In this document: positions 1-35,269 of the stretch, piece by piece
Layout of the letters: each line of letters starts with the position of its first letter
Position numbering within the stretch: position 1 is the first letter of the stretch
Origin: a virus
Lineage: Duplodnaviria; Caudoviricetes
Direction: 5' to 3' (one strand)
Length of the DNA: 35,269 nt
IMG/VR virus record: IMGVR_UViG_3300032320_001728
Coordinates: 1-35,269 of that record
Made by a program: the position numbers and the translations under genes
The notes under the pieces: generated by a model
Told to the model about the DNA's origin: nothing
The model's input: the letters and a program-made list of their open reading frames with translations, nothing else
Databases searched by the model: none

Positions 1-1
1 A

Positions 2-3000
2 TCTAAAGAAGAAATAGCTTTAGGTATTTGGAATAAATATACTAATCAAGATGTTGAAGGTAGAGATGTTGATATTAATGATGAATTAGATATTAAATAT
101 ATAGATATTGATTCAGAAGTTAATTTAAATTCTAATGAACCTATAACTAATGTTAAATCAGAAGTAGAAGAATTTGTTAGTAGTAATAACCAATCAAATA
201 ATAATTCTTTATTTGGTTTAAATGCTACAAATCAAGAACAATTAGAATTTCACATAAATACTTTAAATGTAGTAGGGCAATTTCTTGAAAATATAGGAGT
301 ACAGAAAAGGCTTGTCTCAGAATTTTTAGCAGAAGATGGTTCTATTGTAGAAGGAGCAGTTGCCGCTGCTAATTTTATTGAAGGGACTGTTGATATTATA
401 GAAGATTTAGAAAAAAGACCTTCTGCTTGGAATAAATTACCAGAAGAAGCTGCCCATTTTTGGTATAGATTATTAGATATGAATTCCTCTTTAAAGGAGG
501 CTTTATTAACAGCATCATTAACTGATAGAAAAGAATCAGAATTAAAAGAATCTTTATATGGTAAAACTTATAATGTAAAAGTAATAGGAAAAATTGATTT
601 AAAAACAGGTAAACCTGTTTTATCACCAATAAGAGAAGAGGCTATTGGACAACTTATAGCAGAGGCTATAAAAAGAATTGAAGATAAAAATGCAGCACCA
701 AAAGATTATTCATTCTTTAAAAAGTTTTTAGAGTGGATTAATGGGCTTATAAATAAGTTTAAAAATATTGAACAAGATCCATTTGAAGTAGCTGCTATGA
801 AAATTCTTTCTTCAGATTTGTCAGATTTAATGACATGGGAAGAATATAGTAAATTAAATAATATAGTAAACTTTGCTGATGTTCTTACACAGCAATCTGT
901 GGCTCCTATTGATTATACTCTTATTGAAGATATTGGAGAAGTGTTTTATCCTTTTTTAGACGAAGATAATTTTTATTTTAAATATAAAGATGGAAAAACA
1001 AGTCCAGAGTTTAGAACAAAACAAGAATTAGATAATTGGGTATCGGTTAATGTTAAAGAACATGACCAAAGACAAAAAGCTATTATACAAGAAGTAAGAG
1101 ATAATGAAGTATTTTTTGATAGACTTCTTAATAAATCTTTTAGAAAAAAATCTAAATTTTTACCTAAAACTCTTAGAAAGTATTTTACTATACTTGATTC
1201 TCAAAATCTTATACCTTTAAAAGACTGGGACATAACTCAAGAATTAAAAGAAATTACTAAAAAACTATCTGAACAAGAAAAAAAACAAATAATACAAACT
1301 AATGGATATACTAATATTGCTCCCACTTTAAAAGTATTACCTAATTTATTACAAAAATATAAAAAAAATCCTATTGTATTGTCTGAATCTATTAAAATAG
1401 ATGGTGCTAAAAAACAAGAACTTTCTATTCTTGATGGTATTAAAGAAATGATTAAATTAGAAAATCCTAATTTAAGAACTATTACAGCGGAAGAATTTGT
1501 AGCAGAAGTACATAATTGGTTAAAAACTAATTATTTATTAGGTTTTGCTAATGAATTTGCTCATGATACTTATGGAGTTAATAACACTTTTGTATTAAAT
1601 AATAGTAAAGGATTAATAGACCCACAAATTAATCCTGCAACACTTACAGAAGATGATATTAGAAATATGACTCCAGAAAGGAGACAACAAATAGCTCAAT
1701 GGATGGGAATGACTAATAATAATAATAAAAATGTTTATCATAATAAAGTTAGTATACGTTTTAATGATACTTCACATGGTCGTTATGGTCAAGGAAATCG
1801 ACATTTTCAACTAAATGGTTATATACCTAGTGCTTTTGGCTCTTTAACATATTTTTATACAGGGAAAAATAAATGGAAAGATGCTGTTTTATTACATGAA
1901 ATACAAAATGATAATATAGAAGCTTTAAGAGAGTATGAAGCTGAAAAAGTAGATTTAGAAACTTCTTTGGGTAGATATTTACAAGACTTAAATCAAAATT
2001 TATTAGATAATATTACACAAATAGAATCTAATAGTAAAAAAGTAGTTAAATTAGCAGGTCAAAATCCTCCTAAACAACATACACAATTAAATTGGAGGTT
2101 AGAAGAATTAATAAATGTACCTTTAGAACAAGGTTTAAATCTTTTAAAACAAAGTCTTAATGAATCTATAGAATTATATAAATCTAATTTTCAATATTTT
2201 AATATTGAAAAAGCTCAAGATAAAATAGATGATATTTATACTCAAAAGAGGATATTTCAAGATTTTCAAAAAAAAGGAGGTATAAAATCTTTACTTAGTA
2301 AAAAAGAACTAGAAGGTTTAAAAAATATTCTTAATACATTAAATACAGAAGAAATTGAAGGTGAGGGTGAATGGAGTCCTGATGATAATGTAACATTTCC
2401 TGGAGAATGGGGGGTAAGAGATTTGAAACAAAAGAAAAAAGATTTTAAAAAGTTAGTTACTAATTTAGAAGTTGAGTTAAATAGTACTCTTGTTCAAATA
2501 TATGGAAATAAAATTCCTGCTATTACTTTATATCCTTCTATTAAACCAAGAACAAAAGCTCAAATAAGAAGAGGAGATCCTATAAATACATCTTTAAATG
2601 AAAATGTAAACTTTTTATTAGCTTTTTCTGAGCAGCAATTAAATAAAGAGCTTTCTAAAAATATAGGTGACGCTAAAAGAATGTATATTACAGCTAGAAA
2701 TGCTACAATGGCTTATAATTTTAATGTAAAGTTGTCTAAAATTACTCAAGAACAATATAATAATCTTATTGAAAATTATAAATATAATAGACAATTATTA
2801 GATAAATTGATTAATGAACAAGCCCAAAAAGACATTCAAAAAGAAAGTATAAATATTTCTAAATTGACTGATGCTGAAATTGAAAAAGATATTACAGGAG
2901 AATTTGAAGAACCTAATGAAATAGATGGTTTTGCAGGTAGTGGTTTTGTTTATAAAAATATTTATTTATCTTTAAATGCTACTACAAAAGAAAAAGCAGT

Positions 3001-6000
3001 TCAAGAAATTAGAGATAGAAATAATAAAGAAAAACAAATACAAAAACAACAAGAAGAATTTACAACCTTAAAACAAGAAGCATTAGCTAAAAAAGCAGAA
3101 TTAGAAAAAGATTATGGTAAAATAGAAGATAGAGTAAAGCAAACTTTAGAAATAGAAATGAATTACTTTACTCCTTTAGTTCACCATTTAATCCAAAAAC
3201 ATATTAATCAATATGGAAAAGATTTTCCTATGTATTTTAGCGGGTATAATATTACTGTGCTTACACAAAGTAATGAAAGAACTGCTTTAATATATGCTGG
3301 TAAAGATGAAGTAAATATTGTAGATAAAAGTAATTTTATATTCAATGGTATTAATTATAATTCAAATTGGGGGACAGGTTACAAACCATTAAGTCCTTTT
3401 GAGCCTTTTGATTATTTTAAAAATGGTTGGCAAGGTGAATTAATTACTCAACAAGAATACGAAAAAGCATATCAACAAGCTACTGAACAAAGAGCTAAAG
3501 AAATTAAATTTGAAGCTGCTCAACAAATAGGGTTAATTGAAACTAAAAGTACAGTTCCTTTTAGACAAGGAGAAGATATATCCTTGGAAGAAGGTATTAA
3601 ACGACTTAACGACTACAAAAAGAAATCTAAACAAAATTTAGATAGAGTGGTTAACACTATAATGAATATCAGTGGTAGTAAACCTATTGAAACAGGAGCT
3701 ATTTACAATGCTATGTCTCAAGTAAGTGGAGTTAAACTTATTTGGCAAGATAAAGTAGAGGGATTACAAAATAATGTTGGAGGATATTTAGTAGATTTAA
3801 GTAATTATAATTATAATGTTCCTGTATTATATGGGTTACAAAATAATAAAAAAGAAAAACAATTTTCTAAAGTAAGTTCTAAAAAAGGTTTAGTAAATCA
3901 AAATATACTAGCTGAGCAATCTTCTGAAACTCCTTTTAAAAATATACTGCAAAATATACTTAAAACAGGTAAAGTAGGTAATATGACAGACTTAGATTTA
4001 TTTTACGCTAAGTTATTATTAGATAATTTAAATACTTTTAATCCTACATTAAAAATAGCTAAATTAGAAGATGCTTTAGGTAGTATAAATGTAGCTACTC
4101 AAGTTATTACTTTAGATGAAGATTTAATAAAATCAGGTAATTATGAAGCTGTTGTACAAACAGTATTACACGAAGTTGGGCATGGGTTTTTATTATTCCC
4201 ATTTTCAGCAGTAAGTGGTGAGTTAAACGAAGCAGATAGAATGTTTAAATTAACAGTAAATAATCTATTTGCTAATTACAAAGCTAAACATAAAGCAGCA
4301 AATAAAAGATTTGGAGATGATGTTAAAAATGGTTTTAAAGATGTTGAAGAATTTTTAGCTGAATTTATATCTAGTAAAACTTTTAGAGAATATTTATATG
4401 ATTTAGATAGAACTTTATTACAAAGAATATGGGATAGTATTAAAACATTTTTTAAATATAAAGTAACTAGAAAAGAGTCTAATGATTATAAAGCTTTAGA
4501 TACTATTATTAATAGTTATATCTTAAATGGTAAAACAATTAATACTTTAAAGTTTAAACATCAATTAAAAAGAACTGTTTTTAACAAAAATAAAGCTAGT
4601 ACTTTACAAGATGTTAAAGCTAATATTATTAAAGAGATTGATAGGTTAATGATTGATTTAAGAGATAAGTCTTATGGTAGTAGTACTTTAAAAAAACTTA
4701 ATCAGTTACAAGATCAACTTTTAGATGTTTCTGAAGAAACAGCAATAGATTTATATTTAGAAAGAGTAGAGAGTATATTTTCTAAAACTGTAGCAAAATT
4801 TAATGCTATAGAAAAAGACTTACATAATATAGATGATTGGGATGTTGAAAAGTTTACTGATTTGTTTTATACTATGAATATGTATAAATCATATTTAAAA
4901 AACTTTAATATGTGGGATGCTGGAGATGAACAATCTATAACAGAGTTTCTTAGAGCTAATGATATGCCTATAGATTCTAGAATAGATTTACTAGCAGGTA
5001 AAAAAAGAAGTATTGATTTTTTATATTCTAGAATAGCTGTTAAATTAGTTAGTAGAAGTTTAGCTAGTAAAGAATTATTAGATGAATTAAATGCTAACAT
5101 AACTGATGTAAATAAAAAAATTACTTATGAGCAATTAGAACAGTCTTTAAAATATTTAACTGATGTACAAGATATTAATGCTCCTAGTTTACAAGCTGAA
5201 GCAGCTATTAATAGTAAAGATTTAATTACAGCTTTAGTAGCTAATAAAATTAAGTCTGCTTTAAATGATGCTATTGAAGAAGATATTAATTTAGAATCTA
5301 AATTATCTTTATTATATAACAAAGCTTTTTCTAGAATTGAAAGTACAGTAAATAGTTTTAAATCTCTTTTTGGTAAATACATACATGAAGTTGAATATTT
5401 AGAACATACTGATTATGATGATAGTAAAAATAAAGTATATTCTAAAGTTAAGAAAAAAGCTTTTATTACTGAAATAGATTATTCTAAATATCAAGCTAAT
5501 AAAAATGCTTTTTACGCTTCTTTAGAAAAATTACCTGAATTACCTAAAGCTGGTGATGAAGATTATCAAATTCTAATTAGAGATTATAGAGAAATTAAAG
5601 CTCGTAATAATATAAAAATATCTTTATGGTCTAAACAAAATGAAGAGCTTCATCCAGATTATCAAAAAATTATGGATAAAAAGAAAGAATATCTATCTCC
5701 TGAAGAATACAATGATTGGTTTAAAACTAATACAGACACTCTTAATGGTGATTTTAAAGTACCTGAATCTAGAAAAGATAAGTTAATAGGTCAAAATGAA
5801 AATGGTGATTGGATTATAGCTAAAAAAGAATTAGTAACCCCTAAAAAATCTATGTATACTAATCCTAAATGGGCTAGTGTTAAAGATGATAAATTTTATA
5901 TAGCTTTATTAGATGCTTATAATGAAGCTAATATGAAATTACCAAAATCTAAAAGATTGAAATATGGAGTAATACCACAAAGACCTAAGTCTTGGAAAGA

Positions 6001-7762
6001 ATATACTATTGAAGGTAAAGTACCTAAAAATCGTCTTACAGGTAAAGGTGCTAAAGAGTTAGATGAAAAATGGGGTAAAAATTATACAGAAGTTGAAGAA
6101 AAAGAATTTTGGAATGCTGGTTTACATACTATAGATACTAAAAGTTATTTACCTATATACTATACTTCTAGTATAGATGAAGATGATGTTAGTATGGATA
6201 TATTACAAAGTGTTTTAAAGTTTGCTAGTAGTAGTAATAAGTTTTCAGCATTTTATAAAATAAACCCTGAAATAAGCCTTATGAAAGACGTTGTGTTTGG
6301 TACTAATGTTATTGATAGGATGGAAGGTAGATATACTATTAAAACTGATAATAAAGGCAATCCAACTGGAGAAAAAATTAATGTAACTACAAGAGCTAAT
6401 GAGCAACTTATGAGCTTTTTAGAAAATTCATTTTATAATACTAAATTAGAAAGTCCAAAAGCTGCTAGAATTGCTTCTAATATAACTGGATTTACTTCTT
6501 TTGTACAATTAGGAGGAAATTTAATAAGTTCTATACCTAATGCTATTTATGCTAATTTTGTAGTGGCTCAAGAAGCTATATTTAGTAAGCATTTTGGAGG
6601 TAAAGGAGATTTAGTTAAAGCTCATGCTATAGTTACTGGGTCATTAGTACATGATTTAGCTAAATTTTCTGGAGCAGTAGAGCATGTTGATAGTAAAACA
6701 GCTTATTTAGCTAAATTGTATCAAGCTGTTCAAGGTAATCATCAAAATGAATTTGGTGAAAATGCTAGTAATAAAATGATGAATAATTTGTTTAGTCAAA
6801 ATTCTTTTTTTATTTTATACTCTATACCTGAATATGAAATACAAACAACTACAATGGTTGCTATGATGTTAAAAACTATGGTTAAAACTAAATCAGGTGA
6901 GTCTATTAGTTTATGGGATGCTTATGAGCAAGATGAAACAGGTAGAGTAGCTTTAAAACCTGGTGTTATTTTTACTAAAGATCAAAGAAATACATTAATT
7001 GGTAAATTACATAAAGCTAATAAAGAACTACATGGTAACTACAATAAGTTTGATACTCCTAAATTAAAAAGAATATGGTATGGTAAATTTTTATTCCAAT
7101 TTAGAAACCATATATTTGAAGGATTTAAACGTAGATTTGTTAAAGAGTACTTTGATGTAGAAGCAAGAGAATATAAAAAAGGTTATTATAGAAGTGGTAT
7201 AGACGCAGGTTTAAATGCTTTAACTCACGCTTATATAGGTTTAGTAAAATTAATGGAATTAGCTGGAGTACAAATGGATAAAGATAAATATAAATTTGCT
7301 AAATTGTCTGCTCCAGATAAATTAGATAGTTATAAAATGATGGTAGATGTAGCTTCTGTAATTGGATTATATTTTATAATAGTAGGTTTACAAGCTATGG
7401 CTAAAGCTGGAGATGATGATGATGAATTAATTTATTATGCTATTACTACTGCTAAAAAAGTACAAACAGATATAAGTTTTTATTGGTTAATTGATTATGA
7501 TGCTGTAATTAAACAAGTTAGAAATCCTGCTGTTGTTATGACATTTGCTGAAAACTTACTTAAAGGTACTGAGTTATTAATTAAAGCTTCTTATCAAGAT
7601 CCTAATGACCCTGAACAAACTAGTTATTATAAAATTGATACAGGTAGATATAAAAAAGGAGATTTAAAAGCTAAAAAACATTTATATAAAGCAATACCTT
7701 TATTAAATCAATATGAAAGAGATGTTAAAGAAGTTGCTGAATGGTATTTACATCCTAACTAA
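2..7762 (+). CDS. Giant virion/ejection-type polyvalent protein (5'-truncated) with zincin-like metalloprotease motifs
   Basis: Frame is open from position 2 (SKEEIALGIW...LPEEAAHFWYRLLD) into the 2427-aa ORF, so the true start lies upstream of the window. EEAAH at 443-457; HEVGH at 4169-4183 followed by EEFLAEF; hydrophobic segment VASVIGLYFIIVGLQAMA near the C-terminus. Size and position resemble the giant ejected proteins of crAss-like phages. Confidence 0.75.
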   Translation, partial: SKEEIALGIWNKYTNQDVEGRDVDINDELDIKYIDIDSEVNLNSNEPITNVKSEVEEFVSSNNQSNNNSLFGLNATNQEQLEFHINTLNVVGQFLENIGVQKRLVSEFLAEDGSIVEGAVAAANFIEGTVDIIEDLEKRPSAWNKLPEEAAHFWYRLLDMNSSLKEALLTASLTDRKESELKESLYGKTYNVKVIGKIDLKTGKPVLSPIREEAIGQLIAEAIKRIEDKNAAPKDYSFFKKFLEWINGLINKFKNIEQDPFEVAAMKILSSDLSDLMTWEEYSKLNNIVNFADVLTQQSVAPIDYTLIEDIGEVFYPFLDEDNFYFKYKDGKTSPEFRTKQELDNWVSVNVKEHDQRQKAIIQEVRDNEVFFDRLLNKSFRKKSKFLPKTLRKYFTILDSQNLIPLKDWDITQELKEITKKLSEQEKKQIIQTNGYTNIAPTLKVLPNLLQKYKKNPIVLSESIKIDGAKKQELSILDGIKEMIKLENPNLRTITAEEFVAEVHNWLKTNYLLGFANEFAHDTYGVNNTFVLNNSKGLIDPQINPATLTEDDIRNMTPERRQQIAQWMGMTNNNNKNVYHNKVSIRFNDTSHGRYGQGNRHFQLNGYIPSAFGSLTYFYTGKNKWKDAVLLHEIQNDNIEALREYEAEKVDLETSLGRYLQDLNQNLLDNITQIESNSKKVVKLAGQNPPKQHTQLNWRLEELINVPLEQGLNLLKQSLNESIELYKSNFQYFNIEKAQDKIDDIYTQKRIFQDFQKKGGIKSLLSKKELEGLKNILNTLNTEEIEGEGEWSPDDNVTFPGEWGVRDLKQKKKDFKKLVTNLEVELNSTLVQIYGNKIPAITLYPSIKPRTKAQIRRGDPINTSLNENVNFLLAFSEQQLNKELSKNIGDAKRMYITARNATMAYNFNVKLSKITQEQYNNLIENYKYNRQLLDKLINEQAQKDIQKESINISKLTDAEIEKDITGEFEEPNEIDGFAGSGFVYKNIYLSLNATTKEKAVQEIRDRNNKEKQIQKQQEEFTTLKQEALAKKAELEKDYGKIEDRVKQTLEIEMNYFTPLVHHLIQKHINQYGKDFPMYFSGYNITVLTQSNERTALIYAGKDEVNIVDKSNFIFNGINYNSNWGTGYKPLSPFEPFDYFKNGWQGELITQQEYEKAYQQATEQRAKEIKFEAAQQIGLIETKSTVPFRQGEDISLEEGIKRLNDYKKKSKQNLDRVVNTIMNISGSKPIETGAIYNAMSQVSGVKLIWQDKVEGLQNNVGGYLVDLSNYNYNVPVLYGLQNNKKEKQFSKVSSKKGLVNQNILAEQSSETPFKNILQNILKTGKVGNMTDLDLFYAKLLLDNLNTFNPTLKIAKLEDALGSINVATQVITLDEDLIKSGNYEAVVQTVLHEVGHGFLLFPFSAVSGELNEADRMFKLTVNNLFANYKAKHKAANKRFGDDVKNGFKDVEEFLAEFISSKTFREYLYDLDRTLLQRIWDSIKTFFKYKVTRKESNDYKALDTIINSYILNGKTINTLKFKHQLKRTVFNKNKASTLQDVKANIIKEIDRLMIDLRDKSYGSSTLKKLNQLQDQLLDVSEETAIDLYLERVESIFSKTVAKFNAIEKDLHNIDDWDVEKFTDLFYTMNMYKSYLKNFNMWDAGDEQSITEFLRANDMPIDSRIDLLAGKKRSIDFLYSRIAVKLVSRSLASKELLDELNANITDVNKKITYEQLEQSLKYLTDVQDINAPSLQAEAAINSKDLITALVANKIKSALNDAIEEDINLESKLSLLYNKAFSRIESTVNSFKSLFGKYIHEVEYLEHTDYDDSKNKVYSKVKKKAFITEIDYSKYQANKNAFYASLEKLPELPKAGDEDYQILIRDYREIKARNNIKISLWSKQNEELHPDYQKIMDKKKEYLSPEEYNDWFKTNTDTLNGDFKVPESRKDKLIGQNENGDWIIAKKELVTPKKSMYTNPKWASVKDDKFYIALLDAYNEANMKLPKSKRLKYGVIPQRPKSWKEYTIEGKVPKNRLTGKGAKELDEKWGKNYTEVEEKEFWNAGLHTIDTKSYLPIYYTSSIDEDDVSMDILQSVLKFASSSNKFSAFYKINPEISLMKDVVFGTNVIDRMEGRYTIKTDNKGNPTGEKINVTTRANEQLMSFLENSFYNTKLESPKAARIASNITGFTSFVQLGGNLISSIPNAIYANFVVAQEAIFSKHFGGKGDLVKAHAIVTGSLVHDLAKFSGAVEHVDSKTAYLAKLYQAVQGNHQNEFGENASNKMMNNLFSQNSFFILYSIPEYEIQTTTMVAMMLKTMVKTKSGESISLWDAYEQDETGRVALKPGVIFTKDQRNTLIGKLHKANKELHGNYNKFDTPKLKRIWYGKFLFQFRNHIFEGFKRRFVKEYFDVEAREYKKGYYRSGIDAGLNALTHAYIGLVKLMELAGVQMDKDKYKFAKLSAPDKLDSYKMMVDVASVIGLYFIIVGLQAMAKAGDDDDELIYYAITTAKKVQTDISFYWLIDYDAVIKQVRNPAVVMTFAENLLKGTELLIKASYQDPNDPEQTSYYKIDTGRYKKGDLKAKKHLYKAIPLLNQYERDVKEVAEWYLHPN

Positions 7763-7782
7763 AAAGATAAAGTTACCAAGAT

Positions 7783-7828
7783 AAAAAAAAGACAGGCGGG
7801 GGTTTAATCCTACCTGTCTTAATTTTTT
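7783..7828. terminator. Bidirectional rho-independent terminator between convergent gene blocks
   Basis: AAGACAGG (7789-7796) pairs with CCTGTCTT (7813-7820), extended inward by GGG/CCT. A8 run on the left and T run on the right. Lies between the convergent stops at 7762 and 7827. Confidence 0.85.
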
Positions 7829-8060
7829 ATTGATTAGTCAACTCTTTATGTCTTGTATTCCTAGCTTTATAGGCTTTTGTAATGCTATTAAATGTACCAA
7901 CATATACTTGCTTACCTCCAAAATAAATATATGTCCTATAACTAGGATTATCTTTATTTTTATTATGTAAGTAAATACCTTTTGGTAACCTGTCTCCTAA
8001 AGATGTAACTCTTTTACCATCTTTCTTTGTCTTAACTGTAACTAATTTTGCTTTCTTCAT
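7827..8060 (-). CDS. Small stand-alone AP2-like DNA-binding protein
   Basis: KGIYL...YRTYIYFGGKQVYVGTFNSITKAYKARN matches the AP2 pattern (GV...W.A.I....K..yLG.F.t.eeAa.Ar). Basic N-terminus. Confidence 0.6.
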   Translation of the reverse strand: MKKAKLVTVKTKKDGKRVTSLGDRLPKGIYLHNKNKDNPSYRTYIYFGGKQVYVGTFNSITKAYKARNTRHKELTNQ

Positions 8061-8061
8061 C

Positions 8062-8295
8062 TTATTCTAAATTTAATTCATCATTGTACATTGTATCTTC
8101 ACCATCATCTAAATTAAGAACCTCTTCTTCAAATTCTGGCTCAGCTTCTTCTATCATTATATAATAAACTTTTTTATTATTCATAGTAACATATACAGTA
8201 TTACCTGCTGCTACATCTATTGATTTAACATCATCTGTATTAAAAGGTAGTTTCATACTACCTATAAGTTTTTCATAAAATTCTCTACCTTCCAT
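8062..8295 (-). CDS. Hypothetical acidic protein
   Basis: 77-aa ORF packed with 1-nt gaps to its neighbours; acidic tail. Confidence 0.7.
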   Translation of the reverse strand: MEGREFYEKLIGSMKLPFNTDDVKSIDVAAGNTVYVTMNNKKVYYIMIEEAEPEFEEEVLNLDDGEDTMYNDELNLE

Positions 8296-8296
8296 T

Positions 8297-8539
8297 TTAT
8301 CTATTTTTAAAAAATATTCTTAATGTGTTTAATATAGTAGGTTCTAGCTTTAATATATAAAACTTTTTAGTTTCATAATTAAATCTAACTACTTCTCCAT
8401 TATAATCTCTAAACTGTTTAGCTGTACAAAATCTACAACTAACAGTTTTACCTTTATCTGAAGCTATTTTATGTTTAGTATTATTAGTATAAAATAAAAA
8501 TAATGGTAGAGTATATTCACATCTGTAACATTTTTTCAT
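8297..8539 (-). CDS. Hypothetical small zinc-finger-like protein
   Basis: CYRC ... CRFC pair; tight operon packing. Confidence 0.65.
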   Translation of the reverse strand: MKKCYRCEYTLPLFLFYTNNTKHKIASDKGKTVSCRFCTAKQFRDYNGEVVRFNYETKKFYILKLEPTILNTLRIFFKNR

Positions 8540-8540
8540 T

Positions 8541-8978
8541 TTATTTTATTAACTCAGCTATTAATTTAGCTTTATCAATAGTAGATAGTTTCTTATTATC
8601 TACTAATTTTAATACAGAAAAAGCTTTAAAAGTATCTGCATCATATTCTTCTAGTTTATGCTCATTCATAAAATCTAGTTTAGAATTTAATTCAGCTATT
8701 TCTTCTTTTAAAGATTTAATTTTAGATGTTAATTCTTCTTTAGTAATAACAGAAGATACTATCTCATCTCCATAAACATATCCACAATTAGTAAGTCCAG
8801 GTGATGAGATGTTATATTTACCACCCCAAGAAGTATATTGTTTACTATTTCCTGTTATATCAGCAATAATTGTAAACTCCATATCAGGATAAGAATGATA
8901 GTTTAAATATCCATTACCACTTTTATTACTTGCTTTACCAGCAGATCTTACTTTATCTCCTACTTTAAATTTTATCAT
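8541..8978 (-). CDS. Hypothetical protein (N-terminal FKVGDKV motif, C-terminal coiled coil)
   Basis: The ORF track starts at 9023, but MIKFKVGDKVR at 8978 follows the RNR stop and an A-rich leader and is the more likely start. Confidence 0.7.
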   Translation of the reverse strand: MIKFKVGDKVRSAGKASNKSGNGYLNYHSYPDMEFTIIADITGNSKQYTSWGGKYNISSPGLTNCGYVYGDEIVSSVITKEELTSKIKSLKEEIAELNSKLDFMNEHKLEEYDADTFKAFSVLKLVDNKKLSTIDKAKLIAELIK

Positions 8979-8994
8979 ATTTAATTTATTTAAT

Positions 8995-10938
8995 TTATTT
9001 AATTTCACAATTATCCCCAGCACATGCTAGTTCATTAGCTAAAGTTGTATTATCATCTATTTCAATAACCTTAGTTAAATCTATATGTGATAATGACTTT
9101 AACATATCTTCATATTGTTCTTTAGATATATTTTCAAATGGTGCTTGTATATAACTACCTCCATCAAAAGGTAATACACTTAAACCATTAAAATAATCTC
9201 TATTATTCCACATCCATTCTCCTACAACTTCCCATTCATCAAAAGTTTTTAAAGGTGAACTAGCTACTTTTACAAAAGTTTTTTCAGGTGTTAAATGATA
9301 AATACTATTTTTATCAATACTTACAGTAGCAGATATATTATGAGAATTATCTCCTTTTATATGACCAGGTTTAACCCAAGTTTGATAAAAGTGTTTAACT
9401 CTTTCTAATAGATCTAAAGCACTTTCTTTATCTCTAATAATAGAATTATCAGGAGCTTTAATAGGAACCTCTATAACAGCTGAATTAGGCATTAAAACCA
9501 TATCCTTAATTAGTTCAGGATGATAGATTTTAAAATAAGTATATAAAGCTTCAGATTTATTAACTTGCATCCTTCTAATGTAATAATCATTATGCCAAGC
9601 ATGAATACCTGAACTAGTACCTAATACTAAGCTTGTAGTTCCACTTGGTTTAATACAAGTAGTTCTAGCAGCTTGATTAATACCAATAAAAGTACTAAGC
9701 TTTTTATTTTCTTCAATTACTATATTAGTAGCTTCAGTTAAGTTTAATTTCTCTAATTTATTACTACCTATTCCTGTAATACCTATACCAATTAAAGCAT
9801 CTTTTTCAGTTGTTTTTTGCCATATAGGTCTTAGATAATGGAAGTTTGTAAATCCTGCTTGTAATGTACCAAAGAAAGAAGCAACTCTAGCTCTATCATT
9901 TAAGTCTTCTTGTGAAACAATGTTATCAGCATTAATCTCACATAAGTTACAAAACTGATAAGGTCTTAATGCAATTTCTACACAAGGATTTGTACCCCAA
10001 TCTGGATTATTAGTAAAGTATATTCCAGGTTCACCTGAATTACTAGCTTCTATTTTAGCCCAAAGGTTTAAGAAAAACTCTTTAGATATTTTATGCCTTA
10101 CTAATACAGCTGAGTTATTAGCTCTACCTCTCTGAGGATTAGTTTCCCACCAATTACCAAACTTACAAGTAAGCATATCTTCACTATTAGCACTAAATAA
10201 GCAAATTAATGCTGCTCTTCTAATGCCTCCAGCTAATACAGAATCTGCTATATGACATATAATATCATGTACTTCTAAATCTGTTAGTTTTTCACCATCT
10301 TTCTTTCTTTCAAGTATTTGCTCTATTTCAAACAAACATCTTTTAAGTGGTTCAGGACCAGGAGCTTTCCCTCCAGCTGTTACTAATCTAGCACCTTTTT
10401 CTCTAATATCAGAATAATCAAATTTAGGTTTAGTATTTCTAAGTCCGAAATAACTAGCCATAAGATGTCTTACAGCATCACTCCAACCTTCTATACTATC
10501 CCCAATTAGATATTTCTGTTCTTTATTAGGTTTTCTAATCTCAGGTAATTTATCTATATGATTACTTTGTACAGAATAACCTACTCCAGTACCTCCAAGC
10601 AATAGAAACATTACCTCACTAAAAGCTCTGTAATCATCTATTGGTAAATAACAGCAGTTATATATCCTAGATTCAGTCTTTTCAATAGCTTGTCCAGCAA
10701 ATTGTAAAGCTCTCATACTAGGTAAAACTTTTTTGTCATAAATAAACTTACTATTTTCTCTAATCTCAGAGTCTAATTTAGGATACCTTTTAAGCATCAT
10801 AGTAGTATATCTATCTATGATTTCTGTATAAGTTTCTCTTCTCTGTAATTTAGGTAAATACTTAGCGTATTTATTAAACACTACAACATCACTTAAGATG
10901 TCTATTGATTCATTAATATTATTTTTTCTTTCTTCCAT
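8995..10938 (-). CDS. nrdJ: Class II (adenosylcobalamin-dependent) ribonucleotide reductase
   Basis: PSMRAL, YNCCY, GGTGVG, RRAAL, GEPG, TNPCVEI (thiyl Cys), FCNL, KPSGT and C-terminal CAGDNC. No small subunit gene nearby. Confidence 0.9.
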   Translation of the reverse strand: MEERKNNINESIDILSDVVVFNKYAKYLPKLQRRETYTEIIDRYTTMMLKRYPKLDSEIRENSKFIYDKKVLPSMRALQFAGQAIEKTESRIYNCCYLPIDDYRAFSEVMFLLLGGTGVGYSVQSNHIDKLPEIRKPNKEQKYLIGDSIEGWSDAVRHLMASYFGLRNTKPKFDYSDIREKGARLVTAGGKAPGPEPLKRCLFEIEQILERKKDGEKLTDLEVHDIICHIADSVLAGGIRRAALICLFSANSEDMLTCKFGNWWETNPQRGRANNSAVLVRHKISKEFFLNLWAKIEASNSGEPGIYFTNNPDWGTNPCVEIALRPYQFCNLCEINADNIVSQEDLNDRARVASFFGTLQAGFTNFHYLRPIWQKTTEKDALIGIGITGIGSNKLEKLNLTEATNIVIEENKKLSTFIGINQAARTTCIKPSGTTSLVLGTSSGIHAWHNDYYIRRMQVNKSEALYTYFKIYHPELIKDMVLMPNSAVIEVPIKAPDNSIIRDKESALDLLERVKHFYQTWVKPGHIKGDNSHNISATVSIDKNSIYHLTPEKTFVKVASSPLKTFDEWEVVGEWMWNNRDYFNGLSVLPFDGGSYIQAPFENISKEQYEDMLKSLSHIDLTKVIEIDDNTTLANELACAGDNCEIK

Positions 10939-10949
10939 TCACAAAATTT

Positions 10950-10995
10950 ATTAGGGTAAGCTAGCAAAGATACTAAAACTTACCCTAATTATCAA
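10950..10995 (-). promoter_or_regulatory. Bacteroidota-type promoter for nrdJ, embedded in an 11-bp inverted repeat
   Basis: Minus strand TTG (10995-10993)-N20-TATCTTTG (10972-10965) matches the -33/-7 TAnnTTTG consensus. Arms ATTAGGGTAAG 10950-10960 and CTTACCCTAAT 10979-10989. Confidence 0.7.
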
Positions 10996-11034
10996 CAACA
11001 CACAAATAATATTATTATTATTTCTTTAATTATA

Positions 11035-11286
11035 TTAAGCTTCTAAAAAAGACTTAATTTTATTCTTTATTCTTAAGTTATCAGAACTCATTCTGTTAAG
11101 AGTAGCTACTTTAGCATGTAAATCATTGATTTTATCTACAGTAGTACCTATCTCTTGTTCTATTTCATTATTAACACTGTCTAATTCTACTACAGTTTTA
11201 TTAAAAACATTAAGTATGTTATTAGACTTGTTAGATAGTGATTCAACTTTCTTAAAGCCAAAGTAGGCTAGTATTTTTACAATCAT
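11035..11286 (-). CDS. Hypothetical coiled-coil protein
   Basis: ORF track gives 11035..11310. The likely start is ATG at 11286 (MIVKILAY), which forms an ATGA overlap with the upstream small ORF. Confidence 0.7.
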   Translation of the reverse strand: MIVKILAYFGFKKVESLSNKSNNILNVFNKTVVELDSVNNEIEQEIGTTVDKINDLHAKVATLNRMSSDNLRIKNKIKSFLEA

Positions 11287-11435
11287 AATATTTGACATGC
11301 TTCTATACATCTATTACAAAAAGATAAGTCAAGCTTAAGTTTTTTATAATTTAATATATCCTTCTTACTAGCCTCCCTTATCTTTCTGTAACACCTATTA
11401 CATATAATAGTAGGTGATTTAGACATTATTATCAT
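11283..11435 (-). CDS. 50-aa double-CNRC zinc-finger microprotein (absent from ORF track)
   Basis: Manual translation: MIIMSKSPTIICNRCYRKIREASKKDILNYKKLKLDLSFCNRCIEACQIL*. Starts 2 nt after the upstream stop and ends in an ATGA overlap with the next gene. Confidence 0.7.
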   Translation of the reverse strand: MIIMSKSPTIICNRCYRKIREASKKDILNYKKLKLDLSFCNRCIEACQIL

Positions 11436-11437
11436 TT

Positions 11438-12463
11438 TTAAGCTTTTTCTTGATAAGCTTTTTCAGATATAGTAAAATGTTTACCACAATCTGTACATTT
11501 CATTCTTCTCTTTCTAATACCAGTACTTGTAATTCTAAAACCATTAAAAGTAGTATTACTACCAGAACATTCAGGACAATCACATCTTAATCCTCCATTA
11601 AATACACCTCTATGGGTTTTATGTGTAGTATAGTTTTTAATTCTATTATATACTTTCTCAAGTAATACAACGTCTTTTTGACAATATTCTACCATTAAAT
11701 CCATAGATTTTGGATTGTTATCTGTGATTATATCTAACCATAACTGGAATCCACCAGTAGATAATTTTCCACCAAATCCTAAAAACTTGGCTATGTAATC
11801 AAGTTTATTAGAGTTAAATCTAAAACCTTTCCTACTTAATTTAAGTGTATCTATACTTTGAATATCAGGTAATACATCAATATTATGGAGTAAACATCTA
11901 GTTCTAAACCATTTAATATCAAAGTTATCACTGTTATGACCTATCACTTCATCAGCAGAATTAAGTACTTTAGCAAAATCTTTCATCATTTGCTTATCAT
12001 CACCCTTATTCCAACTTAATGAATGAACTTCTTTCTCATGTTCCCACTTCCAACATATACATATAATAGCACGCTCTTTTATAATATTTTCATGTGGTAT
12101 GTTTAGTTTATAACCAACATTCCAACTAAATACTACATTAGGGCTTGTTTCTATATCAAAATAAAGCCTTCTGAAAGGTTTTTCAACTATTTCTAATACT
12201 TTATTAGCTACTTGACTAGATACTTTCTTATATGCAACATTTAAAGGTTTGTTTGATTTACTTATATAAGGATAAACTTCATTACGAACTGTTTCTCTAG
12301 CTCTTATAATCTCAGTTACCTTAGCAGTATCAAACAAACCTTGTAAATATTCTACAGATTTTTTACAATAACCTGGTTTTATCCTTAGAAAAGATAAAAT
12401 TCTTTTGTATTCTGCTTTATCCAACTTCTCATTTATTCTTTCCACTCTTGCAGATTTGCTCAT
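11438..12463 (-). CDS. DnaQ/RNase H-like 3'-5' exonuclease with C-terminal zinc ribbon
   Basis: FDIETSP (ExoI), GHNSDNFD (ExoII), YCQKDV (ExoIII), then CPEC...CTDC. Confidence 0.85.
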   Translation of the reverse strand: MSKSARVERINEKLDKAEYKRILSFLRIKPGYCKKSVEYLQGLFDTAKVTEIIRARETVRNEVYPYISKSNKPLNVAYKKVSSQVANKVLEIVEKPFRRLYFDIETSPNVVFSWNVGYKLNIPHENIIKERAIICICWKWEHEKEVHSLSWNKGDDKQMMKDFAKVLNSADEVIGHNSDNFDIKWFRTRCLLHNIDVLPDIQSIDTLKLSRKGFRFNSNKLDYIAKFLGFGGKLSTGGFQLWLDIITDNNPKSMDLMVEYCQKDVVLLEKVYNRIKNYTTHKTHRGVFNGGLRCDCPECSGSNTTFNGFRITSTGIRKRRMKCTDCGKHFTISEKAYQEKA

Positions 12464-12478
12464 CTTGTTTATTATTAA

Positions 12479-13291
12479 TTAAAATTTAATTTCTTTATCT
12501 TTATAGTTTTCTTGTAAAAACTTATTTATTAAATACTTTAATGAAACTTTATAATTATCAGTAGTATCATTTTTAATTGTTACAATACCATTATCTTTAT
12601 CTACTGCTTCAATATTTAAAACTTCTACTTTTTTTTCATCAAAAGTTAATTTAAGATTATGATCTATTACAAGAATCTTGTTAGGATTACTAGTAGTTTC
12701 TAATAAACTTTTAAATATAAGTCTGTAAAATTTAAATATTGCTAAATTATATTCTATTGTAGTAATACCTAATAAATCATAATTCATAAACAATATACCT
12801 TGGCTACTAAGGGCTTTTATTGTTTCTTCATTATCTGCATCATTATAAATATTTTTTAAACTATTTAATAAAGTATAAGTATTTGTTACAGGAGTTTTAA
12901 GTATTTTAGCTAATATTACAACACATATCTCATCAGGACTACTATGTTTAAAACTATTAAACATACTTAATCTATCTTCAACAGTTTTGCTATGATCATT
13001 AGCTATTTTAAAAATATTATAAAAATCTGTTTCATTTACTAAATTATTATCTACAAAAAACTTAGTCCATTCTTCACCAAATATTTCAATAAGAAAAGTA
13101 GTTAATATTTCATTAGCTATTTCATCACCATGTTCATGTGCTAATAATTCTATTTTTTGTACTATACTACCTTCATTATCTGGTTTAAATTCTTCTACTT
13201 TTTCTACAACAGGTACACTTTTAATTTGTCCCAGTGCTTCCAAATCCTGAAACCCCTCTTTCTGTGGCTCTAAGTTCTTCTCCATTTTCAA
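12479..13291 (-). CDS. Degenerate family-1 uracil-DNA glycosylase-like protein, probably inactive
   Basis: [34 protein letters not shown] and INKFLQ...EIKF parallel the UNG scaffold motifs in order. The catalytic GQDPY and HPS motifs are absent. Confidence 0.55.
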
Positions 13292-13661
13292 TTGTTTTAA
13301 ATACTGCTTTTTCTACTTTAGCTAATACACCTTGTGCTATTCTATCACCTTTAGATATAGTTCTTACTTCATTAGATAGGTTAATTAAAATTACTGCTAT
13401 TTCTCCTCTATAATCAGCATCAATAGTGCCTGGAGCATTTAATACAGTAATAGTTTGCTTTAAAGCTAAACCACTTCTAGGTCTAATTTGTATTTCAGTA
13501 TCATCTGGTAATTCTACCATTATTCCTGTAGGTACTAACACAGGTTCATTAGGATATAATACAGCATCTTGTGATGCTACTAAATCAAATCCACTTGAAC
13601 CTTCTGTAGCATATTTAGGAATAACTCCATTTTCAGTTGTTTTAATTTTTACTTCTATCAT
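13221..13661 (-). CDS. dut: Trimeric dUTPase
   Basis: [39 protein letters not shown]. Confidence 0.97.
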
Positions 13662-13874
13662 TTATATACTTAAATCTAATACTACTTTTTTTTCATTTAA
13701 TAATTTACAAATACCTTCAGCTATTCCTTTAGTATCTGTAAAATAATTTTTAACTGTACTAACTACAATTTTTACATCTTTACTTTCTATATATACAATA
13801 TCATGGCTTTTATTGCTTTCATTAAGTTGTATTATATAAGTACCTTTAATACCTATACTTTTTAGTAAACTCAT
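13662..13874 (-). CDS. Hypothetical protein
   Basis: 70-aa ORF coupled to both neighbours. Confidence 0.6.
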   Translation of the reverse strand: MSLLKSIGIKGTYIIQLNESNKSHDIVYIESKDVKIVVSTVKNYFTDTKGIAEGICKLLNEKKVVLDLSI

Positions 13875-14242
13875 ATTTCTAGTTTTAGTTGATTTTCTTT
13901 TAATTTAGTGTATATTTTATTCCTGTTATCTATAACAGTATTATTTATTACACCTTCTTCTAACATTAATATACTAGCTGAAGCATGAGATAAATGAGAG
14001 TTACCACTTTCATCCATATCTTCACCCATTAACCAAGCATCTAAATGTCTTTGACAAGCATCGTACAATCTTAAAGCTTCTATTTTACCAGAATAATTAA
14101 ATTTATTGTATTTCTTTTGTCCATAATTAAATGCTTTAATTGTATTTATTAATGCTTTTCTAGGTAAATCTGAATGCTCATACTTACCTGTATCATATTT
14201 TGTAACTTCTCCTATCATCTTACATAAACTTTTTAATATCAA
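13871..14242 (-). CDS. DUF5664 / dATP-dGTP diphosphohydrolase-like domain protein
   Basis: KYDTGK, YGQKKY..FNY, RHLDAW..GED.DESG.SHLSHA..SILML. The true start is probably MIGEV at ~14218. Confidence 0.8.
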   Translation of the reverse strand: MILKSLCKMIGEVTKYDTGKYEHSDLPRKALINTIKAFNYGQKKYNKFNYSGKIEALRLYDACQRHLDAWLMGEDMDESGNSHLSHASASILMLEEGVINNTVIDNRNKIYTKLKENQLKLEI

Positions 14243-14798
14243 ATACTTCTATTCTAAATTCAGGTTTACTAGATATCTCTCTTTTAGGTAATTTAGCATC
14301 TAGTTGCTGTTCTAGTAATTCAATATCTGTATTACTAGGATAGAATATTTTTTTATACTTATTATATAAATCTTTATTATATCTTAAATAACATTGTAAT
14401 GATAATTCTTTAAAACTATTACTAGTCTTAGAAAAATCACCATTAATTAGTAAATAAAAATCATTTATATAAGCTCTAGGAAAGTTAAACTTAAATATGT
14501 AATAATTTTCTGTTTCAGTATAAGATTCAAATAACTTATTGTTAGTTAATTCTTCATATACTTTCAGATAACTAGCAGTATCTTCAAAACTTCTTGTATA
14601 TACTACCACTAATTTTTCATAATCTTCTACTATTTCTACATAAGAATTGTAATAATTCTTACCCCAAAATACTAAAGGATAATTCAACAAGTTTCTAAAA
14701 AACATAGAACTGCAAGTTTCTATATTATTATCAACTGTGTCCGTGATTAAAGTACTCTCCCTCATTTTCTTCCCCTTCATTTCTAATACTTTTACCAT
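14220..14798 (-). CDS. Hypothetical protein of the replication module
   Basis: 192-aa aromatic-rich ORF in the operon; start uncertain because it overlaps the exonuclease gene. Confidence 0.65.
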   Translation of the reverse strand: MVKVLEMKGKKMRESTLITDTVDNNIETCSSMFFRNLLNYPLVFWGKNYYNSYVEIVEDYEKLVVVYTRSFEDTASYLKVYEELTNNKLFESYTETENYYIFKFNFPRAYINDFYLLINGDFSKTSNSFKELSLQCYLRYNKDLYNKYKKIFYPSNTDIELLEQQLDAKLPKREISSKPEFRIEVFDIKKFM

Positions 14799-15576
14799 AT
14801 AAATCTAATATATCTCCAAGTTCCATATCTTTAAATAAAGACATATCTCTTTTTAAATATATTAGCTTAAAACTTTCTGCAAATGATTCAACTCCTTTTT
14901 CTAACCCTAACCTCTTTATGAAGGTAGTCAAGACCAAGTTTGAATAATCCCCAACATCTGTATTTCCTAACATATTAGAAGCTGATACAGCCCCTAACCC
15001 TTTAAGGTACTTTATATTATCTACTTTATCTCCTATTAGCATTTGATACCATAAGTTATATTCACTATCTTCTTTAGAAACATATTGTATTTGTTTTTTA
15101 TTAAGATTGTAATGATAACCAGGTATTTGTAATAAGTCTTTATCAGTAGAAAATATAATAGTGTTATTATTTTCAGATTGATTAGCTGCTAGAGCATCAT
15201 CGGCTTCATAACCATCTACAAAGTAGAAAGTGTCTGTTGCGGATAGATGGCGTTTGAGCTCATTCAAATTATCAGGCAATAAAAAAGCTGTTCTGTTGGC
15301 TTTATATTTAGCTGTAACTTGTTTTCTAAAACTATTACTACTAAAATAACCAATATATTTATTTATATTCATGTCATTACTACAGACTGTAGCTCGTAAA
15401 TACGCATAAAACTCTTTTATCAAATCATCCAAACTCCTGCCCTCTTGACTTCCATATAAAGAAATTTGTTCTGAAGTTTGTTTTTTATTAACAGCTATTC
15501 TAAAAGCAAAAATATCAGCATCTAATAATGCTATTGTAACATTTTTAGGTACTTCTTCTACTATAGAATATCTCAT
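14731..15576 (-). CDS. 5'-3' exonuclease / flap endonuclease (T7 gp6 / T4 RNase H-like)
   Basis: DADIF, YKANR, EADD, DKDLLQIPG, GDKVDNI..LKGLG. Confidence 0.92.
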   Translation of the reverse strand: MRYSIVEEVPKNVTIALLDADIFAFRIAVNKKQTSEQISLYGSQEGRSLDDLIKEFYAYLRATVCSNDMNINKYIGYFSSNSFRKQVTAKYKANRTAFLLPDNLNELKRHLSATDTFYFVDGYEADDALAANQSENNNTIIFSTDKDLLQIPGYHYNLNKKQIQYVSKEDSEYNLWYQMLIGDKVDNIKYLKGLGAVSASNMLGNTDVGDYSNLVLTTFIKRLGLEKGVESFAESFKLIYLKRDMSLFKDMELGDILDLYGKSIRNEGEENEGEYFNHGHS

Positions 15577-15863
15577 TAATCTAAAACATTATCATTTACA
15601 AATTCTATCCATTCATCATACAAATTAGATAAATAATATATCTTTTGTTTATCAAAATGAATATTCATTCTGTCAGAAAGCTCATCTATATAATCACTGA
15701 TTAGTGACCCTACAGAGTATCTTCCATTTATTGCCATATTAAACAACCTGCTATTTGTATTATCTTTACCATATTTATCTATAAAATTGGTAATTTTTTG
15801 TACAAATTGTTCAGGGTATTTAACTGTTACTTCTGTTAAATTCTTAATAACTGTTTGTTTCAT
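15576..15863 (-). CDS. Hypothetical protein
   Basis: 95-aa ORF with TAATG coupling to the next gene. Confidence 0.65.
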   Translation of the reverse strand: MKQTVIKNLTEVTVKYPEQFVQKITNFIDKYGKDNTNSRLFNMAINGRYSVGSLISDYIDELSDRMNIHFDKQKIYYLSNLYDEWIEFVNDNVLD

Positions 15864-15867
15864 CTAT

Positions 15868-16080
15868 TTAATTTATAATTTCAACAATAAAATTAGTTGT
15901 AATATATTGTTGTAAGTCATTAACTAGTTGTTCTAATTCTTTATTTTTTTCTTCAGTTATTATAAAAATTTTGTTTGTTTCATCAAATTCATACAAATCA
16001 TTATGATTATATTTAGATTTAATCATAATTTCTGCTAAATCATCACTTAATAATTGTAATTCTATTTTAGATATTATCAT
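15868..16080 (-). CDS. Hypothetical protein
   Basis: 70-aa ORF with an ATGA overlap with the upstream gene. Confidence 0.6.
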   Translation of the reverse strand: MIISKIELQLLSDDLAEIMIKSKYNHNDLYEFDETNKIFIITEEKNKELEQLVNDLQQYITTNFIVEIIN

Positions 16081-16667
16081 ATTTTAAATATAGTTATTGT
16101 TAATAATGTTTCTTCAGATTCTATATATGTACAAGGAGTACTCCTTACATATTGAACAGAATCATCTTCTATTATAGTATTTTTCAATACATCTAATAAA
16201 CATTTCTTATAAAATAAAGCATGATTATCTAAATCCCAATCACCTCTTCCAATAGGCTTTCTAAATTCCATAGCTACTCCAATAGGATAAGCTTCTTTAG
16301 TTAGCTTTTTAAAAGGTTTTATATAAGGATATAAAAATGATTTTATTTCGTTAGCTATTTTACTTCTTAAATTATGGTCTATTCCTGACCATAAATCATT
16401 ACCTCTAATTTTTTTAAATTTAGGTGTACCAGCTGCACGTATGTTTTTTAATATTTTTTCATTGTTTTCATCAATTAAGAATCCTAAACTATTGTATTTA
16501 TATTTAGGATTGTTTAGGTATCTTTTAGGTATTTTAGTACCTTTCTTATAATAAATTGGTCTTCTTTTTTTAGAAAGTTGAACAAATTCTATATAATCAG
16601 GTATCTCGATTTTATAAATTAGATTACTAGATAATTCCTTGTTTTCTTCATGGTTTAATTGTTCCAT
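16077..16667 (-). CDS. RusA-like Holliday junction resolvase
   Basis: DLDN...KCLLDVL...IIEDDS.QYV matches the RusA D.DN..K...D.L...DD pattern. Confidence 0.7.
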   Translation of the reverse strand: MEQLNHEENKELSSNLIYKIEIPDYIEFVQLSKKRRPIYYKKGTKIPKRYLNNPKYKYNSLGFLIDENNEKILKNIRAAGTPKFKKIRGNDLWSGIDHNLRSKIANEIKSFLYPYIKPFKKLTKEAYPIGVAMEFRKPIGRGDWDLDNHALFYKKCLLDVLKNTIIEDDSVQYVRSTPCTYIESEETLLTITIFKI

Positions 16668-17661
16668 TTACAAGTTTATCTATTACTTCTTTTGCTTCTT
16701 GATACCCTCTTTCTTTTATAAAATCAGAAATATCTTTAATATCATATTCATCAGGAATAAATATTGAAGGTATTTTAAAGTCTTTGTTTAGCTTATCTGC
16801 ACCTCTTTTACCAGCTTCATCTGTATCATAAAATGATATAATATTAACAAATCTTTTAGTTAGCTTATTATAGAATTCATATTCTAGTCTATTAGCTTCT
16901 CCTTGTAGACTAATAGCATTATAACCTAGTTTATATAATACAATAACATCTTTTAAGCTCTTTGTAATGATTAAAGTAGTATCAAGGTTAGATAACATAT
17001 CATAACCTTCTATATTCTCTTTAGAGCCATTAAAAAGCCATTTAAACTTCTTATCAGCTAAAGGAGAGTATATCTTGTAGGATATTCTATCAAATTCACT
17101 GAATTCATAAGCATAAATTGGATTATTATTTGTATAGTATTTAACTAATTTATCATCTAAAAATACTTGCTTACAACTAAAAACATTAAATTTTACTAAA
17201 TCTTCTATATTTACTGAATATTGCTTCCAGTAATCTATATCTATTTTAGTAAAAGGTTGTTTTCTTATAGTTATAATTTTCTTATTATTAGTTGTTTTGC
17301 TGTTGTAAACATCAGAAGAATCAATTTGAATTCTTGGTAATTGCTTACTATTAGATTTATTAATATTAAAATCATTGGATATTATTTTTAAAGCTTCTAT
17401 AAAAGTACACATATAAAGCTTTTGTACTATACTAAAACAATCAAATGTTTCACCTGTAGAAAAGTCTTTAGCTATTATTTTATTGTTAATTTCTTTAATA
17501 CCAAAACTAGGATTACTATCCTTTCTAAAAGGACTGCTAATCAAAGTATTATATTTAATTTTAACATTAAGATAATATTCAACTATTTCTAAAGGTGAAA
17601 CATAAGATAGTATTAGGTCTTTACTGATTTTTTCTTCTTTATTTGAAAAATCAAATCTCAA
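16648..17661 (-). CDS. DNA primase (Toprim), TTG start
   Basis: N-terminal SPFRKDSNPSF...KDFSTG; KIYSP...KW; Toprim motifs IITKSLKDV, YDTDEAG, KDISD. Confidence 0.88.
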   Translation of the reverse strand: MRFDFSNKEEKISKDLILSYVSPLEIVEYYLNVKIKYNTLISSPFRKDSNPSFGIKEINNKIIAKDFSTGETFDCFSIVQKLYMCTFIEALKIISNDFNINKSNSKQLPRIQIDSSDVYNSKTTNNKKIITIRKQPFTKIDIDYWKQYSVNIEDLVKFNVFSCKQVFLDDKLVKYYTNNNPIYAYEFSEFDRISYKIYSPLADKKFKWLFNGSKENIEGYDMLSNLDTTLIITKSLKDVIVLYKLGYNAISLQGEANRLEYEFYNKLTKRFVNIISFYDTDEAGKRGADKLNKDFKIPSIFIPDEYDIKDISDFIKERGYQEAKEVIDKLVNGTIKP

Positions 17662-17663
17662 AT

Positions 17664-18191
17664 TTAGAATGGTAAATCATTAGTTTTAGGAGCAGCTACG
17701 TTTTCAGAAGGTAATCTTTCTACGTCATACTTATTTGTTTCATCAAATTTTAACTTTGATTCTCCTGCATTTACTTTAACCATATTCTCACAAAAGTCAG
17801 GTAAACCAATGTCTGATTTAACTCTAACTTTGCCTTCTTTATTAATATATTCAACACCTTTAACTTTCAATCTAAAAGCTTTACCAGTTAATGCAGCATT
17901 GATTTTATCAATATTATTCATACTTGCTACTTTATCATTTTCATAATGTTTAGTTAGCATGTGTTTTAATTTAGAAGTTGTATAAGGAACAGCTCCGCCT
18001 TCCATAGACCAACTAACTTCCAATTCTTCACCATTTTCTTTAACAAAGCCTACTTTAACAACATTTTTACCATTAGGTGTTGTATCTGCCATAACTCCTG
18101 TTACAGTAACTCCTTCGTGAATACCTGGACGCATAATTTGCTTACCTGTTACTACTCTATCTCCTTCTACACTATTAAAATCTAAATTCAT
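17664..18191 (-). CDS. Putative single-stranded DNA-binding protein
   Basis: Lies between primase and AAA ATPase; beta-rich; C-terminal NDLPF tail typical of SSBs. Confidence 0.7.
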   Translation of the reverse strand: MNLDFNSVEGDRVVTGKQIMRPGIHEGVTVTGVMADTTPNGKNVVKVGFVKENGEELEVSWSMEGGAVPYTTSKLKHMLTKHYENDKVASMNNIDKINAALTGKAFRLKVKGVEYINKEGKVRVKSDIGLPDFCENMVKVNAGESKLKFDETNKYDVERLPSENVAAPKTNDLPF

Positions 18192-18247
18192 CTGTTTCTT
18201 GTTTTTACGTTAATTACTAATTTACTTATCCTATTTCTAGGTTCTAT

Positions 18248-18460
18248 TTATTTTACAAATTCTAATACTTTATCTAAAATAAAGTTACTATCATTTGTTA
18301 TTTTTAATATATCCTCTCCAAAAATATCAGGAGGACACTTTGCTGATGTACCTTCAGCAGCTAATATAAAGCTGTATTCAGGCTTTTTACCATCATGAAA
18401 TCTTTTATCTGTATATAAAACCATTGTATAGTCTTTTTCTACAAATCCCTCGAATTCCTT
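18248..18460 (-). CDS. AAA (AAA_24/Sak4-like) ATPase, exon 2
   Basis: KEFEGFVEKDYTMVLY...SAKCPPDIF...NDSNFI continues exon 1 in frame once the intron is removed (KRIKVKG|KEFEG). Confidence 0.85.
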   Translation of the reverse strand, partial: KEFEGFVEKDYTMVLYTDKRFHDGKKPEYSFILAAEGTSAKCPPDIFGEDILKITNDSNFILDKVLEFVK

Positions 18461-19334
18461 CATTTTTATTAACTTTATATCTCTATAAAGATTAGACTAT
18501 ATCTTTATATCTAAGTATTATTTTGGCTTTAGTTTTACTAATATCTCTATTTTTAGAACATTGCTTTGAAATTGCACTAATTGATAAATTTAAAGCTTTA
18601 GAAGCCTCACTAATAGAAGGATATACATTTATAATATTTCCTAATTTATCTAAATGTTTAACTGATTTACCTTGATTTAAAGTAACTTGTAATTTTCTTT
18701 TTAAACAAGCCTCTTCAGTATATTTTTTACCTCTCCAAAAATTACCTATTTTTATTTTAGCTTTTTCAGGCATTTTTGTACCTGCTTTACTTTTAGCTAA
18801 TTTTGAAATATTAAACCCTTTTTTTGGATTATAGCATTCAGTTAAATTTATCCAGTATTGCTCTCTATCAATTAAAGTATCATTATTACAATACTCTATA
18901 ATTTCAAATATAAAACTATCTTTACCATATTTGTTATATGCACTTTGTAGATGTTTATTAGGATGATTATTATTTTTTAAACACCATTTATGTTTATCTA
19001 CTCTTTTTAGATACCATGTAGCAGAACCAATATAAAATTTATTATTAGTTTTACATGTTATCTTATAAATAACAAATTTAATTTTACTTAAATATAGCCA
19101 CCTTTTCCCAGCATTAAAGCCAGTACTCCCTTCCAGGATAGTCGTTGAACCTTCCTCATATTCTACAATAGAGTTTAGAAGCTTGGATGCTGATTGCCCA
19201 TTTTTAATATTATTATTCATAATACAATATACAAAATATTTTCAAACATTCAAAATTATTTTCATAATTTTTGTAGTTATTTTGTTTTTAGGGGTTTCCA
19301 GCAGTTAAATGGCTTTTACAAGGGCTAAGAATTA
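18461..19334 (-). ncRNA. Group I intron (IA2-like), 874 nt
   Basis: P1: exon AAGGGU pairs with GCCCUU (19325-19320) with a U.G pair at the splice site. P AACUGCUGGAAA 19306-19295; Q AAUCAGCAUCC 19195-19185; R GUUCAACGACUA 19150-19139; P3 AGCCAUUU/AGGUGGCU; S AAGAUAUAGUCU 18505-18494; P9 CUUUAUA-GAGA-UAUAAAG 18490-18473; terminal G at 18461. Confidence 0.93.
18492..19220 (-). CDS. Intron-encoded GIY-YIG homing endonuclease with NUMOD3/NUMOD1-like C-terminus
   Basis: VIYKI...FYIGSA...R...H, HPNKHLQSAYNKYG, REQYWI, GFNI; C-terminal YPSISEASKAL helix-turn-helix. Confidence 0.92.
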   Translation of the reverse strand: MNNNIKNGQSASKLLNSIVEYEEGSTTILEGSTGFNAGKRWLYLSKIKFVIYKITCKTNNKFYIGSATWYLKRVDKHKWCLKNNNHPNKHLQSAYNKYGKDSFIFEIIEYCNNDTLIDREQYWINLTECYNPKKGFNISKLAKSKAGTKMPEKAKIKIGNFWRGKKYTEEACLKRKLQVTLNQGKSVKHLDKLGNIINVYPSISEASKALNLSISAISKQCSKNRDISKTKAKIILRYKDIV

Positions 19335-19781
19335 ACCCTTCACTTTAATACGTTTTTCAGGTGCTCCTTCTAAGTTTAATATTTCATAATGTCCTGTTAC
19401 AAACACTTCTTTTTGTACTCGTTTAACATAGGTATTAAACATACTAATAAACTCAGCATATTGTTGCCATACGTCAAAACCCTTCTTAGTTTTTCTAGCT
19501 TCTTGTAAAGCTAAATCAACAGCAGCACTAAAACTATCAATTACTATACAAGTAACATCAGGTAATTTTGCTGCATCTGCTATGGCTGTTAAAACATCTT
19601 GAGAAGTATTACACCTAATATTATACTTTAAATTATTTTTAAATGGTAAGGGTTTATTCTCTACATTTATAAAATAAGTAGTATTAGGATTCATATTTCT
19701 AAAAGAATATGTTTTACCATCACCACTTGAGCCTACAATAAATATCTTGTAATAATCTCTTTCTACCGCACTTCTTTCCAT
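19335..19781 (-). CDS. AAA (AAA_24/Sak4-like) ATPase, exon 1
   Basis: Walker A GSSGDGKT, KPLPF, Walker B IVIDS, VTGH. Ends at GGT immediately before the intron TAA. Spliced product is 219 aa. Confidence 0.88.
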
Positions 19782-19783
19782 CT

Positions 19784-20839
19784 CTAATTATTTAATTTAT
19801 TCATGTATTCTCTATAAGAATCATCAGTCATTTCACTTGCTGGAGGTAATTCTAAGAATGTTCCTGCTTTTGGGTTAAATAATATACCCAACGCTGTGTT
19901 ATCTACAGACAACCTGTTCTTGATTACTTTAAGCATAATAAAATTACTTTTGAATTCTTTTAATCTATATTTTAGACATTCATTCATGTCAAGCTTATAT
20001 GGGTTCATCAATCCAATCACTATATCAGCATCATCATAAGGATTCCTTGTATTTTTAAAATCAGACTGTTGGGGAGATAAATCTACACCTTTTAATCTAC
20101 TTCTATCAACACTAGATAAACTATCGTTAAACTGGCTTATATTAAAAAAACTATAACCAAATTGATTCTTTAACTCTACACAATACTCACTCCATTTATC
20201 TATATTTTCCTTAACACTAAAACCTCTCTCTAAACTCATTAAACTTAAATGATCCAGTACAACAATACATTGCCAGTCTGGGTCATTTGGTATAAATTTA
20301 ACTATTTTTTGTTTGGTTGTACCGTCTTCTGCTTTATATGGTTCATAAATAAATCTACCATTAGCTTTACCATGTTGCCAAAGTTTAAAATACATTCCTG
20401 TAGGATTCTCTGGTTTAAATGTAAAGTTAATCTTAGAGAACATTTCTTCCATAGTAGGTATCTCACTATATATTAAGTCTTGTTCATCTTTAGTTAATCT
20501 ATTATTACCTAAACCTTTGATTTTTTCAGGAGCTATAGTTATTCCATATTTATTGTAAATAATATTACTTAACATATTACATTGCTTAGTAACTTTATCT
20601 ATTTCATAACTAAAATAAAACACATCTAATTTTACTTTCTTAGCTTTAGCATCTTGCATAGCATTACTAAGAATAAAATCAACTAATGTTGTTTTACCTG
20701 CTCCTGAGTTAGCACCTATAAGTGTATTACACTTTCTCTGAACTCCAAATATTATTTTGTTTAATCTCTTAAAACCATTAGACAGCCCCTCATACTTACC
20801 CAACAATCCTTCATCTATACGCTGTTTTAAGTCACTCAT
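19784..20839 (-). CDS. DnaB-like replicative helicase
   Basis: GANSGAGKT, FSYE, VVLDH, ISQFN, DADIVIGL, KVIKNR. Confidence 0.9.
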   Translation of the reverse strand: MSDLKQRIDEGLLGKYEGLSNGFKRLNKIIFGVQRKCNTLIGANSGAGKTTLVDFILSNAMQDAKAKKVKLDVFYFSYEIDKVTKQCNMLSNIIYNKYGITIAPEKIKGLGNNRLTKDEQDLIYSEIPTMEEMFSKINFTFKPENPTGMYFKLWQHGKANGRFIYEPYKAEDGTTKQKIVKFIPNDPDWQCIVVLDHLSLMSLERGFSVKENIDKWSEYCVELKNQFGYSFFNISQFNDSLSSVDRSRLKGVDLSPQQSDFKNTRNPYDDADIVIGLMNPYKLDMNECLKYRLKEFKSNFIMLKVIKNRLSVDNTALGILFNPKAGTFLELPPASEMTDDSYREYMNKLNN

Positions 20840-20843
20840 TACA

Positions 20844-21434
20844 TTAAATAGTATTTAATCTATCTTCACCTAAAGGCACTTCTTCTAATTTAGTATCATT
20901 CATATTTTCTAAGTATGATAATAAAGTAGAAGTATCATCTTTAGATACAAAATTATTGCTTTTTTGGCAATATTCAAACCTATTTATACTCTGTTGATTA
21001 ATATAATTTTTAGTAGCCTTAAAAATCATATCTTTCGTATATTCAGGGTATAAACTTAACAATTTTTCTAATTTTTTGTTACAGTCTGCTTTATCAGTCT
21101 TAATGAAAAAACCTGCTCTATTTTTAGTTTTAGCTGGAAATAAGTTATACCACTCATCTATCCAGTCAATATCTACTTTGGTAGGTTTAAACAAGCTAGC
21201 TATTTCTTTAGACTGCTCAACACCTGAAGGTGTTAATTTAAGATTTTTAAATATTATTTTATCATCTATTTGTTCTATTAGCTTTAATTCAGCTAATTGT
21301 TTATAAGTAGTATAGTCAATATTTTCATAAGCCATTCTAGCTTTGATATAATATACATCTTTTTTGTATATACTATATAATACAATTAGCTGATTAATAC
21401 TAAATTTTTGCAATAACTCTATTAAAGTTATCAT
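20844..21434 (-). CDS. Putative replication initiator / helicase-loader-like DNA-binding protein
   Basis: Winged-helix-like N-half (LKLTPSG) and WIDEWYNLFP...KATKNYI C-domain, directly upstream of the helicase. Function inferred from context. Confidence 0.5.
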   Translation of the reverse strand: MITLIELLQKFSINQLIVLYSIYKKDVYYIKARMAYENIDYTTYKQLAELKLIEQIDDKIIFKNLKLTPSGVEQSKEIASLFKPTKVDIDWIDEWYNLFPAKTKNRAGFFIKTDKADCNKKLEKLLSLYPEYTKDMIFKATKNYINQQSINRFEYCQKSNNFVSKDDTSTLLSYLENMNDTKLEEVPLGEDRLNTI

Positions 21435-21435
21435 G

Positions 21436-23124
21436 TTAAAAGCTTTCTGAATTTCCTGTAGTTCCTGTAGGACCTTCTATACTAGTTATTCCTTGAAATT
21501 CTGGATTAGGCATTACTATCTCATCTTGAGGAGGAGAATAATATGCTGTATTACTAGAAATAGTACTTCCAGTTCTAAAAGTAAATCCTCCATTATTAGA
21601 AATAGCATATTCTCTAGCTCTAATTTCTGCATCTATTTGTCCTCTTATTAAATCAAAAGCTGAAGCTTGATCTGTATTCAAACTTGTAGTTGCTTCTTCA
21701 GTTTCAAAAGGTATGTCATCATTATCATCATCCATATTATCTTCATCCATCATTTCATCGTATTGCTCATTAAATATAGATAAAGCTTCTTCTCTATTAA
21801 ATAATAAATCAGGAATTATTCTCTGACTAGATAACAATAATGGAGGAGTAACATTTGGATGAATAATTATAGTATTTAAATAAAGTACATAATTATTATA
21901 TGGACTAAAAGTTACTAATCTAGTATTATATTCAGGATGCTCTGAAAGTAATTGTTCTAATCCTTCAGTTTGTGCATTTAAATGTGATAATAAATGTCTT
22001 AAATCATCAAATGTACTAAATCTTAAATTAGGTATTTGATAACCAATTTCTCTAAGTCCTTGCAATAAATCTAAAACACTTAATAAAGTTATAGTCCTAC
22101 CTAATTGTCTAAAATATATATTTAATATTCCATTTTCAAAAGTATCAGTTGAATCATTTATAATTAATTCTTCTAAATCATCATCCCTTCTATTAGAATT
22201 ATTAATTTTTATTTTAGATTCATTTAAATTACCAAATACATTTAATAAAATCTTTTCAAATTCATTTATTTCATAACCAACACTATCTACATTAACACTA
22301 TTAAATACATTTTTAATATCAGTTACTCCTTTATTATATTCTGATATTAATAACATAAGTTTAGGAATAGTTTTATTTAATCTATTTAAACCTTTATGTA
22401 AATCAGAATTAGAATATACTTTATCTAATATATTGTTTATATTTATTTTAGATTTAATTAATCTTTCAGTATAATATTCTATATCTTTATCACTAAACTT
22501 TAAGTTTTTTAAAAATTCAGTAAAATTATCATATTTAGATATATTAATAGTTAATATTTCATTAAATTCTAAAGGATTATTTTTATCTTCTGTTAATATA
22601 TTCTCTAAATAAAAATTTAAAATATCCCTTTTAAAAGTAATATTTAAATCATTAATAGTTGTATTACTCAAATCAAAGTGAGTAGTTTTAAAATCTTTAC
22701 TTTTTTTAAGTAAAAGTTTATTAAACACTTTATAAATTTGAGTATTTATATCATCTGATTTAATTTCTTTTAATAAACTAGATGTAGCTGATAATTCATT
22801 ATCTCCTTGTGTTAGAGTAACATAAGGTTTAGAATTATAATTTTTTAAATAACTAATATTTATTTCTCCTTTTTTAAACTTAAATATATCTAATATAGCT
22901 TGTCTTACATCAGAGTTTAAATTACTGTTATTCTTTCTTTTATCTACCTTTAAAGGTATTAATATATCAAATTGAGTATTAAGATTTACATCAGTTTTTA
23001 GACCTAGTAATCTAGCATTAATATCAATTATCGTATTAATATAAACCTCTTTAGATAGTTTATCCATTTTTGAAATTCCAATTTTACTTAGAAATTCCAA
23101 TAAACTTCCTAATTTTTCTTTCAT
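21436..23124 (-). CDS. Hypothetical protein with long acidic, disordered C-terminus
   Basis: 562-aa ORF; no recognised family. Confidence 0.7.
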   Translation of the reverse strand: MKEKLGSLLEFLSKIGISKMDKLSKEVYINTIIDINARLLGLKTDVNLNTQFDILIPLKVDKRKNNSNLNSDVRQAILDIFKFKKGEINISYLKNYNSKPYVTLTQGDNELSATSSLLKEIKSDDINTQIYKVFNKLLLKKSKDFKTTHFDLSNTTINDLNITFKRDILNFYLENILTEDKNNPLEFNEILTINISKYDNFTEFLKNLKFSDKDIEYYTERLIKSKININNILDKVYSNSDLHKGLNRLNKTIPKLMLLISEYNKGVTDIKNVFNSVNVDSVGYEINEFEKILLNVFGNLNESKIKINNSNRRDDDLEELIINDSTDTFENGILNIYFRQLGRTITLLSVLDLLQGLREIGYQIPNLRFSTFDDLRHLLSHLNAQTEGLEQLLSEHPEYNTRLVTFSPYNNYVLYLNTIIIHPNVTPPLLLSSQRIIPDLLFNREEALSIFNEQYDEMMDEDNMDDDNDDIPFETEEATTSLNTDQASAFDLIRGQIDAEIRAREYAISNNGGFTFRTGSTISSNTAYYSPPQDEIVMPNPEFQGITSIEGPTGTTGNSESF

Positions 23125-23414
23125 ATTTTTTTAATATCTTTAATACTTCTTATTTCTTGTTCTGTATAGCTAGTACCAAATATAAAATTATATAAATTTA
23201 TAAGTAAGTCTAAGTCTTTTTCCTTATTTAAAAAATCAATTAGTTTTTTTGGAATCTTATCAAAGATTTCAAGTTTTTCAACTTTACTTTCTTTGATAAT
23301 TTTATCCATTTTAACTGCTTTTAAATTCTTATCTCCATACTTATTAATTAAATAACTTTCAAATGTATTATCTATTCCAGTATTCTCGAAATCAAACTGT
23401 AAGTTGTTTTGCAT
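23121..23414 (-). CDS. Hypothetical protein
   Basis: 97-aa ORF overlapping both neighbours. Confidence 0.6.
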   Translation of the reverse strand: MQNNLQFDFENTGIDNTFESYLINKYGDKNLKAVKMDKIIKESKVEKLEIFDKIPKKLIDFLNKEKDLDLLINLYNFIFGTSYTEQEIRSIKDIKKI

Positions 23415-24666
23415 TTGCTTTTTGATATTTAACTAAATCTTCATAATCTATTTGTCCTATTCCACTAATATTTAAAGAAGCTTCTTTTTGTTTCATTCTA
23501 GGATTACCTAAATGCTTATTAATTTTTTTAATTGCATTTTTAGACAAATTTCTAGAATAAAGCTTATTTAAAGATTCATAATAATCAGCCTGAGCTTTTT
23601 TAGCATATATAGTTTTTTCTAATTTTTTAAATTGATTAGAATACATAGTATAGCCAGTCCAATTATTACTATAAACTTCACTTAAAGTTATAGTAAAATC
23701 TTGAGTATTAGCACTATTAGGATAAATCATGTTTATATCAGTAATTTGTAGCATAGTTCTTTTAGGAACTAAAGTATCTTTTTCAGTACCTTTAAATACT
23801 ATATGGACAGTATCATAATTATCTTCATTTAGTTCAAACCAATCATCTAAAATAACTGAATTTATTCTTGAAGAAGAAGTATTTTTTATTTGAATTCTTT
23901 CTCTGTGACTTCCAATACTATATCCTAATATTTTATTTAAAATACTAGTAGAAGGTAATTTTAAATCATCATTACTTTCTACTATTTCAGGTTTAGTAAT
24001 TGTAGCTACTCCTCCAACATCTACATAATTAGGATTTTTATAACCTCCATTAGAAAATAAATACCCTTTATCTTTTATAAATCCAGATATATCAGAATGT
24101 ACCATAAGTTGATCATATTCAGGAAATAATGTACCTACTTTAGCCCATTCACCATTAGCATAATGTTTAAAAAATGCAACAGGATCTTCTTTATAACCTT
24201 CCATATCTTGATCTATAACAGATTGTATGAAATTATAAGTATCAGATAAAGTTCTATCTACCATAGTATAAGTATCTCTACCAAATATACCATTATGAGC
24301 AGTTACTGGTTTTTTTAGATCATGACTAAAAATAGTAAGTAATCCATTAGCTCCTCTCACTTCATCATGTACATAAGGATGAGCATTACTTTCACTAGTT
24401 TCACCATTAGTAGCTGCTCTACCATGTATTAGAATTTCATCATTATCTGATAAATTCCAACCTATTAGAGAATCTATAAATATTTTAGGACTTCTATCAA
24501 AAAAGCCTTTATTCATTATTAATGTAGCTTCTTTCTTATCATGATCATATTGCTTAACAGCATAACCCCAACCAGATCTATAACTTCTACATAAAACTTC
24601 TAAACAACTTTCTAAAAAGGGTTCATTTACTGGAACCCCAGCAGGTTTTAATATTAATAAACACAT
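23392..24666 (-). CDS. Class II (Ntn) glutamine amidotransferase-domain protein
   Basis: N-terminal MC, GWGYA, HGRAATNG, NAHPY, HNGIF, SDT. Confidence 0.85.
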   Translation of the reverse strand: MCLLILKPAGVPVNEPFLESCLEVLCRSYRSGWGYAVKQYDHDKKEATLIMNKGFFDRSPKIFIDSLIGWNLSDNDEILIHGRAATNGETSESNAHPYVHDEVRGANGLLTIFSHDLKKPVTAHNGIFGRDTYTMVDRTLSDTYNFIQSVIDQDMEGYKEDPVAFFKHYANGEWAKVGTLFPEYDQLMVHSDISGFIKDKGYLFSNGGYKNPNYVDVGGVATITKPEIVESNDDLKLPSTSILNKILGYSIGSHRERIQIKNTSSSRINSVILDDWFELNEDNYDTVHIVFKGTEKDTLVPKRTMLQITDINMIYPNSANTQDFTITLSEVYSNNWTGYTMYSNQFKKLEKTIYAKKAQADYYESLNKLYSRNLSKNAIKKINKHLGNPRMKQKEASLNISGIGQIDYEDLVKYQKANAKQLTV

Positions 24667-24680
24667 TTAATTATTGTTTT

Positions 24681-26117
24681 TTAAGTTTCTAATATTTTAA
24701 TTATTCTTTTATCTTCATCAAATACTAATTCATTATTAGCTAAATCATTCTTTTCTTCTTTACTATTTATATCATCTATAAACAAGTATTTTCTTTTCTG
24801 AATGTAATCTATCAAACTTTGATTAGTCTTTTTAAAAGATTTCTTGATAACATTATCTAAAGTAAACTCAAAGTTATCTTCAAGTATTTCTCTATAATAA
24901 TTATCAGCAACATAGCAAAATGCCATGCAAATTTGCACCCAAGATTTAATCTTAGTGTAATTTGTTGTACTAGAGTGATTTCTAAACTCTAGTGTGTAAA
25001 CAGGTTTAAACTTATCCCCTTTAGTATTAAACATAGCTGGTAAAAAGTTTAACCAAGCATATCTAATATTAGAATGATTATAACCTGCTTTAGCTCCTTG
25101 TGGATGGTTAGTAAGCTTATTAGCTTTTCTATCTTGATTTTGACTACAAAGTATTTTAAATAAAGTAGCATAGTAATTATCTACTCTAAAATTAAAATCT
25201 TCAACATTAGTTATATTATTAAAATTAACATTCAAATCATTTAACATAAAGCAATAAGGATTTCCCCTTCTGCTTTTAGGTAACATATCAAATATTTCAT
25301 TTTGTAATTTATAACCAAGCTTATATGCAGCTAATACAAAAGCTTTAGAAAAACTCATCCCGCCTATATGTGTGTGCATTCCGCATGTATTATTTAAACA
25401 ACCTCGCTTAGAACATTCATTAGCAATAAGTCTAAGTTGATTAAAACCTGCATCCCCTGTTAATACTCCTGTCACGACTTCAGGACCATATTTCTCACCT
25501 TTAGAGTTAGTTATACTACCATCTTTCACACAAAATATATTCAACATATTTCTTTTAATAGCATGTATAGGTATAAATCCATCAGCCATTTCTATTTCTA
25601 CACCAAAAGTATATTTCTTACCTTCAGTTAAAATATAACTAGGAGACTTTTTACCTATTTTTATTTCTTGAGATATTGTTAAATTTTTACCGCTAAACAT
25701 GTTTTTAAATTCATTAAATTTAGGATAATCTTTATTTTTTTCTACATAATCTTTATCTTGAAAATTACCTTTAATAAAGTTTTCTACTATACCTAATTCT
25801 TTAAAAAGCTCTTCATTGTACAATACGTTAGTATTACTATATCCTTCTTTATTTATATAAGTAACATAAGCATTTAAACTATTGAAATCAACATCTTTAA
25901 AATGAGTAAAACAATCTATTAATTTGCCTTTATTATCTAACTTAAAAACAGGTATTGTTGATTTTTTCTCTATGTAACAATTTAAAATTTCAGAATAAAT
26001 ATAATATCTTTCTAAGTCTTCTTTACTAGCATTTAATTTATCAAGTACAGGTTTAAAAAAAGAATCAAACCCTCTACAAACCATATTTATTTTTTCAATT
26101 TGTTTTTCAATCTCCAT
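24681..26117 (-). CDS. Putative amidoligase (Amidoligase_2, glutamine synthetase-like COOH-NH2 ligase fold)
   Basis: TFGVEIE, DGSI, GPEVVT, TCGMHTHIG, RYAWLN, TLEFR...TTNYTKIKSW. Confidence 0.88.
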   Translation of the reverse strand: MEIEKQIEKINMVCRGFDSFFKPVLDKLNASKEDLERYYIYSEILNCYIEKKSTIPVFKLDNKGKLIDCFTHFKDVDFNSLNAYVTYINKEGYSNTNVLYNEELFKELGIVENFIKGNFQDKDYVEKNKDYPKFNEFKNMFSGKNLTISQEIKIGKKSPSYILTEGKKYTFGVEIEMADGFIPIHAIKRNMLNIFCVKDGSITNSKGEKYGPEVVTGVLTGDAGFNQLRLIANECSKRGCLNNTCGMHTHIGGMSFSKAFVLAAYKLGYKLQNEIFDMLPKSRRGNPYCFMLNDLNVNFNNITNVEDFNFRVDNYYATLFKILCSQNQDRKANKLTNHPQGAKAGYNHSNIRYAWLNFLPAMFNTKGDKFKPVYTLEFRNHSSTTNYTKIKSWVQICMAFCYVADNYYREILEDNFEFTLDNVIKKSFKKTNQSLIDYIQKRKYLFIDDINSKEEKNDLANNELVFDEDKRIIKILET

Positions 26118-28083
26118 AATATCTATTCATTAGATTGCTATTTTTTATTTCTTCTTCTTGATGTTTAATTTTTTCAAGTAATAATGAAAAACTTTCATAT
26201 AAATTTCTCTCTATATCTTGAGATACTTCTTTAAAATCTTCCATTAATATTTTTAATGCAGGTTTTTCTGAAATATTAGTAAATCCACTTTGCTCTGTAT
26301 ATCTAAGAGTATCTTCATAATTTTCTAAATTTTCTATAATACTAGATAATTCATTATCAAGCATAGCATTATCTTGTTCTAATAAAAAATCATCTATTAC
26401 TAAAGCATCATCAGTATTACCAGTAAATACATAAAAAGATTTAGCAAATTCAGATCTTAAATTTTTATAAACAGTTTGATTCCATACAGAATCTTCTATT
26501 TCTACTTCAGTTGCTATTATTTCAGTTTCTGTAGCTAAAAAATCTTCTTCTTCAGCTTCATTTTCTTCCATAAATGGATAACCATTTGATTTTACAAAAG
26601 GTACATTTTGGTTAAGTCTAGATTCAACCAAACCATGTCCATCACAAATAGAACATAAATTAGATTCACTATGTATCCATCCCATACCTGTACAATTAGA
26701 ACAAGCTACTAATCCTTCATATCTATTTGGGACAGCTGGAGGGTATCTCATAGGTGTTTGATTAGAAACAGGTTTATCAGTTTCCCAAATTAATTTTTGT
26801 TCTTCTGAAACTAAAGGTCTAATCCATTCATGTTTAATGCTGTTATATTGGATATTGTCTTCAGTTAATACAGAATAGTTAGTAATATTACCACTTTTAC
26901 AAGAGGCTATAACTTTACATATTTGACCTTCTTTAATTTTAACAACACCCTCTTTATTTTCAACATCATCCATAAACATAACCCAACCTTTAATAAACAT
27001 AGAATAAGTATTATTATTTTTTTCAAATACTTCTATATTTCTAGAAGAATATGCAATATAATGTTTTCTAATAACTTCTATATGTTCACCATCTTTACTA
27101 GTAACTCTTATCATTTCATCATTAGATATATCTAAAAACGCATCTTTTACAAATACCCAATCACCATAAACAAATTTAGTCTCATTTCCAATAGCAGTTT
27201 TAAATTTTGTTCTTTGGTCAATCATTACCCACTTATTGATATATTCTTTAAGACCAGAATTAAAGTTAGTTGTAGTATGTTTAACAACTTTACTAACTAC
27301 TTTAAATTCACTAAATACATATCCATCTAAAACTTGTTTTTCAACTAAGCTTGTAGATTTATACTCATAATTTTCTTTAGCTATTTCAATAGTAGATAAA
27401 CAATTAACTCCAAAACTAAAAGTAACAGAACAATTAATTGCTTTTAAGCTACTTTCTGTAGAACTAATATATACATTATCATCATCTTTACATATACCCC
27501 AAAATAAAGGTCTTTCTGAATTTCTATAAACATATAATATAGGAGATTTTTTAGTAATATCTGTATATAATACAGCTGTACCACCATCTAATTCTTCAAA
27601 TATTGTATGATTTTTACGTTTAGCTAATATTTGAGCTATAACCTGAGTATCTGTTTTCCAATCTTTATCTTTAATTAAGCCTTCTTTAGCTGCTAAACTA
27701 CCTTCATTACTTAAAGTACCATTATGAGCCATTACAAGCCATTCATACTTCATTGGATGAGCATTTGCAGCATCAGTTTTACTACCAGAAGTACCAGACC
27801 TTACATGTCCTATTAATAAATTACTAGGTAGTAACTCATTAAATTCTTTCTTAGCAATAAATTCTTCTGCTTTAACACACTCTTTAATTACATTATCTGT
27901 AACAGGAGTCCAAATACCAGTTGAATCTTTACCTCTTTCTTGATTATGATAAAAAAGAAATCTTATCTTCTCTTTATTATAATCTGTTTTACCTATAAAA
28001 CCTATTATTCCACAACCAAATACTCCTCGTTGTCTACTAAATAGATTTATAATAATTATTAATAAACTTATTTTTACAATCAT
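26107..28083 (-). CDS. Class II (Ntn) glutamine amidotransferase with C-terminal extension; catalytic Cys is codon 24 (28014)
   Basis: CGIIGF, RGKDSTG, GHVRSGT, NAHP, HNGTL, TDTQ, RNSERPL; later CSNCTGMG...CSICDGHG and an acidic coiled coil. Confidence 0.88.
   Translation of the reverse strand: MIVKISLLIIIINLFSRQRGVFGCGIIGFIGKTDYNKEKIRFLFYHNQERGKDSTGIWTPVTDNVIKECVKAEEFIAKKEFNELLPSNLLIGHVRSGTSGSKTDAANAHPMKYEWLVMAHNGTLSNEGSLAAKEGLIKDKDWKTDTQVIAQILAKRKNHTIFEELDGGTAVLYTDITKKSPILYVYRNSERPLFWGICKDDDNVYISSTESSLKAINCSVTFSFGVNCLSTIEIAKENYEYKSTSLVEKQVLDGYVFSEFKVVSKVVKHTTTNFNSGLKEYINKWVMIDQRTKFKTAIGNETKFVYGDWVFVKDAFLDISNDEMIRVTSKDGEHIEVIRKHYIAYSSRNIEVFEKNNNTYSMFIKGWVMFMDDVENKEGVVKIKEGQICKVIASCKSGNITNYSVLTEDNIQYNSIKHEWIRPLVSEEQKLIWETDKPVSNQTPMRYPPAVPNRYEGLVACSNCTGMGWIHSESNLCSICDGHGLVESRLNQNVPFVKSNGYPFMEENEAEEEDFLATETEIIATEVEIEDSVWNQTVYKNLRSEFAKSFYVFTGNTDDALVIDDFLLEQDNAMLDNELSSIIENLENYEDTLRYTEQSGFTNISEKPALKILMEDFKEVSQDIERNLYESFSLLLEKIKHQEEEIKNSNLMNRYYGD
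28004..28014 (-). repeat. Direct repeat TGTGGAATAAT, downstream copy (encodes CGII of the amidotransferase)
   Basis: Identical 11-mer at 28706-28696 on the other side of the HNH gene. Confidence 0.8.
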
Positions 28084-28608
28084 TTATATTATTTTTATAA
28101 TGTTTTTTGAAAAATTTAATAATTCTTCTTTGGTTGCATTATTTTTCATTACATTAGCTTTCATTGATATTACAATGACATTACCTTTAACATATCCTAA
28201 TTTAGGGTCTATTTTATCTAAACTAGGAGAATTACGTTGAAAACTACCACCTTTACCATATTCTTTTCTTTCTAATTTTATTTCTAAAATCGGACAAAAT
28301 TCAGGTATAACTATGTCTTCTATTGTAATGTTAAAAGGTAAATTGTTTTTCTTAGCTCTAGCTCTAGCTTGTAATAGTAATTGATTTTCTAGATCAATTT
28401 CAAATCTAAGTTTCCGATATTCCCTTTTTCTATCACGATATGATTCTGATTTATAAAAATCTTGAATCTTATCACTTTTTCTATAAGTTTTATCATATTC
28501 TTTTTTACAATTTTTACAAGCATTTGAATATCCATCTTTATTTCTTATATTTAAATGGAAATCTTCTAGTTCTTTAGTTTCTTTACAATAACTACATAAT
28601 TTATTCAT
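28084..28608 (-). CDS. Free-standing HNH homing endonuclease with N-terminal zinc finger
   Basis: CSYC...CKNC; CPIL...SPSLDKIDPKLGYVKGNVIVISMKANVMKN. The likely start is MNKLC at 28608 rather than the GTG at 28707. Confidence 0.88.
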   Translation of the reverse strand: MNKLCSYCKETKELEDFHLNIRNKDGYSNACKNCKKEYDKTYRKSDKIQDFYKSESYRDRKREYRKLRFEIDLENQLLLQARARAKKNNLPFNITIEDIVIPEFCPILEIKLERKEYGKGGSFQRNSPSLDKIDPKLGYVKGNVIVISMKANVMKNNATKEELLNFSKNIIKII

Positions 28609-28634
28609 ATTTCTATCTATATTATTTATATAGA

Positions 28635-28666
28635 CAAAAATAATAAATTTAATTAAAACAACCAAA
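28635..28666 (-). promoter_or_regulatory. Bacteroidota-type promoter for the HNH gene
   Basis: TTTG (28666-28663)-N20-TATTTTTG (28642-28635), 26 nt upstream of the ATG at 28608. Confidence 0.65.
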
Positions 28667-28680
28667 TAAAAACTATAATA

Positions 28681-28709
28681 ATGTGTGTTATTTAAATTAT
28701 TCCACACAT
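28681..28709 (-). other. Vestigial amidotransferase start (ATG TGT GGA ATA ATT TAA = MCGII*) inside a hairpin
   Basis: Mini-ORF 28709-28692 after an A-rich leader. ATGTGTG (28709-28703) is complementary to CACACAT (28687-28681), with the stop codon in the loop. Confidence 0.8.
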
Positions 28710-28724
28710 GTATTTTTAATTTTT

Positions 28725-29573
28725 TTATACATTAATTTTTACCAATTCTTTTACTATAGTTTCTAGCTTGTATTTATCTAATAAATAAGTAGCTATATCT
28801 CTATCATTAGTATCAATAGCTTGAATACAAGCTTCTATATCTGATAAATTATCAAATCTAAAACCATTATTAATATCATCTATTAACTTAAAAGTTTGTT
28901 CAAATATATAGTTACAAATATTAATATCTTTAAACCAGAAATTACTTAATGTTCTATACTCTAAGCCAAAGTTTTTAAACCTGTAAGCACCTGCTTTTCC
29001 ATACATCTGCTTTCTTAAATATCCTTTGTCTAGTATAACACTAGGAACACCTAAATATAAGTCTAAACCTCTTAAAATAGCTAAATTGGTATCTTCACTA
29101 GGATTATCATAACCTATAGCAAGATGACCACCAGCACTTCTAAGATTACCACCAGGAGCTGGAGCTATATTTTCATCAAGTGTCCAAGAATTAAAATCTG
29201 GTTCACAACCAAACTCTTGTGCTTTTTTAGTTTTTAATTGACTTTCATCAAAATATAAAGCACTATCAAAACAAAATTTATATTTATGATTATCTAGCTT
29301 CTCTTTTTGAATATAATTAAATACTTCTAAGAAACTTTCATAGAATACATTAACATCACTGCTAGGTATAATATTAAATTCTGCTGCTACATTATCTTCT
29401 TGATAACCTAACATATCTTTCAACCATATTGGTCTTTTCTTAGTACCACCAACAAGTCCTACAAGACTTGCTGGTTTATTATTACTGTCTAGAGCAAAAA
29501 ACTCTGGATCACTTCCTAATAATACATTTTTAATAGGAGTTATTTTATTTTCATTTAATTTTACTACTTGCAT
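28725..29573 (-). CDS. phiEco32-like COOH-NH2 ligase type 2
   Basis: LGSDPEFF, GGTK, QEDNVAAEFNI, FGCEPDFN, RSAGGH, YGKAGAYR.K.FGLEYRTLSNFW. Confidence 0.9.
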   Translation of the reverse strand: MQVVKLNENKITPIKNVLLGSDPEFFALDSNNKPASLVGLVGGTKKRPIWLKDMLGYQEDNVAAEFNIIPSSDVNVFYESFLEVFNYIQKEKLDNHKYKFCFDSALYFDESQLKTKKAQEFGCEPDFNSWTLDENIAPAPGGNLRSAGGHLAIGYDNPSEDTNLAILRGLDLYLGVPSVILDKGYLRKQMYGKAGAYRFKNFGLEYRTLSNFWFKDINICNYIFEQTFKLIDDINNGFRFDNLSDIEACIQAIDTNDRDIATYLLDKYKLETIVKELVKINV

Positions 29574-29575
29574 TT

Positions 29576-30295
29576 TTAATCTAAATCTTGGTTAATAATC
29601 GCATTAATAATTTCATCAATTCTTTCATCATATAAATGTTCTGGATGAAATTGTAACCCAAGAATTGGTAAGCTTTCATGTATAAACATTTCAACTACTT
29701 TTTCTCTATCTGTAGTACACATAGGCAATAGCTCAGGAGAATTTTTTGTAAGATTTTCTAAGCTTACTGATTGATGATGTAAACTATTAAAATCAAAACC
29801 TTCTTTACTACCTTTATAAGCACTATTTTTTGTAAATACTCCTATCCTTCTAGGGAATTGTACAGTAACATTTTTATGTACTACATCTTCTCTTTCTTTA
29901 GATTGTGGATGAAAATACAAATGTTGTGTTAAAGGACTTCCAAAATATACAGCTAATGTTTGCATACCTCTACATATACCTACAATTGGTTTACCTGATT
30001 GTACAATTTTAGGTAAACAATAAGTATCAAAACTTTCTAGTATTTGATTAGGTGGCCATGTCCAAATATGAGGCACTTCATTATACCTAACTGGATTAAC
30101 ATCTGCTCCTCCAGGTAATACAAAAGCATCTACTTCTGTAATAATTCTATCTATTTCAGTATGCTCATTAGGAGATATTATCCTAACTGTACCGAATTGA
30201 GTTAAATAATCATAATAAGGTTTAGTTACACCAAAACTGTTGTCTCCAACATTCCAGCCTACAATTGCAATTACTTTTTTTTGTGTTTTATTCAT
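29576..30295 (-). CDS. Class I glutamine amidotransferase / peptidase C26 (PuuD-like gamma-glutamyl hydrolase)
   Basis: PGGADVNP, GICRGMQ, NSLHHQ, GLQFHPE; the Cys-His-Glu triad is intact. Confidence 0.92.
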   Translation of the reverse strand: MNKTQKKVIAIVGWNVGDNSFGVTKPYYDYLTQFGTVRIISPNEHTEIDRIITEVDAFVLPGGADVNPVRYNEVPHIWTWPPNQILESFDTYCLPKIVQSGKPIVGICRGMQTLAVYFGSPLTQHLYFHPQSKEREDVVHKNVTVQFPRRIGVFTKNSAYKGSKEGFDFNSLHHQSVSLENLTKNSPELLPMCTTDREKVVEMFIHESLPILGLQFHPEHLYDERIDEIINAIINQDLD

Positions 30296-30312
30296 TTTTA
30301 AATTGTTTTTAA

Positions 30313-31407
30313 TTATACTTTATTATGTTCAAATAAATCTATAAAAATATAAGGATTTAATTTTATTACTACATAATCATTAGGAGCATAGCTATTTTTA
30401 CATATATTATACGGTAATATATCTATTATAACTTTATCTAATTCTACTGTACCTGCCGCTAATTTTTTAAATGCTTTTTCAAATATTTCATAAGATTCAA
30501 CACCTTCATAATACAAAGCATTCATTAATTGTACAACTAATGATAAAGTTTTGTTAGGTAACCCTGTTGCTAAAGGTCCATTAAAAGAAATATTAACACT
30601 ATTATTTCTAGATAAAGAACTAATAACTTCTTTTATACTAGAAGTAATTTTACCAATACAAGGAGATGAATAATACCAAGAATTTGATATATCTAATCTT
30701 TTAAAAGATTGATTAGAAGCATAAAATACATTATAAGTACTATTTAAAGTATAATTATTTTGATTAAATTCATCTTCACATTTATTAGCACCATTATAAA
30801 ATGGAACATAACCTCCTATAATTGTAGCAACTATAAATATTTGATAAGCTGTTAACTTTTTACCTGTTTCAACTACTTTATGACAAATAGCAGGTATTTG
30901 AGCACCTGAACTAAATGAATAAATATATCTAGATAATTGAAATGTAGCAAAATAATGATAATTAGATTTAAAATCTGAATGATTTAATCTTATTAGATAT
31001 TCTGTTTTATCTGAACAATCTAATGTCATAGGAAAACCTAATTCTGTACAAAAATCTACCCAAAATTGTATATAATCTGAAGGTACATCAAAACCTGCAA
31101 TTTTAGATACATCTTCTATATATTTTCTTTCTATAAAATGAATAGTTTCACTACAATTATCAAATAAATTATTCATTCTTAAATTTTGAGCACACCCAAA
31201 ACTATGAGTAGTTACAGCTTTTGTATTTTTAGTAATAGTATGAACTTTAGCTTGATGGTACATCTTTTTAGTAGGATTATTACCTGCTGAATAAGATACA
31301 ATCTCTCTAATCATATTACCTAAAGCTTGTATTTTAGGTTCTATTTGACTTCTTAATTCTTCTTTAAATGAAATTATTTCATTTGTTTTTTCTTTAGTTA
31401 ATTCCAT
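30313..31407 (-). CDS. Hypothetical protein inside the amide-ligase cluster
   Basis: 364-aa ORF between the ATP-grasp and C26 genes; no recognised family. Confidence 0.7.
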   Translation of the reverse strand: MELTKEKTNEIISFKEELRSQIEPKIQALGNMIREIVSYSAGNNPTKKMYHQAKVHTITKNTKAVTTHSFGCAQNLRMNNLFDNCSETIHFIERKYIEDVSKIAGFDVPSDYIQFWVDFCTELGFPMTLDCSDKTEYLIRLNHSDFKSNYHYFATFQLSRYIYSFSSGAQIPAICHKVVETGKKLTAYQIFIVATIIGGYVPFYNGANKCEDEFNQNNYTLNSTYNVFYASNQSFKRLDISNSWYYSSPCIGKITSSIKEVISSLSRNNSVNISFNGPLATGLPNKTLSLVVQLMNALYYEGVESYEIFEKAFKKLAAGTVELDKVIIDILPYNICKNSYAPNDYVVIKLNPYIFIDLFEHNKV

Positions 31408-31408
31408 A

Positions 31409-32254
31409 TTATCTGTTTGCTTTATCTTTAATTAATTTAGGAATTTCTTCAATGTATTTTTGTAATGTTACAGCTCCAAACCCTGGTGCACTGCAACTCT
31501 CAACGATAATCCATTCAGGGTTATTACGTTCTCTACCTTCTTTAGATCCTTGTACCATTACATCAAATCCACAAATATCAAGACCTAAAGCTTTTTGAGC
31601 TTTCATACAATCCTCTACAATTAAATCCCAATTATTAGGTTTTTTAAAAGCTGGATTAGTTTCTAAAGCAAAAGTACAATAATCTTCATGTCTTTGCCAA
31701 GTACTTTCGGGTGCATCACTTCTTAGTAATTTTCTACAAGCATAAAAACAACCATTCTTACTAATATGTAATCTATACTCTCTAGAATAGCCTACAAATT
31801 GCTCAAATATATAATCATTTAATACTTTATTATTCATCCAAGCTTCTAATTCTCTTTTGCTATCATGTTTAGTATTACCTACTCCACGACTACCATAGTG
31901 AGACTTAGTTATAATAGGATATTTATTTTCAGCCCAAGCTAATACAGATTCTCTATTAGGAATTCCAGCATACCATAAAGCTGTTTTAACTTCAGCTTGA
32001 TTAAAACATCGTTTCATCAATAACTTACTAGCACTATTTCTAACACCTGTAACACTATTAATTTCAATTCTACTATATAACCCATCTCCAGATGTAGTAG
32101 AGCCTAATCTAACTATACTTCTATATGGAAGTAAAGGTAATTCCCTTCTTAATGGGCTATGACTAGGATGTCTACTTCTAACTTGCGGTCTAAATCTAGT
32201 AGGTACTTTTTTAGTAGGAGCTTTTACTCCAACATTCTTTCTTTTAACTAACAT
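31409..32254 (-). CDS. ATP-grasp ligase (RimK/YheC-like, phage type)
   Basis: NSASKLLMK, YPIITK..YGSRGVG, FEQFV...REYRLHI, GLDICGFDV, IVESCSAPG. Confidence 0.85.
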   Translation of the reverse strand: MLVKRKNVGVKAPTKKVPTRFRPQVRSRHPSHSPLRRELPLLPYRSIVRLGSTTSGDGLYSRIEINSVTGVRNSASKLLMKRCFNQAEVKTALWYAGIPNRESVLAWAENKYPIITKSHYGSRGVGNTKHDSKRELEAWMNNKVLNDYIFEQFVGYSREYRLHISKNGCFYACRKLLRSDAPESTWQRHEDYCTFALETNPAFKKPNNWDLIVEDCMKAQKALGLDICGFDVMVQGSKEGRERNNPEWIIVESCSAPGFGAVTLQKYIEEIPKLIKDKANR

Positions 32255-32892
32255 ACTTTAATTTTCTTTAAATTTTTAATCTTAGTTTTATATACTTTAG
32301 ATTCATATTGTATTTCACAATAATTCTTATCTAAAATTCTATTTAATAATACTTCTTTTTTAACAGGTATATTTAAATGCTTATTCCTAATTAATCTATG
32401 AAATTTACCTGGAAGTAATTTATAAAAATAATCAATATTCTTAATTGCTTTAGGTTGACTAGGTTTTAAACCACTTAAATCTACAGGTATTAAACTAATA
32501 TCTACTTCACTAAGTACAAATCTATAATTTATACCATCTATAGGTATTAATATAGTATCTCTAATTACTTCATCTTTCTTACAAAGTTTACCATATTCTA
32601 TTATACAGTTTCTACCTTCAAATACTTGATTTAAAGCTTTCTTTTTAGTTCTCTTATGTCCAAATATATCTATAGATTGATCTATTCTTAAAACAGTTAT
32701 ATTTACATAATTAAAATTAATACCTGTATATCTCCATTGTAAATTACTTATGCTACTTTTATGATACATAGTATTAGGTACATCTATAAACTCATTTAAG
32801 TTATCTAAAGATACTACTCTAATTCTAGTTTTAGTAGCACCTAATTGAATATATGGAACACCTCGTATTACTATTATATTTTTTAAATCCAT
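32248..32892 (-). CDS. Hypothetical basic protein
   Basis: 214-aa ORF coupled to its neighbours. Confidence 0.7.
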   Translation of the reverse strand: MDLKNIIVIRGVPYIQLGATKTRIRVVSLDNLNEFIDVPNTMYHKSSISNLQWRYTGINFNYVNITVLRIDQSIDIFGHKRTKKKALNQVFEGRNCIIEYGKLCKKDEVIRDTILIPIDGINYRFVLSEVDISLIPVDLSGLKPSQPKAIKNIDYFYKLLPGKFHRLIRNKHLNIPVKKEVLLNRILDKNYCEIQYESKVYKTKIKNLKKIKVC

Positions 32893-32893
32893 T

Positions 32894-33769
32894 TTAGTTT
32901 CTTAAAGCTTGTAAATATTGAGACCAAGTATAACCATATTCATCTTGTTTTTCTTGATTTAATGTAGCATTACTATCATTAGGATTATAATACCATACTT
33001 TCTTTCTAATAGTATTACACCAAGAAGTTCTAAAATGGTCTCTACTAACAATAGTAGTTAATATTTGTAATACTTCTCTTAAAGTACAAGCAGGATAATA
33101 GTATTTACAAATCATAAATATATCACCTAAACTACGTCTTCTACCCCAATCAGTTTGTACTTCATGATTATCAACAAAAATAGTATTTTTAGATTCACCT
33201 TGCTCTTCATCTGTTTCATTATTACCATTCCACTCCATAAAGAACTTTTCAATAAATTGAGCAAGAGTTTCCCTTCTAGTTCTTAATGTTCTTTCTAATC
33301 TTATAGATCTAGTATAAGAATCTGTTATAATTCTTTCTAAAGTATTTAACATTGTAGTATTATTAGTTGTAGTAGTTGTAGGATTAGTAGGTGGGGTAGT
33401 TAAACTGTTTGCAGGAATATCATATACAGCAGTTAAATCTACAGCTCTGATAATAGCTCTTCTTCTATCATTAGGTTGAAAATCTACTACAGCTCTATTC
33501 TTTTTATAGCAAATAGATATTACAGTACCTTGTAAATTTACTCCTTCTGAAAGGTAAATATAAGATTGATTCTTTTCAACTCTATGATGAACAGTTCTTG
33601 TCTTATTTATTATTTTAGTAATACTAAAACCTGGTATTCCTAACATGTCTTGTAACCCTACTTCTGGACCATATATTGAACCTACGCTCCTAGTTACATA
33701 TAAACCAGTTCTAGTATCTAATACATATAAACAATTACCTATTGTAAATTCTAAAATTTGACTTGTCAT
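32894..33769 (-). CDS. Hypothetical two-domain protein with Thr/Pro linker
   Basis: 291-aa ORF; TTPPTNPTTTTTNNTT linker. Confidence 0.7.
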   Translation of the reverse strand: MTSQILEFTIGNCLYVLDTRTGLYVTRSVGSIYGPEVGLQDMLGIPGFSITKIINKTRTVHHRVEKNQSYIYLSEGVNLQGTVISICYKKNRAVVDFQPNDRRRAIIRAVDLTAVYDIPANSLTTPPTNPTTTTTNNTTMLNTLERIITDSYTRSIRLERTLRTRRETLAQFIEKFFMEWNGNNETDEEQGESKNTIFVDNHEVQTDWGRRRSLGDIFMICKYYYPACTLREVLQILTTIVSRDHFRTSWCNTIRKKVWYYNPNDSNATLNQEKQDEYGYTWSQYLQALRN

Positions 33770-34473
33770 TATTGTAATTTTTTTATTTCGTTATTAATTA
33801 AGTTTTTAATATAATCTTCTTGTTCTTTTGTAAAGATTTGTTCAGTTTTAACTTCAGTTTTTGCAAAATTAATAATTTCAGCCCATTTACCATTATGATA
33901 AACATAAGCTGGAAGATAATTATTATTATATTGAACTACAATATCATTACTACTATCCCAAAATTTAGGAATTGAACTACAAATAACTTCTTGATTAGTA
34001 GTTACTGTTTTAAAATGAGTACCAATAGGATACCTACGTTTAGCTTCAGCTAATAACTTTTCTGAAGTAGGCTGATTTTGAGCATCATAAGCTTCTTTAG
34101 TTGAAGGTTTAAATTTACTATGATGACCTTCAGTACTGTTATACTTAGTTCCTGGAATTTTTATATCACATAAAACTAAACCTGATGTATTAACTATATA
34201 TATTCTACCTAAAGTATAAGAAGCACCAAGACTTTTAATACATTCAACATATTTAGGTATTACTTCTTCTTTATATATTGGTTCAAACCATAAGTCTAAT
34301 ACTCTTGCTTGTTTAAGGTTTTTTATAAAATTTCCTTCAATAGTAAAAGCACTATTAAAGTAATTATTAATAAATTCTACAGGATTGTCGTAAACAGATA
34401 TTCCTGTAATAGATATAACAGCGTTTACATATTCAGGTTTAATTAATTTATAACCTATTATTTTTTTATTCAT
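33769..34473 (-). CDS. Hypothetical modular protein
   Basis: 234-aa ORF immediately after the polymerase gene; TAATG coupling to the next gene. Confidence 0.7.
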   Translation of the reverse strand: MNKKIIGYKLIKPEYVNAVISITGISVYDNPVEFINNYFNSAFTIEGNFIKNLKQARVLDLWFEPIYKEEVIPKYVECIKSLGASYTLGRIYIVNTSGLVLCDIKIPGTKYNSTEGHHSKFKPSTKEAYDAQNQPTSEKLLAEAKRRYPIGTHFKTVTTNQEVICSSIPKFWDSSNDIVVQYNNNYLPAYVYHNGKWAEIINFAKTEVKTEQIFTKEQEDYIKNLINNEIKKLQ

Positions 34474-34474
34474 T

Positions 34475-35269
34475 TTAAAATAATTTTAATTGTGTTTTTT
34501 GTATGTTATTAATTTCTTTTTGTGCTTCTTTTATATAGTATTTGTAATTAATATTGTAGTCTTTAAAAGGTTTTTCTACATAATTATTAAATATAGTTAC
34601 TTGATAACCTGAATTAATAACTTCACTTGTTCCTTTACTATAATACTTTATAAAATTAGCTCCTTTATTAGAAATATAATATCTAACATTTTTTTGTTGT
34701 TTTTCTACTATTTCTTTACTATTAACTAAATTTAAATAATGAATTTGTCCATAACTATCTTTAGTAAACTTTTGTCTACCACAAAAATCATATATATTAG
34801 TATGATTTTTAATAGTATCCTCAATAGGTATATTATTAACAAAGTATTCTTGTAAAGCTAAAGGTATAATTCTAAAACTATTATCTTTATGATAAGCTGG
34901 TTCAGAACCTACAACTTTATCTACTTCAAATCTACCTTTATTTTTAATTTTACTTTTAGTAGTTACAGCTAAATAATTATTAACATCTCCTATAATCATT
35001 TTAGAGTATTCAACATACTCTAAAGTTAATTTAGTTTTATTTTCCCATTCTTTACAGATTTTATAATAAGTATCAACAGCTTTTCTATTAATTCTAATAG
35101 TTATACCATCAGTATTAATTTGTAATATAGTTAAATCTGCAATACTATCAGTTATCCAATCAGCTAACATACTTAATAATAGTTGACCATTAAGTGTAAT
35201 AGCCATTGTAAATTGAGGGTCATATAAGAAACTATTAATATCATTACTCTTACCATATACACTATTAGC
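34475..35269 (-). CDS. Family B DNA polymerase, C-terminal part (5'-truncated by the window)
   Basis: Frame is open to the window end: ANSVYGKS...FLYDP...TLNGQL (motif B), QINTDGI (motif C), DVNNY, KGRF. Confidence 0.92.
   Translation of the reverse strand, partial: ANSVYGKSNDINSFLYDPQFTMAITLNGQLLLSMLADWITDSIADLTILQINTDGITIRINRKAVDTYYKICKEWENKTKLTLEYVEYSKMIIGDVNNYLAVTTKSKIKNKGRFEVDKVVGSEPAYHKDNSFRIIPLALQEYFVNNIPIEDTIKNHTNIYDFCGRQKFTKDSYGQIHYLNLVNSKEIVEKQQKNVRYYISNKGANFIKYYSKGTSEVINSGYQVTIFNNYVEKPFKDYNINYKYYIKEAQKEINNIQKTQLKLF

What the first reader, a model, noticed from the sequence alone, without database searches (positions are those of the whole stretch)
28004..28709. HNH cassette inserted in the first codons of an Ntn amidotransferase appears to supply a replacement, processable N-terminus
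Seen: upstream of the HNH gene is a canonical class II GATase start, ATG TGT GGA ATA ATT, followed at once by TAA. Downstream, the same TGTGGAATAAT recurs as CGII-GFIG with no in-frame start codon directly before the Cys. A 23-aa hydrophobic leader (MIVKISLLIIIINLFSRQRGVFG) instead begins right at the HNH stop (TAAATG). No group I R/S core is present. Known: Ntn amidotransferases need a free N-terminal Cys, and some (B. subtilis PurF) obtain it by losing a propeptide. Inference: a splicing-free homing element that disrupts its target yet rescues the gene through a duplicated N-terminus plus a removable propeptide. Alternatives are non-canonical RNA splicing across the 11-nt repeat or long ribosomal bypass (hairpin with a stop codon at take-off, matching codons at landing, GAGGAG 8 nt before the landing TGT).
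Basis: partly seen in the sequence, partly recalled or inferred. Interest (0 to 1): 0.88.

Follow-up and report, generated by a model that had tools for sequence, protein, structure and literature searches.

The report
Homing nuclease supplies replacement enzyme start
In a crAss-like phage, an intron-less nuclease gene sits just after the first codons of a glutamine amidotransferase gene and is followed by a new start with a conserved hydrophobic leader that is likely cut off to free the catalytic cysteine, a likely way for a selfish gene to break its target yet keep it working.

Summary
A near-identical phage has the uninterrupted MCGIIGFIG start, so the window carries a 692-nt insert: promoter-like site, HNH-type nuclease gene, 23-codon leader. 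The layout recurs: 7 loci hold this nuclease subfamily, all 7 directly upstream of a leader-bearing amidotransferase, 6 with an MCG(-like) stub in front, in enzymes only 26-57% identical. The leader is not unique to the cassette. It precedes the Cys in 57 of 120 homologues, in 20 of 77 nuclease-free loci and in cultured phage phi14:2, with a conserved end (K-x-K-x-N-[TVI]-L-x|C) and an intact active site. Splicing and ribosomal bypass fail their tests. Best reading (0.7): a free-standing homing cassette that inserts after the start codon and re-supplies the N-terminus as a self-removing, membrane-type propeptide. It would be the N-terminal counterpart of MobA and fungal atp6 end-replacement. 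Cleavage and processing are untested. New variant of a known kind; interest 0.7.

The parts
28692..28709 (-). Abandoned original start of the amidotransferase (MCGII*); identical to the nuclease-free allele for the first 14 nt
28004..28695 (-). 692-nt insert relative to the nuclease-free allele (boundary can slide by 11 nt: 28015-28706)
28635..28666 (-). Bacteroidetes-type promoter match, TTTG-N20-TAnnTTTG (predicted start near 28630)
   Evidence: consensus from PMC6847099 passages
28605..28647 (-). Predicted hairpin (approximate ends) covering the -7 element and the nuclease AUG in read-through RNA; lost in RNA starting at 28630
   Evidence: z -3.9
28084..28608 (-). 174-aa nuclease, N-terminal CxxC..CxxC zinc finger plus PacI/endoVII-like beta-beta-alpha-metal domain; site-specific subfamily of about 40 clusters
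28015..28083 (-). 23-codon hydrophobic leader (helix 2-15, then basic stretch, then G-V-F-G before Cys), starting right at the nuclease stop
26107..28014 (-). Class II (Ntn) glutamine amidotransferase, 635 aa from the Cys
28725..29573 (-). Upstream neighbour: phiEco32-like COOH-NH2 ligase (context, not part of the insert)

Best explanation
The 692-nt insert is an intron-less nuclease cassette, likely a homing element, that sits after the first codons of a phage class II amidotransferase and carries a predicted promoter, the nuclease gene and a replacement start whose hydrophobic leader is likely cut off to free the catalytic cysteine. Step 1 (inferred): in mixed infection the nuclease cuts the conserved ATG-TGT-GGA start region of leader-less alleles. 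Step 2 (end product shown, route inferred): repair copies in promoter, nuclease, leader and Cys codon, leaving the old MCG stub upstream. Step 3 (inferred): because ATG no longer adjoins TGT, the target is not rebuilt, which would explain why the nuclease is seen only with leader alleles. Step 4 (inferred): the enzyme is translated from the ATG at the nuclease stop, would be tethered by its N-terminal helix with the basic stretch and the enzyme on the cytoplasmic side, and would release itself by the Ntn-type cleavage known for PurF/GPRAT. The leader is an old, conserved form of this family that the cassette carries and spreads; whether the cassette lineage created it or captured it is open.
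For: Nuclease-free sister allele with direct MCG start. 7 of 7 loci with this nuclease subfamily have it directly upstream of a leader-bearing enzyme; stub exact in 5, degenerate in 1, absent in 1 (L381 was found through its stub, so its stub is not independent). In the enzyme-selected sample 4 of 4 nuclease loci have a leader against 20 of 77 others (Fisher p 0.006, near-copies not removed). Of 205 loci with a nuclease hit examined, only close-subfamily members had the amidotransferase downstream. Nuclease rows fall at 10 separate places on a 209-row tree, 9 forced by supported branches (3 of the 10 assigned by equal contig length only); leader state changes 44 times, 22 forced. Promoter match in 4 of 5 nuclease loci, 0 of 21 and 1 of 56 others. 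Leader conserved up to the bond: L at -2 in 50 of 57, N at -4 in 30, K at -6 in 34, K at -8 in 31; 0 of 55 direct-start alleles have such an upstream frame. Cys, Arg, His-x-Arg, HP, HNG and Asp are invariant across 21 leader and 22 direct-start rows. Autocatalytic propeptide loss is stated for GPRATs (PMC7056826 passage).
Against: No experiment shows DNA cleavage, transcription, processing or activity. 20 nuclease-free leader loci show no stub, so hit-and-run spread of the leader is not shown. L035 has nuclease and leader but no stub. Nuclease and leader are not strictly co-inherited (closest nuclease to the window, L035 at 71%, has a different leader type). The promoter is degenerate in L072 and L312 and the hairpin was found in only 3 of 5 loci folded. 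Structural support for the nuclease fold is modest (PacI, Foldseek E 0.02; VIA Z 6.1, rmsd 5.8 over 100). Known propeptides of this enzyme class are short and not hydrophobic (recalled). Window versus sister allele shows 9 synonymous and 20 non-synonymous codon differences, though only 1 of the 20 lies in the first 240 codons.
Confidence: 0.7

Rival explanations
1. Same cassette, but the leader is a true export or membrane signal removed by a host peptidase (signal peptidase I or II), or kept as an anchor, so the enzyme changes compartment.
For: 15-20 hydrophobic residues forming a predicted helix; -3 is T/V/I in 43 of 57 and -1 is S/G/A/C in 38 of 57, close to the (-3,-1) rule; endings such as ILS|C resemble a lipobox (rules recalled); the gene cluster has been suggested to modify the cell wall (PMC10580990 passage).
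Against: -1 is Y/N/L/H/F in 19 of 57; the basic residues follow the helix rather than precede it; near-identical alleles exist with and without leader, which argues for one compartment; lipidating the Cys would block the nucleophile (established chemistry).
Confidence: 0.12
2. The nuclease is an ordinary free-standing gene between ligase and leader-type amidotransferase; the stubs arise from recombination between leader and direct-start alleles without directed cutting.
For: L035 has nuclease plus leader and no stub; leaders are common without the nuclease (20 of 77).
Against: Stubs recur in 6 of 7 loci and probably in 5 more proteins whose N-terminal extensions read as the stub; the break always falls a few codons after ATG; nuclease rows are scattered over the tree.
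Confidence: 0.08
3. The insertion inactivates the gene: the leader stays on and the enzyme is dead.
For: The cluster is accessory, so loss may be tolerated (inference).
Against: Active-site residues invariant in leader alleles; 57 of 120 homologues carry a leader with a conserved end motif; the first 60 enzyme codons of leader alleles L075/L093 differ at 18 synonymous and 6 non-synonymous codons.
Confidence: 0.04
4. The insert is removed from RNA by splicing across the repeat.
For: An 11-nt repeat flanks the insert in the window; the genome has another intron.
Against: No Q/R/S core (positive control found); none of the 21 in-frame junctions obeying the group I rule restores MCGIIGFIG and none obeys the group II rule (near-native products such as MCGIIFIG are among them); repeat not exact in L046, L072, L381; almost no non-coding room at the 3' end; L035 lacks the upstream exon.
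Confidence: 0.03
5. Ribosomes bypass about 690 nt from the stub to the second CG, or start at a non-canonical codon behind GAGGAG.
For: Stem and stop at the stub, GAGGAG 8 nt before the Cys codon.
Against: The stub stem is matched by 53 of 200 shuffles in the window and is not conserved; stubs are 4-15 codons long, one is fused in frame to the nuclease (P0083); 0 of 32 ATG genes in the window have an SD-like site and Bacteroidetes lack SD use (PMC6847099 abstract listing); GAGGAG lies in leader codons and is absent from the other cassettes' last 15 nt.
Confidence: 0.03

Closest known systems
MobA element of T4-like phages (bioRxiv 10.1101/2022.08.31.505936; read abstract, Results part 1 of 2, Discussion section 12)
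   Same: Intron-less HNH element inserting repeatedly at one site in a conserved gene; carries an element-encoded N-terminal extension plus a homologous replacement region; overlaps the nuclease ORF; sister genomes lack it; nuclease can be lost while the added ends stay.
   Different: MobA splits the protein in two in mid-gene and uses a 50-nt bypass for immunity. Here the insert lies 3-5 codons after the start, only a stub is discarded, and the added end is predicted to be cut off the protein.
Fungal mitochondrial homing endonucleases that bring a new C-terminus (Allomyces atp6, Ophiostoma rps3, Phlebia atp6/cox2; passages of PMC4019555)
   Same: Nuclease inserts near a gene end and carries a homologous copy of that end, displacing the old one.
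   Different: Those replace the 3' end; this replaces the 5' end, needs its own promoter and start, and must restore a free N-terminal nucleophile. Different nuclease families and hosts.
Propeptide-bearing GPRAT/PurF (B. subtilis, Arabidopsis GPRAT2, human PPAT; passages of PMC7056826 and PMC13421311)
   Same: Class II glutaminase domain made with a peptide before the catalytic Cys; stated to be removed autocatalytically.
   Different: Those propeptides are short (about 11 aa and acidic, recalled). These leaders are 23-37 aa, helix plus basic stretch, and switch on and off among near-identical alleles.
PacI / endonuclease VII-like beta-beta-alpha-metal nucleases (PHROG 3322, 1035; PDB 3ldy, 3m7k)
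   Same: Profile match E 9e-35 and 2e-32; best structural match in both searches.
   Different: Structural scores are modest; target sequence unknown; this subfamily is tied to one genomic site.

Membership tests
Class II (Ntn) glutamine amidotransferase | GATase-II profile and Ntn fold | tested here: met
   Pfam GATase_6 E 3.5e-13; model pLDDT 93.6 matches GlmS and PurF domains, E 1e-13
Class II (Ntn) glutamine amidotransferase | Catalytic Cys and glutamine-site residues conserved | tested here: met
   C24, R50, H93, R95, H109, P110, N121, G122, D145 invariant in 43 rows
Class II (Ntn) glutamine amidotransferase | Cys is residue 1 of the mature, active protein | not testable with these tools
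   needs N-terminal sequencing and assay
Free-standing homing endonuclease cassette | Present/absent at one site in near-identical genomes | tested here: met
Free-standing homing endonuclease cassette | Same site in distant hosts, patchy on the host-gene tree | tested here: met
   7 loci, enzymes 26-57% identical; 10 rows in 10 places
Free-standing homing endonuclease cassette | Cuts the empty allele, spares its own | not testable with these tools
   needs cleavage assay
HNH / beta-beta-alpha-metal nuclease (PacI, endoVII-like) | Profile match | tested here: met
   PHROG endonuclease and endonuclease VII; tblastn hits annotated HNH endonuclease; no Pfam or NCBIfam hit
HNH / beta-beta-alpha-metal nuclease (PacI, endoVII-like) | Fold | tested here: inconclusive
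   PacI first in both searches but E 0.02 and Z 6.1, rmsd 5.8, 100 aligned
Group I intron | Q/R/S core and U|...G| junction restoring the frame | tested here: not met
   the motif scan finds the control intron at 19335-18460. Rfam scans are uninformative because they also miss that control
Group II intron | GUGYG...AY ends giving an in-frame product | tested here: not met
   0 junctions
T4 gene 60 / MobA bypass cassette | Conserved take-off stem and stop, matched codons, about 45-aa nascent peptide, short gap, SD in gap | tested here: not met
   stub 4-15 codons, gap about 600-700 nt holding a gene, stem not conserved, no SD use
Propeptide-bearing GPRAT/PurF type | Translated peptide in frame before the Cys | tested here: met
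Propeptide-bearing GPRAT/PurF type | Autocatalytic removal | not testable with these tools
   inferred from PMC7056826 passage
Sec or lipoprotein signal peptide | Basic n-region, h-region, then small residues at -3/-1 or a lipobox directly after the helix | tested here: inconclusive
   h-region present; -1 small in 38 of 57; basic residues lie after the helix; no signal predictor was run

The most novel reading that the evidence does not exclude
A homing nuclease lineage uses protein self-cleavage as its substitute for splicing: it evolved the hydrophobic propeptide to separate ATG from the Cys codon and so destroy its own target, and hit-and-run invasion has left that propeptide on about half of all crAss-like phage class II amidotransferases, phi14:2 included, where the released helix-plus-basic peptide or the membrane-tethered precursor may now have a function of its own.
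Probability: 0.3. Interest if true: 0.87.

Novelty: new variant of a known kind. Interest (0 to 1): 0.7.

Why it matters
It would add a third way for homing nucleases to sit inside a needed gene without splicing: replace the N-terminus and let the enzyme's own maturation remove the scar. It also uncovers a conserved membrane-type leader on about half of the sampled amidotransferases of crAss-like phages, for which my literature searches found no description. A cultured phage, Cellulophaga phi14:2 (gp051), carries such a leader, so processing, localisation and the role of the phage amidoligase cluster can be tested directly.

Tried and rejected
Rfam scans of the insert, the whole window and six cassette loci gave nothing, but they also missed the group I intron in the window, so they carry no weight. 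PDB sequence search with the nuclease alignment: no hit. A generic test for a leader hidden in another frame of nuclease tails did not discriminate (19 of 42 against 28 of 78) and was dropped; only the specific match (2 of 42, control 0 of 78) is used. Stub-plus-promoter scans gave 159 loci, 3 with nuclease and enzyme, 1 of them new. ATG TGT GGA is not enriched in stubs over direct-start alleles (22 of 28 have it), so it does not define the target. The stub hairpin is not conserved. The sigma-70 scan gave 15 sites against 10.5 expected and no terminator. No RNA holder was listed; X1, X2 and X7 contigs did not bridge the site, and a second laying of runs was not obtained, so the frequency of the two alleles in nature is open. 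L061 was first counted as a leader allele and corrected to a TTG start; it is still inside the '21' and the LEAD group. L097 (long branch) was left out of the tree and L072 (short) out. The careful tree did not finish; quick and FastTree trees are used. Synonymous excess within leaders themselves is weak on few pairs (e.g. 5:3, 4:8). Earlier findings of this scan: three look-ups, nothing. ESM Atlas only confirmed viral GATase clusters. Supplements of the bioRxiv MobA paper were not seen; they may bear on the comparison.
Full report
Setting. The window is a linear virus record of 35,269 bases, 37% complete. Its primase matches gut crAss-like, Bacteroides and Flavobacterium phages and its ATP-grasp gene matches Cellulophaga phage phi14:2 best, so it is a crAss-like phage, probably of a Bacteroidetes host; runs holding related DNA are mostly freshwater. 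The finding lies in a phiEco32-like cluster: class I amidotransferase, COOH-NH2 ligase, class II amidotransferase, amidoligase, which has been suggested to modify the host cell wall (PMC10580990, passages).

Observation. The 11-nt repeat is not unusual by itself (3 exact 11-mers in 901 nt). The decisive fact is the empty allele: L001/L023 differs from the window at 12 of 870 nt upstream and 29 of 635 enzyme codons, lacks the 692 nt and starts MCGIIGFIG; a contig of run X6 joins 28003 to 28696. The insert allele is held in more than one assembly, and a sister cluster at 92% identity also has both 637-aa direct-start and 659-aa leader forms (DNA context of those not available).

The two proteins. 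The enzyme is a class II Ntn amidotransferase by profile, PDB sequence search and predicted fold. The model gives the leader a helix at residues 2-15 and a less certain linker before the Cys. The nuclease matches PHROG endonuclease and endonuclease VII families; its model is closest to PacI in two searches, with modest scores. About 40 clusters at 53-72% identity form a tight subfamily.

The cassette recurs. From the best 80 of 266 viral loci encoding the enzyme plus the window, 57 start directly (56 ATG, 1 TTG) and 24 have a leader. Four have the nuclease directly upstream (window, L035, L046, L072), all with a leader; 20 of the other 77 have a leader (p 0.006, near-copies not removed). Three more cassettes came from nuclease or pattern scans: L103, L312, L381. 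All 7 have a leader. Five have an exact ATG TGT GGA stub before the nuclease, L312 a degenerate one, L035 none; L381 was found through its stub. Their enzymes are 26-57% identical over the first 140 residues and their nucleases 43-71%. Among 205 loci with a nuclease hit, more distant nucleases were not at this site. N-terminal extensions of five more subfamily proteins read as the stub, in frame in P0083 and shifted in P0057, P0058, P0061, P0063 (by eye). The tail of nuclease P0078 is compatible over 17 codons with the leader of enzyme P0273, both on a 43,824-bp contig. Stub and downstream copy differ in DNA in L046, L072 and L381, so the second copy is a homologous replacement carried by the cassette, as with the homR region of MobA, not a target-site duplication.

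The cassette has its own expression signals. A match to the Bacteroidetes promoter TTTG / TANNTTTG (PMC6847099, passages) lies between stub and nuclease in 4 of 5 cassettes tested, against 0 of 21 nuclease-free leader loci (L061 included) and 1 of 56 direct-start loci; background 0.028 per kb. It is degenerate in L072 and L312. In 3 of 5 cassettes folded, a hairpin covers the -7 element and the nuclease AUG (z -3.9, -3.1, -3.3) and in the window it is gone from RNA starting at the predicted +1. This resembles the translational gating of T4 homing endonuclease genes (recalled, no call).

The leader is a family trait. 57 of 120 homologues from a profile search have it, 63 do not (the profile included leaders, so the share may be inflated). 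Leaders are 23-37 aa: a hydrophobic stretch, then K/R, then N at -4 (30 of 57), T/V/I at -3 (43), L at -2 (50), varied -1. None of 55 direct-start alleles has such a frame upstream. Active-site residues are invariant in leader and direct-start rows alike. The cultured phage phi14:2 has a 31-aa leader on gp051 and no nuclease upstream. Leader state changes 44 times on the tree, 22 forced. No stub was found upstream of the 20 nuclease-free leader loci, so either the nuclease and stub were lost cleanly or these leaders predate the cassette.

Mechanism. Class II amidotransferases need the Cys as first residue (established), and GPRATs are stated to lose a propeptide autocatalytically (PMC7056826, passage; human PPAT density lacks it, PMC13421311, passage). 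Near-identical alleles with and without the leader, and conservation up to the bond, fit removal. Basic residues after the helix predict that the enzyme stays cytoplasmic (positive-inside rule, recalled), and a third of -1 residues are unsuitable for signal peptidase I, so self-cleavage is preferred (inferred). A cassette that restored ATG-TGT directly would rebuild its probable target; a leader avoids this, which would explain 7 of 7. Cutting, processing and the immunity role are untested.

Rejected readings. Splicing: no Q/R/S core in the insert while the same scan finds the intron at 19335-18460; no rule-obeying junction restores the native start. Bypass: stub length 4-15 codons, stem not conserved, 0 of 32 window genes with an SD-like site. 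Inactivation: contradicted by conservation.

Comparison and novelty. It works like the MobA element (bioRxiv 10.1101/2022.08.31.505936; abstract, Results part 1 and Discussion section 12 read) and like fungal mitochondrial nucleases that bring a new C-terminus (PMC4019555, passages), but it is a member of neither: it replaces the N-terminus and appears to rely on protein maturation. Searches for N-terminal replacement by a homing nuclease or for a leader on phage amidotransferases (listings seen, open-access library only; passages of PMC12386605 read) found no description. Verdict: new variant of a known kind, confidence 0.7, interest 0.7.

Noticed in passing
window 19335-18460, minus strand: Canonical-looking group I intron (Q at 19195, R at 19149, S at 18505) with a GIY-YIG gene (19220-18492) splitting an AAA_24 gene; missed by Rfam.
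   Followed up: partly
window 24666-23392, minus strand: A second gene starting Met-Cys with a weak class II amidotransferase match (PHROG 4736 E 2e-4), two genes downstream; no insert or leader.
   Followed up: partly
window 2-7762, plus strand: 5'-open ORF of at least 2586 aa with no PHROG hit and only a weak SprT-like Pfam match; position and size suggest a crAss-like virion-packaged giant protein (inference).
   Followed up: partly
L027, L033, L046, 60-150 nt upstream of the enzyme or stub start: A shared intergenic stem-loop-like sequence between ligase and amidotransferase in three related phages; possible terminator or small RNA element.
   Followed up: no
L025 and L035, upstream COOH-NH2 ligase: The ligase is split into two ORFs with a gap of a few hundred bases, suggesting introns in the neighbouring gene.
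   Followed up: no
L046, inside the promoter spacer: A second ATG TGT GGA TTA copy 20 nt after the stub, possibly a relic of an earlier insertion.
   Followed up: no
window 28668-28658 and 28022-28012: A second exact 11-nt repeat links the -33 element region and the end of the leader; probably chance.
   Followed up: no
L061 and L067/L055: Relatives with SD-like sites and TTG or GTG starts, so the family, and the leader (L067), also occur in phages that seem to use SD initiation.
   Followed up: partly
L035 and L072, nuclease start: The nuclease ATG falls at the predicted +1 of the promoter, so its mRNA may be leaderless (by eye).
   Followed up: no
window 20978-20948, minus strand: The only other minus-strand match to the Bacteroidetes promoter pattern, inside the gene upstream of the DnaB-like helicase.
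   Followed up: partly
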